Source: Patescibacteria group bacterium (lineage in GTDB: Bacteria; Patescibacteriota; Patescibacteriia; S139-126; S139-133). Taken from it: a DNA stretch of 64,000 bases. The notes beneath the pieces are model-generated. The model was given only the letters and a program-made list of their open reading frames with translations. It was not told where the DNA came from and did no database searches. Positions within the stretch are counted from its first letter, which is position 1; each line of letters begins with the position of its first letter. This document shows positions 1-64,000 of the stretch, piece after piece. The DNA lies in assembly GCA_049604715.1 (NCBI GenBank), contig JBMYTV010000001.1, positions 91,610 to 155,609 of the forward strand. Reading direction: 5' to 3'. Both the position numbers and the translations under genes were made by a program.

Positions 1-449
1 GGGTCGCTTTGAGTTTGAGAAAAGTTGTGATCACTGTCGCGGTGGAACATGATCTTGATTTTATACGTTTTACTCTCTTTACCTTGCTCTATCTTGAACA
101 AGATATAGGCTTCGTTATAGTAATCAGTGTAACCTTGAACCGCTACCCAGCCGTCGTGAGTAAACTCTGCTTCTGAGACATACCTCCTTTGGTCAGATGT
201 GATTTCAAGCTCCATTGAAGATCCGGGGCCGAGTTTCTTGATGTAATCACTTACTCTGAATATAGGGTATGGCGTGAAGGAGTTTACTGCATCAAAAGTT
301 TTCTCTTCTGGTGATTTAATCTCGAAGCTCGGCGGTTGGCTACTGCATCTCAAGGTCAGCATGGTCATTAACGCTAATAGAAAGAAGAGAAGCATTGTTC
401 TGCTAAACCACCAATTCAGTGGACGGCGAAAGCTTGTTAGCTTGTGCAT
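1..449 (-). CDS. hypothetical secreted protein, N-terminal part only (C-terminus runs off the window)
   Basis: Minus-strand reading frame open from ATG (complement of 447-449) to the window edge. AGGAG lies 7 nt upstream of the ATG. N-terminus MHKLTSFRRPLNWWFSRTMLLFFLLALMTMLTL looks like a signal peptide. Absent from the ORF track because no stop falls inside the window. Confidence 0.5.
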   Translation of the reverse strand, partial: MHKLTSFRRPLNWWFSRTMLLFFLLALMTMLTLRCSSQPPSFEIKSPEEKTFDAVNSFTPYPIFRVSDYIKKLGPGSSMELEITSDQRRYVSEAEFTHDGWVAVQGYTDYYNEAYILFKIEQGKESKTYKIKIMFHRDSDHNFSQTQSD

Positions 450-523
450 AATGATCTCCTGTTTTTGAAAGGACTTATTGTAAGTCCTGATATTACTCTA
501 AATGTTGTAATAAATCAAGACAC

Positions 524-553
524 AAAAACCCCCGCCGTAAAAGGCGGGGGTTT
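524..553 (-). terminator. rho-independent terminator downstream of efp
   Basis: GC-rich hairpin cccccgcc(529-536) / ggcggggg(543-550) with an A-run at 524-528, which is a T-run on the minus strand directly after the stem. Confidence 0.7.
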
Positions 554-571
554 GAGTTTCTAGTAAGCGGT

Positions 572-1129
572 CTAAGCTCTTTCTACGTAATTGCCAGTTT
601 CAGTATTAACTACCACATCTTCACCGGTTTTAATAAACAAAGGCGCTTGAATAGTTAGGTCATTTTCAAGAGTAATTTGTTTAGTTACTGAGCCGGCTGA
701 GTCGCCCTTAACCCCTGGAGGGGCATCTTTTACAGTATAGGTAACTTTGGTAGGTAGGTTAATAGCTACTGGACTGCCGTCAAATTTAAGTACATCTACA
801 TCAAGACCTTCTTTAAGATATGGAATTTGTGCTTCCACAACTGATTTGTCTAGGAAGAACTGTTCATAACTGTCGCTTTCCATGAAATGGTACTCACTAC
901 CTTCAGCATACAAGAATGATGCTTTGCGTCTTTCAATTTCAGCAGGTTCAATAGATTCTGATGATTGAAAAGTGACAGGTAGTTGATCGCCTGATACTAG
1001 ATTTTTAATTTTGGTCTTAAGTACTGCGCCCCCGCGACCCATCTTGAGGTGTTCTGCTTTTACCACAACATAGGGCTGCTCACGGTAGGTGATAACAGTA
1101 CCAATTTTAATATCACTTATACTAAGCAT
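572..1129 (-). CDS. efp: elongation factor P
   Basis: Translation from the internal Met (MLSISDIKIGTVITYREQPYVVVKAEHLKMGRGGAVLKTKIKNLVSGD) matches the EF-P KOW-like N-terminus and the PGKG-like loop. The 186-aa length fits. The longer ORF running to 1222 would overlap rpsR and is rejected. Confidence 0.9.
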   Translation of the reverse strand: MLSISDIKIGTVITYREQPYVVVKAEHLKMGRGGAVLKTKIKNLVSGDQLPVTFQSSESIEPAEIERRKASFLYAEGSEYHFMESDSYEQFFLDKSVVEAQIPYLKEGLDVDVLKFDGSPVAINLPTKVTYTVKDAPPGVKGDSAGSVTKQITLENDLTIQAPLFIKTGEDVVVNTETGNYVERA

Positions 1130-1140
1130 AGAGAAACAAA

Positions 1141-1365
1141 TTAACGAGTTGTGTAAGGAATGAGCGCTAAGAAACGTGCGCGTTTGATTGCTTGTGATAG
1201 CTTGCGTTGATGCCATGCGCATACGCCTGTTCGACGACGAGGTCGAATTTTGCCGTATTGAGACATGAAACGAAGCATAAGCTGTGTATCCTTATAATCA
1301 ATCTCGTCAATCTGATTCACACAGAAGTGACAATATTTATCTTTTTGGAGGAGATTATGTTTCAT
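1141..1365 (-). CDS. rpsR: 30S ribosomal protein S18
   Basis: 74 aa. CHFC..IDYKDTQLMLRFMSQYGKIRPRRRTG..QRKLSQAIKRARFLALIPY is the S18 signature. Confidence 0.9.
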   Translation of the reverse strand: MKHNLLQKDKYCHFCVNQIDEIDYKDTQLMLRFMSQYGKIRPRRRTGVCAWHQRKLSQAIKRARFLALIPYTTR

Positions 1366-1373
1366 ATAATTTC

Positions 1374-1820
1374 TTAAAATGGTATTTCGTCTACGTTAAT
1401 TTCATCTTCATCAGCACCTGCATCTTGATTCTGTGTTTCTTGTGGCGCTGATTGCGCGTAGTCATTGCTATTGCTTGGACCTGAATTTGCGCCTGCACGA
1501 TCAAGCATGATCATGTTTTCAGCAATAATTTCAGTTTTATATTTTTTCTGACCACTTGGATCATCCCAGCTACGTGTCTGCAACCGACCTTCAAGATAGA
1601 CTTTGCTGCCTTTTTTGAGGTATTGTGCGCAGATCTCACCAAGCTTTCGCCAAGCGACAATGTTGTGAAATTCAGCACGTTCTTGTCGGTTGCCCTGTTG
1701 GTCAGTCCAAACAAGGTTGGTAGCTACAGAAAAACTAGTTACGTTGGTACCTTGGGGAGTGGTTCGGTTTTCTGGATCACGGGTAACGTTACCGATGATC
1801 ATGACTTTGTTTAAATCCAT
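1374..1820 (-). CDS. ssb: single-stranded DNA-binding protein
   Basis: OB-fold N-terminus (MIIGNVTRDPENRTTPQGTNVTSFSVATN...FHNIVAWRKLGE). Gly/Gln/Asp-rich tail ending in DEIPF, the canonical acidic SSB tip. Confidence 0.9.
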   Translation of the reverse strand: MDLNKVMIIGNVTRDPENRTTPQGTNVTSFSVATNLVWTDQQGNRQERAEFHNIVAWRKLGEICAQYLKKGSKVYLEGRLQTRSWDDPSGQKKYKTEIIAENMIMLDRAGANSGPSNSNDYAQSAPQETQNQDAGADEDEINVDEIPF

Positions 1821-1868
1821 ATGTAGTTTTCAACAATTAATGTGACCCTCCTAATAATGAGTCATGGA

Positions 1869-2402
1869 TTACTTGATTTCTTCTTCAAGGATTTCATCAA
1901 GTTTCTTTTCTAGTTGATCGAGATCAACTGGCTCTTTTGGTTCTTGAGCCTTTTCTTCTTTTTTGGTTTCAGGAGGAGTACTTGCTGGTTTTGTTTCTTG
2001 ACGTTCTGATCGTTTGTGACGTCGTCTTGGTTTTTCATCAGAAGATGCTGGTTCTGGTGAAATGTTAGCTTGACGTGCAAGACGTTCTTTTTCTTTTTTG
2101 ATATCCTCTTCGGTCTTTGGTCTATTTTTGGTAATCAAAAACCGAACAACGCTGTTTTGGAGTTTGAGTTTTTTTTCAATCTCAGCCAAAGCTGATTGTT
2201 CCATATCAGCGCCAATAAGGAAATAGTACCCGTGTCGCATGCCATCAATAGCATAGGCGAGTTTACGGCGGCCAATGAGCTCTTTGCGCTTAATGTCAGC
2301 GCCTTGAGCATCAAAAAAACCTGCTACTTCCTCAAGTACAGGTTGAACTTCATTCTCGGCTAAGTTACCAGGAATGAGCCCAACGCATTCATAATACTGC
2401 AT
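1869..2402 (-). CDS. rpsF: 30S ribosomal protein S6 with long Lys/Glu-rich C-terminal extension
   Basis: The first ~95 aa match S6 (IGRRKLAYAIDGMRHGYYFLI). Classic rpsF-ssb-rpsR order. The remaining ~80 aa are a low-complexity KE-rich tail. Confidence 0.85.
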   Translation of the reverse strand: MQYYECVGLIPGNLAENEVQPVLEEVAGFFDAQGADIKRKELIGRRKLAYAIDGMRHGYYFLIGADMEQSALAEIEKKLKLQNSVVRFLITKNRPKTEEDIKKEKERLARQANISPEPASSDEKPRRRHKRSERQETKPASTPPETKKEEKAQEPKEPVDLDQLEKKLDEILEEEIK

Positions 2403-2647
2403 AGACGTATATCCTTACTTTTAGCCAAAAAGCCACGTAAAAACCTAATATTAGGTTATTTACTGCACTTCTTGGCTCTCTTTAGATTTAGAGATCCCCT
2501 TCATACTCGCAGGAGGGAAGGAGAAAAGTGTGCTTAATAATTATCAAATTGTGTGCTTATTGTAGGGAAATTCAAGATATTTGTCAAGGATATATATTGC
2601 GCTTTATTCTGACTTTCTTTCCGCGCTAGCTTTGCTATAATAAACAT

Positions 2648-3175
2648 ATGTTTATCCTATATATTTTAGTAATAGTTATCTTGTTAACATTAGCCCTGAC
2701 TCTTTTTTCTGGGTATAGAAATGGTGCGCCATATGTGCCATCATCAATGGCCTCTGTAAAGCATATGCTTGAACTAGCTGATGTTAAACCAGATGAGGTG
2801 GTTCTTGATATGGGATCGGGTGATGGGCGTGTCTTGATCGAGGCAGTAAAAGACTTTAATGCTCGTGGTTTGGGTATTGAGATTACGCCGCTTTTATACA
2901 TTTATTCAAAGTTTAAGGTTGCGAGCAAAGGCATGTCTGACAAAATTGAACTTCGTAGAGAAAACATGTATAACTCCGATATCTCAAAGGCAGATGTTGT
3001 TACTATGTTCTTGATGCAAGATACCAATCAAAAACTCAAAGAGAAGTTACAAAACGAACTAAAACCTGGAACAAGGATTGTATCGCATTACTTTACTTTT
3101 GATGATTGGCAACCAGTAAAAACTGACGAAAAGTATCATAACAATTTGTATATTGTCCCAGATAATAATTCTTAA
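2648..3175 (+). CDS. small class I SAM-dependent methyltransferase with N-terminal membrane anchor
   Basis: N-terminal hydrophobic helix. Motif I VLDMGSGDGRVLIEA. Acidic post-I and motif II-like DVVTMFLM. 175 aa. Confidence 0.6.
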   Translation: MFILYILVIVILLTLALTLFSGYRNGAPYVPSSMASVKHMLELADVKPDEVVLDMGSGDGRVLIEAVKDFNARGLGIEITPLLYIYSKFKVASKGMSDKIELRRENMYNSDISKADVVTMFLMQDTNQKLKEKLQNELKPGTRIVSHYFTFDDWQPVKTDEKYHNNLYIVPDNNS

Positions 3176-3184
3176 AGTTTATTT

Positions 3185-4204
3185 ATGAAAGTACTTTTTT
3201 TACAAGCTAAGGAATGGGAAGTAGAGTACATACAAGAACAAATGCAAAGCCTCTCAAACATTGAGCAGGTTGATTTTATTGTTGAGCCAGTCGATGAGGT
3301 ACCTGTTGAAAAGCTTTTAGAATATGATGTCATCTCGCCATTTATTCATTCTCCATTTAGTAAAGAGCTTCTTGATAAGTTGCCTAATTTGAAATTGATT
3401 CCAACACGTTCAACAGGATTTGACCATGTGGATTTGGATGCAGCTGCTGCCAAGAATATTGTTGTTTGTAATGTACCAAGTTACGGTGTAAATACAGTGG
3501 CTGAGCAGGCATTTGCGTTGCTATTGTCATTATCACGTAAGATACCTGAGTCAATTGACCGCACCCGCGAGTCAGACTTTGATCGCGACGGATTGCAAGG
3601 ATTTGATTTGGCAGGGAAAACTATGGGAGTTGTGGGTACTGGTCGTATTGGTTATCACACAGTAAAGATTGCAAATGGTTTTGGTATGAAAGTTATCGCA
3701 TATGACCCATACCCAAATGACAAAGTAAAGGAGGAATTTGGCGTAGAATACATGGAACTTCATGATCTACTTGCAGAATCTGATGTAGTATCACTGCATG
3801 TGCCATATATGAAAGAAACACATCATCTACTTGATGCTCAAGCCTTTAGTAAAATGAAAAAAGGTTCAGTGCTGATTAACACAGCTCGTGGGCCGTTGGT
3901 TGATAATGATGCCCTTATTGATGCACTTAAAGACGGTACACTAGCTGGCGCTGGTCTTGATGTAATGGAAGGTGAGGAGCTACTTGAGGATGAGCTAGAA
4001 TTACTTGATAACAAGAAGGTAAGCAAAGAATCACTCGAGACTTTGCTTGAAGGGCATGTCATATTAACTTTTGACAATGTTATTGTCACGCCGCATAATG
4101 CATTCAATACACGCGAAGCTTTGATGCGTATTATTGATACAACTATTGGTAACATCAAAGGATTTGCAGATGGTGCTCCTGAGAATGTAGTAGAGAAAAA
4201 ATAA
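3185..4204 (+). CDS. D-isomer-specific 2-hydroxyacid dehydrogenase (D-lactate/phosphoglycerate dehydrogenase family)
   Basis: NAD-binding GKTMGVVGTGRIGYHTVKIANGFGMKV. Catalytic region ...VTPHNAFNTREA. 339 aa. Confidence 0.8.
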   Translation: MKVLFLQAKEWEVEYIQEQMQSLSNIEQVDFIVEPVDEVPVEKLLEYDVISPFIHSPFSKELLDKLPNLKLIPTRSTGFDHVDLDAAAAKNIVVCNVPSYGVNTVAEQAFALLLSLSRKIPESIDRTRESDFDRDGLQGFDLAGKTMGVVGTGRIGYHTVKIANGFGMKVIAYDPYPNDKVKEEFGVEYMELHDLLAESDVVSLHVPYMKETHHLLDAQAFSKMKKGSVLINTARGPLVDNDALIDALKDGTLAGAGLDVMEGEELLEDELELLDNKKVSKESLETLLEGHVILTFDNVIVTPHNAFNTREALMRIIDTTIGNIKGFADGAPENVVEKK

Positions 4205-4206
4205 AT

Positions 4207-4434
4207 ATGGCAGATAGAGTAGCAAAAGTAGAAATAGACAGAGAGCTTTGTATTGGTGTTGCATCATGTATTGCTATTGCGCCCGAGGCGTATGTACTTG
4301 ATGAAGAGAATATAGCCATTTTGACAAAAGAATGGCAACAATATGATGATGATGTACTTATACAATCCGCTGAAGTATGTCCAGTCAAAGCCATTTATCT
4401 TTATGATTCAGGTGGCGAACAGCTGTATCCATAG
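4207..4434 (+). CDS. small ferredoxin with three Cys ligands
   Basis: 75 aa. CIGVASC ... CP pattern typical of single-cluster ferredoxins, but the second Cys is replaced (Cys15, Cys21, Cys58 only). Starts 2 nt after the dehydrogenase stop. Confidence 0.65.
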   Translation: MADRVAKVEIDRELCIGVASCIAIAPEAYVLDEENIAILTKEWQQYDDDVLIQSAEVCPVKAIYLYDSGGEQLYP

Positions 4435-4516
4435 TAGTGATTTTATTTGCATAGATCCAAAAAGCAGTGTACGCTATTAGCACCACTGTTTTTTATAACC
4501 CTAATCAAAACATCGA

Positions 4517-4867
4517 TTGGAGTGGATAATGCAGAAGAAAATCCTAAGAGAGTTACCACAAGGGACTAAGGTAAGGGGACGTAATGGCCGAGTCGGATCA
4601 TATAGTAACGTTGTTCTTGTTGATCATGACTTCCATGTCCCTTATAGCGCTGCTCAAGAATTCAGAACTGTAGAAAAGTTCTTCGCAGCCCACATTAAAC
4701 CGCGCTTTAAGGGGCGCAAACGTGTACGAAAAAAGGATTTGCCGTATGGTACGTGGCACATCATGCAAAAAAAAGATAACACATCTACCACCTTTGTTAT
4801 TACGGTTTCTGTGCTTGATTATGAAAAAGGCTTTTCTGTCTTTTCGGTGACAATATCTGAAGCGTAA
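4517..4867 (+). CDS. hypothetical protein
   Basis: 116-aa ORF in an otherwise empty gap. No family recognised. Start could be the second Met (MQKK). Confidence 0.4.
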   Translation: MEWIMQKKILRELPQGTKVRGRNGRVGSYSNVVLVDHDFHVPYSAAQEFRTVEKFFAAHIKPRFKGRKRVRKKDLPYGTWHIMQKKDNTSTTFVITVSVLDYEKGFSVFSVTISEA

Positions 4868-4916
4868 TATAAAAAGCTATCCAAAATGGATAGCTTCATT
4901 TTTTGACGAAAGTTGG

Positions 4917-6551
4917 TTAGTCTACTTCTTCTTTTTTGTCTCGGACAAAAGATGTGATCTCTTCAAATGATGACACAATAAACTTATATGGTGCCTCAAT
5001 CACATAATCAAGGAAGAAGATGAAAAAGTTGATGCGTCGTGAGTTAAGTGAGATAAAGCGACCAGCTCTGATAATTGGTAGTGTAAACAAGTCAAAGATA
5101 AAGGTGAAAATGTTCTCTCTTTTACCAAGAACATTGAGTTCACGGGCACCAAGCCTCAAGCGAATACCAAAGAATGAAATCAATGTTAGGAATAAGATAA
5201 ATAGGAGACTAGAGACAATACTGAAGTTAAGACTTCGTAGTAGGTAGATGATTAGGCCAAATGTAATCAAGTAAATGATCAAATAAAATACATTGATAAA
5301 TATCCAACTGGCTGATCCAAACTGCGATGATTTGCGGAATTTTGCAACAATGGGCTTCATCTCTTCTCCATATACTAACTTTTTCACACCTTCCAAGATT
5401 TTCTTGGTATTTTTTTCTTTTGGAACACGTGTTGTTAATATTATAAGTGCCATCAAAAATGGAGGGAATAAGACATTGATCAAGACAGAGGGGTAGTGTA
5501 TTTCCTGTAGAATAAACATGTCATACGGTACTTCAACAGCTACCGCAACAATAACTTTAGTAAGGAAAATGTAAATCACAGATCTTATAGCGCCGCGGCG
5601 AAGTTTTTTGCGGGCGTTACCGTACCGTTTGTTTGCAGCCTTTTTTATCTCGTCTTCAAGTTGATTTGTGTAGCTAAGCGTGCGTTTCAGATGATCTCTA
5701 TTCTCTGCAAAGAGATCATTTAGGATCAAAAAGTAAACAGACAAGTTGTGTAGTCGTTTTTGTAGTATTTCACCAAGGGGGTGCTTGATCTGATGACTAA
5801 TAGCATGAACGAGCTTTGGGAAGTTGTCAGCAACTTTCATGATCACATCAGTCTGCGTGCCATCCCAGTTAGGGAAATAGAATTTGAACAAATAATATCG
5901 GAGTAGTGTTTCGTCTGATTTAATAATGTTTCTGTGAATAGCAATATAAATCTGGATATTTCGTTCCTTGTCGGTCGCAGGGAAGTTTCGGATATCTATC
6001 CTGGGTTTAACTATTCTGTAGAGTGTTTCAACTAGCGCGTCTTCACGAATAGGGGGTATGATTGATTCTTCAATTTCAGCTGCCATGATCTCCCAGATGA
6101 ACTGGTGGTACTCTTTAAGTTCATTACGTTTGTAGCGCATTCCGAGCTGGTCATAAAGCGTGATGTACTTATTGATAATGTTGGCTACGTCTTTGGCTTT
6201 GTCTTCAGGAATAGCATCATTTGGGAGGTATTGAGCGCGGATAAGTTCATGTAAAAGTGTTTCAGCAATGATCCCTGGATCTTTTCTGTTCATGCTCACT
6301 ACGCGCTTTGATATACGCTCAATAGCACTGCGTCTGAGAAGGTGGTCGTCTTTGTAATCAACGCTGTAGCGTAGCTTTTCATACAAGAGCGCCATTTTGC
6401 TTGTTATATAATTGAGCTTTATTTTGGGTTCTTTGTCTTTGTATAGCTCAATACCAAAAGGACCCTCATACACTTGTGCGAGGTTCTGGATGTCACTGTC
6501 TATGTCTTGTGTGCGGGATGGTTGACTCTGTGAAACTGCTTGCAGCGGCAT
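4917..6551 (-). CDS. hypothetical protein: large soluble N-terminal region with polytopic membrane C-terminal region
   Basis: 544 aa. About 330 aa of charged alpha-helical-looking sequence, then about 5 hydrophobic segments in the last 200 aa. No confident family assignment. Confidence 0.6.
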   Translation of the reverse strand: MPLQAVSQSQPSRTQDIDSDIQNLAQVYEGPFGIELYKDKEPKIKLNYITSKMALLYEKLRYSVDYKDDHLLRRSAIERISKRVVSMNRKDPGIIAETLLHELIRAQYLPNDAIPEDKAKDVANIINKYITLYDQLGMRYKRNELKEYHQFIWEIMAAEIEESIIPPIREDALVETLYRIVKPRIDIRNFPATDKERNIQIYIAIHRNIIKSDETLLRYYLFKFYFPNWDGTQTDVIMKVADNFPKLVHAISHQIKHPLGEILQKRLHNLSVYFLILNDLFAENRDHLKRTLSYTNQLEDEIKKAANKRYGNARKKLRRGAIRSVIYIFLTKVIVAVAVEVPYDMFILQEIHYPSVLINVLFPPFLMALIILTTRVPKEKNTKKILEGVKKLVYGEEMKPIVAKFRKSSQFGSASWIFINVFYLIIYLITFGLIIYLLRSLNFSIVSSLLFILFLTLISFFGIRLRLGARELNVLGKRENIFTFIFDLFTLPIIRAGRFISLNSRRINFFIFFLDYVIEAPYKFIVSSFEEITSFVRDKKEEVD

Positions 6552-6621
6552 ATATTTTATGCTAGGTTAACATAATTATAGTACCAAATAAGGCGATCAT
6601 TTACAACCAGGGGAGAAAGCC

Positions 6622-6957
6622 ATGAATGCAACATCGCGAGTGCATGTAGGGCTGTACTGTACCATTTATATGGACGCAACAGATGGTCTTACCACGCTTG
6701 GTGGGATTATTCAACTGTTAGACACAATGACGTATGATAATACCAAGATTTTTTTGGAGCGCAGTATTACTGTGGGCAAAAGTTTCGGTATTATTATTCA
6801 CATTATTACCCCTCTAGAAAATATTCATCATGAAGGCGGAAGTTTGATTCATGATATTGCAAGCCGGGTATTTGAAGTGAGTGATAGCGTTACAGAAATA
6901 TCTGGGATTTTTCTGGGTAGTGAAATATTCATCATAAAGCAAGAGGAGCCAAAATGA
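6622..6957 (+). CDS. hypothetical protein
   Basis: 111-aa ORF whose stop overlaps the pgsA-like start (ATGA), suggesting translational coupling. Confidence 0.45.
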   Translation: MNATSRVHVGLYCTIYMDATDGLTTLGGIIQLLDTMTYDNTKIFLERSITVGKSFGIIIHIITPLENIHHEGGSLIHDIASRVFEVSDSVTEISGIFLGSEIFIIKQEEPK

Positions 6958-7496
6958 ACAAAGTGAAAAATTTCGAATTTAGACATTTTTTGTTACTGCC
7001 AAATCTTCTATCATTCAGCCGGATACCGGTTGCGATTCTGTTTGTTATTTTCCTGGCTACAGAGCAGTGGATAGCAATGTGGTTGACAGCAGCATTCGGA
7101 GCATGGACTGATTGGGCTGACGGGCACTATGCTCGGCGAAATGACGAAGTCACTGAGCTTGGGGTTATTGCTGATCCGGTTGCTGACAAAATCGGCATCG
7201 CAATAATCGTTACCTCAATGTGGTTTCTTGGTTATTTACCAACATATCTTTTTGCATTAGTTGTCGGTCGCGATGTTTTGATTGTTTCTGCAGTTGCATG
7301 GTATCGATACCGATATCCAGGTGCTTCCACTCCCATGTCTGATATTTATGGCAAAGTAGCTATATGCGCAATTGCGCTTGGTATGCTTTTGCATCTGACG
7401 CCATATTGGTTAGCTAGAGAGTGGATGATTATGATTGCGGTTTTTGTATCACTTACTCGGTATGGCTATCGTATGTATCAGTTGTCCTCCAAATAA
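6954..7496 (+). CDS. pgsA: CDP-alcohol phosphatidyltransferase (phosphatidylglycerophosphate synthase-like)
   Basis: Signature D-x2-DG-x2-AR...G-x3-D-x3-D present as TDWADGHYARRNDEVTELGVIADPVADK. Several TM helices. 180 aa. Confidence 0.8.
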   Translation: MNKVKNFEFRHFLLLPNLLSFSRIPVAILFVIFLATEQWIAMWLTAAFGAWTDWADGHYARRNDEVTELGVIADPVADKIGIAIIVTSMWFLGYLPTYLFALVVGRDVLIVSAVAWYRYRYPGASTPMSDIYGKVAICAIALGMLLHLTPYWLAREWMIMIAVFVSLTRYGYRMYQLSSK

Positions 7497-7520
7497 TACT
7501 AAAGTGAACAATAATTTTTA

Positions 7521-7548
7521 AACCAAGCACATGTGCTTGGTTTTAAGT
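7521..7548 (+). terminator. rho-independent terminator after the pgsA-like gene
   Basis: Perfect 18-nt palindrome ccaagcacatgtgcttgg (7523-7540) followed by tttt. Confidence 0.7.
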
Positions 7549-7719
7549 TGCATTTTTATTTTTTCCAAGGTAAGGTAATCGCGCACGTTTACAATATGTT
7601 TAATGCGAAAGTTTTTGACACATACATTTAGAGGAGGTGTACATTTTATAATGTGTCACAGTACGTTTTCGCACGTTCCCAGAGGCTAAAAGAGAAACTA
7701 TTGTATAGGTGATGTCCAA

Positions 7720-8115
7720 ATGAAAAAGAACAACAGAAAAAAGACTAGGAAACGTCAAGCTCGTAGAAAAAAGGCAAAAATGCGTTTATTGGTCAGAATG
7801 CCAAACACATTTTCTGCTGAGGTTCGTAGTGATTTGAGGAAGTTAATTCGACAGGTGGTCAGCAGGGTGTTAGTGGCGGAACTTCAAAAGTCTGCGTCTG
7901 TTGGTAATACTATATCTGAAAAACACTGCGAAACATTGCTTCCTTTGAGCGAGAGATCATCTCTGTATCCTAGAATTTCTAAGTACTCGTTTGTTATTAC
8001 TGTAGATAGGCTAAGCGATGGTCAATTGCGTCAGTTCAAAGATGAAGTGCTGACAAATCAGACTTTTGGAAAGGGCCAGGCCTGCCAGTTGCTTATTACC
8101 CGCATTGAAGATTAG
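7720..8115 (+). CDS. hypothetical protein with highly basic N-terminus
   Basis: 131 aa. MKKNNRKKTRKRQARRKKAK... GGTGA-type RBS upstream. No family recognised. Confidence 0.5.
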   Translation: MKKNNRKKTRKRQARRKKAKMRLLVRMPNTFSAEVRSDLRKLIRQVVSRVLVAELQKSASVGNTISEKHCETLLPLSERSSLYPRISKYSFVITVDRLSDGQLRQFKDEVLTNQTFGKGQACQLLITRIED

Positions 8116-8129
8116 AATACCTTATTTTA

Positions 8130-8165
8130 TAAAAAAATCCGTTGAAACCAACGGATTTTAATATT
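8130..8165. terminator. bidirectional terminator between convergent genes
   Basis: Hairpin atccgttg-aaac-caacggat (8137-8158). A-run on the left and T-rich run on the right. Confidence 0.65.
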
Positions 8166-9229
8166 TATACATTGAATTTAAACAACATTACATCTCCATC
8201 TTGTACCACATAGTCTTTACCTTCTTGCCTGAGAGCGCCACTATCGCGGGCCCCGGCCCAGCCATTGCCTTGAGTAAATTTGTCAAAGGCAACAGTCTCA
8301 GCTCGAATAAAACCTTTTTCAAAGTCAGTATGAATTTGTCCAGCCGCATGCGGCGCCTTGCTGCCGCGTTTTACTGTCCAGGCTCTGGTTTCTTTTTCTC
8401 CAGAAGTGAAAAATGTAATTAGCTCAAGTAGTTCATATGATGCAGTGATAAGTTTATCAAGTCCAGTTTCAGTAACGCCACTGCTCTCTAAGTATTCTCT
8501 CATTTCAGTATCGTCTAGCTCAGAAAGCTCTGCTTCAATTTTCGCACAAACCTTTATGGTATTTGGCGGTAGATCATCAGACGAACCAAGTGCGTCTTCG
8601 TCTACATTGTATGCATACAAGAGTGGTTTGCTTGTGAGTAGGTTGAGTTGTTTTAACACAGTTTGTTCCTCGTCACTATACTCAGCAGTTGAAACCCATT
8701 TACCTTGTTCAAGTATAGGATGTATTTTTTCCAGTAGTGCAAGCTCTGCTTTAGCATCTGCATCGAGTCCACCCTTTGCATTGCGGCGTGCCTTATCAAG
8801 CCTCTTATCAACGCTAGCTAGATCGGCAAACACAAGTTCGAGATTTATGGTTTCCTTATCACTTTCTGGATCTACTTTGCCATCAACGTGGATAATGTTT
8901 GGATCATGAAAATTCCTAACAACTTCCAAAATGGCATCTACTTCACGGATGTGTGATAAGAATTGATTTCCCAAACCTTCACCTTGGTGTGCATTTTTAA
9001 CCAAACCTGCAATATCAACAAATTCAATACTTGTGGGGATGATTTTTTCTGATTTGCTTATCTGCGCGAGTTGAGCGAGTCTTTCATCAGGCACCTCAAC
9101 AACACCCACATTTGGATCAATAGTACAAAATGGAAAGTTAGCCGCATCGACTTCATTGCGGGTTAGGGCTTTAAATAGAGTTGATTTGCCAACATTGGGA
9201 AGGCCGACAATGCCAATCTGAAATGACAT
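8165..9229 (-). CDS. ychF: ribosome-binding ATPase YchF (Obg-like GTPase family)
   Basis: MSFQIGIVGLPNVGKSTLFKALT (G1). NFPFCTIDPNVGVV. Full-length 354 aa with C-terminal TGS-like MLFKFNV. Confidence 0.95.
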   Translation of the reverse strand: MSFQIGIVGLPNVGKSTLFKALTRNEVDAANFPFCTIDPNVGVVEVPDERLAQLAQISKSEKIIPTSIEFVDIAGLVKNAHQGEGLGNQFLSHIREVDAILEVVRNFHDPNIIHVDGKVDPESDKETINLELVFADLASVDKRLDKARRNAKGGLDADAKAELALLEKIHPILEQGKWVSTAEYSDEEQTVLKQLNLLTSKPLLYAYNVDEDALGSSDDLPPNTIKVCAKIEAELSELDDTEMREYLESSGVTETGLDKLITASYELLELITFFTSGEKETRAWTVKRGSKAPHAAGQIHTDFEKGFIRAETVAFDKFTQGNGWAGARDSGALRQEGKDYVVQDGDVMLFKFNV

Positions 9230-9541
9230 GTATAAATTTAAAATTGAAAATTAAAAAATGTAAAATCAAAAGTTATGTATCAAATTTTTTCCTACGTTTA
9301 GTACCAAGTCCGTTTAGTCTGCAATATTTATGTTACTAACTGCCCCTGACTTATACAGCTTTTAATCGCGTGTATTGTAGCTAAAATAGCATAAAAAGCA
9401 AGTTTTGTTTGTGCTAAATAGTTTTATAGACAAATACTTGTCATGGATGGTTGTTATTTGCTAAGATAAGGCATTGTATGGGTATACTGGATTATTTTAA
9501 CCTAACTTTAGCGAAAAGGTAGAGCAAGCGAATACATACAC

Positions 9542-9570
9542 TTGACAAAAGTTTATTTATGTGTTATTAT
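9542..9570 (+). promoter_or_regulatory. near-consensus sigma70-type promoter (TTGACA-N17-TATTAT)
   Basis: TTGACA at 9542-9547, 17-nt spacer, TATTAT at 9565-9570. A second TATAAT follows immediately at 9571-9576. Confidence 0.6.
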
Positions 9571-9604
9571 TATAATATAAGCTAGTACAGTAATTTAACA
9601 TAAC

Positions 9605-9653
9605 TGGTTGGTTATATAGGTAAATGAAGTTCGTTTGTCTATATAACCAACCA
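9605..9653 (+). promoter_or_regulatory. 15-bp perfect inverted repeat (leader hairpin or operator)
   Basis: tggttggttatatag (9605-9619) is the exact reverse complement of ctatataaccaacca (9639-9653), with a 19-nt loop. Lies between the promoter and the RBS of the small ORF. No adjacent U-tract, so it is not a canonical intrinsic terminator. Confidence 0.6.
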
Positions 9654-9668
9654 CAATAGGAGAGAATA

Positions 9669-9842
9669 ATGTATAAAGATCAATACGGCAATACAAGCAC
9701 GGGATTACTCTATAACCTATTAACATTAGAAGGCAATCCCAATGCACCACTTCCGGGCGGAAAAAAGGCTGCCAAGGTAATTAGCATCACACTCACCGCA
9801 TTTGGTGTCATTACTTCTATCGCATGCCTTATCTTTATGTAG
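9669..9842 (+). CDS. unannotated small ORF (57 aa) with predicted C-terminal TM helix
   Basis: ATG at 9669 preceded by AGGAGAG (9659-9665). MYKDQYGNTSTGLLYNLLTLEGNPNAPLPGGKKAAKVISITLTAFGVITSIACLIFM. Below the ORF-track length cutoff. Confidence 0.35.
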   Translation: MYKDQYGNTSTGLLYNLLTLEGNPNAPLPGGKKAAKVISITLTAFGVITSIACLIFM

Positions 9843-9998
9843 TTCTTCAATCTTCAAAAAATTGGGTCATTAATACAATCTTTAATGACCTACCCCCTGA
9901 AATTTTAAGCACAGTTTAAAGTTTCGGGAGGTTACAAAAGCTCTGCATCAGCAGGGCTTTTGTGTTATACTGTTATACCTATAGTAAAAATAGATAAT

Positions 9999-10586
9999 AT
10001 GGTGAACAAAAAAGCATTCATTTTTGACGCTGATGGTGTGGTTATAAATAGACCAATGGTTTTTAGTAGGGTTTTGGAAAAGGATCACGGAATAACCATA
10101 AAGCAAACAAAGGATTTTTTTACAGGACCTTTTCAAGAATGTTTAGTTGGTACTGGGGACTTAAAACAATTATTGCCAGAGTATTTAAATAAATGGAATT
10201 GGGAGGGGGGTGTAGATGAGTTTCTGAGATACTGGTTTAAGAGCGAACATTATATTGATTTAGATTTGATAAAAGGAATTGATACGCTGCGAAAGAGAGG
10301 GGGTCGGTTCTATATCGCAACTAACCAAGAGAAGTATCGTACAGAGTATATACGCAGTGATATGGGTTTGCATCAGCATTTTGATGATATTTTTTCATCA
10401 GCCTATTTGGGTGTTACAAAGCCACATAAAAGTTTTTATGATTCTATTTCATCAAAGCTTGAAAATCATGATATTTACTTTTGGGATGATGATGAGGATA
10501 ATGTGCGAGCGGCACGTGAAACCGGCTGGCGTGCCACACACTATAGCCGCCTGGATGATTTTACTAAAGTAATCAATAATTTATAA
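9999..10586 (+). CDS. HAD-superfamily hydrolase
   Basis: Motif I FIFDADGVV from the internal Met (MVNKKAFIFDADGVV). Motif III-like K...FWDDDEDNV. The ORF-track start at 9960 is probably too far upstream. Confidence 0.75.
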   Translation: MVNKKAFIFDADGVVINRPMVFSRVLEKDHGITIKQTKDFFTGPFQECLVGTGDLKQLLPEYLNKWNWEGGVDEFLRYWFKSEHYIDLDLIKGIDTLRKRGGRFYIATNQEKYRTEYIRSDMGLHQHFDDIFSSAYLGVTKPHKSFYDSISSKLENHDIYFWDDDEDNVRAARETGWRATHYSRLDDFTKVINNL

Positions 10587-10597
10587 CTTGTAGCTAT

Positions 10598-11836
10598 ATG
10601 AAAGATTTTGAAAAACACTTGGAAAAATATGCCAAACTTTTGGTAAGCACTGGTCTTAATATTCAACCAGGACAGCGCGTTCTTGTAAGTGCATCACTTG
10701 AACAAGCTGTTTGCGTGCGTGCGTTTGTAAAAGAAGCATACCGTGCTGGAGCAAAATACGTGGCAGTGTTTTGGGCTGATGAAGAAGTTACAAAGACGCG
10801 ATTTTTAGAAGCACCTGACGAATCATTTGACTATGCGCCGCAGTGGCGAGCAGATGCGTATAATGACATTGCGAAGAACGCTGACTGTATGGTCGGGTTT
10901 ACTGGTGGTGATCCTGATTTGCTTCGTGATATTGATCAAGAAAAATTGCAAAGATCTCGCATAGCAGGTGAGAGTAAAATTCGTGAGTTTAGGAAAATTC
11001 AAAAAAGTAACGGCATGAGCTGGTTGGTAGCATCTGCACCAACAGCGGCATGGGCAGCAAAGATTTTTGCCAGCGATCCTTCGGAGGATCAAATGGACAA
11101 GCTATGGGATGCTATTTTTACTACTTGCCGCGTATACGAGGATGATCCAATCGCAGCATGGCGTCAACACAATCAAGAACTACAAGCAAGGGCTTCGTAT
11201 ATGAATGAGAAGCAGTATGATGCCCTTCGCTATACCGGTGGTGGTACAGATTTTACGCTTGGTTTGCCTGAAGGACATATATGGGCATCAGGTGCGTCAG
11301 AGACAAAGCAAGGAATCGAGTATATCGCAAATATGCCCACAGAAGAGATTTTTACCCTGCCGCATCGTGATCAAGCTGATGGCGTGGTTAAAGCAACAAA
11401 GCCACTTAACTACGGTGGTACTGTGATTGAGGATATTGAGATTACTTTTAAAGACGGTAAGATCGTAAAGGCATCAGCATCAACCAATCAAGATTCGCTT
11501 GATAAGATTATTAGTATTGATGATGGAGCCAAAAAGCTTGGTGAAGTCGCGCTGGTGCCACACAGTTCAGCTATCTCACGTTCTGGTATTTTATTTTTCA
11601 ATACTTTATTTGATGAAAATGCTTCATGTCATTTAGCAATTGGTAGTGCATATAATTTTACACTTAAAGGCGGGGACGACATGGATGATAAAGCATTTAA
11701 CAAAGCTGGTGGAAATACTAGCCTTACACATGTCGACTTTATGATTGGTTCAGATAAACTTGATATTTTTGGTATAACAAAAGACGGAAACGAAGAGCCT
11801 GTTATGAAGCAGGGTGAATGGGCATTTGAAATTTAA
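10598..11836 (+). CDS. aminopeptidase, M29 family (AmpS/PepS-like)
   Basis: 412 aa. The KLLVSTGLNIQPGQRVLV... architecture and length are typical of thermophilic-metalloprotease M29 aminopeptidases. Confidence 0.8.
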   Translation: MKDFEKHLEKYAKLLVSTGLNIQPGQRVLVSASLEQAVCVRAFVKEAYRAGAKYVAVFWADEEVTKTRFLEAPDESFDYAPQWRADAYNDIAKNADCMVGFTGGDPDLLRDIDQEKLQRSRIAGESKIREFRKIQKSNGMSWLVASAPTAAWAAKIFASDPSEDQMDKLWDAIFTTCRVYEDDPIAAWRQHNQELQARASYMNEKQYDALRYTGGGTDFTLGLPEGHIWASGASETKQGIEYIANMPTEEIFTLPHRDQADGVVKATKPLNYGGTVIEDIEITFKDGKIVKASASTNQDSLDKIISIDDGAKKLGEVALVPHSSAISRSGILFFNTLFDENASCHLAIGSAYNFTLKGGDDMDDKAFNKAGGNTSLTHVDFMIGSDKLDIFGITKDGNEEPVMKQGEWAFEI

Positions 11837-11863
11837 AACGTACCATTATCTGGTACGTTTGGT
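11836..11863 (+). terminator. hairpin terminator after the aminopeptidase gene
   Basis: aaacgtacca-ttatc-tggtacgttt stem-loop. T-rich run a few nt further downstream (tgttttttgg). Confidence 0.5.
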
Positions 11864-12124
11864 AACTTTCTGTTTTTTGGATGTACGAGGTGCTCGGAGT
11901 TTTCTACTGCACATAGGGCAATGCTTTGTAAACGTTGTTTGAGTTCGACCTTTGCAGTGTTTACAAGGAGGTTTTGGCAGTTTGCCATTTACTCCAATTT
12001 GTTGGCCGCACCCTCGACAAAATACATCTCCTTCATAAATAGGGTAGCGGCACGGTGGTCCGTGTTGTGCTTTCGGATAAGCTCCGGCATTAATTTCAGG
12101 GAGCTTCTTTTTTCTTTGTCTCAT
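11846..12124 (-). CDS. small basic zinc-ribbon protein
   Basis: 92 aa with CRGC ... CKHC ... CPMC Cys pairs. GGGAG lies 7 nt upstream of the ATG. Convergent with the aminopeptidase gene. Confidence 0.5.
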   Translation of the reverse strand: MRQRKKKLPEINAGAYPKAQHGPPCRYPIYEGDVFCRGCGQQIGVNGKLPKPPCKHCKGRTQTTFTKHCPMCSRKLRAPRTSKKQKVTKRTR

Positions 12125-12215
12125 ATGTATCTCCCATAGGCTTATGTAAATATGCTATTATACTCATAGAGTATCTTAAAGGTAGAAACATTTTTTGTAA
12201 AATTAAATCAATCGT

Positions 12216-13103
12216 ATGATCACAACAATTATCGGTACTGGTCGCATAGGTAAGGCATTAGAGCACTTACTTGCGCAGGCTGGACAAACCCCACGAATGT
12301 GGGATGCAGTACCTGAGATGCCCCGCACTGTAGAGACTCTGGAGGAAGCTTGCAAAGATGCTGGTATTATTATCTTAGGTACTCCATCATGGGCAGTTAG
12401 GGAAGTTGTTTCAGAAGCAAGAGAATATGCAGCGCGTGATGCGTTGTTTGTTATTTTGTCCAAGGGCATAGAAGAAGATACACAGAAAACTATGGACTTG
12501 GTAATGGCTGAACTTATGCAAGATGCGCAGAGTTTTGCCTTATTGTCAGGACCAACAATGGCAGAAGAAATTATGCAAGATGCAAGAGCAGCTGCTGTAG
12601 TTGCAAGTCCAAATCCTGATAGCTTTGATCGTTTGCAGGAGGCATTTGCAGGCTCAAAGCTAACCCTTGAGTTCTCTGATGAGCTCAGGAGTGTAGCTCT
12701 GGCTGCAGTGTTAAAGAATATTTATGCTATGCTATTAGGCATCTCAAGTGCACTTGAGATTTCAGGAAATGCGCAAGGTTATTTGTTTGTACATATTATT
12801 AAGGAAATGAAGATTGTTATTGAGCGGCTTGGTGGTGATCCTGAGCAGGCACTATCATTAGCTGGTCTTGGGGATATGGTTTTGACTGGATTTAGCCCAC
12901 ATTCACGTAACCGAGCATCAGGCAAGGAGCTTGTTGCAGACGGAAAGCTTAGTAAAAAGAGCGAAGGCTTTACTGCATTGCCTTCACTAGTGTCGCTACT
13001 AGATAATGACCTTGAAGATTTGCCGCTTTTGCAAATGCTCCAATCTATTGTTGTTGATAATGTATCAGCCCAGGAGGTGATGGAGGCGTATTTGGACTCA
13101 TAA
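12216..13103 (+). CDS. gpsA: NAD(P)H-dependent glycerol-3-phosphate dehydrogenase
   Basis: N-terminal Rossmann IIGTGRIGKAL. Conserved GLGDMVLTGFSPHSRNRASG block. 295 aa. Noticeably GC-richer than its neighbours. Confidence 0.75.
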   Translation: MITTIIGTGRIGKALEHLLAQAGQTPRMWDAVPEMPRTVETLEEACKDAGIIILGTPSWAVREVVSEAREYAARDALFVILSKGIEEDTQKTMDLVMAELMQDAQSFALLSGPTMAEEIMQDARAAAVVASPNPDSFDRLQEAFAGSKLTLEFSDELRSVALAAVLKNIYAMLLGISSALEISGNAQGYLFVHIIKEMKIVIERLGGDPEQALSLAGLGDMVLTGFSPHSRNRASGKELVADGKLSKKSEGFTALPSLVSLLDNDLEDLPLLQMLQSIVVDNVSAQEVMEAYLDS

Positions 13104-13107
13104 ACCT

Positions 13108-14238
13108 ATGAACAAGATAAGTGTTCGGAACGCACTACTGCGTTTTGTCTATACAAAATTAGTTAAACCGATATTTTTTACTCAAGATCCTGAGAAGGTA
13201 CATGATCGTGCTGTCAGGACAGGTAGGGTTTTGGGTCGTTATCCGTTTGGTCGAAGTATAACCCGAGTTCTTTTTGGGTATAAGCATCCAATGCTTGAAC
13301 AGACCATCCATGATGTCCTGTTCCCAAATCCTATAGGATTAGCTGCGGGCTTTGATAAAAATGCTCAGTTGACTGACATTTTACCGAGCGTGGGATTTGG
13401 ATTTGCAGAAGTTGGATCAGTGACAGGGGAGGAGTGTTCCGGGAATGAAAAGCCCCGACTTTGGCGTTTGCCTAAGTCAAAATCTTTGGTTGTATACTAT
13501 GGGCTTATGAACGACGGGGCTGATGCGATTAGTAAACGATTGACTGACAAACATTTTCGATTTCCAGTTGGAATTAGTGTTGCTAAGACAAATTCTCCAG
13601 ATACATGCCAGCTTGATAGTGGTGTTGCTGATTATGCAAAGGCATTTAGTGCGTTTACAGAGATTGGTGACTACATAACCATTAACATAAGCTGTCCTAA
13701 TGTGTTTGGTGGTGAGCCGTTCACGCATCCTGAGCGCTTAGAAAAGTTACTTGAGAGGCTGGATACTATTTCGTATGAAAAGGCAGTGTTTATCAAGCTT
13801 GCAGCTGACCTTTCAGATGATGAGCTAAACGACATTTTGGACGTTGCTGCACGTCACCGTGTACATGGATTTGTTTGTACAAATTTGGCAAAGGATAGAA
13901 ACAATCAAATGACAATGCAAAAAGTAAAAGAAGAGAGAATTCCAGATAAAGGCGGTATGAGCGGAAAGGTAGTTGCTGGTCTCGCAACAGATACAATAAG
14001 ACGAGTGTATACGCGTACTCGCGGTGCTTATACAATCATTGGAGTTGGAGGTGTGTTTTCTGCAGAAGATGCGTATGAGAAAATAAAGGCAGGCGCGTCA
14101 TTGCTGCAGCTGATAACAGGTATGATTTATATGGGGCCGCAAGTCATCTCAGAGATAAATCAAGGCTTAGTTGAACTTCTTAAAAAAGATGGGTATAAAA
14201 ATATATCAGAAGCAGTAGGCGCAGATGTCACTTTTTGA
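13108..14238 (+). CDS. pyrD: dihydroorotate dehydrogenase (quinone), class 2
   Basis: N-terminal membrane-association extension. GLAAGFDKN. NISCPN active-site Cys/Ser region. C-terminal GVGGV FMN-binding block. 376 aa. Confidence 0.9.
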   Translation: MNKISVRNALLRFVYTKLVKPIFFTQDPEKVHDRAVRTGRVLGRYPFGRSITRVLFGYKHPMLEQTIHDVLFPNPIGLAAGFDKNAQLTDILPSVGFGFAEVGSVTGEECSGNEKPRLWRLPKSKSLVVYYGLMNDGADAISKRLTDKHFRFPVGISVAKTNSPDTCQLDSGVADYAKAFSAFTEIGDYITINISCPNVFGGEPFTHPERLEKLLERLDTISYEKAVFIKLAADLSDDELNDILDVAARHRVHGFVCTNLAKDRNNQMTMQKVKEERIPDKGGMSGKVVAGLATDTIRRVYTRTRGAYTIIGVGGVFSAEDAYEKIKAGASLLQLITGMIYMGPQVISEINQGLVELLKKDGYKNISEAVGADVTF

Positions 14239-14287
14239 TTTTTTATTTAAATAGCAGTATACTACTTATATACATAGTGTATCCCCC

Positions 14288-14527
14288 ATGTTATCAAAAG
14301 AATTTTTTCATTATCTAAATCGTACTATTAATTCCATTTTTTGGGCGTTATTTTTGCAAGGCGTGACACTTGTTGCACTTGCTGTTCTGATTTTCTTTTT
14401 TCCACAAGCGCTGGTTATCTTGGCGGTTGTTTTCTTTTTGTGGATCGGCATTATGTTTATTTTGCTGGCGCTTAAGATTTATGCCGCAAAGAAGCGTTAT
14501 CACAAATACTGGAAGTTAATGGAATAA
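14288..14527 (+). CDS. small two-TM membrane protein
   Basis: 79 aa with two hydrophobic helices. Confidence 0.45.
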   Translation: MLSKEFFHYLNRTINSIFWALFLQGVTLVALAVLIFFFPQALVILAVVFFLWIGIMFILLALKIYAAKKRYHKYWKLME

Positions 14528-14598
14528 TAGGAGGGAGTACCTAAACAAGAAAGGTGATTGGTAATCATTACCTTTTTTATTATTGTCACGTGAATTGT

Positions 14599-15393
14599 AT
14601 GGGTCATGTATTGGTCTATGACTTAGAAACAAAAAAAACTTTTGACGAAGTAGGCGGTCAGGGAAACCCGCATCTTCTTGAGGTTTCGCTTGCAGGTATT
14701 TATAACTACACTGATGATCAATATCATGCGTTGAAAGAGAATGAGCTTGATCGTTTTAAGGATATGCTCAAAGAGTGTGAGCTTTTGGTAGGATTCAACT
14801 CTCGTCATTTTGATAACAAAGTACTGCAGCCGTATTACAAGGATTTTGATGTTGATAGTGTACCTCATTTAGATATGCTTGAAGTTGTGTCAAACCACTT
14901 GGGTTTTCGTGTGAAGCTTGATAACCTTGCACAAACAACACTACTTGAAGGTAAGTCAGGCAGTGGCTTGGATGCTATTCGGTATTATCGCCTTGGTCAA
15001 TGGGATCAGCTGACACAGTACTGTCTTGACGATGTGCGTGTAACTCGCGATGTGTATGAATACGGAAAAACGCATGGCTATATTTGGTATATAGAGTCTG
15101 GAACACCTACAAAGATTCCAATCACATGGGGTGAGGGGGAGACAGTTGATGATATGGTTGATAAGGCGCTGGCTGAGCATCGTCAGCTTGAGATCGAGTA
15201 TATTGTTCCGGGTGCAACAAGCAAGGAAAAAACTATCCGGTACAAGACAAAGCTTGATGTAGAGTCAATTGATGGAGATGCGATTGTTGCATTTTCACAT
15301 AAAGATCAAAAGAAAAAAACATTTCAGAGACCAAGGATATTCACAGCACATCTCAATGGTAAATCGTCAGCCTATCAACAATCACTTATTTAA
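14599..15393 (+). CDS. 3'-5' exonuclease, PolB-exonuclease-like (RNase H fold) with extra C-terminal domain
   Basis: Exo I LVYDLETKK, Exo II VGFNSRHFDNKVL and Exo III YCLDDVRVTRDVY, from the internal Met (MGHVLVYD...). About 100 extra C-terminal residues of unknown function. Confidence 0.65.
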   Translation: MGHVLVYDLETKKTFDEVGGQGNPHLLEVSLAGIYNYTDDQYHALKENELDRFKDMLKECELLVGFNSRHFDNKVLQPYYKDFDVDSVPHLDMLEVVSNHLGFRVKLDNLAQTTLLEGKSGSGLDAIRYYRLGQWDQLTQYCLDDVRVTRDVYEYGKTHGYIWYIESGTPTKIPITWGEGETVDDMVDKALAEHRQLEIEYIVPGATSKEKTIRYKTKLDVESIDGDAIVAFSHKDQKKKTFQRPRIFTAHLNGKSSAYQQSLI

Positions 15394-15420
15394 AAACCCC
15401 ACCTTTGGCGGGGTTTTTTG
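15393..15420. terminator. bidirectional rho-independent terminator
   Basis: aaaaa-ccccacc-tttg-gcgggg-tttttt. A-run before, T-run after. Confidence 0.7.
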
Positions 15421-15691
15421 TTAGCGTGCTCGTTTTCGGATAAATGTGATGTCTGCTTTGCCAGCAGTTTTAATCTCAAAGATATAATTTGGTATGCTGG
15501 ACGACACATCAATTCCAAACTTTTCTGAATGGCCGGTATTCCATCGCCATCCAGTATTGATGGTGATTTTTTTTGTCCGGGCGGCATTTTCTTCAGAATA
15601 CGTATTATCTCTGGAATGCTATTGGCATGCTGGTTTGGCATGAATTTCCCCCATTGTTAAAGGTTCCGGTGACAGATTAATATAGCTTATA

Positions 15692-16546
15692 TTATTCTTT
15701 GTGTCCAGTATGTATACGATGTAGGGTTACGACATTTTGCAGAAGACAGGCAATGGTCATAGGTCCAACTCCACCTGGTACAGGTGAAAGTGCGCCGGCG
15801 ATATTTTGCACTGAGTCTACATCAACATCTCCGACTGTTTTGCCATTTTTTTTGTTTGTGCCTACGTCTATAACAATTGCATCTTCTTTAAGGTAGCTGC
15901 CAGTGATGAAGTTAGCTCTGCCAACTGCAACAACTACGATGTCAGCTTTGGTTAGGAGTTCATATAGATTTTCTTTTTCGTCAGGTCCAACAAAATGCGT
16001 GTCACAGTGGTATTCGTCAAGTGCATGTTTGATTGGTTTGTAGAAAATGTCATGATTCGCAATCACAACTGCTGTGCTGTTTGCTCGGAAAAGCTCAGAT
16101 GAGACAATAAGTCTCACAACTGCTTCGGCTGGTGCTGGCCTTAAGTCGGTACTGTTATCGTATAATTTTTCTAAATTTTTAGGATGAAAACCATCAGCGT
16201 CTTTTCCTGGATCAATTTTATCTATAACCTCATTTTCATCAATTCCATCAGGCAAGGGAAGTTGTACTAAGATTCCATCAATCTGATCATCCTGATTGAG
16301 CCAGTCAATGGTTTTTATAATCTCTTCTTGGCTTGATGTATTTGGTAGTTTGTATATTGATACATCTATACCGACTTTATGTGCTGCTTTTTGTTTTAGT
16401 GATACATATAAGTGTGAGGCAGGGTCATCGCCAACAAGCACCACTGCCAAAGATGGAGTGGCGTCATGTTCAACTATGTATTGACGCAGATCTTGTTGAA
16501 TTTCGCTTGCTAGTGTGCGCCCGTTTAATATTTGTGTTGTGTCCAT
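15692..16546 (-). CDS. folD: bifunctional methylenetetrahydrofolate dehydrogenase/cyclohydrolase
   Basis: 284 aa. ILNGRTLASEIQ...LAVVLVGDDPASHLYVSLKQKA...PVPGGVGPMT. Confidence 0.95.
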   Translation of the reverse strand: MDTTQILNGRTLASEIQQDLRQYIVEHDATPSLAVVLVGDDPASHLYVSLKQKAAHKVGIDVSIYKLPNTSSQEEIIKTIDWLNQDDQIDGILVQLPLPDGIDENEVIDKIDPGKDADGFHPKNLEKLYDNSTDLRPAPAEAVVRLIVSSELFRANSTAVVIANHDIFYKPIKHALDEYHCDTHFVGPDEKENLYELLTKADIVVVAVGRANFITGSYLKEDAIVIDVGTNKKNGKTVGDVDVDSVQNIAGALSPVPGGVGPMTIACLLQNVVTLHRIHTGHKE

Positions 16547-16670
16547 ATTTTTACTATACGATGAATATACATGCTAGCAAAGGGGGGAATAATTGACAAC
16601 ATAGTAGTATTTACCTAAGGTGTGGTATAAGTATCAATAACCGATCGTTTACATTTATAGGAGATTAGCC

Positions 16671-17174
16671 GTGAAAAAAGCTGCAATTGAAATCATGGAG
16701 TATATCCGTCGTAAAATTGAGGAAAAAGATCAACTCAAGATGTGGAATAGTGCGGCACTTTTGTTTGCCGTAATTTATCTTATGATGTCGTTTCAGGGTG
16801 GAGAAAAAGAGTACATTTACTACTTCGAGGATCCTGTTTATTTTATGACAGCAATTATTGCTTTAGTACTTTCGCTTTTTGGTTTTGTTGTTTCGATACT
16901 TTTTATTGGTATTATGTATACCAATTATCATTTTAAACCACTGCGGAACAATTGGTACCAAGCAAAAAAGTATGTCATTGTGTTTGGAATAGTGTATTAC
17001 TTGGTCGCACGTTTAGGTGTTGATATATACAACCAGATCGTTTGGTTTGTTGCTATATATGATCCGAGTATTATGCCGACTTTATACATCGATCCTTTAT
17101 TTGATGCGATAGTATTATTCGCTTCGATCGGCTATAGTCAGTTTTATTTTGATGTGGTAACAACTTCAAGATAA
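16671..17174 (+). CDS. hypothetical polytopic membrane protein
   Basis: 167 aa with 4-5 hydrophobic segments. RBS GGAGAT upstream. Confidence 0.5.
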   Translation: MKKAAIEIMEYIRRKIEEKDQLKMWNSAALLFAVIYLMMSFQGGEKEYIYYFEDPVYFMTAIIALVLSLFGFVVSILFIGIMYTNYHFKPLRNNWYQAKKYVIVFGIVYYLVARLGVDIYNQIVWFVAIYDPSIMPTLYIDPLFDAIVLFASIGYSQFYFDVVTTSR

Positions 17175-17277
17175 CAAAGATCCGTTGCATAAAGCAGCGG
17201 ATTTAAAATTGACAATGTTGATATATTCTAATACGCTTGGTTTGAGTCCTGAACATTACTAAACGGAAGGGGGATGT

Positions 17278-17670
17278 ATGAACTATGGAGCAGTAGTATA
17301 TCGTTACTTGCAAGTGTGGGGAATTGTGCATTTGGTTGGTGCGTTTATGGCCTTTGTGTGGATGATTGATCACTCGGAAGTGTTTTATGCAGGTTCTTGG
17401 TTTACAAGCTTTGGATATATTTGGCTAGTTGTATGTATGGTTCTTATCGCCTTGTTTTGTAGTCGTATTTTTTATAAAAGGCCATTTTGGCCTATGGTAT
17501 TTCAGATTCTGTTTCTGATATTTGTAATCGTCTGTGCTAATAGCACAAATGAGGTATTCAAGAATTTTTACTTATTATTGTGTTTTAGCGCTGGGCTTTG
17601 CACTTCGGTTATGGCCGTCAACAGATGGCGCGAAATTACCAGCACAAAAATGAAAGGCTGGAATAGTTAG
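17278..17670 (+). CDS. hypothetical membrane protein
   Basis: 130 aa, 4 hydrophobic segments. GGGGGATGT-type RBS. Confidence 0.5.
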   Translation: MNYGAVVYRYLQVWGIVHLVGAFMAFVWMIDHSEVFYAGSWFTSFGYIWLVVCMVLIALFCSRIFYKRPFWPMVFQILFLIFVIVCANSTNEVFKNFYLLLCFSAGLCTSVMAVNRWREITSTKMKGWNS

Positions 17671-17677
17671 ATATCAA

Positions 17678-17705
17678 AAAACCGTCACCAAAGGTGACGG
17701 TTTCG
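17678..17705. terminator. bidirectional terminator between convergent genes
   Basis: aaaaa-accgtcacc-aaa-ggtgacggt-ttcg. Confidence 0.7.
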
Positions 17706-18947
17706 TTATGTGTAGAGCGGGAAGCGACTTGTTAGTTCAATTACTTTTTGTCTTATTGAGGCAAGTCTGTCTTGATCAGTGTGATGTGTCAGTGCTTCGT
17801 TGATATATTCAGCAATAAGTTTCATTTCAGGTTCTTTCATACCTCGTGTAGTAACTGCTGGCGTTCCAAGTCTGATACCTGATGGATCAAGCGGCTTTCG
17901 GGGATCATCTGGTATCATGTTCATGTTGAGGGTGATGTAAGCTTGATCAAGCGCTTCCTGGGCTTGTTTGCCAGTTATACCAAGCGGAGCAACATCTATA
18001 AGCAGCAAATGGTTGTCTGTTTGGCCAAAACATATGGTCATTCCATAGTCTTTTAGTTCTTGCTCAAGGATTTTTGCGTTACTCAAAATTTGCTTTGCAT
18101 ATGTTTCAAATCCAGGCTCAAGAGCTTCTTTAAATGCAATTGCCTTAGCAGCAATATTATTTTCGTGTGGCCCGCCTTGTAGGCCAGGAAAAACTGCTTT
18201 GTCTATTGCTTTTGCATGTTCTTTTTTGCACATGATCATACCACCACGCGGCCCACGGAGTGTTTTGTGTGTTGTGGTACTCACCACATCAAAAAGCGGC
18301 ACAGGACTACTCATAACACCAGCTGCAATCAGTCCAGCAATATGAGCAATATCTGCCATAGTAAGCGCACCCACTTCATCGGCGATGTGTTTTATTTTTT
18401 CATAGTCAATTTCACGTGAATATGCTGAGTATCCAACCAAGATCATTTGAGGCTTGTGCTCGCGTGCCATGCTTGCAAGATTGTCATAGTCAATAAGGCC
18501 AGTCGTGGAATCAGTTGTGTATCTTACAAAGTTGTATATATGTGACATAAATGTAACTGGATGACCATGAGTCAGATGTCCGCCGTGTCCTAAGTCCATA
18601 CCAAGTACGGTGTCTCCTGGTTTGAGCAGTGCCGAGTATACTGCAATATTTGCTGGCGCACCTGACAGAGGTTGGACATTAACGTGCTCAGCATCAAAGA
18701 GTTGTTTTGCTCGTTCAATCGCCAGTTGTTCTAGAATATCTATGTGTTGATTGCCGCCATAGTAGCGTTTGCCAGGGTATCCTTCTGAGTATTTATTTGT
18801 TGCAACTGAACCAAGTGCTTCAAGTACAGCAGAGGAAACATAATTCTCTGATGGAATAAGCTCAAGACCTTCTTGCTGACGCTTTTTTTCTTTTTCTAGC
18901 GCATCATAGATGTCTGGATCGTATTGGTTTAGAGGTTGTGTGTTCAT
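17706..18947 (-). CDS. glyA: serine hydroxymethyltransferase
   Basis: 413 aa. LIPSENYVS...TTTHKTLRGPRGG PLP-lysine region. Confidence 0.95.
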   Translation of the reverse strand: MNTQPLNQYDPDIYDALEKEKKRQQEGLELIPSENYVSSAVLEALGSVATNKYSEGYPGKRYYGGNQHIDILEQLAIERAKQLFDAEHVNVQPLSGAPANIAVYSALLKPGDTVLGMDLGHGGHLTHGHPVTFMSHIYNFVRYTTDSTTGLIDYDNLASMAREHKPQMILVGYSAYSREIDYEKIKHIADEVGALTMADIAHIAGLIAAGVMSSPVPLFDVVSTTTHKTLRGPRGGMIMCKKEHAKAIDKAVFPGLQGGPHENNIAAKAIAFKEALEPGFETYAKQILSNAKILEQELKDYGMTICFGQTDNHLLLIDVAPLGITGKQAQEALDQAYITLNMNMIPDDPRKPLDPSGIRLGTPAVTTRGMKEPEMKLIAEYINEALTHHTDQDRLASIRQKVIELTSRFPLYT

Positions 18948-18988
18948 TGATTTTTGTTATATGCTATTTGTAGAATACACACTAATCA

Positions 18989-19753
18989 GTGCTTATGCAA
19001 TTGTTAGAAATTCCGTTTGATAATTCAGTTCTGCGAGCTCTCCATAGTCCTGCTGAAAGTGACTCAGCGGTTATTTTTATACATGGCTTAGAAGGTTCAA
19101 CTGTTTATACAAAGTTTCGGAGACTAGAAAGACAACTCCGGTCCCATATACATGTTGTTAGATTTGATTGCATTGGTCAGGGTATGAGTGACGGGGAGTT
19201 TGAACATTTTACCATCAAGTCTGGAGTTGATCAGATCTCTGCAATTATTGAACATATGAAATTTAAGTATGGGATTACTAAGTTCAGTTTTGCAGCACAT
19301 AGCCTTGGCGGTGTTATGGCAGTAGAGTACATGCATCTGTATGAACATATACAAAAGGCACTGCTTATTTCTCCAGCGCTTAACCAGCGAGGGTTGCTGC
19401 GATATTTGTTTGCAAAGCGATTGCACCCAAATAAGCATATTGAGTGGAATAATTACCAAGAGTTTGCGCCAGAAAAGTTATTTTTACTTGCTACAAATAG
19501 AAAAGTGCCGGTTAGCTTTGGTTTTTTGGATAAGAAATTTTTTAAGGAGAATAGAAACATTGATTATAACAAGCGAGCGATTGCCTTTAGGGATAAGTTG
19601 TTTCTTGTTCATGGCACTCATGATGATACGGTTCCTATTCAGAGCAACAGCATAAAGCCGAATATAATTGTGTCTGATGGTGACCATCACTTAGAGCGTC
19701 CAAAGATGATTCGTCAGTGGCTAAAACAGGGAGTGAAGTTTCTGTTGGGTTAG
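18989..19753 (+). CDS. alpha/beta-fold hydrolase
   Basis: Nucleophile elbow AHSLGG. HG oxyanion motif FIHGLEG. C-terminal His. Confidence 0.7.
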   Translation: MLMQLLEIPFDNSVLRALHSPAESDSAVIFIHGLEGSTVYTKFRRLERQLRSHIHVVRFDCIGQGMSDGEFEHFTIKSGVDQISAIIEHMKFKYGITKFSFAAHSLGGVMAVEYMHLYEHIQKALLISPALNQRGLLRYLFAKRLHPNKHIEWNNYQEFAPEKLFLLATNRKVPVSFGFLDKKFFKENRNIDYNKRAIAFRDKLFLVHGTHDDTVPIQSNSIKPNIIVSDGDHHLERPKMIRQWLKQGVKFLLG

Positions 19754-19754
19754 G

Positions 19755-20153
19755 TTATATAGAAGCGAGAACAGGCGCAATGTTTGGTGCGCAGTTATCA
19801 GGTAAGTTATGTATAGGAATCCAGTCCCAGTCATCGATATCATCGCCAGGATTAATGTCGCCAATACGCTTAGCTAAAAAGTGTATGAGAATAACATACT
19901 CATCTTTATGATTTGGCCGCGGTGTTATGAGCGGCTTTAGCGGTTTGATAATTTTTATATCAATACTCATCTCTTCTCGAACTTTACGTTTGGCTGTTTC
20001 CTCAAGGGCTGTATTCCAGTCATCAAATTTAAAGTTTTCAAGCTGACCACCAGGGAACTTCCACATTTTTTTGTCGCCATGTTGAACGAGTAATACTTTG
20101 TCATCTTCTATAATAATCGGACCTGAAGCTATAATAATTTGTTTTGCCATCAA
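19755..20153 (-). CDS. NUDIX hydrolase
   Basis: Nudix box GGQLE-x7-ALEETAKRKVREEMSI. 132 aa. Confidence 0.8.
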   Translation of the reverse strand: MMAKQIIIASGPIIIEDDKVLLVQHGDKKMWKFPGGQLENFKFDDWNTALEETAKRKVREEMSIDIKIIKPLKPLITPRPNHKDEYVILIHFLAKRIGDINPGDDIDDWDWIPIHNLPDNCAPNIAPVLASI

Positions 20154-20199
20154 TTTATTTTAATACTCTAAACTTAATATATCGAATATTTGGAGGATA

Positions 20200-21834
20200 T
20201 TATAGGTCTTTTGTCATATACGTTCCTTCAAGTTCGTAGCCAAGGCGGTCTTTATAGTATTGACGCACTCCAATTCCTGAGATAACAGCCATTTTTGTAA
20301 GGCCGTGCTTTTTAGCAATGTCTTCAGCATGCCTCATGAGCTTACTACCAAGTCCTTTGTGTTGGACTCGTTTGTTTTCCTTGTCATCATGTCTAACAAC
20401 CTGTCCGTATACATGTAGTTCGCGAGTTAGTGCAGCACCTTCTAGTTCTGGAAATAGAACTTTTGTTTTTGGATCATTGAGTCTTACGCGAACAAATCCA
20501 TAGAGTATAGTACGGTCAGTATTTTCATATGATACAAAAAATTCTTTTCCTCCGGCGGCCTCAAATTCGTCAATATAAAGTTGAATATCATTGTGTGTTT
20601 CGATTTTGCGTGCTTCGCGACAACGAATACAATGACAGCGCATGCCGCGTTTTTTCATTTCTTTTTCAAGCATTTCTCTTAAATTGGTGATTTTGTTACC
20701 AGCTTGTATGCTTGTTTCTGGGAAGTCGCGGATAACTCGGTTAATGCGACAGTAGTAGGGAACTATTTGCTTGAGATCGATAAGTAGCTCAAATAGTTTG
20801 TCATGACCATACGGTTTATACACACCACTTTTCCACCAGTGGTAGAGTGGTGCAAATTTGTTAACAATTGTTGGATATATTTTTACTTGGTCTGGCTTAA
20901 ATCCAGGATCATCAAAAATTCGGTGTAGTGTATCATGGTCAATCTCTGGAGTTGCGCCAGGGAGATTTTGCATAATGTGATGGTCTATCTTAAAACCGTT
21001 TTGGCGAAGTAGCGATGTTGCTCGGATTGAGTCCTCAACAGTATGTCCTCGTTCTATTTTTTCTAAAATTGCATCATCAAGAACTTGAATACCAAGTTGT
21101 ACGCGTGTACATCCAAGTTTACGTAGGTGACGAATCTCGTTTTCGTCAACCCAGTCGGGCCTGGTTTCAAGAGTAATGCCAATTATTCGGTAATGCGCAG
21201 TCTCGTTAATTTTTTGTGCTTGTTGGAGTGTATATGAGCGAACTTTTTTGGGGATAGGTTTTTTTTCAAGTTTGAATTTAAAATAATTTGCTCCTTCAAA
21301 ACAACGCTTGATGAACCACTCACGGTAGTCCCTTGGATAGGCTGACCAGGTTCCACCAAGTACAAGAAGTTCAATTTTATCAGGCTCATGACCATTTATA
21401 TAAAGCGCGCGAAGACGGTTGTATACTTGCATGAAAGGATCAAACTTGTTGGCTTTGGCCCGCATTGCGCCAGGTTCATTGGAAAGGTAGCTTTTCGGCA
21501 TACCAGGTTCAAGTGGGCAGTAAATACATTTACCAGGACAGGCAAATGGTTTGGTGAGAACAGTTACTGGAGTTACACCAGAAAGCGTTCTAATGGGTCT
21601 AATTTTCAAGAATTTGTTTAGATGAACACTTGGGCTAATCTCTCCATTTTTGAGCATGGTTTGATATACTGTACGTAGATCATTTTTAGGCTGAGGGGGT
21701 AGATTATGTTTGGCAGCTATAGTACGATTTAAGCGCATAAACGCATCGTCATCTTGCGGTTTTGATGCGATTGTTTCTGATAATATTAAATGTAATACTT
21801 TTTCACGTTCCATATGTTGAAGCGAGTACAGCAA
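20200..21834 (-). CDS. elp3: Elp3-like tRNA uridine(34) modification enzyme (radical SAM plus GNAT acetyltransferase domains)
   Basis: N-terminal region aligns with eukaryotic/archaeal Elp3 (IRPIRTLSGVTPVTVLTKPFACPGKCIYCP radical-SAM Cys cluster). Central TIM-barrel region. C-terminal GNAT with acetyl-CoA motif QHKGLGSKLM. 544 aa (537 if the second Met is the start). Confidence 0.85.
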   Translation of the reverse strand: MLYSLQHMEREKVLHLILSETIASKPQDDDAFMRLNRTIAAKHNLPPQPKNDLRTVYQTMLKNGEISPSVHLNKFLKIRPIRTLSGVTPVTVLTKPFACPGKCIYCPLEPGMPKSYLSNEPGAMRAKANKFDPFMQVYNRLRALYINGHEPDKIELLVLGGTWSAYPRDYREWFIKRCFEGANYFKFKLEKKPIPKKVRSYTLQQAQKINETAHYRIIGITLETRPDWVDENEIRHLRKLGCTRVQLGIQVLDDAILEKIERGHTVEDSIRATSLLRQNGFKIDHHIMQNLPGATPEIDHDTLHRIFDDPGFKPDQVKIYPTIVNKFAPLYHWWKSGVYKPYGHDKLFELLIDLKQIVPYYCRINRVIRDFPETSIQAGNKITNLREMLEKEMKKRGMRCHCIRCREARKIETHNDIQLYIDEFEAAGGKEFFVSYENTDRTILYGFVRVRLNDPKTKVLFPELEGAALTRELHVYGQVVRHDDKENKRVQHKGLGSKLMRHAEDIAKKHGLTKMAVISGIGVRQYYKDRLGYELEGTYMTKDL

Positions 21835-22563
21835 AAGATTTTGAGAAAAACTAAAGAAAATTATGATATTGTAGCTGCTGATTATGCAGGTACACGCGAT
21901 CGTTCCTGGCCATCAGGGAAAAGCATTTTACCTGAATTGAAAGAAAAGCTGAAGGCTCAGGATAATATTTTAGACCTGGGTGCTGGAAGTGGCATTTTAG
22001 TTCAAGAATTGGCAGAATTTGGGATGCCACTTAACTATACAGGATATGATGTTTCAGAAAAGCTTGTAGCTATAGCTAAAAATAAATTTGGATCTAAGTA
22101 TAGCCAAATACAGTGCACGTGGCAAGTCGGAAGTGCACTCAAATTACCATTTGCAGACAACACATTTGATCACTGCGCTGCAGTGGCTGTTTTGCATCAT
22201 ATTCCTTCAGTAACTTTGCGGCGCGAGGTATTGAGGGAGATTTACCGTGTGTGTAAGCCAGGAGCGTTTGTGTATATAACAAACTGGTACTTGTGGACTT
22301 CTGTAGCGTTTAAAAAATACAATTTGTATAGACAACTACTGAGAATATTTGAAGGTTATGACATAGGTGATTTTTATATCCCATGGCGTGATAACAAAGG
22401 CAAAATAAAGGCGCGTCGTTATGTGCACTCATTTTGGTCATTTGAGGTAGATTTGTTATGTAGAACTACAGGGTTTTCAGTGCTCACACCCACTCATTTA
22501 GAGAAGGCGCCAGGACAAACCCTGGCTCAACGGATTGTGACAATTGCACAAAAACCAAATTGA
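21814..22563 (+). CDS. Trm9/ALKBH8-type tRNA methyltransferase (class I SAM-MTase)
   Basis: N-terminal AADYAGTRDRSWP resembles the Trm9 HFSxTRYKPWP block. Motif I LDLGAGSG. C-terminal RRYVHSFWSFEV resembles RYYHVF(R)EGE of Trm9/ALKBH8. Start may be the in-frame TTG at 21844. Confidence 0.65.
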   Translation: MLKRVQQKILRKTKENYDIVAADYAGTRDRSWPSGKSILPELKEKLKAQDNILDLGAGSGILVQELAEFGMPLNYTGYDVSEKLVAIAKNKFGSKYSQIQCTWQVGSALKLPFADNTFDHCAAVAVLHHIPSVTLRREVLREIYRVCKPGAFVYITNWYLWTSVAFKKYNLYRQLLRIFEGYDIGDFYIPWRDNKGKIKARRYVHSFWSFEVDLLCRTTGFSVLTPTHLEKAPGQTLAQRIVTIAQKPN

Positions 22564-22608
22564 AAATCTACATGATTAGTGGTAGATTGAGTATACTATT
22601 TTGTACAT

Positions 22609-23115
22609 ATGGGCTTTGATATTACTCCTCCGAAAAAAAGACGACCAGTAAAGCAGCCGCAGGCAAAACCTGCGTCTCGTCCTGCTGCGCCAAAGGCTAC
22701 CACACCACCAAAATCAAATACTCCAAAGAGACAAGCGCCAAAGCAAACAAAGCCTAAGCGCAAAAAGAAGGTTTTTGGAAAAGTTATATCTATGTTGATC
22801 ATTTTAGCCTTGGTCGCAGGAGTTGTGTATGCGTTTAGGGAAGGGTATATTGTGTTACCTGAAACAGCTGACAATACTATTACGGATACAGTAGATGACA
22901 ATACGATCGTAGCGACGTTTGGAGATGAGCCAGCAGAAGATGATTTGGAAGAGGAGGAGACAGAGGATGAGGGTGTGGATGTTATAAATGATCCACTCAT
23001 GAGTGCACACCTTGATTTTGTACAAATGGTTGAGTCTTTGCCAGAGGAGCCGCAGCTGGCTGGTTATGATTTACGTGAGGTTCAATTGTTAAATACATAT
23101 GTTAATGACTTTTAG
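22609..23115 (+). CDS. hypothetical membrane-anchored protein (Pro/Lys-rich N-terminus, one TM, acidic C-terminal region)
   Basis: 168 aa. PPKKRRPVKQPQAKPASRPAAPK...TM...EDDLEEEETEDEG. Confidence 0.5.
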   Translation: MGFDITPPKKRRPVKQPQAKPASRPAAPKATTPPKSNTPKRQAPKQTKPKRKKKVFGKVISMLIILALVAGVVYAFREGYIVLPETADNTITDTVDDNTIVATFGDEPAEDDLEEEETEDEGVDVINDPLMSAHLDFVQMVESLPEEPQLAGYDLREVQLLNTYVNDF

Positions 23116-23920
23116 ATCAGTTACAACTTTTTTTGTGTTACTCACTATGGTGTTTTCCATAGGGTATGTTGCAGTGGCACAAGAATTGGATAGTGATCCT
23201 GGTGATCTGCGAGAAGTATTTTTGGATGCTCGTGATACTTTTTTTGAAAGTCAGACCACTGCTAATCAGGAGATTTATATAGAACAAGCTCGTCAGTATG
23301 CGCTGGCAATAACTGAAGCTCAAGAAACATTTATCATAGCTACTGAGAAATCAATGTATGATAGTCTTCGTATTAAGGATACTGTTCCACAAAATTGGCT
23401 TGAACAGGAGAAAGTTGACATTGATACATTTCGAGTGAGCCTAGATGATGCAACCAACTATGCACGGATACAAGCGATTATGCGTGATAATGCCGAGTAT
23501 TGGCAAAGAGTACAAAACAAGATTCAGGAAATGCGAGCATGGTATGCGTTTGATCAATATGCAGTACTATTAACTAACTCGCGCCTTATCCGCGACGCGT
23601 TATTGTCAGCACAAATAGATGTTGAGCAGCAGCTACAGGTTACGGGAGTTGCTGATGTTGACTTTGATTCTTGGCGCAGTGTGTTTGATGCTTACTCTGA
23701 GAAGTTGGTTGTTCTTGAGGATGAACTAGATCAACAGCGCGGTGTATTTTCTGAAACCGACTATACCACACTTGATGAAGAGGATGCTGAATGGCAGAAG
23801 GACCTTGAATACCTAAGAACACTAAAAGTAGAGATGTTGGCACTTAGTCAATTACAAGAAGCTTCTATCAACCAATTTCTAGCAACAGTATCAGCTTATG
23901 TCGTTCCAGTAACAGAATAG
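23099..23920 (+). CDS. hypothetical secreted protein
   Basis: Signal peptide MLMTFRSVTTFFVLLTMVFSIGYVAVAQ. Helical/coiled-coil-like remainder. Overlaps the previous gene by 17 nt. Confidence 0.5.
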   Translation: MLMTFRSVTTFFVLLTMVFSIGYVAVAQELDSDPGDLREVFLDARDTFFESQTTANQEIYIEQARQYALAITEAQETFIIATEKSMYDSLRIKDTVPQNWLEQEKVDIDTFRVSLDDATNYARIQAIMRDNAEYWQRVQNKIQEMRAWYAFDQYAVLLTNSRLIRDALLSAQIDVEQQLQVTGVADVDFDSWRSVFDAYSEKLVVLEDELDQQRGVFSETDYTTLDEEDAEWQKDLEYLRTLKVEMLALSQLQEASINQFLATVSAYVVPVTE

Positions 23921-23921
23921 T

Positions 23922-25361
23922 ATGACCAAAGACAAGACAATTGTTGAATCATTTTCAGGGGTAAGAGGGGTTTTTGGTGAAGGAATTACAACTGAACTTG
24001 CACGCGCGTATGCGCGTGCTTTTGTTGATATTTTACTTGAGCGTAATGATTCAGTTATATTCGTTGTTGCATCTGATACAAGAGACTCATCAAAAGAACT
24101 GCGTAGTATATGGGTTGAAGAAGCGCAGAAAGCTGGCGCCCTAGTATATGATATAGGTGCTACTACTACACCGGTTGCATTTCACTATGTACGAGAAGTC
24201 AAAGCGCATGGCGGTGTGATGATAACTGCATCACATAACCCACCAGAGTATAATGGCTGGAAGTGCATTAGCGCTTTGGGTACTATGCTTGAGCCAGATG
24301 ATATGGATGAGTTGATTGATAAAGCGCACAGTAATAGCAACCCTAAAGGAAGTGGTAAGGGAGAAGTAAAAGAACATAAAGCAGTGGCTGTTGATGCGTA
24401 TATACAGTATCTGAAGTCGCACTTCTCTGAGCAAGAAGTTGAGATGATTAAATCTTTTTCAGGTAATGTTGTTCTAGATCCAAACGGAAGTGCTGTCTGG
24501 AGTGTTTTGCAAAAGGTGTGTGATAACTTTGGTATTGCACATCATGGTATAAGAACAAGAGAAGGTATATTTGAGAGGCTTATTGAGCCAAACAATGAAT
24601 CACTCCAAGACGTAGCTGAGATTGTATCGGAGCAAGGTGCTTTATTTGGCTGCGGGTTTGATTGTGATGCAGATCGGGTTGAGTTAGTGTTGCCTCACGA
24701 TTGTGAGCGAGCAAAAAGTTATGGCCCAGTTGTATCTGGACAGTACGTGCTAGCCCTTGGGGTTGATGCAGTATTATCATCAGCACAGGGTAAGGTGCCA
24801 AAGTCTCCACCAGTTGTAGTGAACTATGCAACATCTTCTTTGGTTCGTGATATCGCCAAGAAATATAAAACAGAAACAATTGAAGTGGATGTAGGTGAGA
24901 TTGTAGTCATTATGGCTATGCGTAAATATGGGTCACTTGTCGGAGGGGAAGGTAGTAGCAGTGGTATGATTGCAAAAGATGGGGTTTGTAGAGATGGTGT
25001 TTTAGTTTTTTTACTTACCATTTTGCTGTTATCCAGTAGAGGCAAGACTTTAGTTGAGCAACTAGATTCATATCCCCAGTACTATGATTTACGAAGCAAG
25101 GAGACTGTTGATCCAGATAAGATGTTGGCTATTCGAGAGGGTCTTTTGAGTTACTACGGTAAATTGGGGTATACTATTGTTACTAATGAAGATGATCCTA
25201 GCTCAGGGATAAAGATAAATATTGATAATCAGGCTTGGGTTTTTTATAGGGCTTCAAGAACTGAACCTGGTCAATATAGAATTATTGTAAATGGACCTGA
25301 TAAACAGCAGCTTGATATACTACTTGCTCAGGCTCAAGAGTTATTTAAATCATTAACGTAA
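23922..25361 (+). CDS. phosphoglucomutase/phosphomannomutase family protein (paralog 1)
   Basis: Active-site serine loop TASHNPPEYNGWK. Metal-binding GFDCDADR. 479 aa. Confidence 0.85.
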   Translation: MTKDKTIVESFSGVRGVFGEGITTELARAYARAFVDILLERNDSVIFVVASDTRDSSKELRSIWVEEAQKAGALVYDIGATTTPVAFHYVREVKAHGGVMITASHNPPEYNGWKCISALGTMLEPDDMDELIDKAHSNSNPKGSGKGEVKEHKAVAVDAYIQYLKSHFSEQEVEMIKSFSGNVVLDPNGSAVWSVLQKVCDNFGIAHHGIRTREGIFERLIEPNNESLQDVAEIVSEQGALFGCGFDCDADRVELVLPHDCERAKSYGPVVSGQYVLALGVDAVLSSAQGKVPKSPPVVVNYATSSLVRDIAKKYKTETIEVDVGEIVVIMAMRKYGSLVGGEGSSSGMIAKDGVCRDGVLVFLLTILLLSSRGKTLVEQLDSYPQYYDLRSKETVDPDKMLAIREGLLSYYGKLGYTIVTNEDDPSSGIKINIDNQAWVFYRASRTEPGQYRIIVNGPDKQQLDILLAQAQELFKSLT

Positions 25362-25368
25362 AGAATAT

Positions 25369-26805
25369 ATGCAGATTAATCCACTTGTGTATCGCGGATA
25401 TGACATCCGTGGCGTGGCAGGAGAAGATTTTACTCCAGAAAAAGTTGAGGCACTTGGCCGTGGTTTTGGTACTATGCTTCGCAAAAGAAAGATTCGTCAA
25501 ATGGTTTTGGGGTATGATGCTCGTTTAACAGGGCCCGAATACTCAGAAGCTTTTGCAAAAGGTGTTATATCAACAGGTGTTGATGTAATTGATATCGGCA
25601 TGGTCATGATTCAGACTATTTATTTTGCTCAGTATTATTTTCAAGTAAATGGAGCTGTGATGATTACTGCATCTCATAATCCAGCAAGTGATAACGGGTT
25701 CAAAATGGGCATGCGTTTTTCACAGACGATTGTAGAGGAGATTCAAGAGCTCAAAGATATTGTGGCAAGCGACGCTTACTGGGATAAGGACGACTTAGTC
25801 GGTACAATTAGAAAGGATGATGTAAATGAAGCTTACTACCAAGACATCATTAAGCGGAGTAACATTACCAAGAAGTTTAAGGTGGTTGTTGATACAGGTC
25901 ACGGAGTTGCGGGAAAATTCATACCTGAGCTTCTTGAGAAAGTAGGTTGTGAGGTTGTTGGGCAGATGCTTGAGCCAGATGGCTCATTCCCAGCAGGTAC
26001 ACCTGACCCAACTGATAATGAAATGATTAAACGTGTTCAAGAGCGTGTCAAAAAAGAAAACGCTGATCTTGGTTTTGCATTTGATGGTGACGGCGACAGA
26101 ATTGGTATAGTTGATGATCAGGGTGAGGTCATTTGGAATGATGAGTTGTTGGCTATTTTTGCGCGAGAAATTCTTACACGTTTTCCAGGAGCAAAGATCA
26201 TTTATAACACTCTTTGTTCACAAGCAGTAAAGAAAGTTATTGAACAGTACAAAGGAGAGCCAATTATGTGGCGGGTAGGGCACTCATACTTAAAGGAGAA
26301 ATTAGTTGCAGAAAAAGCCTTTTTCGCTGGTGAGCTTTCAGGGCACATGTTCTTTGCAGATAACTTTTATGGTCATGATGATGGTAGTTTTGTTGCATGT
26401 CGGTTACTCGACTTTTTGAGTGAAGTAGATAAGCCCCTGAGCGAGGTTAGAAAAGAGATGCCGCAGTATATCTCTTCACCTCAAATTAAGATTGGTTGTG
26501 ATGATAAAAAGAAGATAGAAGTAATAAAAAGATTAGCTCAAGAGTTTCGTGATGACTTCAAAGGCGCTGAAATTACTGACGATACAGTAATTCCAGGAGA
26601 TGACGGGGTAAGAGCTGACTTTGATGATGGTATGATAGTGCTTCGATATAGTCAAAATGGTCCTTATGTTACATTCAAATTTGAAGCTAGCAACGAAGAT
26701 GTATATGAAGAACGTCGTTTGTATTTAAAAGAAAAGCTACAGGCTGTAGAAGAGCTCGAGTGGGAGAGTAATCACAGTACAAATGCAGATTTTATTTTAA
26801 AATAA
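25369..26805 (+). CDS. phosphomannomutase/phosphoglucomutase (paralog 2)
   Basis: YDIRGVAGEDFT N-terminus. TASHNPASDNGFK. GFAFDGDGDR. 478 aa. Confidence 0.85.
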   Translation: MQINPLVYRGYDIRGVAGEDFTPEKVEALGRGFGTMLRKRKIRQMVLGYDARLTGPEYSEAFAKGVISTGVDVIDIGMVMIQTIYFAQYYFQVNGAVMITASHNPASDNGFKMGMRFSQTIVEEIQELKDIVASDAYWDKDDLVGTIRKDDVNEAYYQDIIKRSNITKKFKVVVDTGHGVAGKFIPELLEKVGCEVVGQMLEPDGSFPAGTPDPTDNEMIKRVQERVKKENADLGFAFDGDGDRIGIVDDQGEVIWNDELLAIFAREILTRFPGAKIIYNTLCSQAVKKVIEQYKGEPIMWRVGHSYLKEKLVAEKAFFAGELSGHMFFADNFYGHDDGSFVACRLLDFLSEVDKPLSEVRKEMPQYISSPQIKIGCDDKKKIEVIKRLAQEFRDDFKGAEITDDTVIPGDDGVRADFDDGMIVLRYSQNGPYVTFKFEASNEDVYEERRLYLKEKLQAVEELEWESNHSTNADFILK

Positions 26806-26831
26806 AGTATTTTTGTCATTAATACATACAT

Positions 26832-28235
26832 ATGATATCAAGAGTATTTTTTTCCTTTTTAGCAGCCGTTATGCTGGTGACAGCTCTCCCAGTAGTTGCT
26901 GAAAGTGATCTCAATTCTGAGATTAGTGCCGAAGAAGTCGGTGAATCATCGGCAGAGGTTAATGAGGCTGATGATGAAGAAGCAATTACCGTTGATAGGC
27001 GCGGTATGCTTATTGAAATTGGTAATACAACTGCTGAGCAAACAACTATCATTGTCCGCGTAGGTGAGGGTGAAGAAGAGGAGGATGTTACATTGGAGAT
27101 TACATCTGACACTGTTTTGAATACTCAGTCAGGCACAACAGCTGACCTCTCAGATTGGATAGCTGGCGACCAAATTCGTTTTGTTGCGGAGGAATTTCAA
27201 AATAGTGAACAGTTAGTTGCTACCAAGGTGTGGAATCTATCGTTTGAGCGGAGACACAAAGGTAGAAATGGATGGATTGCTGCGATTCGTTTGGATGAAA
27301 ATGAAATGGATGTTGAGTGGGCTGACCAGATTTACACACTTGATGTTTCTGATGCTCGTATGGTTGCTGGTAATGTTAATCCAGCATCACTTGAAGACTT
27401 TGAGGTTGGCGATCGTATTCGTGCTCGTGTGACCGAGGATGGTGATGGTAATAACTTAACTTGGGATGCTGAGATTGTAGTTGTGCTTCGTAGGGGCAAT
27501 GACTTGTTTATGCGCGTGACACGTTGGGTAGTCCCTGGTGTTATTGTCGCCATGCCAAGTGATAACACAGTGCCAACAACAATAGATGTTGAAGTTCTAG
27601 ATAGTAAGTTCTATGAAGAAGGGGATGTGAACAACTTGGTTGGCGCTCCAGGAAGTATTATTCAGGTTGATATTACTGAAGATACAAAACTTGTCCGTCG
27701 TTTTCTTGGTAGAACTAATTTGGATGAGTTTAGTGAAGGTGATGTAGTTAGGGTTATTGGTAGGCGCGATGAAAACACAGGCCACCTTGTAGCAAAGGTA
27801 GTTAAGAATAACAATATACAGAGACTAGGAGTAGGTAATAAGATTGGTTCGGTTGTAGAAGTAAATGAAGAAGATGGCACTATTGTTGCTGAGCTCACAC
27901 ACGCAGATGTTGATGGTACATATACAGTAACGGTCAATGGCGATACACTGGTTATGAAACTCGGACAGGAGATTAACTTGAGTGATATTTCTGAAGGTGA
28001 TCTAATCCGCGTACGTGGTACATACCATCGTTCTGATCGCAATGTGGTCAGTAATAAAGTCAGTGTAGTTGTGAGAAGTGATGAGATAGGTGATGATGTT
28101 GTTGATGTAGATGAACTTCGTGAGCGTTTTGAAATTAGATTAGAAGAGCAAAGAGCGCGTATGCGAGATTTTCTTGATAATCGATTTGAAGCACTACGAA
28201 CTCGTATGCAAGAGCGTTTTGAATCTCGTTTTTAG
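26832..28235 (+). CDS. secreted acidic protein with four internal beta-type repeats and C-terminal coiled coil
   Basis: Signal peptide. Four ~35-aa repeats sharing the core [DE]-x-S/F-x-GD-x-[IV]R[VFA] (DWIAGDQIRFVAEE, DFEVGDRIRARVTED, EFSEGDVVRVIGRRD, DISEGDLIRVRGTYH). C-terminal ELRERFEIRLEEQRARMRDF. Confidence 0.6.
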   Translation: MISRVFFSFLAAVMLVTALPVVAESDLNSEISAEEVGESSAEVNEADDEEAITVDRRGMLIEIGNTTAEQTTIIVRVGEGEEEEDVTLEITSDTVLNTQSGTTADLSDWIAGDQIRFVAEEFQNSEQLVATKVWNLSFERRHKGRNGWIAAIRLDENEMDVEWADQIYTLDVSDARMVAGNVNPASLEDFEVGDRIRARVTEDGDGNNLTWDAEIVVVLRRGNDLFMRVTRWVVPGVIVAMPSDNTVPTTIDVEVLDSKFYEEGDVNNLVGAPGSIIQVDITEDTKLVRRFLGRTNLDEFSEGDVVRVIGRRDENTGHLVAKVVKNNNIQRLGVGNKIGSVVEVNEEDGTIVAELTHADVDGTYTVTVNGDTLVMKLGQEINLSDISEGDLIRVRGTYHRSDRNVVSNKVSVVVRSDEIGDDVVDVDELRERFEIRLEEQRARMRDFLDNRFEALRTRMQERFESRF

Positions 28236-28254
28236 GCTAATATAAACGACATAG

Positions 28255-28286
28255 TAAACCCTCGCTTTGTGAAGCGGGGGTTTTGG
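28255..28286 (+). terminator. rho-independent terminator
   Basis: ccctcgctt-tgtga-agcggggg followed by ttttggttt. Confidence 0.7.
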
Positions 28287-28318
28287 TTTATGATGAAGCT
28301 ATATGATAAAACGAAAAA

Positions 28319-29116
28319 ATGATAGGTATTTTTGATTCAGGAATAGGCGGTCTAACAGTCGCTAGCGAAATACAATACCATATGCCAGAGCACGATATAG
28401 TGTACTTAGGTGATACACTGCGTGCACCCTATGGAGATGCCTCAGTTAATGAAATTAGGCAGTACGCAAAGCAGCAGGCTAGTTGGCTCAAAGAACGTGG
28501 TGCACATGTTATTGTGACAGCTTGCCATACATTATCGACACTTGCATATGATGATATTAGTAGCGCAGCTGGTGTTCCTGTACTTGGTATGGTGAATCCG
28601 GTTATTATTTCAGCTTTGAAACATTCACGAAAAGGGAATATAGGGATTATTGCAACACAAGGAACTATCAATTCTGGTGTGTATCAGAAAAGAATTACAG
28701 CATATGCAGCAAACAGAAACCAAAATGTTGAGGTTCATCCATTAGCAACGCCAGAGCTAGTTCCTTTGATAGAAGGAAATACATTAGTAGAGACTCTTGA
28801 GGAGACGCTCGAACGTATTTTGGCGCCACTTATAAAACGAAAAATAGACACTCTAATTTTAGGGTGCACCCATTACCCGCTTATCAGGCAACATATTGAG
28901 AGGGTGGTTGGTCATAAAGTAGTAGTCATTGATCCTAGCGTGGAAATGACCAAGCAGTTGATCGACTATCTTGCCAAGCACGAGAGTTTTTCTGAAAATC
29001 TTAGTACAACTCAAAAACGCCAGTATTACTTTACTGACGTTTCGGATCATTTGAAATCTGCGTTAGCGTTTATGTTTGATGAGAGAATAAATCCACAAAA
29101 GACCGTATTACCGTAG
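28319..29116 (+). CDS. murI: glutamate racemase
   Basis: IGIFDSGIGGLTVASEI. Second active-site Cys region LGCTHYPL. 265 aa. Confidence 0.9.
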   Translation: MIGIFDSGIGGLTVASEIQYHMPEHDIVYLGDTLRAPYGDASVNEIRQYAKQQASWLKERGAHVIVTACHTLSTLAYDDISSAAGVPVLGMVNPVIISALKHSRKGNIGIIATQGTINSGVYQKRITAYAANRNQNVEVHPLATPELVPLIEGNTLVETLEETLERILAPLIKRKIDTLILGCTHYPLIRQHIERVVGHKVVVIDPSVEMTKQLIDYLAKHESFSENLSTTQKRQYYFTDVSDHLKSALAFMFDERINPQKTVLP

Positions 29117-30088
29117 TCCAATTAGTTCATGTACCTCCATAAGAGTTTTGTGCGCCCTCTCTTTAGCTGTTGCGTCACCTTCAGCTATTATGCGTTTTAC
29201 ATCAGCATCAGAAATGGTGCTTCTTTTTTCTTGTATAGGAGAAAGCATAGCATTGATTGCTTCTGCGGCAGCATCTTTGAGAGTACTGTATTGGAGTGAC
29301 CCTTCAGAATATAATTCATGTAGCTTTGTGTGTACATCATCTGCACCGCAATAGTGTAGTAGGTCAAATAAGTTCTGGACACCTTCCGACATGCCACCAT
29401 CTTTTTTATCACCTGCGTCAGTGACTGCTTTGCGTATTTTTTTGACTACAGTATCAGGGTCATCAGTAAGTGCTATGTAATTTGCCTCACCGTGACTCTT
29501 GCTCATTTTTTTACTTGGTTCAGACAAAGACATTATACGTTTTGCTTCAGTAAGGTGGCCTTCAGGTTCAACAAAAAAACCTTCTTTGTACTTGTTATTA
29601 AATTTGCGTGCAACAATTCGTGCTAGTTCAATGTGTTGTAGTTGATCATCTCCCACTGGCACAACACCTGCTTGATAAAGAAGAATGTCAGCTGCCATTA
29701 GAAGTGGGTATGTAAGTAGGCCAGCGTTGCTGCTTTTCTGCGTTGTTGATTTGTCTTTGTACTGAGTCATGCGCTCGAGCTCACTCACAGGAGTTAGTGT
29801 GTTGAAGATCCATGCAAGTTCAGCATGTTCAGATACATGTGACTGAACAAAAATAGGAGCCTTATCTGGATCAAGGCCAATAGCCAGCAAATCTTTAACT
29901 GAGTTAGTAATGTTGTTTCTTAGTTCATCAGGGTCGCGGTCTATGGTTAGCGCATGCAGGTCAACAATGCAGTACAGTGCATCGTAGTCATTTTGCGTGG
30001 CAACCCAGTTTTTGAGCGCTCCGAGATAATTACCAATATGAGGTGTTCCTGTTGGTTGGATACCAGAAAGAAGTACTTGTTTAGACAT
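29108..30088 (-). CDS. trpS: tryptophan--tRNA ligase
   Basis: SGIQPTGTPHIGNYLGA (HIGH-type). KMSKS present. 326 aa. The 3' end overlaps the murI 3' end by 9 nt (convergent). Confidence 0.95.
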   Translation of the reverse strand: MSKQVLLSGIQPTGTPHIGNYLGALKNWVATQNDYDALYCIVDLHALTIDRDPDELRNNITNSVKDLLAIGLDPDKAPIFVQSHVSEHAELAWIFNTLTPVSELERMTQYKDKSTTQKSSNAGLLTYPLLMAADILLYQAGVVPVGDDQLQHIELARIVARKFNNKYKEGFFVEPEGHLTEAKRIMSLSEPSKKMSKSHGEANYIALTDDPDTVVKKIRKAVTDAGDKKDGGMSEGVQNLFDLLHYCGADDVHTKLHELYSEGSLQYSTLKDAAAEAINAMLSPIQEKRSTISDADVKRIIAEGDATAKERAHKTLMEVHELIGLR

Positions 30089-30184
30089 ACATATTATTCA
30101 TCATTATGCTTATATAGTAGCAAAAAGCAAAGATATATGACAACTTGGCCGAAAAGTATGATGTGTTATACTAGTTATACATTT

Positions 30185-30547
30185 ATGAAGCTATTCTTAT
30201 CCATTACTATTCTAATAGCAATGTTGTTGTGCTCTTTTGGGTATCATCTCGCCGAGCATTGTATTTCAGTTACATCTGATCAGTCGGTCCTTCTCAATCA
30301 ATGTAGGGTAGATACAGTTTCTTCTTCAGTTGGATTTTTATTAGACTATCTGGCGGCTGTAAGTGTGTTACCGATTGTGTTGGGATTGGGTGCTATTGCA
30401 ACAATATTTGTAGCAATTCGAGTTCGGATCACGAATCGACTTGGGTTTAGTATACGGTTACGAAATGCATTAGAACGTTTTTATACATCCTGGCTTCGTC
30501 TTTTTGGTACTGGGGTGTACACGGCATACTACCGTATCAGTAGGTAG
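30185..30547 (+). CDS. hypothetical small membrane protein
   Basis: Internal Met MKLFLSITILIAMLL... chosen as start because the longer ORF overlaps trpS. Two or three hydrophobic segments. Confidence 0.35.
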   Translation: MKLFLSITILIAMLLCSFGYHLAEHCISVTSDQSVLLNQCRVDTVSSSVGFLLDYLAAVSVLPIVLGLGAIATIFVAIRVRITNRLGFSIRLRNALERFYTSWLRLFGTGVYTAYYRISR

Positions 30548-30581
30548 TGCTTAGGAGGATTTATTGAATTAACTTAAAAAT

Positions 30582-31361
30582 ATGTCAGAAAACAAACAGT
30601 CATTATTGGACTTTTTAGGACCAAAGAAAAGTTTTGGTTTTGGATTTTTAACAGCCATCGTGCTTGTTATTGTCGTCGGATTCTTTATGCAAGCTGGTGG
30701 CAATTTCCCAGGGTTTGGTGGTGAAAAGGTAACTACATTTGGCACCCCAACAGGTTCAACCGGAACAACCAACGATGGTGGTAGTGATACTACAGGCACA
30801 GCTGGCCAAGCAGCAGTTGAGCTGAATGATATTACTTCAGATGATCATATTCGTGGAGACCTAGAAGCAGCTCAGGTGGTATTAGTAGAATTTTCAGATT
30901 TGGACTGCCCATTTTGTACCCGTTTTCACTCAACCGTACAGCAAGTACAGGCTGAGTATGGTGATCAAGTTGCGTGGGTGTATAGACATTTTCCTTTAGA
31001 CTCACTACACCCAGAAGCACGTAGTAAAGCAGAAGCAACAGAATGTATTGCTGAGCTTGGTGGTAACGAAGTATTTTGGGCAGCAATTGACGCATTGTTT
31101 GATGATAGCCGTACCATTGCTCTAGCTCAAATGGGTGATTTGGCAGAGGAAGTTGGTGTGAGTCGTGCAGCATTTGATACGTGTATGGCAGAAGATCGTT
31201 ACGCAGACGAAGTGCAGAAAGACTACAATGATGCTGTTGCAAGCACAGGACGTGGTACGCCGCATACTATTGTTGTAACAAGAGATGGACAACGCATCCC
31301 ATTATCAGGTGCATTGCCAGTTGATCAAATTAAGAGTGTGATTGATCCGCTTTTACAATAA
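30582..31361 (+). CDS. membrane-anchored DsbA-family thiol:disulfide oxidoreductase
   Basis: N-terminal TM. Gly/Thr-rich linker. Thioredoxin-fold active site FSDLDCPFCTRFH (CPFC). 259 aa. Confidence 0.8.
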   Translation: MSENKQSLLDFLGPKKSFGFGFLTAIVLVIVVGFFMQAGGNFPGFGGEKVTTFGTPTGSTGTTNDGGSDTTGTAGQAAVELNDITSDDHIRGDLEAAQVVLVEFSDLDCPFCTRFHSTVQQVQAEYGDQVAWVYRHFPLDSLHPEARSKAEATECIAELGGNEVFWAAIDALFDDSRTIALAQMGDLAEEVGVSRAAFDTCMAEDRYADEVQKDYNDAVASTGRGTPHTIVVTRDGQRIPLSGALPVDQIKSVIDPLLQ

Positions 31362-31371
31362 GACTTTTTTA

Positions 31372-31394
31372 CAGGCCGCCTTTCAGGCGGCCTG
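31372..31394 (+). terminator. GC-rich hairpin between the dsbA-like and pilin-like genes (no clear U-tract)
   Basis: caggccgcc-tttca-ggcggcctg perfect 9-bp stem. T-run lies upstream rather than downstream. Confidence 0.35.
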
Positions 31395-31402
31395 CTAACC
31401 CT

Positions 31403-31762
31403 TTGCTTATGAAAAAAATATACACATGGATAATTGTATATCTATTTCTCCCAGGCATGGCACTCGCGCAACAGGCTGACTTTGGTACTGGTTATCTAAC
31501 CGGTGTAGGTCTTGGCACGTCGGATATTCGGCTTACTGTTGTGAATCTTATACGTGTAGGCCTTGGTATTTTGGGGGTGCTACTTTTGGTGCTTATTATT
31601 TATGGTGTTGTTGCATCAGCAGGTGGTGGGCGCGATGGTGGGGCAGAGCGGGGAAGAAAGATAATCTCAGGGGCTGTTATTGGACTTATTATTATAGTTG
31701 TAGCCTATGCGCTTACAACCTGGGTGTTTAATTCTATTTTGGAGGCTACTTTGACTGCATAA
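31403..31762 (+). CDS. candidate VirB2/TrbC-like pilin (signal peptide plus two hydrophobic helices)
   Basis: 119 aa. Signal peptide ending ALAQQ. Mature part has two ~22-aa hydrophobic helices separated by the charged Gly-rich loop GGGRDGGAERGRK. This topology is characteristic of type IV secretion/conjugative pilins. Confidence 0.4.
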   Translation: MLMKKIYTWIIVYLFLPGMALAQQADFGTGYLTGVGLGTSDIRLTVVNLIRVGLGILGVLLLVLIIYGVVASAGGGRDGGAERGRKIISGAVIGLIIIVVAYALTTWVFNSILEATLTA

Positions 31763-32081
31763 TATATTACTTTCCACAATGCACGTTTGTCACGTTTTGA
31801 TGTGGTTGGTACAGTATATACACAAAGTTCATTTGCAACCGAATAAACAATAATCCAATATAAGGATTTGGCACACTGTAGGTGAAGCACGTGATGATCA
31901 TTGACTGGTCACTACATGTTTCACCTACATCAAAAACTTCTTTCACGCGACCATACCTTCACAGCACCTTTTTCTCAGTTTTTACCACACCCGACCAAAT
32001 ACACAATGTCGCAAAACCTACCCCCCCACAAACGCCAAATCCTTTTTTTAATGGCTAAAAAATTTGCTATACTATATACAT

Positions 32082-32336
32082 ATGAAATCACCCTTTACTA
32101 TAGCAACAGCTGCTATACTCGCCTTCACGCCCGTGTTGGTGGTTGCGCAGTTATTTGAGACTAGTACACATACGTACTATATATCAGTGAGTAATGTTTC
32201 TTTACTTCAACGTGTATTTGGTATTTCTACATCACCTGAGGTGCTTATGTTTATGGCAATATTGTCTTTGATGGCATTTATTGGCTTCACATACATAGCT
32301 TTTGGTGTCATTGTTTTTTATTTATTTAGAGATTAA
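32082..32336 (+). CDS. small secreted/membrane protein
   Basis: MKSPFTIATAAILAFTPVLVVAQ signal peptide then a C-terminal hydrophobic helix. 84 aa. Confidence 0.4.
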   Translation: MKSPFTIATAAILAFTPVLVVAQLFETSTHTYYISVSNVSLLQRVFGISTSPEVLMFMAILSLMAFIGFTYIAFGVIVFYLFRD

Positions 32337-32341
32337 CTCAT

Positions 32342-33052
32342 ATGAAAGAAGCGCCGTTTACTATCAAGAAAGTGTTTTCCTATAGCTGGACAATGTATAA
32401 ACATCATATTGGCTTTTTGGTTTTGTTGATGCTCGCACTGTTTGGGGTATCAATGTTCTTTGGGTGGGTACAAGGTTTAGCAGAGGATTCACAGATGCTA
32501 TTGATGTTGATTACTGGTATTAGCTGGCTCGTTCAGATAATCATAGGTATGATTTTAATACATGTTGTTTTGCAACTGCTTGATACTCACAAGGCCAGCT
32601 TGCAGACAGCAACAGAAAGCTTTGTATCATTTTGGCGGTATTTAGGAGGTGTTTTGTTGACGTCGCTTATTGTGACTGCTGGCTTCTTTTTGCTTATTAT
32701 TCCTGGTGTATATCTAGCTATACGTCTACAGTTTGTTCAGTATTTGATTATAGATAAAAATTACAGCCCACTGGATGCGATTCAGAAAAGTTTTGAGCTC
32801 ACTCGTGGGGTTGTATTTGAACTGTTTTTGCTGGCAATTGTTTTCTTCGTGATCAACGTGGTCGGAGCAGCGCTCTTTGGTCTGGGCTTATTTGTGTCTG
32901 TCCCTCTTACACTTCTTGCAACCGCTTATGTATATCGTTTGCTTCTAGGTATGTCACCTGAACTTCCGGTCGTAGCAGAGGCTAGTATAGGGCCAGCTGT
33001 GCAGAGTCAAACCCCACCAGGGCAATTGTCTGACCATTCAGAAAATCAGTAA
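32342..33052 (+). CDS. hypothetical polytopic membrane protein
   Basis: 236 aa. About 5 TM segments, with a Pro/Gln-rich C-terminal tail. Confidence 0.55.
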   Translation: MKEAPFTIKKVFSYSWTMYKHHIGFLVLLMLALFGVSMFFGWVQGLAEDSQMLLMLITGISWLVQIIIGMILIHVVLQLLDTHKASLQTATESFVSFWRYLGGVLLTSLIVTAGFFLLIIPGVYLAIRLQFVQYLIIDKNYSPLDAIQKSFELTRGVVFELFLLAIVFFVINVVGAALFGLGLFVSVPLTLLATAYVYRLLLGMSPELPVVAEASIGPAVQSQTPPGQLSDHSENQ

Positions 33053-33066
33053 AAGGTTGTCTTGTC

Positions 33067-33702
33067 ATGGCAAATAAACTTTTTTCATTTTTGATAGTTA
33101 GTGCCACCGTAGTTTTGTTACTCGGTGGTTCTGTGTTTTTAGTTATATATGATTATCAGATTTACGAACCGCTTTACTCAGATTCTTTCAAGACAGGTAA
33201 GGGTGATCAGCAGTTTTTAACTGAGCTTGCTGTTGATTATATTAGTGGTATTGATGTGTCGCTGTTTCCGTTTGAACGAGAGGAAAAAGATCATTTAGAT
33301 GATGTTCGAGCTTTGGTTAGTACAACTGAAGTTGTTACAGTAGTTTCGTTAGTGTTGCTCATATTACTTATTCCTTATGCCTGGTTTTATAAAAAGGAAA
33401 AGAGGCGTGTACTTTGGGCAGTGTGGTATGGTAGCTTATCAGTTACAGTCCTCGCGCTTGTGGTTGTATTTGGGGCGCTTGTACAGTTTGATAATTTCTT
33501 TACTAATATTCATTATGTCTTATTTCCACAAGGTGGATGGGCATTTGGAGAAAATAGTTTACTTTTGCTCTTGTTCCCGCAAGAGTTCTTCTTCTACATG
33601 TTTGAGCGTATTGTCATGTTTATGCTAATGGGAGGTGCGCTTGTGTGGTTGGTTGTGTCTACGGTTCTTGGGCTTAATCCAGAAAAATTTCGATTGAATT
33701 GA
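33067..33702 (+). CDS. integral membrane protein, DUF1461/TIGR01906-like
   Basis: N-terminal TM. FPFEREEKDHLDDVRALV resembles the conserved hM-DV block of that family. C-terminal TM helices. 211 aa. Confidence 0.5.
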   Translation: MANKLFSFLIVSATVVLLLGGSVFLVIYDYQIYEPLYSDSFKTGKGDQQFLTELAVDYISGIDVSLFPFEREEKDHLDDVRALVSTTEVVTVVSLVLLILLIPYAWFYKKEKRRVLWAVWYGSLSVTVLALVVVFGALVQFDNFFTNIHYVLFPQGGWAFGENSLLLLLFPQEFFFYMFERIVMFMLMGGALVWLVVSTVLGLNPEKFRLN

Positions 33703-34934
33703 TTTTTATGCGTGAAAAACCTTCGCTTTGGCTTATTTTTTTTATTTCATTCCTTGACCTTCTAGGTATCAGTATAATCATACCGATATTGGCACCCATG
33801 TTTTTAGGTGACAATTCGTTTTTGCCAGCAGATGCTTCATTTGGTACTCGTACGGTTATATTGGGATTTTTATTAGCAATTTACCCGCTAGCTCAGTTTT
33901 TTAGTGCTCCACTGCTTGGGGCGTGGTCAGATAAGATAGGTAGGAAGCCAGTGCTCGCACTAGCTTTTACTGGCACTATGTGTGCGCATATTATGGTGGC
34001 GCTGGGTATTGTACTGGGTAATTTGCCCCTTTTGTTTTTCGCGCGGTTGCTTGATGGATTCACAGGAGGAAACATTTCGGTTGTGCATGCAATTACAGCT
34101 GATATTTCAAAGCAGAAACAAAGAGCAAAGAATTTTGGGTTAGTTGGTATGGCATTTGGTGCAAGTTATGTAATAGGACCCTTTTTTGGTGGAAAATTAT
34201 CTGACCCAGGTGTAGTTGAGTGGTTCACATATGCTACTCCGTTTTGGGTTGCGTCAGCTTTGTCAGCTTTGACAGTTGTGCTTACACTTACTCAACTTAG
34301 AGAAACACTACTCGAGAAAAAGAAGCAATCTGACTTTTCTTTGTTGTCAGGGCTGAAGAGTATTTATAGAGTGATGAGCAGTGCAAAAACTAAGCTTATT
34401 ATGTGGATTTTGTTCCTGCATGCAGTTGGATTTACTTTTTTTACTCTTTTTTATCAGGTTATTTTGGTGGAAAGCTTTGACTTCACCCCAAATGATATTG
34501 GTCAGTTTTTTGCTTATATTGGCGTATGGATAGTAATAACACAGGGTCTTGTTAATCCATGGGTCAGCAAGAGGCTATTGCCAAGGAATATACTGCCTTA
34601 TTCAATCATTGCTCTGGTGGTCCTGTATATACTATTATTATTTATAGAGGAAGCGTGGTTGATTTATGTGCTTGGGCCGTTTATAGCGCTGGCGCAGGGC
34701 ATGACTATACCGAGTCTGCTCGCTACTGTATCAAATAGCGTGAGTGGCGCTGAGCAGGGTGAGGTGCTAGGTGTACAGCAGTCGCTGACATCAATTGCAG
34801 TTGCACTTCCACCAGTGATAGCAGGTTTTCTAGCAATTATACACATATCACTTCCGCTTATAGCTGCGGCGATGATAACAGCGATTGGCTGGACATTATA
34901 CACATTTATTTATCGTACAAAAACTCATTTTTAA
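33699..34934 (+). CDS. MFS transporter
   Basis: 12 predicted TM segments. Motif-A-like GAWSDKIGRKPVL between TM2 and TM3. 411 aa. Confidence 0.85.
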   Translation: MIFMREKPSLWLIFFISFLDLLGISIIIPILAPMFLGDNSFLPADASFGTRTVILGFLLAIYPLAQFFSAPLLGAWSDKIGRKPVLALAFTGTMCAHIMVALGIVLGNLPLLFFARLLDGFTGGNISVVHAITADISKQKQRAKNFGLVGMAFGASYVIGPFFGGKLSDPGVVEWFTYATPFWVASALSALTVVLTLTQLRETLLEKKKQSDFSLLSGLKSIYRVMSSAKTKLIMWILFLHAVGFTFFTLFYQVILVESFDFTPNDIGQFFAYIGVWIVITQGLVNPWVSKRLLPRNILPYSIIALVVLYILLLFIEEAWLIYVLGPFIALAQGMTIPSLLATVSNSVSGAEQGEVLGVQQSLTSIAVALPPVIAGFLAIIHISLPLIAAAMITAIGWTLYTFIYRTKTHF

Positions 34935-34945
34935 CTTATTATTAT

Positions 34946-35605
34946 ATGTCTATGAAAAAAGAAAGGCTCGATGGGTTGGCTGATGGTATATTTGCCATTG
35001 TTATTACGTTACTTGTAATTGAGATTCGAGTACCTGAGCTTACTGGTATTGTTACCAACAAAGAACTTTGGCATGAGCTTGTTGAACTTTACCCATTGTT
35101 CTTAAGTTATTTACTTAGTTTCGCACTGCTATTTACTTATTGGCGAGCTCACAACTACTTAATGTCATTTTTTGCAAAAAATATTGATACACCCCTTTCA
35201 AATTTAAATGCCATTTTTTTCTTCTTTGTGGCGTTAGTCCCGTTTTCTTCTCACATGCTTGGTCGTTACAGTGATACACAGGTTGGTGTACTTATACTTG
35301 GTGGTAATACGATTTTGATTGGTCTGTCACTTATCTTGATGCGTCGTTATATCATAAAGGCAAAAACAATCGAGAATGTAGAGTTTACATCACGAAGCTT
35401 GCGTCATGGGACTATTCGTACAGTTTTTCCAACACTGTGTGCTGTTGTTGCAATAGCGCTTAGTTTTGCAAACATACAGGTAGCGCTCTTTATATTTACC
35501 ATTGCAGTATTATTCAACTTAATCCCGTACTCAGCTGATTTAGTTGATAAAATATTTTTCCGCAAAGCAATAGTTGCTGAGCAGTCAGATAATTCACCTA
35601 CATAG
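34946..35605 (+). CDS. TMEM175/DUF1211-family potassium channel-like membrane protein
   Basis: N-terminal signature RLDGLADGIFAIVITLLVIEIRVP (RxxxFSDGVFAIAITLLVLE consensus). 6 TM segments. 219 aa. Confidence 0.75.
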   Translation: MSMKKERLDGLADGIFAIVITLLVIEIRVPELTGIVTNKELWHELVELYPLFLSYLLSFALLFTYWRAHNYLMSFFAKNIDTPLSNLNAIFFFFVALVPFSSHMLGRYSDTQVGVLILGGNTILIGLSLILMRRYIIKAKTIENVEFTSRSLRHGTIRTVFPTLCAVVAIALSFANIQVALFIFTIAVLFNLIPYSADLVDKIFFRKAIVAEQSDNSPT

Positions 35606-35611
35606 TTTTTT

Positions 35612-36484
35612 ATGGCTCTTGATCCATACACAGCAGTTTGGGTTTCACACACTTCTATAAGTGATTTTTTGGCCTGTCCAAGAAGTTATTTTTTAAAAAA
35701 CGTGTATAAGGATCCAAAGACAGGGAATAAGATTCAGGTTATGTCACCACCACTGGCGCTTGGTCAGGCTGTGCATGAGGTTTTAGAGAACTTGTCAGTT
35801 GTACCAACAGATAAGCGTTTTGACACTCCGTTGATTGAGAAATTTGAGGAATCCTGGAAAAGAGTTGCCGGCAAAAAGGGTGGTTTTTGGGATAAGGACA
35901 CTGAGCATAGGTATAAGCAACGTGGCATTGATATGATCAAAAGGGTTCAGGCACATCCGGGTGTTTTGGCAAAAAAGGCAGTAAAGATTAACATGGATTT
36001 GCCGCATTTTTGGCTTTCAGAAGAAGAGGAGATTATTTTGTGCGGCAAGATTGATTGGCTCGAATACAATGAAGAAAATGATTCAGTGCATATTGTAGAC
36101 TTCAAAACAGGGAAATCAAGACAAACTCAAGAGTCACTGCAGCTTCCAATATATATGCTACTAGTAAATGAGTGTCAAAAAAGAGAAGTTGAAGCTATTA
36201 GTTATTGGTATCTTGAGTCAGCTGACGAGCCAGAAACACAGCCTTTGCCAGATCCGGATCAGTCACGCAAGAAAGTTCTTGATATTGCACGGCGCGTGAA
36301 AGTCGCCAGAAAGCTAGAAAAGTTTGATTGTCCGCATAATGGATGCTCAAACTGTGCGCAGTACGAGGCTGTATTGAGAGGAGAAGGGGAGCATGTTGGG
36401 GTGAATGCATTTCGCCAGGACGTATACATTGTGAAGCCAAAAGCAAAATTATCAGACAGTGAGGAGGATAGTCGGATATTATAA
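35612..36484 (+). CDS. PD-(D/E)XK nuclease with Cas4/AddB-like Cys cluster
   Basis: Motifs GKIDWLE, IVDFKTGK (D..E-K core) and QLPIYM (Q-h-x-x-Y). Cys22 plus C-terminal CPHNGCSNC gives the 1+3 Cys arrangement of Fe-S nuclease domains. 290 aa. Confidence 0.7.
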   Translation: MALDPYTAVWVSHTSISDFLACPRSYFLKNVYKDPKTGNKIQVMSPPLALGQAVHEVLENLSVVPTDKRFDTPLIEKFEESWKRVAGKKGGFWDKDTEHRYKQRGIDMIKRVQAHPGVLAKKAVKINMDLPHFWLSEEEEIILCGKIDWLEYNEENDSVHIVDFKTGKSRQTQESLQLPIYMLLVNECQKREVEAISYWYLESADEPETQPLPDPDQSRKKVLDIARRVKVARKLEKFDCPHNGCSNCAQYEAVLRGEGEHVGVNAFRQDVYIVKPKAKLSDSEEDSRIL

Positions 36485-36485
36485 C

Positions 36486-37151
36486 ATGCATCAAGAGTAC
36501 GACATTAGGCGGAGTAAACGCAAAACATTAGCACTGGAGATTGATGCCAGTGCTCGTTTAATAGTACGCGCGCCTATGCGTCTTGCGCTTCGTGATATAG
36601 AGGCTTTTATTCGACAAAAAAGAACATGGATACGAAAAGGTCTTCAAGAAATGGAAAAGGTAAAGCAAGTCCGAGAACGAGAGCGTTTTTTTGAAGGAGA
36701 CACAGTGTTGTATTTAGGAAAAGAGCATACAGTTCGTTTTGATGATGTGAAAAGATGTACCATAGTAGATGGTATTTTTATTCTGCCGATCGCCGTACAA
36801 GGTCAGGCACAAAAGTATGTTCACATGTGGTATGCCAAACAAGCTCGTTTGTATATAGCGCCGCGGATTCGTGAGCTGGCAAGTGTTTTGGGGTATAGGA
36901 TTACAGGTATTAGGATAACATCAGCAAAAACGCGCTGGGGTTCATGTAGTGCTAAGGATACGATCAGTATCTCGTGGAGATTGCTGCAAGCACCGTCTAA
37001 AGTTATAGAGTATGTGATAATACATGAACTCGTTCATACTATACATAAAAATCACAAAACTAGATTTTGGCAACGAGTAGCAAAGCACTGCCCTGAATAT
37101 AAAAAGCATGTGAAGTGGCTAAGGGATAATAGTCATGTTTTGGGAATGTAA
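36486..37151 (+). CDS. DUF45/YgjP-family zinc metallopeptidase-like protein (M48-like)
   Basis: HELVHTIHKNHKTRFW (HExxH...NH..FW) signature. Start at the internal Met 1 nt after the nuclease stop. 221 aa. Confidence 0.75.
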   Translation: MHQEYDIRRSKRKTLALEIDASARLIVRAPMRLALRDIEAFIRQKRTWIRKGLQEMEKVKQVRERERFFEGDTVLYLGKEHTVRFDDVKRCTIVDGIFILPIAVQGQAQKYVHMWYAKQARLYIAPRIRELASVLGYRITGIRITSAKTRWGSCSAKDTISISWRLLQAPSKVIEYVIIHELVHTIHKNHKTRFWQRVAKHCPEYKKHVKWLRDNSHVLGM

Positions 37152-37181
37152 AAACCCTACTCATTTTGAGCAGGGACGTTG

Positions 37182-37717
37182 TTATCTTTTGTAGCAAATA
37201 TTACCTTCACCAGTACCTCTTTTGGCAGAGGTTTTATACCATTGGTGTGAGAGTTTCTGTACATTGATTCTTAATCTTCCGGCGATGGTGGACAGGTCCG
37301 TGCTGGTGAGACAGACTCCAGAATATTGTGTGGACGGTTTTTGTCTGAGTTCACTGACCAGGCGGTCGATCAGTTTGGAGCTCGCGTTTCGTTTGAGTGA
37401 TCTCCCTCGTTTTTTTTGGCGCCGGCGAAGCAGAGAGTATCCGATTGCGCTAAGTAGCAGCGTCAGTTTTGAGTCCGGTTTCAGTTGAAGCATAATCTAC
37501 TCCTTTACAGGTTTGCCATTTTAACTTTTACAGTTTGTTCACTTCTGGAGTGAGACAGCTTTACTCTTCTGATGCCAAGTAGCTGTGCGAGGCGTTCCAG
37601 CTCTGGGTTGGTTAATTTTTTACCACTGTACTTGTGGTCATTGCCTGGGTAAGTTTCCAACCTTTCAGCTAGAAGCAAGATTCTATCTCTTCCTTTCATC
37701 TTGGTAAATCCTTTCAT
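37182..37717 (-). pseudogene. GC-rich degenerate gene remnant (two adjacent short ORFs in different frames), possibly mobile-element derived
   Basis: 70-aa and 103-aa minus-strand ORFs separated by 11 nt. Basic HTH-like N-terminus (KGRDRILLLAERLE...LTNPELERLAQLLGI). Local GC is clearly higher than the flanks. No intact family recognised. Confidence 0.3.
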
Positions 37718-37866
37718 TGCTTAGTTTAACTTGTGAAGTTGCATTTACGAGAAAATTATCTCGACATGCTTTACTATACTGATATTTTATTAAACTGTCA
37801 ATATAAAGTTCACAATCTGTATTTGTTTCCGTTTTTGTGCTATAGTTAGCTTAAATAAGCTATTTT

Positions 37867-38202
37867 ATGGTAGAGGCATTGCAACCATTTTTAATATTCG
37901 TTTATTTACTGGGTATGGCAGCGCTACTTGGCGGCTTAATCGCTCAGTGGGGTGAGCGAACATATCATGTAGAACGAGCGCTATTGTATGGCGTTTTTTT
38001 GCAGCTTATCGCAAGTGTTGTTTATGTGTTCACAAGTAGTGTGGCAACAGAGCTGTTATCTCATATGCTCAGAGTGATAGTGCTATGTGCTATTATAGTT
38101 ATTTTGCTTGTGGCAAAACAAAGAAAATTTTCATGGAACGCATACCATAGCGTACTTGTGTTGGTAATAGCAGAGCTTGCTATAGGGGTATTTTGGTTTT
38201 GA
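37867..38202 (+). CDS. small membrane protein
   Basis: 111 aa, three hydrophobic helices. Confidence 0.45.
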   Translation: MVEALQPFLIFVYLLGMAALLGGLIAQWGERTYHVERALLYGVFLQLIASVVYVFTSSVATELLSHMLRVIVLCAIIVILLVAKQRKFSWNAYHSVLVLVIAELAIGVFWF

Positions 38203-38276
38203 TAGGTTAATTGACACTACAGTTGAAGAGTAATATACTACCTCTCTTAAGTCTAAAGGGGAGTTATTTATTTGCT

Positions 38277-39746
38277 ATGAAGGTATTAGTAGTAAAAAAC
38301 TATAAAGAGCTGTCGCAACGTGCGGCAACTTTTTTATTAAATCATGTTGCGCTTGAGCCACGCAGTGTATTTGGTTTGGCCACAGGTTCAACTCCAGAAG
38401 GAATGTATAAAGAGATTATAAATGCTACAAAAAATTTGTCTTATGACTTTTTTCATTGTAAAACTTTTAATCTTGATGAGTATGTGGGGTTAAACCCCGA
38501 GCATGAGCAAAGCTATCATGCGTACATGAACAGAGAGCTCTTTGATCATATACAGATTCAGAAAGAAAATATTCATATTCCAGAAGGACACAAGAATAAT
38601 CTTGAAAAACAGTGCGAGGCTTACGAGAGACATTTAGAACGACACCAGGTAGATGTTCAGGTATTGGGTTTGGGGGCTAATGGGCATATTGGTTTCAACG
38701 AGCCAGGTAGCGCGTTTACATCTCGCACACGTGTTGTTGATTTAACTCCTGCAACCATCAAGGCAAATTCTCGGTTTTTTGATACCAAAGCTTCTGTACC
38801 AAAAAAAGCTATAACAATGGGCATAGCGACCATTATGCAGGCAAAGAAGATAGTGATCATTGCAAATGGTGAGCATAAAGCGCGAGCAGTAAGACAAATG
38901 GTAGAAGGAAAGGTGAGTACAGCATGCCCTGCAAGTATTTTGCAGAACCATCCAGATGTGACCGTTATAGTTGATAGAGCGGCAGCTAAGCTTTTGAAAA
39001 ATGATTATTCAGATCATAAAAACGGTTGGACTGACGTGCGTATTCTAAACAAAAACGTGTTACCGCAATACAAAAATGTGTTAGTGGTATCACCGCATCC
39101 AGATGACTCAGCAGTTAGCAGTGGTGCAACTATTAGGGCTCTATTTGAGCAAAACAATGTCACTATCATGGCGATGACGTCAGGGTATCGTGCTGCTATA
39201 CCCGGAGCTGACAAAAAGAAACGTATTGCTGCCCGAAAAAAAGAAGCTTTGGCTGAGGCAAAAAAGCTGCAAGCAGATTTGTTGTTCCCAGAGTTTCATT
39301 TTTATGACCAAGGAAGAAAAAAATGGAAGCAAGATCTTAAGAAATTCGGTAAACTCTGGAAGTCAATCAATCCGTCTGTGGTTATACTTCCGCATCAGTA
39401 TGATGAGCACCCAACTCATAGATATAGCACAGCGCTTGTAGAGGACTATATCAAGCAAGAAAAGGTTAAGCAGTTAGAGCTTTGGTATTATGAGAGTGTC
39501 TGGTCGCAGCATTTGCTTACAAGTATTTCACAAGTCTTTTGTTACAACGAAGAATTGCATGATGTTAAGAATGCTGCAATTAACAGCCATACTAGTCAGG
39601 TAAAGCGAATACCGCTTGTAGAGATTACTGAGAATTTATCTCGTTTTAGGGCTCTTACTATACCTGAGCAGAAGTTTGTAACCTATGGACAAGAGCCTAT
39701 TAACCTAAGTAGTTTTGTAGAGGCGTATCATATAGAGAAAAGGTAA
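38277..39746 (+). CDS. nagB: fusion protein: glucosamine-6-phosphate deaminase (NagB) domain plus PIG-L/LmbE-family N-acetylglucosaminyl deacetylase domain
   Basis: N-terminal ~265 aa: GLATGSTPEGMY, FNLDEYVGL, LGLGANGHIGFNEPGS (NagB/6-phosphogluconolactonase fold). C-terminal ~210 aa: VLVVSPHPDDSAVSSGATI (PIG-L HPDD motif) and further His/Asp metal ligands. Start at the internal Met MKVLVVKNY. Confidence 0.75.
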   Translation: MKVLVVKNYKELSQRAATFLLNHVALEPRSVFGLATGSTPEGMYKEIINATKNLSYDFFHCKTFNLDEYVGLNPEHEQSYHAYMNRELFDHIQIQKENIHIPEGHKNNLEKQCEAYERHLERHQVDVQVLGLGANGHIGFNEPGSAFTSRTRVVDLTPATIKANSRFFDTKASVPKKAITMGIATIMQAKKIVIIANGEHKARAVRQMVEGKVSTACPASILQNHPDVTVIVDRAAAKLLKNDYSDHKNGWTDVRILNKNVLPQYKNVLVVSPHPDDSAVSSGATIRALFEQNNVTIMAMTSGYRAAIPGADKKKRIAARKKEALAEAKKLQADLLFPEFHFYDQGRKKWKQDLKKFGKLWKSINPSVVILPHQYDEHPTHRYSTALVEDYIKQEKVKQLELWYYESVWSQHLLTSISQVFCYNEELHDVKNAAINSHTSQVKRIPLVEITENLSRFRALTIPEQKFVTYGQEPINLSSFVEAYHIEKR

Positions 39747-39784
39747 GTGGTTGATTATTTTTACATTCTCATTCATAATCGCTA

Positions 39785-40960
39785 GTGAAATATATGCAAA
39801 CATCACTAGTTGAACAAATATTTTACTCAAGCAAAGAACTGTTGAATTCTGTCCGAACTGAACATGGTTTTATTGCGGCTGCAGAAAGCGCTGCTTCTCA
39901 AAAAAGAGGATATACAAGTATATTTGGTAGGGACGCTAGCATGTGCGCACTTGCAGGCCTTGTTTCTGAGGACGAGGGGCTAATTGAGGCAGGAAAGCAA
40001 TCTCTTATTACTCTTGCTGAACATGCTTCTGATATTGGTCAGATACCATTTTCTGTAAATACAGAGCGCAAGCTTGTGAAGTACCGAATGCCACAAAGTA
40101 TTGATAGTACTATTTGGTGGCTTTTAACTTTTTGGTTATATACTCAAAAATTATCTGACACATCATTAAAGGCACAGTATTATGCTGCGTTTCAGGAAGG
40201 TATTACTTGGCTTCAAAACCGCATGCAATATGGCTTGCTGGAGGAGGGAGAGGGAGCGGGTTGGGCTGATGAATTACCTCGTAGTGGTATGGTTTTGTAT
40301 ACGAACGCATTGTGGCTTCTCTTTTTAGAGCATATTAAAAGTGCAGAACGTAAAGCTATTTATCATAATTTTCTATACTTTTTTGATTATCATACTGATA
40401 CTGTAAGGGGTTACCCAGAGCTGCAACGTCAGTTCCCAAACTTTAGGAATAATCTCAAGAAGACAAAGCGGAAAAGTCAGACATTTTATGCAAGTGTGTC
40501 ACGGTTTAATTTGAATGAAAGTATAGATGTATTTGGCAACACACTCGCTTGTATATCAGGAGCGCTACCACGTACACGAGAGCGTGCGATTTTAAAAGAA
40601 CTACAGGATGTTGCAGACGAGAGCCCGTTTTTGATTCGAAGTATGCCTGAGCCAGAACGACTTCACCAGGGAATCTTTGAGGCAACATTTCAAAATCGTG
40701 CTTGGCAATACCATAACGCTGGGGTGTGGCCGATGATTGGTGGTTGGTATGTGTATGCGCATGCTAAGGCTGGTAATATGCGAGTTGCTCATGAAGCACT
40801 TGAGAGGCTCGCAGAGGTTAATAGTCTCGAAAAGCATCCATTTCCAGAGTGGATACATGGAAGGACAGGTAAAACTATGGGACTTGATAGGCAAGCATGG
40901 AATGCAGCTGTCTATATACTAGCTTATAAGGCTGTAACCGAGGGTACCTTCTTGGTGTAG
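39785..40960 (+). CDS. (alpha/alpha)6-barrel glycoside hydrolase (GDE_C / GH100 invertase-like)
   Basis: 391 aa. Pattern of Trp/Gly-rich helices (IWWLLTFWLY, GAGWADE, NAGVWPMIGGWYVYA) typical of six-hairpin glycosidases. Assignment by fold resemblance only. Confidence 0.55.
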   Translation: MKYMQTSLVEQIFYSSKELLNSVRTEHGFIAAAESAASQKRGYTSIFGRDASMCALAGLVSEDEGLIEAGKQSLITLAEHASDIGQIPFSVNTERKLVKYRMPQSIDSTIWWLLTFWLYTQKLSDTSLKAQYYAAFQEGITWLQNRMQYGLLEEGEGAGWADELPRSGMVLYTNALWLLFLEHIKSAERKAIYHNFLYFFDYHTDTVRGYPELQRQFPNFRNNLKKTKRKSQTFYASVSRFNLNESIDVFGNTLACISGALPRTRERAILKELQDVADESPFLIRSMPEPERLHQGIFEATFQNRAWQYHNAGVWPMIGGWYVYAHAKAGNMRVAHEALERLAEVNSLEKHPFPEWIHGRTGKTMGLDRQAWNAAVYILAYKAVTEGTFLV

Positions 40961-41010
40961 CGGCAACACAACAAAATGTAGTACACTACATGTATAGATA
41001 ATATTACATT

Positions 41011-42069
41011 ATGAAATTTCAATCATTTCAAAGAGGACTGTTTATCAGCATGCTATTTGTGGTTACAGCCCTTTTTCTATGGCTTATTCAGCCATTTTTG
41101 TTAGCTCTTTTTTGGGCTATTGTTTTAACAATACTATTTTATCCTTTGCGAAGTTGGTTTGTTGAGATACTACAAGGAAGAGAAGTTGCTGGAGTCATTC
41201 TGACCATTTTTGTTGTGTTTGCAGCTGTGTTTTTGCCTTTGTACGGATTAACAGTCGCAATGGTACATGAGCTTACTAGCATGTATCAGATTGCTGTTCA
41301 GCAAGATTATTCAGTTGTTGAGACAGTAAGTGTTGTAGAAGATTATATTCCAGTTTTTGAGTGGCTTGAAACATTTAACATTTCTCGTGATGATGTTCAG
41401 ACTAAGATCACTAGTAGTCTGGGATCAATTAGTTCATATATCGCACAGTCACTCGCAAATTTGGGTCAACAAACATTTAGATTTTTCTTACAGTTTTTCA
41501 TAATGATGTACGCGCTGTTTTTCTTTCTCAAAGATGGCGCTCGAATACTTCATGTTTTACAGCACATGTTACCCCTTGGTGATAAGCGAGAGAAAAGACT
41601 ATATGATAGATTTTCTTCAACAGTACGCGCAACCATAAAGGGAACTATTATTATTGGCATTATACAAGGTGCTCTCGGCGGCATTATGTTTTGGGTAGCT
41701 GGTATTCCTGGTGCAATTATGTGGGCAGCGATTATGACAGTCCTGTCCATTATCCCAGCAGTTGGTAGTGGTTTGATCTGGGGGCCTGCTGGTCTGATTC
41801 TTATATTATCAGGAAATGTAGTTACTGGCGTTAGTATCTTGGTTGTTGGTGTTCTGCTGATAAGTTTTGTTGATAATATACTTCGCCCACCATTGGTAGG
41901 AAAAGACACGGAGATGCCAGATATTTTAGTGTTACTTTCTACACTTGGTGGTTTGGCTACATTTGGTATTAGTGGGTTTGTTATTGGTCCGGTAATAGCT
42001 GCATTTTTCCTAACATTTTGGAGGATGTTTGGTGAAGACTACGCAAAGGACTTGTCATTGTTTGGATAA
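41011..42069 (+). CDS. AI-2E family transporter (PerM/UPF0118)
   Basis: 8 TM segments and a central cytoplasmic loop. 352 aa. N-terminal LFWAIVLTILFYPL topology. Confidence 0.8.
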   Translation: MKFQSFQRGLFISMLFVVTALFLWLIQPFLLALFWAIVLTILFYPLRSWFVEILQGREVAGVILTIFVVFAAVFLPLYGLTVAMVHELTSMYQIAVQQDYSVVETVSVVEDYIPVFEWLETFNISRDDVQTKITSSLGSISSYIAQSLANLGQQTFRFFLQFFIMMYALFFFLKDGARILHVLQHMLPLGDKREKRLYDRFSSTVRATIKGTIIIGIIQGALGGIMFWVAGIPGAIMWAAIMTVLSIIPAVGSGLIWGPAGLILILSGNVVTGVSILVVGVLLISFVDNILRPPLVGKDTEMPDILVLLSTLGGLATFGISGFVIGPVIAAFFLTFWRMFGEDYAKDLSLFG

Positions 42070-42071
42070 GT

Positions 42072-42821
42072 ATGCACACACTCCGTACTCGTTTTGCAAA
42101 TGAAATTGTAACTGAATTTCTACCGCCGCGAAAAAAGTCGCGGCGTGTAGTGATTTTGTGTGGCGGTATGCCTTCAATACCTGCCAAAAAGGCAGTGATT
42201 GAATATTTTGCAAAAAATAATTTCTGGGTATTTTTTCCAAGGTATCGAGGTACATGGGAGAGTGACGGAAAATTTCTGAAACGATCACCTCACGAAGACG
42301 TCATAGATATTATCAATGGTTTGTCTGATGGTTTTGTGAGTTACTGGGATCATGAGTCTTACCGAGTGCAGCCGGAAGAGATATACATAATAGGAGCAAG
42401 TTTTGGTGGACCGGCTGCAATTCTTGCAAGTAAGGATGAACGAGTAACAGCTGCTGTTGCAGTGTCGCCTGTTATTGACTGGCAGCATGAGAGTGAGGAT
42501 GAGCCGCTAGATTTTCTTAAAACTTTTGTACGTGAGGGTTTTGGAAATGGTTACCGTTTTGAAGATGCAGAGTGGAATAAGTTAGCTGAAGGAAATTTTT
42601 ATAACCCAGCCGCGCAAGTCAGTAGTATTGATGGTTCTAAGATTTTTATTATGCATTCACTTGATGATCGCGCTGCTCCATATGAAGCAAGTCATGACTT
42701 CTCGCTAAAGACAGGGGCAAAACTTTGGACTTTGAAGAAATATGGCCATTTAGGTTTGTCTTTTGCCACACGGTTTGTGCCATTTATGCGAATCAAACAT
42801 TTTTTTAGAAGCGTAAGATAG
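42072..42821 (+). CDS. alpha/beta hydrolase (S9 peptidase/dienelactone hydrolase-like)
   Basis: Nucleophile elbow GASFGG. HSLDD plus C-terminal His. 249 aa. Confidence 0.7.
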   Translation: MHTLRTRFANEIVTEFLPPRKKSRRVVILCGGMPSIPAKKAVIEYFAKNNFWVFFPRYRGTWESDGKFLKRSPHEDVIDIINGLSDGFVSYWDHESYRVQPEEIYIIGASFGGPAAILASKDERVTAAVAVSPVIDWQHESEDEPLDFLKTFVREGFGNGYRFEDAEWNKLAEGNFYNPAAQVSSIDGSKIFIMHSLDDRAAPYEASHDFSLKTGAKLWTLKKYGHLGLSFATRFVPFMRIKHFFRSVR

Positions 42822-42822
42822 T

Positions 42823-44124
42823 ATGGGTAGAAAAACACCTCCACAGTTTCCACTTACCATTGAGCATATAGTATTTGGAGGGGAAGGAATGGGGTATTTT
42901 GAAAATAGGCCCGTTTTTGTTTATGGAGTTTTTCCAGGAGAAGAGGTAGTGGTTGCTCCTATTAAAGTTAATAGCAGGTTTGTGAAGGCACGGCTTGTGT
43001 CAGTTACCAAGTCTTCACCAAAACGTATACCAGCACTCGAGGAGCATCATTTAACCTGTAGTCCATGGCAAACTATTTCATATGATGAGCAGGTGGTGTA
43101 TAAGACAAGCATGGTGAAATCTATGTGGGAACATATGACTAAAGACGTGAGCAAAGAGACGCTCACCATTTTGCCTAGTGATGAGCAGTGGAATTATCGT
43201 AATAAGCTAGAGTTTTCAGTTATAGAGGGTGATGGAGGTGGTATGCAGTTAGCATTTCATAAACGTTACCGTCACAGTCAGTATTATGGTCTAGATAAGT
43301 GTGTACTTGGTATGCCGCAGATGAATACAGCAGCAACAGCTTTGCTCGGTCAGCTACAAGATTTGGGAGTAACTGCAGATATGATAAAGAACATTTTAGT
43401 ACGAGGTACAAATACAGGAGATGTAGTTGCTGTGGTATACGCAATGACAAAAAAGTTTCCAGATGTAGATTTTTCAAAATTATCAATACAAGGAGGTGCG
43501 GTCGTTTACTCTGATCCAAAATCGCCAGTCGCAAAAACAGATGAAGTTCTTCTGAGTTTTGGGATTCTTGATCTTACAGAAAGTGTAAATGAAAAAAAGT
43601 TAACTTACGGGTATGAAAGTTTTTTCCAAGTACATACACCGATGTTTACAAAGCTTATACAAGAACTGAAGAAGCACTTGCCCAAGTCTATTCCAAGATT
43701 GCTAGACTTATACTCAGGTGTTGGAACTATTGGGATTGCTCTCTCAGATATTGTAGGTCATATTACTGCAATAGAGAATCATAGTAAGTCTAAGTACTAT
43801 GCAGAGATTAATTTCTCACAAAATGGTATTAACAATTTTGATTTTATGCAGATTGAGGTAGAGAAAAGTGAAATGCATGATTTGTTTACATCACATGATG
43901 TGATATGCGTTGATCCTCCTAGAGCTGGCTTACATCCGAAGGTATCTGAGATGTTGAGTGAAAGTGGTTCAGATATTATTGTATACGTATCATGTAACCC
44001 AGCAACACAGGCAAGAGATTGGAACATTTTGAAGAAAAATTATATCATAAAGACATGGTATCTTGTGGATATGTATCCGCAAACACCACATGTAGAAAGT
44101 GTACTAGTTTTAAAACGTACGTAA
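42823..44124 (+). CDS. RNA (uracil-C5)-methyltransferase, TrmA/RlmD family with TRAM domain
   Basis: N-terminal TRAM-like beta barrel. Motif I DLYSGVGTIG. Motif IV DPPRAG. C-terminal catalytic Cys region VSCNP. 433 aa. Confidence 0.85.
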   Translation: MGRKTPPQFPLTIEHIVFGGEGMGYFENRPVFVYGVFPGEEVVVAPIKVNSRFVKARLVSVTKSSPKRIPALEEHHLTCSPWQTISYDEQVVYKTSMVKSMWEHMTKDVSKETLTILPSDEQWNYRNKLEFSVIEGDGGGMQLAFHKRYRHSQYYGLDKCVLGMPQMNTAATALLGQLQDLGVTADMIKNILVRGTNTGDVVAVVYAMTKKFPDVDFSKLSIQGGAVVYSDPKSPVAKTDEVLLSFGILDLTESVNEKKLTYGYESFFQVHTPMFTKLIQELKKHLPKSIPRLLDLYSGVGTIGIALSDIVGHITAIENHSKSKYYAEINFSQNGINNFDFMQIEVEKSEMHDLFTSHDVICVDPPRAGLHPKVSEMLSESGSDIIVYVSCNPATQARDWNILKKNYIIKTWYLVDMYPQTPHVESVLVLKRT

Positions 44125-44125
44125 T

Positions 44126-44548
44126 ATGCTTTTCACAGTTTTAGTTTCATTTTTCTTCGCAGGACTTTGTACTATACTTTGGCAGCGAATTATAACCGCG
44201 ACTGACGGCGGGAGATTGTCATGGCTCTTTATACCAATAGAGTCACTCATTGGCGATGAATACAATGTCAATGTTCGGACAGTGGTTGGAATCATCGTGT
44301 GGTTTTTCTTGTCCATAGTATTTGGGCTTTTGTACTGGTACTTGGTTGAGTCAAATGTTTTGACGTATTATGATGGTTTGTCAGTAGGTATTTTTACATT
44401 TGTATTGTACAGTATTAGTCAGATAGGTGTGTTGCCGTTTTTTTCACAAGGAGTTGGTGGCTGGAAGATAAGTACATGGCTGTGGCTTGAGTCTATTGTT
44501 TCTTGGGTCTTATTTGGAGTGGTACTGTGGGTATTTGTTCACGTGTAA
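44126..44548 (+). CDS. hypothetical membrane protein
   Basis: 140 aa, 4 hydrophobic helices. Confidence 0.5.
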   Translation: MLFTVLVSFFFAGLCTILWQRIITATDGGRLSWLFIPIESLIGDEYNVNVRTVVGIIVWFFLSIVFGLLYWYLVESNVLTYYDGLSVGIFTFVLYSISQIGVLPFFSQGVGGWKISTWLWLESIVSWVLFGVVLWVFVHV

Positions 44549-44549
44549 T

Positions 44550-45239
44550 ATGGAAAATAAGTTACAACATATAGGTATTATAATGGACGGAAATAGACGT
44601 TGGGCGCGCAAGCGCGGTATGCCTACTTTTGCTGGCCACAAAGCAGGTGTTGATTCTCTTAAAAAGGTCGCAAAAGCTGCCATAAATAACAACATACCAT
44701 ATATAACAATATATGCTTTTTCAACTGAGAATTGGAAGCGTGCACAAGATGAAGTTAAGTACTTGATGAAGTTGATAAAAAATTCGATAGCAAAGGGGAC
44801 GGAATTTTTTAATACAAACAATATTAAAATCCGCATCTTTGGTGATTTAGATAACATGGTCGAGCCATCGTTAGCTGACGCGCTGCGCGCAGTAGAGAAG
44901 GGTACTGCTTCCAATACAGCTGTGCAGTGTAATGTGTGTTTTAATTATGGAGGGCGTGATGAAATAGTAAACGCTGTGCGGAAGCTAGTTGATAAAAAAA
45001 TACCTGCAGATGAGGTAACAGCAGATGCTATATCAAAAGAATTATATTCAGTTGGTGTGCCAGATCCTGATATTATAGTTCGCACTAGTGGGGAGCAGCG
45101 ACTATCTAATTTCTTACTATGGCAATCAGCTTACAGTGAGCTTTATTTTGTCGATACATTGTGGCCTGACTTTGACGAAGAGGCGCTAGTTGATGTTATT
45201 GAGGAGTATGGTCGCAGACAGAGGAGATTTGGGCAATAA
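44550..45239 (+). CDS. uppS: undecaprenyl diphosphate synthase
   Basis: HIGIIMDGNRRWA. AFSTENWKR. C-terminal RFG. Start at the internal Met after the previous stop. Confidence 0.9.
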   Translation: MENKLQHIGIIMDGNRRWARKRGMPTFAGHKAGVDSLKKVAKAAINNNIPYITIYAFSTENWKRAQDEVKYLMKLIKNSIAKGTEFFNTNNIKIRIFGDLDNMVEPSLADALRAVEKGTASNTAVQCNVCFNYGGRDEIVNAVRKLVDKKIPADEVTADAISKELYSVGVPDPDIIVRTSGEQRLSNFLLWQSAYSELYFVDTLWPDFDEEALVDVIEEYGRRQRRFGQ

Positions 45240-45241
45240 CA

Positions 45242-45703
45242 TTACCAAAGTGTAATCATCAAACCTAAGAACACTATCTGAACGAGAATGCCGTATTTGA
45301 ACGGTATTTCTTTTTTGAAAAAACCGTGCAAATAAGTGTGCATTTTTTGATGGGTATGAATAAGTTTGAACCTTCCTTTGGTTTTTATTTCTATGAATTG
45401 AAGGCCGTCAGGGAGGCATGCTAAAAAGGCAGCAATTATTCCTCTCCAAAGTGGAGTTGATGGGTGAGTATAAAAGTATGCCCCTAAAATGAGTAGAATA
45501 ATTAAGCCATCAATACCTGCTATTAGTAGCATGCGTTTTTCTTTCTGCTTTTCAGTAAATGAATCTGGTATAAGGTGTTCATCACCGTGAGGTATGCTAT
45601 CTACTATGTAGTGCGATATAAACGATATTGGAAAGAGAAGAGCAGCATGCAGTGGCATTGTTGCGAGTACAAGCGCAGCTGAAGAGTGGACAGATAAAAA
45701 CAT
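45242..45703 (-). CDS. hypothetical membrane protein (possible YdjM-like membrane-bound metal-dependent hydrolase)
   Basis: 153 aa. His/Asp-rich segments (HYIVDSIPHGDEH) between TM helices. Confidence 0.45.
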   Translation of the reverse strand: MFLSVHSSAALVLATMPLHAALLFPISFISHYIVDSIPHGDEHLIPDSFTEKQKEKRMLLIAGIDGLIILLILGAYFYTHPSTPLWRGIIAAFLACLPDGLQFIEIKTKGRFKLIHTHQKMHTYLHGFFKKEIPFKYGILVQIVFLGLMITLW

Positions 45704-45792
45704 AAAAAAATTATAATAACTTTATACAGTATAGCATGCTGGATTACATTGTGCTGGTACTAAAAAACAACCTCTAAAACGAGATTGTTTTT

Positions 45793-45813
45793 TGGTGGCG
45801 GGGGTGGGATTTT
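45793..45813 (-). repeat. partial duplicate of the 3' end of tRNA-Met (20-nt identity), att-site-like
   Basis: tggtggcgggggtgggattt at 45793-45812 is identical to 45907-45926, which is the tRNA 3' acceptor/T-arm region. Flanking bases are also similar. Confidence 0.6.
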
Positions 45814-45869
45814 CCGCCCAAGGCGGACCAGCCTTGGGCTGGGAACCCACTTAGTTTATATTCTAGACC

Positions 45870-45900
45870 CATAACACAACAACCTCACTAAAAAGTGAGG
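45870..45900 (-). terminator. hairpin terminator downstream of tRNA-Met (minus strand)
   Basis: cctcact-aaaaa-gtgagg (45883-45900). On the minus strand it is followed by ttgttgtgtt. Confidence 0.55.
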
Positions 45901-45906
45901 TGTTTG

Positions 45907-45983
45907 TGGTGGCGGGGGTGGGATTTGAACCCACGACCTCCAGGTTATGGGCCTGGCGAGCTGCCGGACTGCTCTACCCCGCG
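45907..45983 (-). tRNA. tRNA-Met (anticodon CAT)
   Basis: Manual fold: D-arm GAGC/GCTC. Anticodon stem CCAGG/CCTGG with loop CCCATAA. T-arm GTGGG-TTCAAAT-CCCAC. Encoded CCA. 77 nt. First acceptor pair appears to be C:C in my fold. Confidence 0.8.
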
Positions 45984-46023
45984 TCGATCGTAGTATCCAC
46001 TATAGCTTGATTTTTAGCATATG

Positions 46024-47034
46024 TCAAGCTGTCTTAGCGTAAAATTGGTCAGATTCTTCTTTGAGTGGTTTCCACCATGATTCATTTTCTTTGTACCAGA
46101 TAATAGTTTTTTCAAGCCAGTCAGCTGTATTATGTAGTGGTTCCCAGCCTAAGTCCTTTTTGATAAGACTCCAATCAACAGCATAGCGTCTGTCATGACC
46201 AGCGCGATCTCGTACAGTCTCAAGCCAAGATTCGTCGTACCCAAAGTGTTCAAGCACCATAAGCGCTAAGTCCTTGTTAGACGTGTCTTCAGTTGACCCT
46301 CCGACGCAGTATGTTTTTCCTAAAGTGTCTTGATTTTGCACAATGAGATCAATAGCACGGCAGTGATCATCAACATATAGCCAATCTCTGACATAGAGAC
46401 CATCTCCATAGATTGGAATTTTTTCACCATGCATAACATTTGTAATCATGCGGGGTAGGAATTTCTCAGGGTATTGGTAAGGGCCATAGTTGTTTGAGCA
46501 GTTAGTTATAGAGAAGGGTAGGTCAAATGATTCACCAAACGCTCTTACAAGATGATCAGCAGCAGCCTTGCTGGCTGAGTACGGGCTACGTGGATCATAG
46601 GGGGTGTTTTCTGAAAACTTTTCTTGATCACCAAGTTTTAGTGAGCCAAATACTTCATCAGTGGAGATATGGTGAAATCGTTGTATACCGTGATCACGCG
46701 CAGCTTCAAGTAGGTTGTGTGTTCCTAGTATGTTTGTCTCCAAAAAAACATGGGAGTTATCAAGAGAGCGATCAACATGTGTCTCGGCTGCAAAATGAAC
46801 AAGCATATCAGGTTTTACTTTTTCAAAAATGGCATACACTCCCGTTTTGTCATTTATTGATTGCTCAATGAAGGTCACATTTCCAGCATCAATTTCATTT
46901 TGAATATTGGCCTTATTACCTGCGTAGGTGAGTGAGTCGATGACTGTAAGATTATCATCTGGATGATTTGCGCGCCAATAGTGGACGAAGTTTGATCCTA
47001 TAAAGCCCGCCCCTCCGGTAATAAGAATATTCAT
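46024..47034 (-). CDS. rfbB: dTDP-glucose 4,6-dehydratase
   Basis: MNILITGGAGFIGSNF. Catalytic YSASKAAAD (YxxxK). 336 aa. Confidence 0.9.
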   Translation of the reverse strand: MNILITGGAGFIGSNFVHYWRANHPDDNLTVIDSLTYAGNKANIQNEIDAGNVTFIEQSINDKTGVYAIFEKVKPDMLVHFAAETHVDRSLDNSHVFLETNILGTHNLLEAARDHGIQRFHHISTDEVFGSLKLGDQEKFSENTPYDPRSPYSASKAAADHLVRAFGESFDLPFSITNCSNNYGPYQYPEKFLPRMITNVMHGEKIPIYGDGLYVRDWLYVDDHCRAIDLIVQNQDTLGKTYCVGGSTEDTSNKDLALMVLEHFGYDESWLETVRDRAGHDRRYAVDWSLIKKDLGWEPLHNTADWLEKTIIWYKENESWWKPLKEESDQFYAKTA

Positions 47035-47525
47035 AGTAGTTGTTTTAAATAATGAGTGATGAAGTCTGCATGCATTGTACCAAAAAATAGAAAATCATTC
47101 AGCTCTATAAAAACTCGTCTTGTTGCTGGATAAAAATGTAGTGTAGTCGAGGAGTTTTGTTGTGAGATGTGAGATTCTTGTATTGTATTTGAAACAAATG
47201 TTTCTTTAAGATCATGACCATGCAATATAATAACAGAGTCTTGTAGCGATGCAGTTGCTTCATAGCACATGAGTTTTTGTTTGTGACATAGGTTGCCGAC
47301 AATAGGAATGTTTACTTGTAGGCTACATATATTATCTTTTTTGATTTTGGTAAAAGCATCACCACAACCAGAGTTCTTGTATGTATACAGAATTTGCTTG
47401 GTAGTGTCTGATATGCATGTTTCGCGAACTATGGTTGGTGTGCATACTCTTGCTAGGGTTGTATTTGGTAATAGTAAAAAAATGCCGTACACGACGACAT
47501 ACAAGTAAATATTCTCCCTCCTCAT
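47031..47525 (-). CDS. hypothetical Cys-rich secreted protein
   Basis: Signal peptide. 8 Cys. Stop overlaps the rfbB start (ATGA). 164 aa. Confidence 0.5.
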   Translation of the reverse strand: MRRENIYLYVVVYGIFLLLPNTTLARVCTPTIVRETCISDTTKQILYTYKNSGCGDAFTKIKKDNICSLQVNIPIVGNLCHKQKLMCYEATASLQDSVIILHGHDLKETFVSNTIQESHISQQNSSTTLHFYPATRRVFIELNDFLFFGTMHADFITHYLKQLL

Positions 47526-47646
47526 ATGTGTTTGATTAATGTTAAAAATACATTACCACATGACGTATATTTAGCAAGATTGCATTGACACTCCAAGGGT
47601 GGTATAGTATGGTAATAATTGCTATTTTAAGCAAATATACATTTTT

Positions 47647-47734
47647 GCCGCGGTGGCGGAACTGGTAGACGCGCGGGACTCAAAATCCCGTATGCTTTTC
47701 GCATGTGAGAGTTCGATTCTCTCCCGCGGCACCA
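47647..47734 (+). tRNA. tRNA-Leu (anticodon CAA)
   Basis: Acceptor GCCGCGG/CCGCGGC. Anticodon stem CGGGA/TCCCG with loop CTCAAAA. Long variable arm TATGCTTTTCGCATGTG. T-arm GAGAG-TTCGATT-CTCTC. CCA encoded. 88 nt. Confidence 0.85.
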
Positions 47735-47737
47735 TAC

Positions 47738-47814
47738 GGCAGGGTAGCTCAGGTGGTTAGAGCGAGGGAATCATAACCCCTAGGTCGTGGGTTCAAGTCC
47801 CACCCCTGTCACCA
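47738..47814 (+). tRNA. tRNA with CAT anticodon (Met or lysidine-modified Ile2)
   Basis: GGCAGGG acceptor. D-arm GCTC/GAGC. Anticodon loop ATCATAA. T-arm GTGGG-TTCAAGT-CCCAC. CCA encoded. 77 nt. G1:C72 is paired, so not an initiator by that criterion. Confidence 0.8.
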
Positions 47815-47843
47815 AAAACTCACTTTTTTAAAGTGAGTTTTTG
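47814..47843 (+). terminator. rho-independent terminator after the tRNA pair
   Basis: aaactcacttt-ttt-aaagtgagttt followed by tt. Confidence 0.75.
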
Positions 47844-47912
47844 ATTGGATTTGGCTAATTATAGCAGTAAAATATTCAAAAAGTAGGTATCCAGGTTTAT
47901 TGTAAAAAATCC

Positions 47913-47940
47913 TTGACAAATTTTGATATACTTGTATAAT
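47913..47940 (+). promoter_or_regulatory. consensus sigma70-type promoter (TTGACA-N16-TATAAT) with no downstream long ORF
   Basis: TTGACA at 47913-47918 and TATAAT at 47935-47940. Confidence 0.55.
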
Positions 47941-48156
47941 ATATGTACAAGTTTAGACAACGCGTATCCCTGTGTTATTAATTAGAAAAAGAGTAATATA
48001 TGTTACTTTGTTTACCACATTCAATTAAAAACAACCAACGCGTTGTGAACAAAGCGGTTAGCCGACAGGCTATAGGTTGTTTTGCTTTTTCAGGAAATAA
48101 CGGTTGATTTCACACTCCGATATTTGTTCACGCAATCTAGTATCCCTCCATGCATT

Positions 48157-48188
48157 AGCACGTTAGTACGTGCTATTTATTTTTTTTC
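48157..48188 (+). terminator. plus-strand rho-independent terminator
   Basis: agcacgt-tagt-acgtgct followed by atttattttttttc. The U-tract exists only on the plus strand, although the stem overlaps the stop of the minus-strand trmB-like gene. Confidence 0.6.
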
Positions 48189-48940
48189 AGTTCCTCTTTT
48201 AAATTTGAAATTAGAGTTCGAATTGAGTTAGCAATATGTTGGTTCTTGATGATAAAAGACTTCACATCATCGTCGATAAATGAAAAACATACCTTATCAT
48301 CATAAACGTCTATTTCAGCAGTAGGGAGGGCTACTTGATCTTTACTTAGCTTAACCTCATTTGTTTCAATAGTTGACTTACTACCTTCTTCCTTGGCTGT
48401 ATAGATGACCTCAAAGTTAATATTATTCTTTTCAAATAGTTTTTTGTGGTCTATCTTATCTTTACTTTTGTTATATACAAGTAGATCACGGTCATAAAAT
48501 TCATAGACTGTTTTGTTTTGTGCTGCTGCAATTTGTTGAGCAATGATGTTTGAACCTTCTTTGCCTTTATAAAATTCTAAACCAATTTCACTGTCTGTAC
48601 TAATGTTGGTTTTTGTCTCCAAGATTTGATCAATAGACTTTGCTAAGTCAATCTTTTTGTTGTTCTCTTTGACACTTTTTTCAGCAAGGTTCTTAACATA
48701 CTCTACAAGATTGTCACTGTCTTCTGGAAAATAAAATGTTGATTTGCCATATGTGCCAATACGAATAAGTGCTTTGTGAACAAGACTATCAAGAATTTTT
48801 TTTGCAGCTGGATGAGTAACATCAAGATGACGTGCAATTTCTGATGCTTTAGCCTTATAATTCTCAGTTAAGTAAATATATGTCTCAGCTTCATTGTTAG
48901 TTAGACCGAGTTGTACCAAATTATCCTTTAACATAGCCAA
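48173..48940 (-). CDS. TrmB-family transcriptional regulator
   Basis: N-terminal winged HTH LVQLGLTNNEAETYIYLTENYKAKASEIARHLDVTHPAAKKILDSLVHKALI. C-terminal TrmB-like effector domain. 255 aa. Very AT-rich. Confidence 0.7.
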   Translation of the reverse strand: MAMLKDNLVQLGLTNNEAETYIYLTENYKAKASEIARHLDVTHPAAKKILDSLVHKALIRIGTYGKSTFYFPEDSDNLVEYVKNLAEKSVKENNKKIDLAKSIDQILETKTNISTDSEIGLEFYKGKEGSNIIAQQIAAAQNKTVYEFYDRDLLVYNKSKDKIDHKKLFEKNNINFEVIYTAKEEGSKSTIETNEVKLSKDQVALPTAEIDVYDDKVCFSFIDDDVKSFIIKNQHIANSIRTLISNLKEELKKNK

Positions 48941-49148
48941 ATAAAATTAAACCTCATTAAACAACTATACTTAATTAATTTAATCGAGTTAAGTATAGCA
49001 TATATTTATCATAGCTGTTTAGGGAAGTCAAATGACATTTTCTCTTTCTGTGGATAAGTTTGTGGCACTTTGGTTCATTTTACTATTTTAGTTACATACG
49101 TAATAACTTTCTATTATTTTTTCCTTAAAATAAGGTAAAAAAAGGTAA

Positions 49149-49176
49149 CTTGACGAATTTAATAATAGGAATATAA
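49149..49176 (+). promoter_or_regulatory. near-consensus sigma70-type promoter (TTGACG-N16-TATAAT)
   Basis: TTGACG at 49149-49154 and TATAAT at 49171-49176. Confidence 0.55.
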
Positions 49177-49293
49177 TAGTAAGTGAAGATAATCTACGAT
49201 TTATGCAGAAAGCAACCGTTACAAAACATTTCGCAACAAACATGTTGTTTTGCTGCACAAATCCAGGGCCAGTATTAATCAGTTAGCACATAA

Positions 49294-49320
49294 AACCAGA
49301 GAGTCTCTCTGGATTTTTTG
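49294..49320 (+). terminator. rho-independent terminator/attenuator in the leader upstream of the GreA_C-like ORF
   Basis: ccagagag-t-ctctctgg followed by attttttg. Ends 20 nt before the ATG at 49341. Confidence 0.65.
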
Positions 49321-49340
49321 TGCCTTAAACAAGCGTACAT

Positions 49341-49562
49341 ATGCAGTATGCAAATGCAGGGTCAAAAGTCACAGTCAAGCTCAATGGTATTGAGCAGGAT
49401 TTGACGATTGTTGACCCTGAGTCAATTGACCCAAATAGCGGCTGCATTTCTTTTAATTCACCAATTGCGCAAGCTCTTATTGGGACAGAGCCTGGTGATA
49501 CTCGAGAAATTGATTTGCCAAACGGCAATCATGTGAGTCTCGAGATAGTTTCTGTCATATAG
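49341..49562 (+). CDS. GreA/GreB C-terminal (FKBP-like) domain-only protein
   Basis: 73 aa. DPNSGCISFNSPIAQALIGTEPGDTREIDLPNGNHVSLEIVSV parallels the GreA C-terminal domain ...DPSNGKISISSPLARALIGK.VGD.VEV..P.G...EILEV. No N-terminal coiled-coil domain is encoded upstream. Confidence 0.6.
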   Translation: MQYANAGSKVTVKLNGIEQDLTIVDPESIDPNSGCISFNSPIAQALIGTEPGDTREIDLPNGNHVSLEIVSVI

Positions 49563-49661
49563 TCTTGAGAAAGTTCTTTATGTGAAGACCCTTCGTTTTG
49601 AGAATGGGTTTTTTATTTTTGTGAGTACTTTTGTCATTTGGTATAATACAGGTATAAATAT

Positions 49662-50423
49662 ATGGGTACTATAATAGCACTAGTTAATCAAAAGGGTGGT
49701 GTAGGCAAGACCACAACAGCTGTGAACTTAGCAGCTTTTTTGGCGCGGTCTGATAAGCGAGTGCTTATTGTTGACCTTGATCCACAAGCAAATGCATCAT
49801 CGGGTCTAGGTGTAAAGTTATCTGATGACGATCCGCACATTTATCATGCCATGCTCGAGCCAGGGCAGTCATCAAGTAGTGTGAAGTCAACTGCTGTGGA
49901 TAGTTTGCATGCTATGCCGTCACACCGTGATTTAGCAGGTGCTGCGGTTGAGTTGGTGAGTGTTGAAGAGCGTGAGTATCGTTTGCGTAAGGCACTTGAT
50001 GCTCTGCGTCCAATGTATGATTACATTATTATTGATTGTCCGCCTTCACTTGGTTTATTGACGATCAACGGGCTTGTAGCTGCAGATCACATTATCATCC
50101 CAGTACAGGCAGAGTATTATGCTCTTGAAGGGCTAGGGCAGCTACTTCACACAATTCAGTTAATACAAACACACCTGCATCCGGAGTTAAATATTCTTGG
50201 CGCTGTTATCACTATGTATGATCAGCGCAACAAACTATCTCAGTCAGTCATGCAAGAGCTATACGGTTACTTTCCAAATAGGATTTTCCGTAGTGTAATT
50301 CCGCGTAATGTCAGACTTGCTGAAGCGCCGTCATATGGACAGGCTATTGCAGATTATGATCCGGGTAGCAAAGGAGCTAAAGCATATGAGCGTTTAGCTC
50401 GAGAGTTGTTAACGCGTTTTTAG
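49662..50423 (+). CDS. parA: chromosome partitioning ATPase ParA/Soj
   Basis: Deviant Walker A NQKGGVGKTTTAVNLAAFLA. 253 aa. Confidence 0.9.
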   Translation: MGTIIALVNQKGGVGKTTTAVNLAAFLARSDKRVLIVDLDPQANASSGLGVKLSDDDPHIYHAMLEPGQSSSSVKSTAVDSLHAMPSHRDLAGAAVELVSVEEREYRLRKALDALRPMYDYIIIDCPPSLGLLTINGLVAADHIIIPVQAEYYALEGLGQLLHTIQLIQTHLHPELNILGAVITMYDQRNKLSQSVMQELYGYFPNRIFRSVIPRNVRLAEAPSYGQAIADYDPGSKGAKAYERLARELLTRF

Positions 50424-50464
50424 CAGTGTATACTAAGATATAACAAGTAAAAGCATATCCCTAC

Positions 50465-51442
50465 ATGCCACAAACAGGACTTGGTCGAGGCCTTGCGTCA
50501 CTTATCCCTGATGCGCCTAAGCCAGAAAAAAAAGAACAAAAGATTGCAGACCGCGCGAGTAAGGCGTGGGGCGGTGTTAATGTGCCAGTAAGTACAGGAG
50601 ATAGTGACACGGCAACTACAAAAGCAGAGAGTAAAGAGGTTCAGGCACCGAGTAAAAATCAAGTTGTTGACATTCCTGTTGAGTTGATTGACGCAAATCC
50701 GTACCAGCCGCGTAAAACATTTGAAGAGCAAGCACTTGATGACTTGGTGGCATCTATTAGTACACATGGAATTCTTCAGCCACTTGTTGTTGTTACGCGA
50801 GGTGATCGCTTTGAGCTTATTGCTGGTGAGCGGCGTTTTCGTGCAGCGCAAAAGGCAGAACTTACACATGTCCCGGTCATTACTCGCGATGTGCCTGAGC
50901 AAGAGCAACTCGAGCTTTCATTGATTGAAAATATTCAGCGACAGAATCTTAATCCAATAGAAGAAGCAGAGAGTTTCACTCAGCTTGGTGACGAGTTTTC
51001 ACTGTCGCAAGAAGAAATAGCAAAAAGAGTAGGCAAGTCACGATCTAGTGTTGCTAACACAATGAGGCTTTTACAATTACCACAAGAGGTAAAGCAATAC
51101 GTAAGGGATGGTAAGCTAACAGAAGGTCATGCAAAGGTTTTGCTTGAGCTAGATTCAGAAGCAAAACAAGTGGCGCTAGCAAAGAAGATCATCAGGCAGC
51201 AATTAACAGTCCGTGATACCACCGCAACAGTGAAGGAGGTTACAGGTAAGTCATCACCACAAAAAAAGAGCGCGACTGATGGTCGGCTCCATGCATGGGA
51301 GCAAAAGTTACAAGCACTTTACGGAACAAAGGCTCATATCAAGGATACAAAAGGAAAGGGTAGGGTTGAACTTGAGTATTTTTCAAATGAAGAGCTAATG
51401 GCGCTTCTTGATAAGCTTACGAGTGTTGATGATTTGAGTTAG
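50465..51442 (+). CDS. parB: chromosome partitioning protein ParB/Spo0J
   Basis: GLGRGLASLIP N-terminus. ParB box LELIAGERRFRAAQKAELTHVPV. HTH SQEEIAKRVGKSRSSVANTMRLL. 325 aa. Confidence 0.9.
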   Translation: MPQTGLGRGLASLIPDAPKPEKKEQKIADRASKAWGGVNVPVSTGDSDTATTKAESKEVQAPSKNQVVDIPVELIDANPYQPRKTFEEQALDDLVASISTHGILQPLVVVTRGDRFELIAGERRFRAAQKAELTHVPVITRDVPEQEQLELSLIENIQRQNLNPIEEAESFTQLGDEFSLSQEEIAKRVGKSRSSVANTMRLLQLPQEVKQYVRDGKLTEGHAKVLLELDSEAKQVALAKKIIRQQLTVRDTTATVKEVTGKSSPQKKSATDGRLHAWEQKLQALYGTKAHIKDTKGKGRVELEYFSNEELMALLDKLTSVDDLS

Positions 51443-52941
51443 CTTTTATTAAACCCAGGAAAGTTAAATATTCCGCGTGAAGATTTTCTGATCGCGGTTT
51501 TTATGTGATCGCGAGCAGAGCGAGTTTTCACAAAATCAAGCCAGTCTTTTGAGGGGCTTTTTCTATTTTTATCAACTATAATTTCTACAACATCACCACT
51601 TTGTAGGTGTGTATCAAGGCCTGCGATATTGTCATTTATTTTTGCGCCACCGCAGTGGTTGCCAAGGTATGTATGCACATGATAAGCAAAGTCGACAGGG
51701 GTGGCTTCTTCAGGTAGCTCAATAACGTCACCTCGAGGTGTAAAGATAAAAATTCGGTCAGTAAAGAAATCAAGCTTAATCTCTTTTAGATACTCTTCTG
51801 TTGCGCCAGTTCTTTTTTGTATATGCGCAAGCTCTTCGATCCATTTCTTTTGTTCTGGAGGGAGCTGGATAGATCCTGAGCGCTTATAGTGCCAATGAGC
51901 CGCTACACCATACTCAGCCTGTTCATGCATTTCTTGAGTTCTGATTTGGATTTCAACTATTTGTCCGTTGTCAGCGAATACAGTTGTATGAAGTGACTTA
52001 TAACCATTTGGTTTTGGCACTGAAATATAGTCTTTGATTCGTCCAGGCATAGGACGCCAAATACTATGCAGCACTCCCATTGATTTATAACAATCAGCAA
52101 TTGAAGGTACAATAATCCGAAGCGCAATAACATCATAGATGTTATTGATATCTCTATTTTTCCGAAGTAGTTTTTTGTACAGACTGTAAACCATTTTCTG
52201 TCTACCAACCACAACAAATGTTTCAATGTCATGTAGGTGTAGTTCTTTGAGAATGCGTTTCTTGATATTTTCTAGGTTCTTGAGCAAGATTCTTTCTGGT
52301 TCTTTACGGAGTGATATAACCCAGTCGTATTCTTTTGGGGACAGCACACGAAATGATGCGTCTTCCAGCTGATGTCTAATTTCATTCATACCAAGTCTGT
52401 TTGCAATAGCAGCGTAAATTTCCAAACTTTCCAGTGCAATACGTCTTTGTTTTTCTGGTGGTAGGAATTGGAGCGTCTGTAGATTATGAAGGCGATCAGC
52501 AAATTTGATAAAAATTACACGAATATCATCAGCCATCGCTAAGAACATTTTACGAAGATTTTCTGCATAGCGTTCAAGTCCACGATATTTCAGTGTACCT
52601 AGTTTTGTTACTCCTTGTACAAGATGTGTAATTTCGCGACCAAAGTTTTTTTCTACGTCTTCAAATGTTCGTTCTGTATCTTCTGGAACATCATGTAGAA
52701 TACCTGCAATAACCATGGTGACGTCCATTTTTAGCCTAGCGAGATTATACGCAGTGTGAAGTGAGTGAATGATATATGGATCACCTGAAGCCCTTTTTTG
52801 GCCGCGGTGAGCTTCCTCAGCAAATTCATACGCAAGCATCAATAAATCAGTGTCAGCATCTGGCTCATACTCCTGAACTTTTTCGATCACATCGTCAATT
52901 GTGATTTGGCTGATTTGGATTTTCTTAATCAATGGCTTCAT
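51439..52941 (-). CDS. rel: (p)ppGpp synthetase/hydrolase, RelA/SpoT family (short form ending after the TGS region)
   Basis: HD domain (HSLHTAYNLA...ILHDVPEDT). Synthetase domain (..YKSLHTTV..). TGS-like IFIFTPRGDVIELPEEATPVDFAYHVHTYLG. 500 aa. No ACT/RRM C-terminal part. Confidence 0.9.
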   Translation of the reverse strand: MKPLIKKIQISQITIDDVIEKVQEYEPDADTDLLMLAYEFAEEAHRGQKRASGDPYIIHSLHTAYNLARLKMDVTMVIAGILHDVPEDTERTFEDVEKNFGREITHLVQGVTKLGTLKYRGLERYAENLRKMFLAMADDIRVIFIKFADRLHNLQTLQFLPPEKQRRIALESLEIYAAIANRLGMNEIRHQLEDASFRVLSPKEYDWVISLRKEPERILLKNLENIKKRILKELHLHDIETFVVVGRQKMVYSLYKKLLRKNRDINNIYDVIALRIIVPSIADCYKSMGVLHSIWRPMPGRIKDYISVPKPNGYKSLHTTVFADNGQIVEIQIRTQEMHEQAEYGVAAHWHYKRSGSIQLPPEQKKWIEELAHIQKRTGATEEYLKEIKLDFFTDRIFIFTPRGDVIELPEEATPVDFAYHVHTYLGNHCGGAKINDNIAGLDTHLQSGDVVEIIVDKNRKSPSKDWLDFVKTRSARDHIKTAIRKSSRGIFNFPGFNKS

Positions 52942-53027
52942 ATACTATAGTGTAGTCATAAATAGTCTCATAATGCAATAAACCCCCGAATATGTCGGAG
53001 GTTTAGTGTGTGGGGTAAAAATGAGAG

Positions 53028-53261
53028 TTATTTTGTAACAAGTTCTCTGAGGTCATACTGCTTGCCTTCAGCTTGCCATTTTTGCAGGGTCTTGAGCGCT
53101 TTTGCAGAAAGTGTAACTTTCATAATTTCTCCTGTAGCAGGATTAAGCAATCGTTTGGTTTGCAAATTTGGCTTGAACTTACGTTTAGTTTTGTTCTGTG
53201 CGTGACTGACGTTATGACCGCTCTGTGCTTTTTTACCTGTGATTTCGCATTTCTTTGCCAT
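53028..53261 (-). CDS. rpmB: 50S ribosomal protein L28
   Basis: MAKKCEITGKKAQSGHNVSHAQNKTKRKFKPNLQ matches the L28 N-terminus. 77 aa. Confidence 0.9.
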   Translation of the reverse strand: MAKKCEITGKKAQSGHNVSHAQNKTKRKFKPNLQTKRLLNPATGEIMKVTLSAKALKTLQKWQAEGKQYDLRELVTK

Positions 53262-53318
53262 ATGTGTGTGATTAATACGTACGATAAACTTTACTATACA
53301 TACTGTGCTTTGTCAAGG

Positions 53319-55577
53319 CTATTTTTTACGCCCTCGACCTCTTTTTGGCTTTTTTGCAGCTTCTTCTAGAAGCTCCTCACATTGTGCTTGTGTTAGACTT
53401 TCAGGCTCTGTATCTTTTGGAATCTTAGCATTTGTTTTACCATCGGTAATATATGGACCATATCTGCCATGTTGTACAATGATGTCTGTGCCTTCAAATG
53501 TTTTGATGATTTTTTCAGCTTCTTTTTTCTTGTATTCAGCTACAAGCTCTCGGGCACGCGCTTCTTCAATTTCGTATGGGTCATCTTCTTTTAGTGAAAT
53601 ATATTTTTTGCCAAGTTGTAGATATGGACCATATCGACCAATATTTACAATAATGTCACCATCATCAGTATCAGAGTAGACAACGCGGGGAAGTTTTAGT
53701 AGATGAAGCGCTTGATCGAGTGTAATGGTTTCAATAGAGAGCTCTTTTGGAATTGATGCAAAAACTGGCTTTTCTTCATCATCCTTTGAGCCATGTTGTA
53801 CAAATGGTCCAAAGCGGCCAATACGCACGTAAATAGGCTTATCCGTTTCAGGATGTTTGCCAAGTTCTTTCATTTCTGTTGCTTCTTCCTTAGTAATGCT
53901 CTCTTCTTTTTCTTCAATTGTGGCGTGAAATGGTTTGTAAAATTTTTGTAGCATAGTGACACGTTCTAAGTTTCCATTTGATATTTCGTCAAATTCATTT
54001 TCGACCTCTGCGGTAAAATCAAAGTCAACAATATTTGGGAAATGCTCTACAAGGAGGTCAGTTACAAGCTTTGCAACATCAGTTGGTTTCAATGCATTGC
54101 CTTCTTTGTATACGTAGTTGCGAGCTTGTACTGTACTGATCGTAGGTGCATACGTAGATGGACGACCAATGCCAAGCTCTTCTAGTTTCTTAACCAAACT
54201 TGCCTCAGTGTATCGCCCTGGCGGCTGAGTAAAGTGTTGTTCTGGTCGGATTTTTTCAAGCTTTAGTGTTTGTCCTTTTTCTACCTGAGGAAGTTCGTTT
54301 TCTTGAATCTTATCTGGATATACTTTGAGCCAACCTGGGAAATCAATAACTGAGCCACTTACTCTAAATGTATATACATTAGCAGCGATAGCAATGGTTG
54401 TTTGTTTGGTCTTGGCTGGTTTCATTTGACTTGCGACCGCGCGCTGCCAGATAAGTTGATACAACTTAAACTGTTTGCTATCAAGATGAGTTTTTATACT
54501 CTCTGGTGTACGACTGGCACTTGTAGGTCTGACTGCTTCGTGGGCTTCTTGGGCATTTTTAGTTTTGCCAGCAAATTGTTTTACCTCTACGTATTCTTTA
54601 CCGTATTCAGACTCAACATGTGATGCTGCCTCTGCCTGAAAGCGTTTTGCTAGGGTTGTTGAGTCAGTACGCATGTATGTGATCAAACCAACAGCACCTT
54701 CGCTACCAAGGTCAATGCCTTCGTATAATTGTTGTGCTAGTACCATTGTTTGTTTTGCTGAATATCCAAGTATAGTATTAGCAGCTTGCTGTAGGGTTGA
54801 TGTAGTAAATGGCGGGTATGGTTTTTTATTGACTGTCTTTTGTGTAATGTCGTCTACAGTAAATGGCTCTTTTTCAAGTTTTTTTACAATCTCTGTAGCA
54901 TCCTTTTCGTTGTTAATTGCAAACTTGTCTAGAGTTTTACCATCTTTTTTTGCAAGTACCGCTTCAAAGTTGTCTTTGTCATTATTCAACAGAGCATGGA
55001 TTGACCAGTATTCTTGTGGGTCAAATGCTTCAATTTCGCGTTCACGTTCTACGATAAGTCTGACGGCAACAGATTGTACGCGACCAGCAGATAATCCGCG
55101 GGCAATTTTCTTCCAAAGAAGAGGAGATAGTTCGTATCCTACAAGTCTATCAAGAATACGGCGAGCTTGCTGCGCTTCTACAAGGTTGAAATCAATAGTT
55201 CGAGGGCTTTCAAGTGATTCAAGAATGGCTTCTTTAGTAATTTCATGAAATACTATTCGCTTGATTTTGTCCTCTGGGGCCTCAAAGATCTGTTGTAAGT
55301 GCCATGAAATAGCCTCACCTTCGCGATCTTCATCAGTAGCATAATAAATTTCACTAGCTTTATTGGCTAGCTTTTTTAGTTCTGTGACCTTTTTTTGTTT
55401 GTCTTTAGGGATTACATAGTCAGGTGAAAAGTCACCATCGACATCAACGCCCATTTTGCTTTTTGGTAAGTCTCTGATGTGACCAAAAGAAGACATAACA
55501 GTAAATTCTTTGCCTAAGAACTTACTTATAGTCTTTGCTTTGGTTGGAGACTCTACAATTACTAGTTTGTCTGCCAT
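53319..55577 (-). CDS. topA: DNA topoisomerase I
   Basis: TOPRIM N-terminus MADKLVIVESPTKAKTISKFLG. Active-site Tyr region. 752 aa with a Lys/Arg-rich tail instead of multiple Zn ribbons. Confidence 0.95.
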   Translation of the reverse strand: MADKLVIVESPTKAKTISKFLGKEFTVMSSFGHIRDLPKSKMGVDVDGDFSPDYVIPKDKQKKVTELKKLANKASEIYYATDEDREGEAISWHLQQIFEAPEDKIKRIVFHEITKEAILESLESPRTIDFNLVEAQQARRILDRLVGYELSPLLWKKIARGLSAGRVQSVAVRLIVEREREIEAFDPQEYWSIHALLNNDKDNFEAVLAKKDGKTLDKFAINNEKDATEIVKKLEKEPFTVDDITQKTVNKKPYPPFTTSTLQQAANTILGYSAKQTMVLAQQLYEGIDLGSEGAVGLITYMRTDSTTLAKRFQAEAASHVESEYGKEYVEVKQFAGKTKNAQEAHEAVRPTSASRTPESIKTHLDSKQFKLYQLIWQRAVASQMKPAKTKQTTIAIAANVYTFRVSGSVIDFPGWLKVYPDKIQENELPQVEKGQTLKLEKIRPEQHFTQPPGRYTEASLVKKLEELGIGRPSTYAPTISTVQARNYVYKEGNALKPTDVAKLVTDLLVEHFPNIVDFDFTAEVENEFDEISNGNLERVTMLQKFYKPFHATIEEKEESITKEEATEMKELGKHPETDKPIYVRIGRFGPFVQHGSKDDEEKPVFASIPKELSIETITLDQALHLLKLPRVVYSDTDDGDIIVNIGRYGPYLQLGKKYISLKEDDPYEIEEARARELVAEYKKKEAEKIIKTFEGTDIIVQHGRYGPYITDGKTNAKIPKDTEPESLTQAQCEELLEEAAKKPKRGRGRKK

Positions 55578-55637
55578 AAAGTGCGTAAAAAATAAACTAG
55601 TATGTGTTATAACGAAAAACTTTTATTCTGTCAAAAA

Positions 55638-56729
55638 TTATACAATTTTGACGTACTGCCGTCCGCCAGTATCAGTGATGTACCCTTTCATTTCTAGGTG
55701 GGTAATAAGGCGTGCTGTACTTGCTGCATCAAGGCCTGTTTTTTGTACAATAGAGTCAAATGAGGTAGGTTCAAATGATATAAATGCATAAAGAGCCTCC
55801 TCTTGTTCAGTAAGTAGATCGCGGGGTATTGCTTTGTCTTTCATGCTATGATCAGAGATTCCTAAAAGAGAAAGCACATCATCAGCAGAGGATACGACAG
55901 CCGCGCCTTTTTGAAGTAGTGCATGGCATCCAGTAGACAGTGGTGAGAACATAGAGCCAGGCACTGCTCCAACTGATCGGTTGTATTCTAGTGCTTGGTA
56001 GGCAGTGATATTTGCTCCTGACTTTTGTGCTGCTTCAATAACCAAGGTTGCCTGAGAAAGTCCAGCTATGATTCGGTTTCGTTGCGGAAAATGAGTTTTT
56101 AGAGGGGTTGCGCCTATAGGTCTCTCTGATACAAGCAGTCCACCCTCACTTATAATCTTTTTAGCTATGAATCTATTGTGAGATGGGTATATGCTGTTGG
56201 TATCAAGGCCAGATGCAAGTACAGCTATAGTACGTCCATTTCTGGTAAGGCATGTTGTATGTGCATGCGCATCAACTCCAAGAGCCAGTCCAGATACAAT
56301 AGTTGCCCCAGCACGTATAGCAGATGGTACAAGTGTTTCGACAACTTGTTTGCCATATGGTGACATTTTTCGTGTACCAACTACTGACAAAAGCAGCTCA
56401 TCGTCCCCAAGGTCGCCTTTGTAATATAGCACTGGGGGAGCGTCAGGAATTTCTTTAAGTAGTTTTGGATAGGCTTCATCTTCAAGTGTGACAGCAAGTA
56501 CTTTATTTTGTACAAGTTCTGCAATAAGGCTGTCAGGATTTACTTCACTGCGCCTGAGTGTAATCTCTTGGGCTATGTTAGATGGAATGCCGGCAGTTAT
56601 AAAGTCACCATGCGGGGCATGCCAGGCTTCTTCAAGTGAATTAAAGTGTTTACGTATTTTTTGAAAACGCACTGGGCCAATGTTTGGAATTTTTGTAAAC
56701 GCTAGCCAATACGATAGTTCTGAGTTCAT
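55638..56729 (-). CDS. dprA: DNA-processing protein DprA (Smf)
   Basis: N-terminal SAM-like LSYWLAFTKIPNIGPVRFQKI. Rossmann-like core. Classic dprA-topA arrangement. 363 aa. Confidence 0.9.
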   Translation of the reverse strand: MNSELSYWLAFTKIPNIGPVRFQKIRKHFNSLEEAWHAPHGDFITAGIPSNIAQEITLRRSEVNPDSLIAELVQNKVLAVTLEDEAYPKLLKEIPDAPPVLYYKGDLGDDELLLSVVGTRKMSPYGKQVVETLVPSAIRAGATIVSGLALGVDAHAHTTCLTRNGRTIAVLASGLDTNSIYPSHNRFIAKKIISEGGLLVSERPIGATPLKTHFPQRNRIIAGLSQATLVIEAAQKSGANITAYQALEYNRSVGAVPGSMFSPLSTGCHALLQKGAAVVSSADDVLSLLGISDHSMKDKAIPRDLLTEQEEALYAFISFEPTSFDSIVQKTGLDAASTARLITHLEMKGYITDTGGRQYVKIV

Positions 56730-56873
56730 ATGGTTCCCTCCTTCTTAATTAAGGTCATATTGTACCATTATATATAAGTGTGTGAATACCTTGACTATAT
56801 GCTTATTTTATGGTTTAAGGAAGATAGGTAGTATACCGTTCACATAAACGGCACTTAAGCCGGGAGGTATATA

Positions 56874-57125
56874 ATGAAAACTAAAAAAAAGAGAAGACGC
56901 AAACGCGAAAGTAGGAGGAAGGTAGTAAAGAGAAAAAGAGCAGTGAAGCGTAAGTCAGGAAATGAGTTTCGGGCACATTACAAACATGGAAGGCAACCGG
57001 GTGAAGTTCAATGCCCAGAGTGTAGCGGTACTATAAGTCATGACTCACCGCTTAATGCAGCGGGTGAGTGCCCACATTGCCGAGTTCGCGTACGCGATCG
57101 CCTTAACTTTCGTTGCTCAGCGTAG
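56874..57125 (+). CDS. small highly basic zinc-ribbon protein
   Basis: 83 aa. KKKRRRKRESRRKVVKRKRAVKRK N-terminus, then CPEC...CPHC. Stop overlaps the mfd 3' end by 9 nt (convergent). Confidence 0.45.
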   Translation: MKTKKKRRRKRESRRKVVKRKRAVKRKSGNEFRAHYKHGRQPGEVQCPECSGTISHDSPLNAAGECPHCRVRVRDRLNFRCSA

Positions 57126-60113
57126 TAGTTGAGCTAATTTTGTCAGCCAGTCGTCACCAAGATGACTGGTTTTAATTTTTAGTTCAGTGCCATCATAGAT
57201 AAAGTTGTCATTTTTATCTAGCAGAGATCGTATGTGTTTTTTATTTACATCAGGAACAAACTGCATTTTAATAAGCGCCTCAAAGGGGTCTTTTTTTTGT
57301 ACAAGCCCATGCATGGAGTAAATACCGAGCCGTTGGCAAGATATACGCAAGGTATGAATAGCTAAAATATTTTGTGCGTACTGCGACCGCGGGACAGGGA
57401 GTAGCCTGTCAGCTGCTTCTTTTAATTCATCAGTGTTTTTTGTATAAGCAAGTTCCTGATAAACGCGTAGTCGCTCGCCAATAGGCATGGCTGATTCATG
57501 TTCAAGCGTTGCTGGAATAGGTAGGTCAATGGTTGGGTCGATTGCATACACTTTTTCGTCTGTATTTTTTTCTTGAGTAATTGCTTCTTCTATTAGTTCA
57601 GTATAAAGCGCAAGTCCAACAGCTGCGATCTGACCATGTTGTTCTTTGCCAAGGAGATTGCCAGCACCACGGATTTCTAGATCACGGACTGCTATATCAA
57701 AGCCAGCGCCAAGCTCGTATGCTGACTGTAGGGCTTGGAGGCGTTTAGCTGCAATGCCTGATAGCTTTTGTTTTTGAAATAAGAAAAATGCATACCCTTG
57801 CGTTTCAGAGCGACCAATACGACCGCGCAATTGATAAAGTTGTGACAAACCAAAGTGGGCCGCATTATCTACGATCAGAGTATTTGCATTAGCAACATCA
57901 AGACCATTTTCGATGATGGTTGATGCAACAAGTACATCAAGCTTTCCTTGATCAAAGGCGCCCATAACGTGCGCTAGTTCTTTTGGAGGAAGTGAACCAT
58001 GAGCTACACCAATCCGTGCAGTTGGTACAAGTTTTTCTAATTGTTTCACAATACCAGGTATTTCTTTTACTTTTCGTACCAGGTAGTAGCACTGACCGTT
58101 TCGTTTCATTTCGCGTTCAATAGCGTCGCGGATAAGTTCTTTGTTGTGTGGGGTTATGCTCGTGGTTACAGGTAAGCGCCCAGGTGGCGGAGTTTGAATA
58201 ATAGAAATATCACGAATACCTGCTAGTGAATAGTTAAGTGTACGTGGGATTGGAGTTGCGGACAGAGAAAGTGTATGCAAGCGTGGCTTTGCTTTTTTAA
58301 GTTTTTCTTTGTCTTTCACGCCAAATTTCTGTTCTTCATCGACTATTAGCAGTTCAAGATTTTTAAATGATACATCTCGAGAAAGTAGTCGGTGAGTACC
58401 AATGATGATATCAACTTCTCCTGATTTTACTTTTTCAACTATTTCTTTTTGTTCTTTGCTTGTTTGCCAGCGTGATAGCAAGGAAACAGTAATTCCTCGT
58501 CCTGAAAGACGTTTGGCAAATGTATCAAAGTGTTGCTGTACAAGAATTGTTGTTGGCGCAAGTAGCGCAACCTGGCCACCGTGGAGTGCGATGCGATATG
58601 CAGAGCGTAAGGCAAGTTCAGTTTTGCCAAAGGCGACATCACCGCATAGTAGACGATCCATCGGATGACCAGACGCCAGGTCTGTATTGATATCAGAGAG
58701 CGCCTGTGATTGGTCGGGCGTGAGTTCATATGGAAAATCATCAGCTAAAGATTCTTCTTCAGGGAGTACTGCTAACGGACGGACACGTGCTAGTTGGCGC
58801 TTTGCTGAAAGCGCGATAATGTCATGGGCTATGAGTATAGTTTCTTCTCTGATTTTTTTAACAATTGATGGCCAGGTAGATCCTGAGAGTCTGTTAACTT
58901 TCGGGTGTGCCTCTCCGATGTACTTGGTTATTTTGTGTATTTGGTAGGGCGGTACATATAGCTTGTCTCCTTGAGCATAGGTGAGCATCAGGTATTCAAA
59001 TTCTATGTCATCAATGATTTGCGTCACCATACCGCTAAATCGTCCAACGCCATGATCTTGATGTACAACATACTCACCAACATTAAGAGAGCTGAGTAGT
59101 AGTTTGGTTTTTTTCGTATTTGTTTTTTTAATTTTTTGTTTTGCTTCAATAAAGCACGCAGTTTTAAAAAAGTGCGAATACCACGGAGTCATGTAGGGGA
59201 ATGGATCAACTATTGTTTTAGCACATGGAAACTTCGTTTTATTCGAAGTGATGGTTGTTTCAATATCAAGTGATTCTAACTTTTTCGACAAAAGACTCGC
59301 AGGAATTTTTGTAGGCAATTCAGTAAAGCCAAATGAGATAGCATGCTCGTGAGATCCCAAGGAAATTATTATTTGCTTTTTTGGCAGTTCCTTTTTGAGG
59401 AATGGTTGTATGAGTGTTTGTTCAGATAAAACTACTATACCTGCTGTTTTGAGCCACGATCCAAAAGAGAACACTGCTTCTTTTTCTTGCTGCGGGATGG
59501 TGAGTGATGTGATAGCCTCTTTCTTGTCATCAGTAATTTTTGCAATACTCTCTATAGTCTTATTATCTAGTGTTATCCGAATGTATGTATCAAATCCAAA
59601 TGGCCATATATCTATAACTGAGCCTCGAATAGAAAACATACCCTCTTCATGTATTGAGGAAACCTCAAAGAAGCCAAGTTTTAGTAGTAGTGATCGTATA
59701 GCTCGCGTACTTATCTGACTCTTTTTTGTCAGAGTGGTATATGTATCAGGGTCTGGTATATACGCTGTTTTTGCTTGTAGTTCTTGCGTTGTAGTTAGGA
59801 TTATCTCAGGCTGCTGGTTAAGTAGCGGCATAAGCCAAGGCGTAGATTCATCCTTGGTGTTAGTAATGGCATACGGATGGTTGTGGTATTGTTTCCAATA
59901 CTCAAGTAATAGTAGTGCTTTTTCGCGTTCTTGCTGCGTATGTAAACACCACAAAATGGCTGTTGGTGATTTCGGATGGGGGTCCGACAACAGCTTAGTT
60001 ATGACAAATGTTTGACTGGATAGATTGGGTACATCTGAGACAGTTGTTTGCTTCTGATTATGTATTGTCTGCCAAACATCTGCAATTTTAGCTTGTAGAT
60101 GTGTTTTTGTCAT
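57117..60113 (-). CDS. mfd: transcription-repair coupling factor
   Basis: 998 aa. Superfamily-2 helicase motifs (LLCGDVAFGKTELA, LLIVDEEQKFGV). RNA-polymerase-interacting and TRG-type C-terminal region. Confidence 0.9.
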   Translation of the reverse strand: MTKTHLQAKIADVWQTIHNQKQTTVSDVPNLSSQTFVITKLLSDPHPKSPTAILWCLHTQQEREKALLLLEYWKQYHNHPYAITNTKDESTPWLMPLLNQQPEIILTTTQELQAKTAYIPDPDTYTTLTKKSQISTRAIRSLLLKLGFFEVSSIHEEGMFSIRGSVIDIWPFGFDTYIRITLDNKTIESIAKITDDKKEAITSLTIPQQEKEAVFSFGSWLKTAGIVVLSEQTLIQPFLKKELPKKQIIISLGSHEHAISFGFTELPTKIPASLLSKKLESLDIETTITSNKTKFPCAKTIVDPFPYMTPWYSHFFKTACFIEAKQKIKKTNTKKTKLLLSSLNVGEYVVHQDHGVGRFSGMVTQIIDDIEFEYLMLTYAQGDKLYVPPYQIHKITKYIGEAHPKVNRLSGSTWPSIVKKIREETILIAHDIIALSAKRQLARVRPLAVLPEEESLADDFPYELTPDQSQALSDINTDLASGHPMDRLLCGDVAFGKTELALRSAYRIALHGGQVALLAPTTILVQQHFDTFAKRLSGRGITVSLLSRWQTSKEQKEIVEKVKSGEVDIIIGTHRLLSRDVSFKNLELLIVDEEQKFGVKDKEKLKKAKPRLHTLSLSATPIPRTLNYSLAGIRDISIIQTPPPGRLPVTTSITPHNKELIRDAIEREMKRNGQCYYLVRKVKEIPGIVKQLEKLVPTARIGVAHGSLPPKELAHVMGAFDQGKLDVLVASTIIENGLDVANANTLIVDNAAHFGLSQLYQLRGRIGRSETQGYAFFLFQKQKLSGIAAKRLQALQSAYELGAGFDIAVRDLEIRGAGNLLGKEQHGQIAAVGLALYTELIEEAITQEKNTDEKVYAIDPTIDLPIPATLEHESAMPIGERLRVYQELAYTKNTDELKEAADRLLPVPRSQYAQNILAIHTLRISCQRLGIYSMHGLVQKKDPFEALIKMQFVPDVNKKHIRSLLDKNDNFIYDGTELKIKTSHLGDDWLTKLAQLLR

Positions 60114-60157
60114 CAGTATTGAAAGTGTACCAATGAAGAATTATCAATGCAAATAAA

Positions 60158-60181
60158 ATACCGCCTATAAGCGGTTTTTTG
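60158..60181. terminator. bidirectional hairpin terminator between pth and mfd
   Basis: aaataaaat-accgc-ctataa-gcggt-tttttg. A-run and T-run on the two sides. Confidence 0.6.
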
Positions 60182-60358
60182 ATTATACACATCATGCTCG
60201 CTATCAGCGCAAGGGAAGTAGAGCATAAGCTTCACGTCCCTAGCTATAGGCTACTTGATGAGGGAGGAGGGGGCCCTTACCGTTCACCACTGATAGTGAG
60301 CATGATAGGTACAATCTTCTGGTACCTAATCTTAGGAAAGACCCGTAATTTTGTCAAC

Positions 60359-60958
60359 CTATGTTTTTGTGAGTATTGTGTGGAGTACTTTTGGAAGATC
60401 AGCAAAGACATGAGCAAATATAGTGTTCAGCTCATGTAGTTCATCACTAGAGAACGATTGCAGTACATATGCGTCAGTTGGAATGGTGTCTGATTTGCCA
60501 ACTCCGATGCGGATTCGAGTGATTTCTTTTGTCTTAAGTAGTCGTTGAATTGATCCTACTCCGCGGTGACCTGCGTCTCCTGAGTTTGTAGCCACTTTGT
60601 ATTCGCCAAATGGTATATCAACATCATCATGAATAACGACAACATGGTTCTTTGTGGTTTTATAAAAAGAGAGTAGCTTTTGTACTGTTTCGCCTGATTT
60701 ATTCATAAATGTACCAGGTTTAACAAGCATGAATTGCTGATTTTGCGCATTCACAGATGTAACAGTTGCTGTTAGTTTTTTCTGATCATGCCAGTCAGTT
60801 TGATCAAGCTTTCTTGCTATATAGTCGAGAAAAAGAAAGCCTACATTATGCCTTGTGTCTTCGTATTTAAGTCCTGGATTGCCAAGTCCCACTAGATAGA
60901 TTGTATCTTCATGCGCTTGAACGCTGTTTTCTTGAGATTTTGAAAAAAATGAGAACAT
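60359..60958 (-). CDS. pth: peptidyl-tRNA hydrolase
   Basis: IYLVGLGNPGLKYEDTRHNVGF. Start set at the internal Met so as not to overlap der. About 199 aa. Confidence 0.85.
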   Translation of the reverse strand: MFSFFSKSQENSVQAHEDTIYLVGLGNPGLKYEDTRHNVGFLFLDYIARKLDQTDWHDQKKLTATVTSVNAQNQQFMLVKPGTFMNKSGETVQKLLSFYKTTKNHVVVIHDDVDIPFGEYKVATNSGDAGHRGVGSIQRLLKTKEITRIRIGVGKSDTIPTDAYVLQSFSSDELHELNTIFAHVFADLPKVLHTILTKT

Positions 60959-60959
60959 G

Positions 60960-62303
60960 TTATTTGAGTGCTGTAATGTATATTTTGATCGGTACACCGT
61001 GGAAGCCAAATTGTTCACGTAGTTGATTTTCTAAAAAGCGAACATATGATCCATGAAGGGATCTTTGGTATTTTATCGTAAGTTCAAACACAGGCGGGTT
61101 TACTGATACTTGTCGCATACGGTAGATATATGGATGTGCCACGCCTTTATCGCGTGAGGGTTTGTGTCTTTTTATAACTTTCTTGATAAATTTATCGAGT
61201 GCATTGTCATCAATCTTTCGGAAACGTTCTTCCCAAACATCTAGTGTTACATCTAATATGTTTGATACGCGTTGGTTTTCCATAGCTGATGTAAATATAA
61301 TTGGTGCAAAGTCTAGGAACGGCAAGTTAGCGCGTATGTACTTTTCGTATTCGTTGATAGTATTAGTTTCTTTGTCCTGAATAAGATCCCACTTGTTGGC
61401 AATCAATATAACGCTATTGCCGGTTTCGATAACTCTCTCTGCTAAGTGCTTGTCCTGGTGACTAAGTCTCTTTGTAATATCAAGTACAAGTAGCGCAACA
61501 TGAGAGTGGCGTAGGTTTTTGAGAGAAAGATCAATGCTGTATTTTTCAATGAGATCTCCTTTTGTTTTTTTGCGTCTAATTCCTGCAGTGTCAATGATTT
61601 GGATGCGATGCTGTTTATAATCAATGTGAATGTCGTGCGCATCGCGGGTTGTGTGGGCAATGGGAGAGACGATAGCGCGCTTTTTTCCAGCTAGAGAATT
61701 TAATATAGAAGATTTGCCAACATTAGGCTGTCCGATGATGGCTAGTTTGATATCAGGATTTAGGATAGATTGGCCAGCTTCATCAGCTTCTTTGATATGA
61801 GGTATATACTTCAAAATTGCATCAAGCAGCTCATCAGTACCTTCGCCAGTAACAGCAGAAACAGGATAAAGGTCGTTGGTGCCGAGTGGTGATGCCTCAA
61901 GAAGGGCTTGGTCTCTCTCTTTAGTCTTATCAACTTTATTGATAGCTATGACTATCGGTTTGTTATATTTTTTACAAACAGAATAAAGTTCAGCATCAAA
62001 AGGCGTGAGTCCATCACGATGATCTATGACAATTACGATCATGTCAGCCTGATCAGCCTGTGTTTCAGCCTGCATGATTGTTTCTTCTTTTATATCCTCA
62101 TCTGACTCCTCTGATAGATAACCAGCTGTATCAATGAGTGAAAATGTTGCATCGCGCCACATAACAATACCTTGGTTATAGTCACGTGTGGTGCCGGCCA
62201 CTGGGCTTTCGAGTGCTTTGCGTTGTCCTACTAGGGTATTGAATAGTGTTGACTTTCCAACATTTACACGTCCAATAAGCGCAACTTGTGGTAGTTTTTT
62301 CAT
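60960..62303 (-). CDS. der: ribosome-associated GTPase Der (EngA), tandem GTPase domains plus KH-like domain
   Basis: Two G-domains, each with a G1 loop: ALIGRVNVGKSTLFN and AIIGQPNVGKSSILN. 447 aa. Confidence 0.95.
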   Translation of the reverse strand: MKKLPQVALIGRVNVGKSTLFNTLVGQRKALESPVAGTTRDYNQGIVMWRDATFSLIDTAGYLSEESDEDIKEETIMQAETQADQADMIVIVIDHRDGLTPFDAELYSVCKKYNKPIVIAINKVDKTKERDQALLEASPLGTNDLYPVSAVTGEGTDELLDAILKYIPHIKEADEAGQSILNPDIKLAIIGQPNVGKSSILNSLAGKKRAIVSPIAHTTRDAHDIHIDYKQHRIQIIDTAGIRRKKTKGDLIEKYSIDLSLKNLRHSHVALLVLDITKRLSHQDKHLAERVIETGNSVILIANKWDLIQDKETNTINEYEKYIRANLPFLDFAPIIFTSAMENQRVSNILDVTLDVWEERFRKIDDNALDKFIKKVIKRHKPSRDKGVAHPYIYRMRQVSVNPPVFELTIKYQRSLHGSYVRFLENQLREQFGFHGVPIKIYITALK

Positions 62304-62617
62304 ACTTGTATATTAGCAAAAATCAGGAAAAAAAATAGTCTTGTGCTGCCGAACTGTAACTTTTTTTATACTTGTTCGTCAACTGCTATGTAGGATACTA
62401 ATTTATACATTATGATTATTATGCACACAACCAAGCAGTATATCGCGCCAGTGCCAGTTGGCCTTGTTCAGGCTGGGCGAGATACTACTAGCGTAAGGTG
62501 TGCTTATGATATAACTTAAAAATAGTGACTAAAGTTGAGTTGTTTCAGAAGCCTGCCTTATTTTAGAGGGAGGTTTAATCGTTAACAACCACATAATAAC
62601 CTAAAAAGAGGAAAGTT

Positions 62618-64000
62618 ATGGACGCACGAGTAAACAGAAAAGCGCCAAAATCCATCAAGGAATATTTGGCCGATATTAAGGAAACCATCGATGTATTTCG
62701 TTGGGTTGCTAGTGTGCTGATGGTTGATGAGACAAAACAATGGGTTAAACGCATGCTTATTTGGATGGTTATATCTGTTTCATCATCAATCGCACTACCA
62801 CTTCTTATTCGCTTGGTAATTGATGGACTCACTGAGCGAGACCAGCAGTACATTATGATTGGTATTGTTGGTTATGCAATAATTTTTACCATCAACGCAT
62901 TTGCAGCACACCGGCAGTCAGTTGCGCGAGAGTGGATACTAGGGCTCAACTGGGGACGACTTGATGATATGATTACACGGAAGTTTTTTGAGAAAAGTAT
63001 GAATCAGCATATTTTGCATGGCAGCATGCTCAGTATCTCAAATATTGATAAGGGTCGCTGGAAAGTTCTTGATTTGCAGGGCTTAGTATTGTTTGAAGGT
63101 CTCCCAGTTATTCTTACTACTTTGGTTTCATTTATTGCGCTGGCCATTATTAGTCCAATTGCAGGACTTATCATGGGGATTATTTTGCTGGTTCATTTTA
63201 GTTGGATGTTATTTTTGAACAGCAAAACTGTTCAGGAGTGTTTGCCAATTGAACGCGAGCTTAGAAGTCTCAACCGATACCGTATTGGACGTTGGGAGGC
63301 GATGGAAAGAGTAAAGACAAGCGGCAAGGAAGCTCATGAAAGTGAGCACATGGCAAAGCGTTTTGATGAATCAATCCGAAAGGATAGAAAATTCTGGGTA
63401 TGGTTTATTGGGCAAAGTTCTATCAGGGGGTACATTAACATTATCGCTCAGTTGGCTATTATGTTATATGGTGTATATCTTGTATGGAATGGTGCGTGGA
63501 CTGTAGGCCTGCTTTATCCGCTCATGAGTTGGACTATGCAACTAACAAGTAACATTTGGCGTTTTGGACATCTTGAGTATCAACTTAATTGGAATATGCC
63601 AGCAGTAAAATCAATGAAAGAAGCGCTTGAGATAGTTCCTGAGTTTGAACGCCGTCCTGATGCTTTGAAATTATCAGATACCGGAAGTGAGAAGGTTAGT
63701 GTATCTTTTGAAAACGTTTCTTATGCATATCCGATTGTGACAGATCCAGAAAGCCATGAATTATCTGAAAATAGTCAATTGCACACACTTAAAGGAATCA
63801 CTTTCAAAATTGATGAGGGAGAAAAAGTCGCTTTGATTGGTGAGAGTGGAGCTGGCAAAACAACTGTCATGAGACTTTTGTTACGCTTCACTGACCCAAC
63901 AAGCGGTATCATCCGAGTAAACGGACATGACCTAAGAGATATTGACTTAGAAGACTGGATGCACATGATCGGATATATTCCGCAGGAGTCTCAGGTCTTT
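62618..64000 (+). CDS. ABC transporter, fused permease/ATP-binding protein (exporter type), 3' end beyond the window
   Basis: ATG at 62618 preceded by AAGAGGAAAG. 6-TM N-terminal region. Walker A GESGAGKTT near the window end. Open to the last base, so absent from the ORF track. Confidence 0.8.
   Translation, partial: MDARVNRKAPKSIKEYLADIKETIDVFRWVASVLMVDETKQWVKRMLIWMVISVSSSIALPLLIRLVIDGLTERDQQYIMIGIVGYAIIFTINAFAAHRQSVAREWILGLNWGRLDDMITRKFFEKSMNQHILHGSMLSISNIDKGRWKVLDLQGLVLFEGLPVILTTLVSFIALAIISPIAGLIMGIILLVHFSWMLFLNSKTVQECLPIERELRSLNRYRIGRWEAMERVKTSGKEAHESEHMAKRFDESIRKDRKFWVWFIGQSSIRGYINIIAQLAIMLYGVYLVWNGAWTVGLLYPLMSWTMQLTSNIWRFGHLEYQLNWNMPAVKSMKEALEIVPEFERRPDALKLSDTGSEKVSVSFENVSYAYPIVTDPESHELSENSQLHTLKGITFKIDEGEKVALIGESGAGKTTVMRLLLRFTDPTSGIIRVNGHDLRDIDLEDWMHMIGYIPQESQVF

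Follow-up and report, generated by a model that had tools for sequence, protein, structure and literature searches.

Small bacterial membrane proteins of fewer than 60 amino acids, such as AcrZ, MgrB, CydX and KdpF, are single-helix proteins expressed from their own promoter, Shine-Dalgarno (SD) sequence and terminator, and they are missed by gene callers and restricted to certain lineages. In most of them the helix is N-terminal or nearly so, and the partners have been identified. Hydrophobic peptides of fewer than 60 amino acids are also made by the txpA/RatA and bsrG/SR4 modules of Bacillus subtilis, from a strong promoter and a structured, probably stable mRNA. At the RNA level, the aprE leader, ermC and the cryIIIA STAB-SD combine a stable leader stem with a nearby strong and accessible SD in front of a well-promoted gene, and these Gram-positive stabilisers work with the stem within a few nucleotides of the 5′ end. 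The single-span SecE, of about 60 amino acids, has a cytoplasmic N-terminus and a C-terminal membrane helix. The locus described here resembles each of these in part.

The locus lies in a 64-kb window (the whole stretch of DNA that was analysed), part of a 208,711-bp contig of a Patescibacteria MAG. It occupies an intergenic gap of 769 bp (9230-9998), given as 730 bp in the original prediction, whose neighbours are ychF on the minus strand and, as assigned by Pfam, a HAD hydrolase gene and an M29 (aminopeptidase) gene. The promoter, inverted repeat, SD and 57-codon frame (ORF57) that had been predicted in this gap were all found where they had been placed. The gap had been called AT-rich, which holds for the flanks (GC 0.29-0.33) and not for ORF57 itself (GC 0.40). 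In our best reading, to which we give about an even chance as a whole, the stretch 9542-9971 is transcribed from the + strand as a unit of its own, about 390 nt long and separate from ychF, and constitutes a lineage-specific gene for a small membrane protein with stabilising or processing stem-loops. The features are as follows.

9360-9409, minus strand: promoter of the neighbouring gene ychF, outside the unit, TTGCTT-N16-TACAAT
9542-9570, + strand: sigma-70-type promoter, -35 TTGACA at 9542-9547, 17-nt spacer, extended -10 TGtTATTAT at 9562-9570
9577-9604, + strand: 5′ end of the leader, A/U-rich and predicted to be unpaired, about 28 nt
9605-9653, + strand: stem-loop H1, 23 bp (9605-9627/9631-9653) with a 3-nt loop
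9658-9664, + strand: Shine-Dalgarno sequence AGGAGAG, separated from the ATG by 4 nt and lying 5 nt past the base of H1
9669-9842, + strand: ORF57 (ATG 9669, TAG 9842), 57 aa, MYKDQYGNTSTGLLYNLLTLEGNPNAPLPGGKKAAKVISITLTAFGVITSIACLIFM
9864-9891, + strand: stem-loop H3, 10 bp with an 8-nt loop, pair probability 0.99
9892-9932, + strand: stem-loop H4, 15-bp core (9896-9910/9914-9928) with a 3-nt loop and a 3-bp outer extension
9934-9971, + strand: intrinsic terminator H5, an A-tract, a 7-bp G+C-rich core and a T-tract (ACAAAAGCTCTGC atca GCAGGGCTTTTGT GTT)

The unit has its own promoter and is separate from ychF

The promoter had been predicted as TTGACA-N17-TATTAT. It was confirmed as near-consensus, with matches at 11 of the 12 consensus positions (-10 hexamer TATTAT at 9565-9570), and it carries in addition the extended -10 TG at 9562-9563; no better site was found within 8000-11000. 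The window contains 8 sites with at least 11/12 matches, compared to 2.1±1.4 in shuffles, and the other sites of this quality mostly lie immediately 5′ of ORFs, several of which are short, or of a tRNA gene. As consensus promoters are both enriched and sited before genes, the sigma-70 consensus appears to be in use in this genome. Transcription would start at about 9577 and end at about 9968. An 11-nt direct repeat, TT[A/T]TGTGTTAT (9557 and 9958), was considered as a target-site duplication and rejected, because two extended -10 motifs are the simpler explanation.

Given that ychF is on the minus strand, the ORF57 promoter points away from it. The block at 9360-9409 gave BLASTN matches in the relatives' loci L082, L083 and L085-L088, all just 5′ of ychF, and the alignment agreed with this: the ychF promoter block is conserved in most relatives. 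It was the only conserved sequence upstream of ychF, and it sets the control region of ychF apart from the ORF57 unit. Because ychF has this conserved promoter of its own, the unit is not a ychF leader. The original prediction had allowed that the region might be only the promoter and 5′-UTR of ychF; this view fails, since the promoter, SD, ORF57 and the G·U bias of the helices are all on the + strand.

The predicted transcript is highly structured on the + strand

Folding of the whole 396-nt + strand RNA gave -128.9 kcal/mol, compared to -80.4±5.4 in shuffles (z = -9.0), and the minus-strand fold of the same span had a z-score of -6.65. All helices of the unit were 4-9 kcal/mol more stable on the + strand than on the minus strand, and the non-Watson-Crick positions in its four helices, nine in number, are G·U on the + strand in eight cases and A·C in one.

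No inverted repeat in the window is longer than H1. Its outer 15 bp are perfect and three of its 8 inner pairs are G·U, with a mean pair probability of 0.97 and an energy of -27.7 kcal/mol on the + strand versus -20.8 on the minus strand (z = -7.55; none of 200 shuffles was as stable). It had been predicted as a perfect 15-bp inverted repeat (9605-9619/9639-9653) with a 19-nt loop; the exactness of the repeat stands and the loop does not, as the + strand RNA forms 23 bp closed by 3 nt. H1 is A/U-rich and is followed by CAAUAGGAGAG, with no U-tract after the stem. It had been judged not to be a terminator, and this was upheld by the lack of both a G+C-rich stem and a U-tract; the real terminator of the unit is H5. 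Within the window, the sole match to H1 was its own second arm, and the exact two-arm pattern was absent from the metagenome and viral contigs scanned. A repeated or mobile hairpin (REP or MITE-like) was rejected on the ground that H1 is single-copy in the window. Given the G·U bias and the greater + strand stability of the helices, H1 looks like a leader element that acts at the RNA level.

The leader would be about 92 nt long. Its first stretch, 9577-9604, found no local partner except for one pairing that depended on the chosen transcript ends. Such a length of about 28 unpaired 5′ nucleotides is not the classical layout of a 5′-terminal stabiliser, and H1 differs from the aprE, ermC and cryIIIA stems in being preceded by it, unless the leader is processed. 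Its 23 bp are also far longer than those stabilisers need and fall within the size of RNase III substrates. In short nascent transcripts the SD was unpaired (probability 0.84 with the 3′ end at 9700), and, as H1 does not occlude the SD of the nascent message, H1 alone is not a translational off-switch.

Downstream of ORF57, the core of H4 contains three G·U pairs, and H3 and H4 together reached -32.2 kcal/mol on the + strand versus -23.2 on the minus strand (z = -7.1 versus -3.8). The H5 hairpin (9934-9963) had an energy of -20.7 kcal/mol (z = -5.55), and its A-tract/stem/T-tract design is shared with the gene-end hairpins at 518-561, 8129-8164, 17668-17714 and 47813-47843.

Investigation of Rfam 15 showed no family at E<0.05 for the unit. 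The best match, Plastid-psbM 3′ UTR (29.4 bits versus a threshold of 52.7, E=0.073), lies below the gathering threshold and was rejected as generic long-hairpin similarity. In the window, only tRNAs passed the Rfam gathering threshold, and a tmRNA search found none.

ORF57 is likely a coding sequence

The predicted AGGAGAG ribosome-binding site and the 57-aa ORF with a hydrophobic C-terminal helix were both borne out. The best-surviving alternative is that the unit specifies a structured non-coding sRNA of about 390 nt with four stable stem-loops, in which the 57-codon frame and the SD-like purine stretch are fortuitous. The strong fold and the + strand bias of the helices are consistent with such an RNA. 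However, the ORF57 body (9683-9830) adds merely weak, low-probability helices to the fold, and the Rfam result gives the sRNA reading no family.

The coding statistics speak on both sides. The codon score of ORF57 (-0.034 bits/codon) was below that of 99% of real-gene segments, and its GC content was 0.41 at each of the three codon positions, compared to the genome coding periodicity of 0.54/0.36/0.32, in keeping with a fortuitous frame. On the other hand, the same score was above those of all 117 shadow ORFs, and the ORF57 frame was the best-scoring of the six by a wide margin. Other frames of the gap also contain ORFs, of 51-52 aa, and the length of ORF57 alone is therefore unremarkable; but an SD followed by an ATG and a frame of 57 codons or more arose in just 0.14% of dinucleotide-shuffled gaps. 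Only 5 of the 51 long ORFs have an SD motif, a rarity that also favours a chance purine stretch, although AGGAG or GGAGG with an ATG precedes several ORFs at or near gene starts, small ones included. As most genes here have no SD and have short leaders or none, a long structured leader is atypical. With the codon score intermediate, translation of ORF57 is likely, if unproven.

The layout of the product further argues against a fortuitous frame. The N-terminal 35 aa are polar and the membrane helix is C-terminal, a predicted tail-anchored topology. A Pro/Gly linker and a KKAAK motif lead into the helix: GG at residues 30-31 precedes KKAAK, which precedes a hydrophobic 21-mer. The last ~22 residues are hydrophobic, with a mean Kyte-Doolittle value of 2.19 across the last 20. 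Single-sequence AlphaFold2 predicted helices at residues 10-22 and 32-56, the latter with a pLDDT of 86-90. These predictions suggest that the peptide may insert into the membrane.

Database searches returned no homologue, as an sRNA would have it. No homologue was found in about 15 billion predicted proteins, with a word-indexed search and with a full HMMER search against 1.84 billion representatives; the one marginal match that arose (E=4e-4), to a repeat within a Gram-positive surface protein of 2197 aa, was judged compositional. There was no profile match at E<=1 in Pfam or at E<=10 in NCBIfam, PHROGs and PADLOC, no match to back-translated ORF57 in the metagenome and viral contigs scanned, no TBLASTN homologue in 91 fetched loci and no second copy of the unit in the window. 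The collection holds no gene record for the ORF57 product, although the identical contig L081 comes from the same collection. Lack of amino-acid conservation in relatives had been named beforehand as grounds for giving up the ORF, and no such conservation was found. Judged on these searches, the missing homologues weaken the case for a conserved functional family; they do not show that ORF57 is untranslated. Weighing both sides, we regard a non-coding sRNA as an unlikely but serious alternative.

ORF57 also differs from the known small membrane proteins. Compared to the AcrZ, MgrB, CydX and KdpF class, it is tail-anchored, no homologue of it was found and its neighbours, being housekeeping genes, point to no partner. 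With SecE it shares the size and the tail-anchored layout, but it has no Pfam SecE match, does not lie beside nusG and is absent from close relatives; owing to this absence, ORF57 is not a core gene.

A model for the unit

If 9542-9971 is a small membrane-protein gene with stabilising or processing stem-loops, the near-consensus promoter would start an mRNA whose leader of about 92 nt presents about 28 unpaired nucleotides and then H1. The strong SD 5 nt past H1 would drive synthesis of the orphan 57-aa peptide, the polar N-terminal half of which would stay in the cytoplasm, and the message would continue into a 3′-UTR with the stable H3 and H4 before termination at H5. H1, H3 and H4 may act at the RNA level as determinants of stability or processing: the helices could block exonucleases or, alternatively, an RNase III-type enzyme could cleave a helix that measures 20 bp or more. 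An exonuclease block or such cleavage would set the amount of small membrane protein made.

If translated, ORF57 would be an unannotated, lineage-specific, tail-anchored micro-protein in a Patescibacteria genome, and the small membrane proteins of Patescibacteria are essentially uncharted. Its structured mRNA contrasts with a genome of mostly SD-less genes with little or no leader, and this contrast makes the unit a convenient natural case for studying the handling of an SD-led structured message and RNA decay. For now it is a curiosity of one genome, not a new system, and its interest is modest.

Toxin and bacteriocin readings

The original prediction had suggested a type I toxin. Modelled on the 3′-overlapping txpA/RatA or bsrG/SR4 pairs, the unit would be a type I toxin-antitoxin-like or addiction module in which ORF57 damages the membrane and its mRNA is held in check by an antisense RNA. 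This RNA would run over the 3′-UTR (about 9990 to about 9856), starting at a non-consensus promoter near 9990 and ending at the hairpin of 9890-9865. The small size and hydrophobicity of the peptide, its strong promoter, the very stable and structured message and the position in a variable accessory slot all fit such a module. So does H3, which lies just past the ORF57 stop and, read on the minus strand (9890-9865), resembles an intrinsic terminator, with a stem followed by CAATTTTTTG and an end about 14 nt past the stop. However, such terminator-like matches occurred at chance frequency (3 found in the region versus 2.3±1.5 expected), and the 3′-UTR helices were weaker on the minus strand. 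The opposite strand offers a promoter-like site of 8/12 matches at 10021-9994, but a search of 9560-10160 showed no minus-strand promoter of at least 9/12, the best reaching 8/12, and 8/12 sites are not distinctive, as several occur on each strand.

The full-length MFE fold pairs the SD/AUG (9659-9680) with 9831-9855, as would be expected of a toxin mRNA kept inactive by its own structure. Yet this duplex, at -13.3 kcal/mol, was close to the -11.8±2.0 of shuffles (p=0.22), and the occlusion of the SD was equalled in 24% of shuffles. Fold-back inhibition between the SD/AUG and the stop-codon region was rejected as evidence, since it is predicted and not above chance. No toxin family in Pfam, NCBIfam, PHROGs or PADLOC matched, and the window contains the unit only once. 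Hok, Fst, TxpA, BsrG and TisB have the reverse of the ORF57 topology, in which a polar N-terminus is followed by a helix at the extreme C-terminus; the ORF57 helix also lacks a charged tail. ORF57 is thus unlike txpA/RatA and bsrG/SR4 in having no credible antisense promoter, no significant SD sequestration, no family match, a reversed topology and just one copy within the window. Searching the literature gave no paper in which the Candidate Phyla Radiation and type I toxin-antitoxin systems come together. The toxin reading is improbable; if true, it would represent a new toxin family with reversed topology.

The bacteriocin suggestion also lacks support. There was no match to a bacteriocin or leader family, and ORF57 has no immunity gene or exporter beside it, its neighbours being ychF, the HAD hydrolase gene and the M29 peptidase gene. 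Just two ORFs of the window exceed 550 aa, those for topoisomerase I and Mfd, so that the 64-kb window holds no peptidase-ABC exporter of about 700 aa. The GG at residues 30-31, with KKAAK and the hydrophobic 21-mer after it, could be read as the end of a double-glycine leader before a core peptide; the residues at -7 and -8 relative to the GG are N and P, which do not fit the L/E consensus of such leaders at these positions.

The unit occupies a variable slot between ychF and the M29 gene

The HAD gene starts 36 nt past the H5 hairpin on the same strand, and the M29 gene follows 12 nt after it. This arrangement would suit a long regulatory leader of a HAD-M29 operon, with the hairpin at 9934-9963 as a regulated attenuator and ORF57 as a leader ORF. 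In relatives without the insert, M29 is transcribed directly from this same side of the ychF promoter, and for HAD only a -10 is visible, with a poor -35. However, this likely HAD promoter element, an extended -10 (TGtTATACT, 9963-9971) that H5 overlaps, precedes the HAD ATG by about 27 nt, and so short a leader is common here. The ORF57 stop lies ~92 nt before the terminator with two stable helices between, no antiterminator pairing appeared in the MFE or centroid fold, and 57 codons is long for a leader peptide. An operon leader is accordingly quite improbable.

The original prediction had also left open whether the inverted repeat is an operator or a leader stem. The leader element was supported by the G·U bias and + strand stability of H1, whereas a role as DNA, be it an operator for a dimeric or tetrameric repressor or a recombination site (integron attC-like), is very improbable: a strong promoter with two perfect 15-bp palindromic arms at +28 to +77, in a locus of variable content, would suit it, but the three G·U pairs of the stem correspond to C·A mismatches in the opposite strand and in the DNA, the domain-bearing genes examined are all housekeeping, Pfam scans of part of the window showed no regulator, integrase or transposase, the H1 sequence is unrepeated in the window and the collections scanned, and 15-bp half-sites 19 bp apart are unlike known operators. 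As attC sites carry extrahelical bases and the H1 helix has none, an attC-like site was rejected.

Only one other retrieved contig carries this YchF, and it is 100% identical over 13 kb. An identical contig is present in the metagenome run SRR27204692. The next-closest YchF is 79% identical and the next HAD 51%, and the closest non-identical relatives (YchF 73-79% identical) do not have the ORF57 unit. The gap showed no similarity to the genes that occupy the slot in relatives, and a pseudogene remnant of those genes was rejected for this reason. In the relatives, the ychF-M29 slot holds different accessory genes, or none, and it emerges as a local hotspot of gene turnover.

Organization of the ORF57 unit

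The gap between ychF and the next called gene, encoding an HAD-family hydrolase, is 769 bp long, not 730 bp as in the original prediction. It contains a transcription unit built around ORF57, a 57-codon reading frame, with a leader stem-loop (H1), two 3′-UTR stem-loops (H3 and H4) and an intrinsic terminator (H5).

Features of the ychF–HAD region
8165–9229, − strand: ychF (Pfam YchF-GTPase_C, MMR_HSR1)
9542–9570, + strand: ORF57 promoter, TTGACA (9542–9547), 17 nt, TATTAT (9565–9570), TG extended −10, 11/12 match
9605–9619/9639–9653, + strand: H1, perfect 15-bp inverted repeat in the sequence
9605–9627/9631–9653, + strand: H1, full stem in the RNA fold, 23 consecutive pairs, 3-nt loop
9658–9664, + strand: Shine-Dalgarno (SD) sequence AGGAGAG
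9669–9842, + strand: ORF57, ATG at 9669, 57 codons, TAG at 9840–9842
9864–9873/9882–9891, + strand: H3, 10 bp, RNA fold, 3′ of ORF57
9896–9910/9914–9928, + strand: H4, 15 bp with three G·U pairs, RNA fold
9934–9946/9951–9963, + strand: H5, RNA fold, putative terminator
9999–10586, + strand: HAD-family hydrolase gene
10598–11836, + strand: M29 aminopeptidase gene, directly after the HAD gene

The promoter, 15-bp repeat, SD and ORF were all found at the predicted positions on the + strand. The promoter is the top-scoring site within 8000–11000; it had been described as lying upstream of ychF, but it faces away from that gene. An 11-nt direct repeat, TT[A/T]TGTGTTAT, is present at 9557–9567 and 9958–9968 (+ strand, 401 nt apart), the first overlapping the −10 element of the ORF57 promoter, the second the terminator T-tract and putative HAD extended −10. 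The copies are probably two similar promoter motifs; a target-site duplication around an insertion of ~390 bp is less likely.

H1 and the 3′-UTR helices as RNA elements

The exact 15-bp repeat predicted for H1 understates its size, the stem in RNA being 23 bp with a 3-nt loop. The 59-nt H1 segment folded at −27.7 kcal/mol (shuffles −8.5 ± 2.6, z = −7.55), while the complementary strand got no lower than −20.8 kcal/mol, as the three G·U pairs, all among the inner eight pairs, turn into C·A mismatches. H1 is the longest inverted repeat of the 64-kb window, which contains no second copy of it. The original observation is real and statistically solid, and H1, larger than was described, behaves as an RNA element.

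With a transcript start inferred at ~9577, the folded RNA of 396 nt ends at 9972. Its folding energy was −128.9 kcal/mol versus −80.4 ± 5.4 for shuffled sequences (z = −9.0), and the opposite strand gave z = −6.65. H5, with its A-tract, G+C stem and T-tract, has the design of the window's other strong end-of-gene hairpins and is taken as the likely terminator of the unit. Among the nine non-Watson–Crick positions of the four helices on the + strand, eight were G·U and one A·C, a bias partly inflated by the helices having been defined on that strand; even so, it points to the + strand RNA, and not a palindrome in the DNA, as the target of selection. The ORF57 unit is a small transcription unit in its own right, with a leader stem at the RNA level.

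Coding potential of ORF57

In 5,000 dinucleotide shuffles of the gap, AGGAG or GGAGG followed at 4–9 nt by an ATG that opens a frame of 57 codons or more occurred in 0.14%, and in 0.58% when any 4-mer SD core was allowed. SD motifs are scarce in the window (5/51 long ORFs), and AGGAG/GGAGG plus ATG stands at the head of several ORFs that lie at gene starts or close to them, ones of 83, 103 and 149 codons among them. With the window's long ORFs as training set, a three-periodic Markov model gave ORF57 a score of −0.034 bits/codon, exceeding all 117 shadow ORFs of the same size (−0.336 ± 0.147) and far better than the remaining five frames, but lower than 99% of real-gene segments (0.258 ± 0.119). 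Its G+C content is 0.40 (flanks 0.29–0.33), evenly distributed over codon positions (GC1 = GC2 = GC3 = 0.41), and the genome's periodicity of 0.54/0.36/0.32 is missing.

The peptide comprises a polar N-terminus of 35 residues with a low-confidence helix at 10–22, an NPNAPLPGG linker, KKAAK and a hydrophobic helix whose 21 residues reach the C-terminus; AlphaFold2 predicted a helix at 32–56 with pLDDT 86–90. Conservation of ORF57 was not found: no homologue was detected among ~15 billion predicted proteins, in contigs from metagenomes or viruses, or in the relatives' loci, no family matched in four HMM libraries, and no gene with this product was on record in the collection, although an identical contig came from it. 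Taken together, ORF57 is an orphan without comparative support, for which translation is reasonably likely.

Toxin, bacteriocin and leader-peptide readings

The strong promoter, structured leader and hydrophobic helix had suggested a type I toxin. In the minimum free energy fold, the SD, AUG and first codons (9659–9680) pair with a segment that spans the final codons and the start of the 3′-UTR (9831–9855), which recalls fold-back inhibition. This duplex (−13.3 kcal/mol) was equalled by 22–25% of shuffled or unrelated targets and the SD was equally occluded in 24% of shuffles, and the pairing was rejected as toxin evidence, both measures being at chance. On the minus strand, no promoter-like site in 9560–10160 matched 9/12 positions or more (best 8/12, one at 10021–9994), and no toxin family matched ORF57. 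Classical type I toxins have the opposite topology. H3, the first 3′-UTR hairpin, resembles a terminator when read on the minus strand (9865–9890), where CAATTTTTTG follows it; such hits were at chance (3 versus 2.3 ± 1.5 expected), and no gene or convincing promoter was found upstream of it on that strand.

As to the alternative label, a bacteriocin-like peptide, GG at residues 30–31 is followed by a cationic hydrophobic 26-mer, and the sequence fits the bacteriocin leader consensus only in part. No bacteriocin or leader model matched, and topoisomerase I and Mfd account for the only window ORFs longer than 550 aa, so that no peptidase-ABC exporter is possible within the window. The original interpretation holds only in part: both labels failed the tests that were possible, while the independent unit with its leader stem stood. 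A leader peptide for HAD/M29 is unlikely: the stop codon lies ~92 nt from the terminator with two stable helices between, the computed folds of the transcript contained no alternative pairing, and the HAD gene has a putative extended −10 of its own (TGtTATACT, 9963–9971).

Separation from ychF and the variable ychF–M29 slot

BLASTN of the gap against the loci of relatives showed that the sole conserved non-coding block is 9360–9409, directly upstream of ychF in six loci (L082, L083, L085–L088), with TTGCTT-N16-TACAAT aligned on the ychF strand; this block is the predicted ychF promoter. The ORF57 unit starts 130 nt beyond it in the opposite orientation and is not the ychF leader. The block is kept among relatives with 74–79% identical YchF (L082 2495–2525, L085 3947–3991, L088 3940–3988). 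In the window, where promoter block and ychF leader together occupy 9230–9409 (− strand), the ychF 5′-UTR is unusually long, the distance from promoter to start codon exceeding that in 75%-identity relatives by ~125 nt.

The window derives from a Patescibacteria (CPR) MAG of 40% G+C. The only other retrieved contig with this YchF was 100% identical over 13 kb; the next YchF proteins were 79% and 73–75% identical, and the nearest HAD homologue 51%. Relatives have ychF and the M29 gene in divergent orientation on either side of a common intergenic region, whose contents vary by genome.

Contents of the ychF–M29 slot in relatives
L085–L088: empty, gaps of ~95–130 bp
L082, 1673–2604: 138-aa membrane protein and Cys-rich ORF
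L084, 2904–4000: 133-aa protein and serine hydrolase
L090, 2805–3500: 133-aa protein alone
L092, 1927–3500: 133-aa protein, 94-aa protein and amidohydrolase
L091, 1423–3500: NUDIX, RNase T and patatin genes

No ORF57-like peptide or similar DNA was present in any of these loci, which makes the ORF57 unit and HAD gene a lineage-specific filling of the slot. The ychF–M29 space (window 9410–10597) is a gene-turnover hotspot, and slot genes across genomes (small membrane, Cys-rich, hydrolases) are all oriented like the M29 gene. All relatives examined encode, at a constant place near ychF, a 542–544-aa protein that lacks any Pfam domain (window 4917–6551, − strand; L082 4579–6213; L084 7337–8971; L085 5875–7509; L088 6558–8186), a conserved unknown of the clade.

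Proposed mechanism

Beyond the sequence anatomy, we infer that a strong constitutive promoter would yield a monocistronic mRNA of ~390 nt in which H1 would fold upon transcription, leaving the SD single-stranded. The SD had an unpaired probability of 0.84 in a transcript ending at 9700, implying that folded H1 beside it is no block to initiation. The length of H1 falls in the RNase III-type cutting range, and a stem immediately before the SD would suit a barrier setting a stable processed 5′ end; H3, H4 and H5 may guard the 3′ end. The peptide would enter the membrane as a tail-anchored protein. Unannotated small membrane-protein genes with structured UTRs are a known kind, of which this is a new instance, of modest interest unless expression shows an antisense partner or toxicity.

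Promoters and gene starts elsewhere in the window

A perfect 12/12 promoter (TTGACA-16-TATAAT, 47913–47940, + strand) lies just past two tRNA genes and is followed only by 12- and 35-codon ORFs, then an opposite-strand gene. Rfam gave no hit at E ≤ 1 across 47913–48172, a candidate locus for a small RNA or a transcript with a micro-ORF. TATAAT-like boxes (at least 5/6) end 4–12 nt before the ATG in 8/52 long ORFs (15%; random ATGs 5.6%), which together with the scarcity of SD motifs suggests that some mRNAs are leaderless or very short-leader. Strong promoters in this genome often lie ahead of small genes: 11/12 promoters precede a 70-aa ORF (37505–37717, − strand; promoter 37801–37773, − strand; −0.064 bits/codon) and a 73-aa ORF (49341–49562, + strand; promoter 49150–49177, + strand; +0.121 bits/codon).

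Follow-up and report, generated by a model that had tools for sequence, protein, structure and literature searches.

The question raised by this locus is whether a bacterium may encode, in a pair of adjacent genes, the route by which Elp3 and Trm9 convert the wobble uridine of tRNA (U34) to mcm5U. In the literature covered this route is treated as eukaryotic and, to a limited extent, as archaeal, and a 2017 review states that bacteria lack methyltransferases of the Trm9 type. The stretch of DNA analysed here, referred to below as the window, is 64 kb in length and comes from a bacterium of the Patescibacteria (CPR). A preliminary description of it reported a gene for an Elp3-like protein and, directly across from it, one for a methyltransferase, and both open reading frames were found at the positions where that description had placed them. 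The most probable reading of this pair, to which we assign a probability of roughly 0.7, is that it forms a two-gene Elongator-type module for the modification of wobble uridine in tRNA, predicted to proceed from cm5U to mcm5U. The module is a sequence-based prediction of known chemistry and not a new kind of system.

The first gene of the pair (20200..21813, minus strand) has as its predicted product a stand-alone radical-SAM/GNAT tRNA U34 carboxymethyl (cm5U) synthase, which NCBI lists as 'elongator complex protein 3' (MGB0756943.1). The length of 544 aa originally given for this protein is that of the longest open reading frame, which starts at a TTG (end 21834), whereas the gene caller and NCBI both take the ATG at 21813, resulting in a protein of 537 aa; the ATG start is fitting because, in the 544-aa form, it is residue 18 that position 3 of the TIGR01211 profile matches. 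The full Elp3 architecture that had been claimed is borne out by the match to TIGR01211 (548.4 bits versus a cutoff of 350; 1.5e-164), which covers profile positions 3-522 of 522, and the radical SAM (PF04055, 57.7 bits) and Radical_SAM_C (PF16199, 66.3 bits) domains were both detected. Among the solved structures, MinElp3 (6iaz, 2.9e-114) is the top match, and DmcElp3 (5l7j, 3e-113) and a eukaryotic Elp3 (8avg_C, 4.5e-96) were also matched. Alignment to the solved Elp3s places the radical-SAM [4Fe-4S] cysteine motif CPGKCIYC at aa 92-99 in the 537-aa numbering, which is used throughout (21517..21540, minus strand); the cluster sequence CPGKCIYCP is aligned with the corresponding motif in MinElp3 and recurs unchanged in DmcElp3. 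The linker region contains the Cys triad CHCIRC (aa 393-398; 20620..20637, minus strand), aligned to CRCIRC of MinElp3 and DmcElp3, and triads of this type bind Zn in the Elp3 of bacteria and archaea (PMC6367351). The C-terminal GNAT domain is likewise present (PF00583, 28.2 bits versus a cutoff of 20.7), and its GNAT/KAT acetyl-CoA-binding motif QHKGLGSKLM (aa 484-493; 20335..20364, minus strand) is kept, as seen from its alignment to QHMGYGRMLM of MinElp3 and QHRGLGRKLL of DmcElp3. An N-terminal extension of about 73 aa marks the window protein as a long-form Elp3, and in this respect it resembles the archaeal Elp3, which is also a stand-alone long form. The view that Elp3 homologs are rare in bacteria proved only partly right, because wider occurrence is given both in PMC6367351 ('some bacterial clades') and in PMC13315578 ('numerous bacteria').

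The second gene (21814..22563, plus strand) encodes a class I SAM methyltransferase of 249 aa, which is Trm9-like and is predicted to be a cm5U34 to mcm5U34 carboxyl methyltransferase. It is a single-domain protein whose Pfam matches are to methyltransferases only (PF08241, 78.7 bits). Searches with the single sequence (Pfam, NCBIfam and phmmer against PDB) gave generic results only; in phmmer the protein on its own matched an uncharacterised archaeal methyltransferase (3sm3) with 59.1 bits and Trm9 with 25.2 bits (1e-4). Because these matches were generic, a family profile was needed, and with this profile Trm9 (5cm2_Z) was the best solved structure (1.7e-29), with nearly the whole chain aligned. 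The score of Trm9 was 84.5 bits with a profile of 7 sequences and 105.8 bits with one of 91, and its lead over the runner-up 3sm3 grew correspondingly from 0.6 to 12 bits. In the reciprocal test, YlTrm9 gave a median of 50.7 bits on 195 family proteins as against a median of 6.7 and a maximum of 33.4 on 70 generic methyltransferases. The proposal that 3sm3 is the closest relative was rejected, as it did not discriminate between family and generic proteins (40.7 versus 38.2 bits) and is without the TR, HH and W motifs. At 50% identity the family falls into at least 2,023 clusters, each of which has a generic annotation, the database names being 'class I SAM-dependent methyltransferase' or 'UbiE'. 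The window protein scored 198 bits against a family HMM built without it, whereas the best decoy reached 110. The possibility that the high-scoring decoys (viz. L053 from Intestinibacter, L027 and L028 from cyanobacterial MAGs, and L035 from Halococcus) are hidden family members without an Elp3 was rejected; they have neither the N-terminal Arg block nor any part of the C-terminal module.

Seven of the nine residues that are experimentally required in Trm9 have equivalents in the window protein (R29, D72, H115, H116, W145, W168, and R241). In the family these positions are either invariant or conserved to at least 90%, with the exception of that of W168. Mutation of R29, D72, H116, W145, W168, or R241 abolishes the activity of Trm9, and the role of R29 is described in the same work (PMC4678810). 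H116 is essential, and the essential W145 has been proposed to stack on U34. The N- and C-terminal blocks AADYAGTRDRSWP and RRYVHSFWSFEV, which had been likened to Trm9/ALKBH8, indeed align to the Trm9 blocks holding the catalytic R29 and R241, but the protein is of the Trm9 type and not of the ALKBH8 type, because the AlkB dioxygenase and RRM domains, which in the bifunctional metazoan ALKBH8 are fused to the Trm9-like domain, are absent from it. In the N-terminal Trm9-type block YDIVAADYAGTR (aa 17-28; 21862..21897, plus strand), R28 corresponds to R29 of ScTrm9, aligns to R40 of YlTrm9 and is invariant in 91/91 family members, and Y17, which positionally matches Y18 of ScTrm9, is found in 86/91. 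This block is followed on the same strand by the SAM-binding motif I LDLGAGSG (aa 53-60; 21970..21993), in which the window copy shows GAGSG in place of the GCGNGR of the family consensus, and by D79 (22048-22050), the equivalent of ScTrm9 D72, which aligns to YlTrm9 D83 and is again invariant (91/91). In the segment AVLHHIPS (aa 125-132; 22186..22209, plus strand), aligned to AVIHHFST of YlTrm9, H128 and H129 correspond to H115 and H116 of ScTrm9 and to H126 and H127 of YlTrm9; they are present in 83/91 and 87/91 family members, respectively, and the motif is missing from the decoy methyltransferases. The segment ITNWY (aa 155-159; 22276..22290, plus strand) aligns to YVW of YlTrm9, and its W158, the equivalent of ScTrm9 W145, is invariant (91/91). 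Lastly, the C-terminal Trm9-type module DFYIPWRD...RRYVHSF (aa 186-207; 22369..22434, plus strand) aligns to DVMVPW...RYRYYHLY of YlTrm9, and none of the decoys has it; within this module W191, R202, and Y203 correspond to ScTrm9 W168, R241, and Y242, respectively, and V204 lies at the Y243 position. The W191 column contains W in 69/91 and F in 19/91 members, the window protein having W, and R202, aligned to R192 of YlTrm9, is kept in 82/91.

The two remaining residues set the window protein apart from eukaryotic Trm9, in the case of N271 only probably. The equivalent of Y243, of which the alanine mutant retains about 10% activity, is not conserved, the family column being made up of Y (27), F (15), V (13), and L (12) among the 91 members; the adjacent Y203 and H205 are conserved in the family. 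For N271, which has been proposed to recognise the uracil ring, the HMMER alignment ends one residue short of N222 of YlTrm9; the likely column by position, seven residues before the C-terminal Lys, has Asn in 84/91 members, whereas the window copy has Arg (Q239-R240), and its sister lineage is likewise without Asn.

In the pathway that we propose, the stand-alone Elp3 would bind tRNA, SAM would be cleaved at the [4Fe-4S] cluster to yield a 5'-deoxyadenosyl radical, and the GNAT domain would take an acetyl unit from acetyl-CoA, the attachment of which to C5 of U34 would give cm5U34. We infer this step from the strong homology of the protein to enzymes with demonstrated chemistry. The Trm9-like enzyme would then use SAM to methyl-esterify the cm5U34 carboxyl to mcm5U34, with Arg28 and His128/His129 positioning the carboxylate and Trp158 and Trp191 holding the base; the grounds for this second step are the conservation of these residues and the strict gene linkage described below. 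A 2-thiolation to mcm5s2U may come next.

The window methyltransferase is, as judged from its divergence, a drifted member of this large bacterial family. It shares only 34% identity with the partners of those Elp3s that are 66-68% identical to the window Elp3, its rate of evolution is about double that of its own Elp3, and it has substitutions at sites that hardly vary within the family (C57A, N59S, R61I, and N240R). These characteristics favor an alternative in which the methyltransferase does modify tRNA once Elp3 has acted but makes something other than plain mcm5U, either because another atom or another cm5U derivative is involved or because the window copy is weakened or altered. The variation of the Y243 position across the family points in the same direction, and the pathway is known to be plastic, because in H. 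volcanii lacking Trm9 other products are made from the cm5U intermediate (PMC6144793). However, the window copy retains R28, H128/H129, and R202, by which the carboxylate would be positioned, as well as both Trp residues, and its reading frame is intact, its score to the family HMM is high and its AF2 model is confident (pLDDT 91.7), so that we consider this alternative unlikely.

A second alternative holds that the protein is an unrelated UbiE-like or other small-molecule class I methyltransferase, whose adjacency to Elp3 is a by-product of genome compaction. Its basis is that the Pfam and NCBIfam matches are generic or are sub-threshold matches of the UbiE/MenG type, that the databases use the name 'UbiE', and that fold searches with the methyltransferase did not single out Trm9; the structure comparison suggested in the preliminary description yielded a confident model but did not discriminate in favor of Trm9. 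The UbiE/MenG model TIGR01934, however, reached only 70 bits versus its cutoff of 158, and all other equivalog models were also far below cutoff. Additionally, the family does not cluster with small-molecule methyltransferases: Trm9 is its best structure from end to end and a discriminating one, and family members carry the catalytic residues of Trm9, together with N- and C-terminal modules specific to that enzyme, which generic methyltransferases lack.

Gene linkage also argues against such a chance association. In a survey carried out in both search directions, the divergent Elp3-methyltransferase pair was present in 29/29 informative loci and in 0/64 control loci of generic methyltransferases. 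The informative loci consisted of 24 of the Patescibacteria type (one of them binned as Anaerolineaceae) and five from Chloroflexota, including Dehalococcoides mccartyi. Starting from the methyltransferase, for which the genome scan used a 4-sequence alignment, a divergent Elp3 was found in 15/15 informative species genomes, three database homologs and the window; starting from Elp3, for which the metagenome scan gave six loci, the partner was found in 5/5 metagenome loci and in 5/5 Chloroflexota loci (D. mccartyi included). The pair is thus kept across two phyla whose other neighboring genes differ, and the UbiE-like alternative is, in view of these results, quite improbable. Elongator was at one time suggested to acetylate proteins through its GNAT domain. 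That the pair has some target other than tRNA U34, such as a protein acetylated by the GNAT domain and then methylated, is hardly credible, since despite PDB entries labelled 'Histone acetyltransferase, ELP3 family', acetyl-CoA hydrolysis by bacterial, archaeal and eukaryotic Elp3 is triggered by tRNA only and not by histone or tubulin peptides (PMC6367351), and the closest relative of the partner is, at the family level, a tRNA methyltransferase.

The identification of a large bacterial family as Trm9-like and as tied to Elp3 in every locus examined is thus largely supported, and none of the three outcomes that the preliminary description named as refuting its reading was observed. The recurrence of the pair in all of these loci suggests that some bacteria use a route so far documented only in eukaryotes and archaea. 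The eukaryotic Elongator with Trm9-Trm112 or ALKBH8-TRMT112 combines the same pair of catalytic folds, used in the same order, and shares the seven residues listed above; the bacterial module differs from it in being without Elp1, 2, 4, 5, and 6, as is expected in prokaryotes, in having no Trm112 detected nearby, and in the head-to-head linkage of its genes, which are unlinked in eukaryotes. Among archaea, where Trm9 has been reported only in Sulfolobales and Halobacteriales (PMC5372719, PMC6144793), Sulfolobus solfataricus has its genes for Elp3 and Trm9 in a cluster (PMC2584109), and in H. volcanii (HVO_2888 and HVO_1032 with Trm112) mcm5U has been demonstrated and is Trm9-dependent (PMC6144793); the host here is instead a bacterium. 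As the Sulfolobus cluster was already noted, the bacterial pair represents a new member of a known pathway. The preliminary description regarded the pairing as undescribed as a bacterial operon-level module, and no account of the bacterial pair was found in the literature covered on Elp3 with CPR, Patescibacteria, Dehalococcoides, and Trm9, the original DmcElp3 paper (PMC5018218) lying outside its scope.

The closest bacterial comparison is with the stand-alone DmcElp3 of D. mccartyi (PDB 5L7J, 5L7L), the bacterial Elp3 that has been crystallised and characterised, which has 382 bits to the window Elp3 and is of the short form (459 aa), without the N-terminal extension of about 75 aa. Upstream of its gene (locus L097), at a distance of 43 bp as compared with 0 in the window, lies a divergent Trm9-like methyltransferase, and the four other Chloroflexota loci are also paired; the D. 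mccartyi methyltransferase is part of a branch that is shorter (213-224 aa) and more divergent, with a score of 126 bits against the HMM of the CPR family. The wobble-uridine C5 is also decorated in bacteria by CmoM (mcmo5U34) and by MnmE-MnmG-MnmC (xm5U34). CmoM resembles Trm9 in converting a side-chain carboxyl group to its methyl ester, but it (8joz) matches the family profile in the Rossmann core only (3e-10, 42.9 bits) and is without the Trm9-type modules; MnmEG works with folate, glycine, and FAD, a chemistry unrelated to that of Elp3.

Archaeal Trm9 needs Trm112 (PMC5372719, PMC6144793), as does the eukaryotic enzyme. A motif scan found no Trm112-like reading frame in the window or in 26 loci, and a 72-aa Zn-ribbon protein of the Dehalococcoidia loci was rejected as a Trm112, as it has no PF03966 signal and is absent from the CPR loci. 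Genes for MnmE, MnmG, and MnmA were also not found within the window. A broader reading, which we put forward tentatively and hold to be somewhat less than an even chance, is that Patescibacteria and Chloroflexota (including D. mccartyi) make mcm5(s2)U34 by a self-contained Elp3 together with a Trm112-independent relative of Trm9, the two proteins perhaps forming a complex and the module perhaps replacing MnmE-MnmG; if so, the conserved head-to-head genes with abutting or overlapping starts would signify obligatory co-expression of both partners. The two-gene module in itself gives thousands of unannotated genes a specific and testable function, predicts an mcm5-type modification in bacteria, where none is reported in the literature covered, possibly offers a Trm112-independent Trm9 for mechanistic work, and is relevant to the question of whether inheritance or a transfer between archaea and ultra-small bacteria accounts for the pathway.

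The claim that the 249-aa methyltransferase lies directly opposite Elp3 and diverges from it was upheld, but the term 'operon-level module' is not appropriate, the genes being head-to-head and not in an operon. From the sequence and the gene calls, the divergent start codons (CAT and ATG) abut with 0 bp between them (21811..21816), and this abutting geometry (CATATG), or a 2-nt overlap (CATG), is seen in about 15/23 related loci; the arrangement would keep the pair together, and the genes are probably co-regulated. The window also carries bacterial EF-P, bS6, ParAB, Mfd, and RelA. Because of these housekeeping genes the window is regarded as a genuine bacterial chromosome segment, and the suggestion of a mis-binned archaeal contig was rejected. 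Elp3 and the methyltransferase are the only conserved genes across the related loci, and a third conserved module gene (Trm112, a thiolation enzyme or a NUDIX hydrolase) was rejected, as none is universal. In the window, a NUDIX hydrolase gene (19755..20153, minus strand; PF00293, 1.6e-13) follows Elp3 immediately in the same orientation and is possibly co-transcribed with it; a NUDIX gene occurs near the pair in 6/23 loci and is therefore not a universal part of the module.

The region under study contains two intact, divergently oriented ORFs. The minus-strand ORF encodes 544 aa if it is read from a TTG codon and 537 aa from the ATG at 21813, which is the start chosen by the gene caller as well as in the NCBI record MGB0756943.1 ("elongator complex protein 3"). 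Based upon sequence comparisons, this protein (20200–21813, minus strand) can be assigned unambiguously to the Elp3 family. It matches the entire TIGR01211 model with 548 bits (cutoff 350), contains the Pfam domains Radical_SAM, Radical_SAM_C and GNAT, and in phmmer comparisons is related to the Elp3 proteins of Methanocaldococcus infernus (~1e-114), Dehalococcoides mccartyi (3e-113) and eukaryotes (~1e-96). Three motifs line up with their counterparts in the solved enzymes, namely CPGKCIYC of the [4Fe-4S] cluster, the Cys triad CHCIRC of the linker and QHKGLGSKLM for acetyl-CoA, and the radical-SAM and GNAT architecture given in the preliminary description is thus borne out. An N-terminal extension of about 73 aa, which has been implicated in tRNA binding (PMC6367351), is shared with the archaeal and eukaryotic Elp3 proteins, whereas the D. 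mccartyi enzyme lacks it. The product name of TIGR01211 in NCBIfam refers to a "5-carboxymethylaminomethyl modification", which is the product of MnmEG, unlike the 5-carboxymethyl group (cm5U) that Elp3 chemistry yields, and this wording spreads into bacterial genome annotations.

Directly opposite Elp3, as had been described, lies an intact ORF for a class I methyltransferase of 249 aa (21814–22563, plus strand). It starts at the base next to the Elp3 start, so that the two start codons form CAT/ATG and no intergenic DNA is present. The window derives from a Patescibacteria (CPR) MAG and is an ordinary piece of bacterial chromosome, with genes for EF-P, bS6, YchF, ParA/ParB, topoisomerase I, DprA, Mfd, RelA/SpoT and UppS, which excludes a mis-binned archaeal contig.

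The divergent Elp3/methyltransferase pair was observed in all 29 informative loci, and the co-occurrence survey of related genomes proposed earlier therefore supports the pairing. These comprise the window itself (1/1), loci found from the methyltransferase among database homologues (3/3) and in species-representative genomes with a full-length relative (15/15; Saccharibacteria, Portnoybacteria, Paceibacterota, Parcubacteria and one Anaerolineaceae MAG), and loci found from Elp3 in metagenomes (5/5) and among D. mccartyi-type loci in Chloroflexota (5/5). A 16th species locus, at a contig end, and two incomplete loci, one metagenomic and one from Chloroflexota, were left out as uninformative. 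Among control loci centered on generic methyltransferases, none of 64 had an Elp3 within 6 kb. When all ORFs of 23 non-redundant loci were clustered, only Elp3 and the methyltransferase were conserved across them. Start codons that either abut as CATATG (window 21811–21816, L001, L016, and L091–L093) or overlap by 2 nt as CATG (L009, L012–L014, L019, L021, L022, L025, and L095) occur in about 15 of 23 CPR loci. Judging from this arrangement, the promoters and ribosome-binding sites would have to lie within the coding sequence of the partner gene, and the two transcripts would be mutually antisense at their 5' ends. The genes thus form a divergent head-to-head pair and not an operon, and the term "operon-level module" used for them previously does not apply. 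Downstream of the methyltransferase, 5–7 Saccharibacteria-type loci (L013 8575–8964, L014 6862–7131, L016, L017, L019, L020, and L022) encode, as recurrent neighbors, a 183-aa protein and a small protein rich in Lys (median 89 aa).

Taken alone, the window methyltransferase gave generic Pfam matches (Methyltransf_11/25) and only sub-threshold, UbiE-type NCBIfam matches. Its top phmmer match in the PDB was 3sm3, an uncharacterized archaeal protein, and Trm9 of Yarrowia lipolytica (5cm2_Z; E = 1e-4) provided the sole near-full-length alignment. An exhaustive profile search showed that the family to which it belongs comprises at least 2,023 clusters when grouped at 50% identity (E ≤ 1e-30), and among the best 150 matches most are full length, with about 235 aa. 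The source databases label its members as "class I SAM-dependent methyltransferase", "UbiE" or "hypothetical", and one carries the JGI label TRM9. Against the solved structures, Trm9 was the top match of both a 7-sequence family profile (84.5 bits; 3sm3, 83.9) and a 91-sequence profile (105.8 bits, 1.7e-29; 3sm3, 93.9). With Y. lipolytica Trm9 as query, the median score was 50.7 bits for 195 family proteins versus 6.7 bits (maximum 33.4) for 70 generic methyltransferases that the same genome scan had yielded, whereas 3sm3 did not separate the two groups (40.7 vs. 38.2 bits). In the generic methyltransferases compared, the Arg block at the N-terminus is missing, as are the HH motif and the entire C-terminal PW/RY.H module. 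One family member, in protein cluster P0155 (547 aa; members P0169–P0175), has two matched methyltransferase stretches separated by an inserted domain with the JGI label very-short-patch-repair endonuclease, which may be a mobile endonuclease insertion.

Mutational data for yeast Trm9 (PMC4678810) were mapped through the alignment, and conservation was counted over 91 family members. R29 (window R28), D72 (D79) and W145 (W158) are present in all 91, while H115 (H128) is retained in 83, H116 (H129) in 87 and R241 (R202) in 82; W168 (W191) is W in 69 and F in 19. Y243 (window V204) is not conserved (Y 27, F 15, V 13, L 12). The likely equivalent of N271 is N in 84 members, and the window protein, with R240, is the only one with Arg. 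Of the original "Trm9/ALKBH8" comparison, the family profile and these residues uphold the Trm9 part, and the ALKBH8 part is not retained.

The window methyltransferase scored 198 bits against a family HMM built without it, compared with 110 for the best decoy, and hence belongs to the family. However, by sequence it is a drifted member: its identity to the partners of Elp3 proteins that are 66–68% identical to the window Elp3 (L091–L094) is only 34%, motif I reads GAGSG in place of GCGNGR, nearly invariant positions are substituted (C57A, N59S, R61I, and N240R), and its score with Y. lipolytica Trm9 is 23.7 bits versus 55–60 for the sister lineage. The identity values and substitutions indicate unusually fast evolution of one partner.

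In D. mccartyi (CP019867.1, L097), a 224-aa Trm9-like methyltransferase (4283–4957, minus strand) lies divergently 43 bp upstream of the crystallized Elp3 (5001–6380, plus strand), and the same pair is found in four further Chloroflexota loci (L098, L100, L101, and L102). These methyltransferases form a shorter and more divergent branch than the CPR family, but the two have the FR, HH, VW, VPW, RYY and RN motifs in common; they score 41–53 bits with Y. lipolytica Trm9 and 104–132 bits with the CPR family HMM. Close to the pair, Dehalococcoidia loci encode a conserved four-Cys zinc-ribbon protein of 72–75 aa (CPxC...CWKC; minus strand, L097 3423–3650, L098 3387–3605, L100 552–770, and L101 1967–2185), which has no Trm112p Pfam match; neither the window nor the CPR loci encode it. 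The epoxyqueuosine reductase QueH, which likewise acts in the modification of a tRNA wobble base, and a small GNAT acetyltransferase are encoded 2–3 kb from the Dehalococcoidia pair (L097 2140–2688, L098 1767–2327, and L101 484–1047).

The Elp3/Trm9 pathway to mcm5U is textbook knowledge for eukaryotes. For the bacterial pair, a two-step wobble-uridine pathway is the best-supported reading: Elp3 would form cm5U34 from acetyl-CoA by radical-SAM chemistry, and the Trm9-like enzyme, as its kinship, residues and linkage suggest, would methyl-esterify cm5U34 to mcm5U34. The first reaction has been demonstrated with archaeal Elp3; in bacterial Elp3, acetyl-CoA hydrolysis is triggered by tRNA (PMC6367351, PMC13315578). 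No Trm112-like activator was found in the visible DNA of the window and related loci. The Elongator-type pathway proposed initially is largely supported at the level of sequence, corrected to a divergent pair, a Trm9-type enzyme and a drifted copy. As mcm5U was demonstrated in Haloferax volcanii in 2018, where it depends upon Trm9 and Trm112 (PMC6144793), and clustering of the Elp3 and Trm9 genes was noted in Sulfolobus solfataricus by Grosjean et al. (2008; PMC2584109), both the chemistry and gene clustering as such have precedents. The papers found on bacterial Elp3 mention no partner, and literature searches, which did not extend to the original D. mccartyi Elp3 paper, brought up no account of the pair for CPR or Dehalococcoides. 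The pair is best regarded as a new, bacterial addition to a known pathway, marked by a strikingly invariant head-to-head arrangement, and D. mccartyi, already a model organism for bacterial Elp3, offers a direct experiment on it.

Some other features of the window may be recorded. A NUDIX hydrolase gene (19755–20153, minus strand) follows Elp3 downstream, 46 nt away and in the same orientation; 6 of 23 loci have a NUDIX gene close to the pair, immediately downstream in the case of the window and L012, and this may reflect local synteny rather than function. The 544-aa ORF at 4917–6551 (minus strand) has no Pfam match at all. Two tandem phosphoglucomutase/phosphomannomutase paralogs (23922–25361 and 25369–26805) and a TrmA/RlmD-type RNA uracil-5 methyltransferase (42823–44124) are also encoded. 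Terminator-like hairpins are enriched in 19600–23200 (9 versus 2.6 ± 1.5 expected from shuffles), most of them within coding sequence.

Follow-up and report, generated by a model that had tools for sequence, protein, structure and literature searches.

A solitary, divergent VirB2-like pilin-family gene among ordinary membrane-protein genes of a Patescibacteria group bacterium

Introduction

Does a small two-helix protein encoded behind a disulfide oxidoreductase, and followed by several other membrane proteins, belong to a dedicated pilus or secretion machine? This question is raised by a locus of a Patescibacteria group bacterium. The window, that is, the whole stretch of DNA that we analysed, is 64 kb long, and all coordinates are positions within it. 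The preliminary description had proposed that the genes could be part of a surface appendage or of a secretion/uptake apparatus.

VirB2-like pilins of the family PF18895, and arrays of 2 to 11 such genes, are widespread in Patescibacteria, and in 1135 of 1948 assemblies they lie near virB4 (PMC12102498). They include the series of Ca. Southlakia epibionticum ML1 and the "Sec secreted array" of TM7x (PMC12102498, PMC10633639, PMC12857230). The predicted pilin series of Ca. S. epibionticum lies inside a T4SS cluster and is essential (PMC10633639; review PMC12857230). The family is thus already known, and the gene reported here is a further member of it, divergent and solitary.

Results and Discussion

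Start, coding status and architecture of the pilin-family gene

31409 to 31762, + strand: VirB2-like "T4SS_pilin" (PF18895) family protein, 117 aa (PF18895 profile, homologues, codon-position pattern)

The candidate ORF was first listed as 31403-31762 on the + strand, and a 119-aa protein had been described from it. The ORF exists; its start and length had to be corrected. In the relative L005, whose protein is 96% identical, a 1-nt indel lies between the TTG at 31403 and the ATG at 31409, so the true start is the ATG and the product has 117 aa. An independent gene call on the same DNA gave the same length.

Compared with L005, the gene shows 11, 3 and 62 differences at codon positions 1, 2 and 3, with 78% DNA identity, and the reading frame is intact and of equal length in L005, L006, L007 and L009. 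Judged by this pattern, the ORF is a real protein-coding gene under strong purifying selection. A hydrophobic ORF that arose by chance, or an array-gene copy decaying into a pseudogene, would agree with the solitary position of the gene, its degenerate loop motif and a score below the Pfam threshold (see below), but the substitution pattern rules this reading out for practical purposes.

The predicted signal peptide is MKKIYTWIIVYLFLPGMALA, cut before Q. It is followed by an N-out segment with the conserved mature N-terminus QADFGTGYLTGVGLGTSDIR, then TM1, a short loop and TM2. Hydropathy and charge counts place the hydrophobic stretches at residues 40-75 and 81-113. The loop between them, GGGRDGGAERGRK, is Gly-rich and basic with four K/R, and is predicted to be cytoplasmic by the positive-inside rule. 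The AF2 model (pLDDT 76.8) has helices at 2-20, 42-73 and 80-118. The signal peptide, the two hydrophobic helices and the short charged Gly-rich loop noticed at the outset are therefore borne out.

In VirB2 and TraA pilins the leader is cleaved off, and the short basic loop between the two hydrophobic helices is turned to the cytoplasm and, later, to the pilus lumen. The window protein has the same topology as these TrbC/VirB2 pilins of diderm T4SSs (PF04956; T-pilin, RP4 TrbC, F TraA). It also has the PF18895-type architecture, with a cleavable signal peptide, two helices, a short polar loop and a length within 100-160 aa; the Patescibacteria PF18895 pilins share the Sec signal peptide and the two-helix hairpin at about 100-140 aa.

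Family membership

The window pilin matched PF18895 (T4SS_pilin) over profile positions 15-71 of 71 with E=1.3e-4 and 22.4 bits, which is significant but below the gathering cut-off of 26.6 bits. Its database homologues, with E values from 2e-51 to 1e-23, carry PF18895 in 13 of 19 cases, one of them together with PF04956. The homologues P0005-P0013, all with PF18895, are 55-65% identical to it over 79-96% of the query (E 1e-30 to 8e-24). In two aligned sets of diverse relatives, PF18895 was matched by 19/20 and by 119/121 sequences, and PF04956 (TrbC/VirB2) by 3/20 and 15/121, with a best E of 3.3e-8. Because its full-length homologues have the domain, and despite its own sub-threshold score, the 117-aa protein is assigned by sequence to the known Patescibacteria VirB2-like pilin family PF18895 as a divergent member, which standard thresholds miss. 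Like the other members, it comes from a patescibacterial host.

The VirB2/TrbC-like identity proposed earlier thus stands at the level of the family. In the HMM searches, the PF18895 match was significant though sub-threshold; the Pfam search gave no direct match to PF04956 at E<=1, and no NCBIfam pilin model was matched. On these comparisons the tie of the protein to TrbC/VirB2 is only transitive, through relatives, and the family as a whole is linked to TrbC/VirB2 at a distance.

The family consensus reads YGGFxWMTAxGNE...AK...IGLIIxxxAYA. The window protein retains its C-terminal half, IGLIIIVVAYAL, including the helix motif IGLIIxxxAYA shared with the Patescibacteria pilins. Unlike them, it has the loop half VVASAGGGRDGGAERGRK in place of the consensus: YGGFxWMTAxGNE reads YGVVASAGGGRDGG, so that a Gly/Arg-rich loop replaces GFxWMTAxGNE. 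It also belongs to a sub-branch with the mature N-terminus ADFGTGY..GLGT.DIR.

Profiles of the pilin family found no solved conjugative pilin in the PDB. Since fold searches with the protein gave just generic helical hairpins, structure neither supports nor refutes the pilin reading. In the literature we found no observation of a pilus built of these PF18895-family proteins. The window protein differs from the diderm TrbC/VirB2 pilins in having neither a PF04956 match nor a profile or fold match to solved pilins, and in its monoderm host, without an adjacent virB operon. Another small two-TM "pilin-like" protein is that of the Mbov_0395 family (NF045849) of Mycoplasma ICEs, which have a monoderm, MPF-FATA-type system. 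The window protein did not match NF045849, and there is no ICE context here.

Upstream DsbA and a probable terminator hairpin

30582 to 31361, + strand: membrane-anchored DsbA/BdbD-type thiol:disulfide oxidoreductase, 259 aa (PF13462, PF01323, CPFC)
31372 to 31394, + strand: perfect 10-bp GC-rich hairpin CAGGCCGCCT-TTC-AGGCGGCCTG between the dsbA stop and the pilin ATG (inverted repeat I4)

A membrane-anchored CPFC oxidoreductase had been described before the pilin gene, and we could confirm it. The protein scored 65.4 bits with PF13462 and 63.3 bits with PF01323 (cut-offs 23.2 and 25.6), and thus combines HMM matches above the cut-off with a CxxC site. It has a single N-terminal hydrophobic anchor (residues 14-44), then a Gly/Thr-rich linker and the active site C109-P-F-C112; its cysteines are at 109, 112, 155 and 201. 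The L005 orthologue shares 86% identity with it, and the L092 orthologue 68%.

The stem of the hairpin is kept in L005 and L006 while the loop is changed, and an equivalent terminator hairpin follows dsbA in L092 and L094. It is probably the terminator of dsbA or an attenuator. Because only 14 nt separate its end from the pilin ATG, read-through from dsbA into the pilin gene is possible.

Such read-through, the adjacency of the two genes and the recurrence of DsbA near solitary pilin orthologues could suggest a functional coupling like that of the thioredoxin-like TrbB/TraF in F-type pilus assembly. We consider this highly improbable. Cysteine is absent from the pilin and nearly all its homologues, which contradicts redox coupling; it is absent as well from the three proteins encoded after the pilin, so none of the four can be a DsbA substrate. 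The TrbB (TIGR02738), TraF-like (TIGR02740) and TraF (PF13728) models gave E=0.12, 0.13 and 0.19, all far below their cut-offs, against 1e-17 for generic DsbA/Thioredoxin_4, and where the pilin is absent DsbA adjoins orf84 just the same. The upstream protein is best classed, from its profile matches and context, as a bona fide DsbA-like general housekeeping enzyme that is not pilin-specific.

Spacer and downstream genes

31763 to 32081, + strand: constrained non-coding spacer, 319 nt (identity to L005/L006, indels, fold)
31877 to 31929, + strand: long hairpin inside the spacer, 24-nt arms and 5-nt loop (inverted repeat I1 and fold)
32082 to 32336, + strand: 84-aa protein (orf84), signal peptide and C-terminal TM anchor (NCBI ACPGO5_00700, codon pattern)
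32342 to 33052, + strand: multi-TM protein, 236 aa, DUF975/UPF0259(YciC)-like (sub-threshold Pfam, NF002774)
33067 to 33702, + strand: Lit/DUF1461-family membrane protein, 211 aa (PF07314, now named Lit)

The spacer is 82% identical to that of L005/L006, whereas third codon positions of the adjoining pilin CDS are only about 48% identical; it is non-coding, because it carries 1-nt indels relative to these relatives. Its fold is more stable on the + strand (z=-5.4) than on the - strand (z=-1.3), and Rfam gave no match. An 11-nt outer stem (31861-31871/32034-32044) encloses the long hairpin and is followed by T7. The hairpin is a single copy in the window, and in L005 its arms are kept with a changed loop. 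At the 3' end of the spacer, a -10 box TATACT lies 8 nt before the ATG of orf84, an arrangement also seen in L092 and L094. Candidate roles of the spacer are a 3'UTR/terminator region of the pilin gene, a small RNA or regulatory DNA. This structured, constrained element 3' of the pilin gene may merit follow-up.

The genes after the pilin had been described as encoding an 84-aa signal-peptide protein, a 5-TM protein and a DUF1461-like protein, co-oriented, and this agrees with what we found, all ORFs being on the + strand. The true start of orf84 is the ATG at 32082; its differences by codon position (9/1/24) confirm that it is coding, and its product is identical to the NCBI-annotated ACPGO5_00700. 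The orf84 family is very small, with only 7 matches in 1.84 billion representatives, and by hhalign (probability 12%) it is no homologue of the pilin family. Its homologues adjoin DUF975-like genes in L092, L093 and L094, so that its conserved association is with the DUF975-like gene rather than with the pilin.

The 236-aa protein has about 5-6 hydrophobic stretches and is 43% identical to its L092 orthologue; the L092 and L094 orthologues have recorded DUF975/UPF0259 matches. Its own Pfam matches were sub-threshold (UPF0259 26.9 vs 31.4 bits; DUF975 21.5 vs 34.8; a further score of 23.9 vs 29.6; GPDPase_memb was also among such matches), and it matched YciC NF002774 with E=8e-8. The 211-aa protein scored 67.1 bits with PF07314 (cut-off 24), which upholds its DUF1461-like label, and stayed under the NCBIfam cut-offs (TIGR01906 49 vs 74.8; Lit equivalog 31.1 vs 400). 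By these scores it is a member of the Lit/DUF1461 family and a candidate lipoprotein intramolecular transacylase. In L094 a gene of this family likewise comes after the DUF975-like gene. Other neighbours in the window encode an MFS transporter and TMEM175.

The gene string is not one apparatus

The DsbA, the pilin, the 84-aa protein, the multi-TM protein and the DUF1461 protein could form a dedicated surface-appendage or secretion/uptake operon, as their genes are co-oriented and closely packed. DsbA is also directly upstream in L005 and L006, and lies 3-4 kb upstream of solitary pilin orthologues in L002, L011, L012 and L015. The synteny of pilin-less relatives largely refutes this very improbable reading. 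The block DsbA, 84-aa protein, DUF975-like, Lit, TMEM175 and PD-(D/E)XK occurs without the pilin in related genomes (L092/L093/L094), and in L092 the 84-aa homologue begins 90 nt after DsbA. Pilin orthologues, both closer and more distant, occupy quite different gene contexts; L007, an orthologue with 78% identity, and the orthologues within arrays have other neighbours. The pilin gene lies between a terminator-type hairpin and a separate promoter, the proposed partners lack cysteine, the neighbour families are general ones, and no ATPase or channel component is present. The idea of a single apparatus fails on these grounds. These genes do not make up a secretion or pilus machine, because the pilin is a lone copy among ordinary membrane-protein genes: dsbA, orf84, the DUF975-like and lit-like genes, MFS and TMEM175 are a conserved envelope-housekeeping backbone unrelated to it.

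A solitary copy here, arrays elsewhere

The pilin gene was the sole match of the family profile in the 64-kb window, with no second paralogue. No VirB4, VirB11 or VirD4 ATPase turned up in the window when its large proteins were scanned with Pfam and the remaining ones for Walker-A motifs, in line with the earlier statement on VirB4/VirB11. The absence of any T4SS gene or paralogue over 64 kb sets the copy apart from the Patescibacteria PF18895 pilins, for which a place in a tandem array or beside virB4 is usual though not required.

The same MAG (locus-tag prefix ACPGO5) does carry a tandem array of divergent paralogues, as other Patescibacteria do. It lies on another contig (locus L001, five consecutive family-profile matches) and is headed by a 64%-identical paralogue. 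The homologue P0011 is ACPGO5_03895, orf84 of the window (P0020) is ACPGO5_00700, and both contigs come from the SRR27204692 assembly. Of this MAG, the analysis covered 64 kb of a 208,711-bp contig and one further contig. One array member matched NF045849, the pilin-like conjugal transfer protein of Mycoplasma ICEs, with E=9e-9, at 34.9 bits against a cut-off of 40.

Among 87 related loci, which span only +-10 kb and were picked by similarity to one subfamily, the family occurs mostly in arrays. A SBP_bac_1 gene is directly upstream in 33 of the 57 arrays with upstream sequence, often overlapping the pilin-family gene by 3-10 nt; at these loci the SBP had no adjacent ABC permease. None of the 87 loci has VirB4, VirB6 or a coupling protein within 10 kb, and frequent array neighbours are envelope or housekeeping genes (GT2, NTP_transferase, PBP1, Lgt, PMT_2, Wzy). 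The SBP-array coupling may merit follow-up. Members of the window pilin's sub-branch either are solitary or head an array, where a longer pilin-like gene immediately precedes them. Within the subfamily, conservation is highest, and not lowest, in the mature N-terminus, predicted to be surface-exposed.

Proposed explanation

We favour, with a probability of roughly three in four, the reading of 31409-31762 as a solitary divergent PF18895 pilin that serves as an extra or alternative T4SS-pilus subunit, unrelated to the flanking backbone. The precursor would enter the membrane through Sec and lose its signal peptide to signal peptidase I, with cleavage after ALA; the mature protein of about 96 aa would then accumulate there. 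It may join, as an additional or substitute subunit, the pilus-like structure ascribed to the Patescibacteria T4SS, and the genes for that machinery would have to lie in other parts of the genome. The flanking genes are closely packed, as usual in these small genomes. In the lineage of the window, the pilin gene and the constrained spacer of about 320 nt lie between the dsbA terminator and the orf84 promoter, which may stem from insertion here or from loss in relatives.

An unlikely alternative is that the protein, and perhaps much of this PF18895 branch, is a small membrane or surface scaffold with SBP or envelope functions, not a T4SS pilus subunit, the window copy being a stand-alone paralogue. 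The upstream SBP_bac_1 genes, the recurring envelope neighbours without VirB4, VirB6 or T4CP, and the conserved, would-be exposed N-terminus all point that way. The loci that provide this evidence, however, reach just 10 kb to each side and were selected on a single subfamily, and no permease accompanies the SBP either. TrbC/VirB2 is still matched by 15/121 relatives, a pilin gene lies near virB4 in 58% of assemblies (PMC12102498), and a cultured Saccharibacterium has its essential pilin series inside the T4SS cluster (PMC10633639).

A more speculative proposal, which we regard as doubtful, is that many Patescibacteria "T4SS_pilin" arrays are a separate, undescribed SBP-coupled envelope module and not a VirB4-driven pilus, and, separately, that the 319-nt element is a lineage-specific structured RNA. 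The array of this MAG, and by extension its solitary paralogue, may be included. Such a module may be a translationally coupled surface structure that presents or anchors the binding protein for scavenging from the host; the archaeal bindosome offers a loose conceptual comparison, with no homology implied.

Implications

Above all, the analysis gives a correct annotation of the locus: a single, divergent VirB2-like pilin paralogue, with no hidden secretion locus in the window. This bears, to a modest degree, on the assembly of the host-contact machinery in ultrasmall epibiotic Patescibacteria. Besides arrays, pilin-family genes occur as dispersed, conserved solitary copies, and the solitary or array-head subfamily retains a highly conserved exposed N-terminus. 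Many sampled arrays are operonically coupled to an SBP rather than to VirB4; should this be true across whole genomes, the general name "T4SS pilin" for a very abundant family would be open to doubt.

The gene string and its reading frames

The window belongs to a Patescibacteria (CPR) chromosome; its GC content is about 0.40, and its housekeeping genes are small and tightly packed. All of its relatives are Patescibacteria MAGs. The open reading frames named in the preliminary description are all present and co-oriented on the + strand:

30582-31361, + strand, DsbA-like protein: single N-terminal anchor, Gly/Thr linker, CPFC motif
31409-31762, + strand, pilin candidate of the PF18895 family (VirB2-like pilins of Patescibacteria), ATG at 31409, 117 aa
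32082-32336, + strand, orf84, a signal-peptide protein, ATG at 32082, 84 aa
32342-33052, + strand, multi-TM protein, DUF975/YciC-like
33067-33702, + strand, PF07314 protein (Lit, formerly DUF1461)
following the PF07314 gene without gaps, MFS transporter, TMEM175-type channel, PD-(D/E)XK nuclease and YgjP-like metallopeptidase

The pilin gene had been read from a TTG as a 119-aa protein. Its start is instead ATG 31409: in L005, a relative with 96% identity, a 1-nt indel lies between the TTG and the ATG, and genes called independently on this DNA likewise gave 117 aa. An exact look-up of the 119-aa protein returned no record because its start codon was wrong. The start of orf84 was corrected to ATG 32082, and the protein has the 84 aa first reported. 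Both pilin and orf84 are real genes; differences from L005 on codon positions 1/2/3 number 11/3/62 in the pilin and 9/1/24 in orf84.

Some other genes of the window were noted in passing. A 136-aa ORF just 5' of dsbA (30137-30547, +), also called as a gene in the related locus L089, contains four cysteines and two hydrophobic segments and is without match to any family; possible roles are those of a substrate or a redox partner of DsbA. The sole competence-related gene noticed is dprA (natural-transformation DNA-processing protein; 55638-56729, -), which adjoins topA (53319-55577, -), with parA/parB at 49662-51442 (+). A 544-aa protein (4917-6551, -), soluble in its N-terminal half and multi-TM in its C-terminal half, lacks a Walker A motif and matches nothing in Pfam.

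The pilin is a divergent member of PF18895

The topology is as first described: a signal peptide, two hydrophobic helices and a basic loop. The signal peptide, MKKIYTWIIVYLFLPGMALA, is predicted to be cleaved before a Q and is followed by a 20-residue mature N-terminus. In the AF2 model (pLDDT 76.8) the helices span 42-73 and 80-118, and the loop, GGGRDGGAERGRK, has four basic residues and is predicted to be cytoplasmic by the positive-inside rule.

The pilin matched PF18895 with E=1.3e-4 and 22.4 bits, below the 26.6-bit cut-off, and had no match in NCBIfam. The score is sub-threshold because the loop consensus of the family, YGGFxWMTAxGNE, is replaced by a Gly/Arg-rich loop; the C-terminal motif IGLIIxxxAYA is retained. 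Among 5.8 billion clusters, 19 homologues were found (E 2e-51 to 7e-4); 13 match PF18895 and one additionally PF04956 (TrbC/VirB2). PF18895 was also matched by 19/20 aligned relatives and by 119 of the 121 diverse relatives from related loci, with an additional TrbC/VirB2 match in 15 of the latter (best E 3.3e-8). Judged by homology, membership of the pilin in PF18895 is very probably secure.

PDB searches with narrow and broad family profiles gave no pilin, only insignificant membrane-helix matches, and fold searches gave nothing beyond generic helical hairpins. Since there is no informative match to solved conjugative pilins, the link of the window pilin to VirB2/TrbC would be a transitive one, resting on sequence profiles.

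Within the subfamily of the pilin the mature N-terminus is strongly conserved (ADFGTGY..GLGT.DIR). Its members are solitary or head a tandem array of PF18895 genes, and a neighbour-joining tree did not cleanly separate the two. Viral contigs held no relatives and hence give no hint of carriage by phages, and the JGI metagenomes gave neither close relatives nor the hairpin of the downstream spacer. The family profile found no second member in the 64-kb window. The pilin adds a divergent, solitary member to a very abundant family that was already known.

The neighbouring genes are backbone

The preliminary description had suggested that DsbA, the pilin and the downstream membrane proteins could be part of a surface appendage or a secretion/uptake apparatus. 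It had also noted that no VirB4 or VirB11 lies in the window, and this holds, for VirD4-type ATPases as well. The neighbours belong to general families (DsbA, DUF975/YciC-like, Lit-family, MFS, TMEM175). The upstream protein reached E values of only 0.12-0.19 against conjugative TrbB/TraF models and is a DsbA, not TrbB/TraF. No cysteine occurs in the pilin, orf84, the DUF975-like or the Lit-like protein, which therefore are not DsbA substrates.

The most telling evidence against a joint apparatus comes from synteny. The related loci L092/L093 run from DsbA (68% identical) through a 90-nt spacer, an orf84 homologue and a 117-aa coiled-coil protein to a DUF975-like gene. In L094 the order is an orf84 homologue, the 117-aa protein, DUF975/UPF0259, (SpoU), Lit, one further gene, TMEM175 and PD-(D/E)XK. 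The co-oriented string is therefore conserved genome backbone and also occurs where the pilin is absent. In pilin-less relatives a terminator hairpin and a -10 box, the latter 8 nt from the ATG, are the only elements of the dsbA-orf84 spacer; the window keeps both (hairpin 31372-31394, TATACT 32066-32071), with the pilin gene and 319 nt between the two. Pilin-less synteny, general neighbour families and the lack of cysteine largely refute the apparatus; what survives is the pilin call at family level, borne out by the PF18895 relatives.

Orthologues of the pilin lie in varied surroundings. That of L007 (78% identical) is flanked by an unknown gene and one for DUF1801, that of L004 adjoins a tyrosine recombinase, and those of L001, L008 and L010 head arrays. 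In L002, L011, L012 and L015, DsbA and Lgt are 3-4 kb upstream and the downstream genes differ. The recurrent proximity of DsbA is best explained by inheritance of the gene order.

The orf84 family is tiny (7 matches in 1.84 billion representatives) and has a conserved YI...SLLQ.VFG motif. orf84 itself is a secreted/anchored protein and a conserved neighbour of the DUF975/YciC-like gene (window 32082-33052; L092 484-1877; L094 106-1546), with the 117-aa coiled-coil protein between them in relatives. A -10 box (TATACT or TATAAT) stands 8 nt 5' of the ATG in orf84 and its homologues (window 32066-32084; L092 470-486; L094 ~90-108), a spacing that hints at transcripts in this lineage being leaderless or nearly so. 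We considered orf84 as a degenerate pilin paralogue, given the ...AQ|..DFGT-like N-termini in some members of both, and rejected it: the hhalign probability is 12%, with alignment of the signal-peptide end only.

A conserved spacer 3' of the pilin gene

The spacer 31763-32081 (319 nt) is 82% identical to L005/L006, a comparison of two distinct sequences only and too few for covariation, whereas neighbouring third codon (synonymous) positions are only about 48% identical. By this measure it is more conserved than the neutral expectation. It carries 1-nt indels and so is not coding. Its fold has z=-5.4 on the + strand versus z=-1.3 on the - strand, with two elements:

31877-31929, hairpin with 24-nt arms, arms conserved, loop varies
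31861-31871 / 32034-32044, outer stem

Rfam found only three tRNAs elsewhere in the window and no family for the spacer, and a metagenome scan found no further copies. A repeated MITE was rejected, as no second copy of the spacer turned up in the window or in any of the loci. The spacer may be an sRNA or a structured 3'UTR.

Arrays in related loci and in the same MAG

Across 87 related loci the family usually occurs in tandem arrays (mode 5-6 genes, up to 13). This agrees with published descriptions of arrays of 2-11 VirB2-like genes, with pilins near virB4 in 1135/1948 assemblies (PMC12102498), and of an essential pilin series within the T4SS cluster of Ca. S. epibionticum (PMC10633639, PMC12857230). 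No VirB4, VirB6 or coupling protein (T4CP) was found within 10 kb of any array in the sampled loci; Walker-A proteins of 500-850 aa beside arrays, tried as VirB4/T4CP, were FtsK, FtsH, SMC, ChlI-like ATPase, IF-2 and ABC-F. Many public MAG records whose pilin arrays and gene content are typical of Patescibacteria (L011, L012, L017-L019 and many more, from binchicken co-assemblies) are titled 'uncultured Gammaproteobacteria bacterium' and appear to be mislabelled.

The recurrent array neighbours are envelope and housekeeping genes. The commonest is an SBP_bac_1 solute-binding protein, directly upstream of a pilin-family gene in 33/57 arrays of L009-L091 and often overlapping it by 3-10 nt; such a pair also occurs in L001 (2692-6600), on a second contig of the same MAG as the window. 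The main rival reading, which we hold to be rather improbable, is that this PF18895 branch and the solute-binding protein act together in an envelope module independent of the T4SS. No ABC permease lies within 10 kb of the arrays so linked. The coupling is not mentioned in the paper on T4SS of Patescibacteria, nor did a search of the literature bring up any account of it.

orf84 is identical to ACPGO5_00700, on a 208,711-bp contig, and the pilin homologue P0011 of L001 (64% identical) is ACPGO5_03895. The shared ACPGO5 prefix and the occurrence of both contigs in the Logan assembly of SRR27204692 place them in one MAG. The order in L001 is NTP_transferase, SBP_bac_1, a 208-aa pilin-like protein, P0011, three further PF18895 genes and an ATPase. 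The ATPase (7291-8481, 396 aa, without the long N-terminal domain) was tried as a VirB11 and rejected: it is GspE/PilB-type by score (503 and 482 bits versus 48 bits for VirB11). It indicates a type IV pilus or T2SS-like machinery in this genome. Its adjacency to the array is unique to L001 among the 87 loci and is therefore treated as coincidental. The array paralogue at L001 6121-6600 matches NF045849 (Mbov_0395 family pilin-like conjugal transfer protein, Mycoplasma ICEs) with E=9e-9, just below cut-off, a match that links PF18895 to monoderm conjugation systems.

Proposed role of the solitary pilin

The window gene is under selection, and its product is a Sec-type PF18895 protein with two TM segments; it is solitary and has array paralogues elsewhere in the same genome. 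The reading we prefer (probability about 0.75) is that of a solitary PF18895 member, probably an extra T4SS-pilus subunit, among unrelated backbone neighbours. Two leads, the coupling of SBP genes to arrays and the constrained spacer, lie outside this finding proper.

The mechanism is drawn from knowledge of VirB2/TraA pilins and the cited Patescibacteria papers. The precursor would be cleaved after ALA and the mature subunit of about 96 aa would pool in the membrane, to serve as an extra subunit, or as an alternative one, in the pilus-like structure ascribed to the Patescibacteria T4SS, with the machinery driving that pilus encoded elsewhere. We put an actual role in a T4SS pilus at slightly better than even. 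In a VirB2-type filament the conserved mature N-terminus would be exposed, which would point to a conserved interaction and against antigenic variation.
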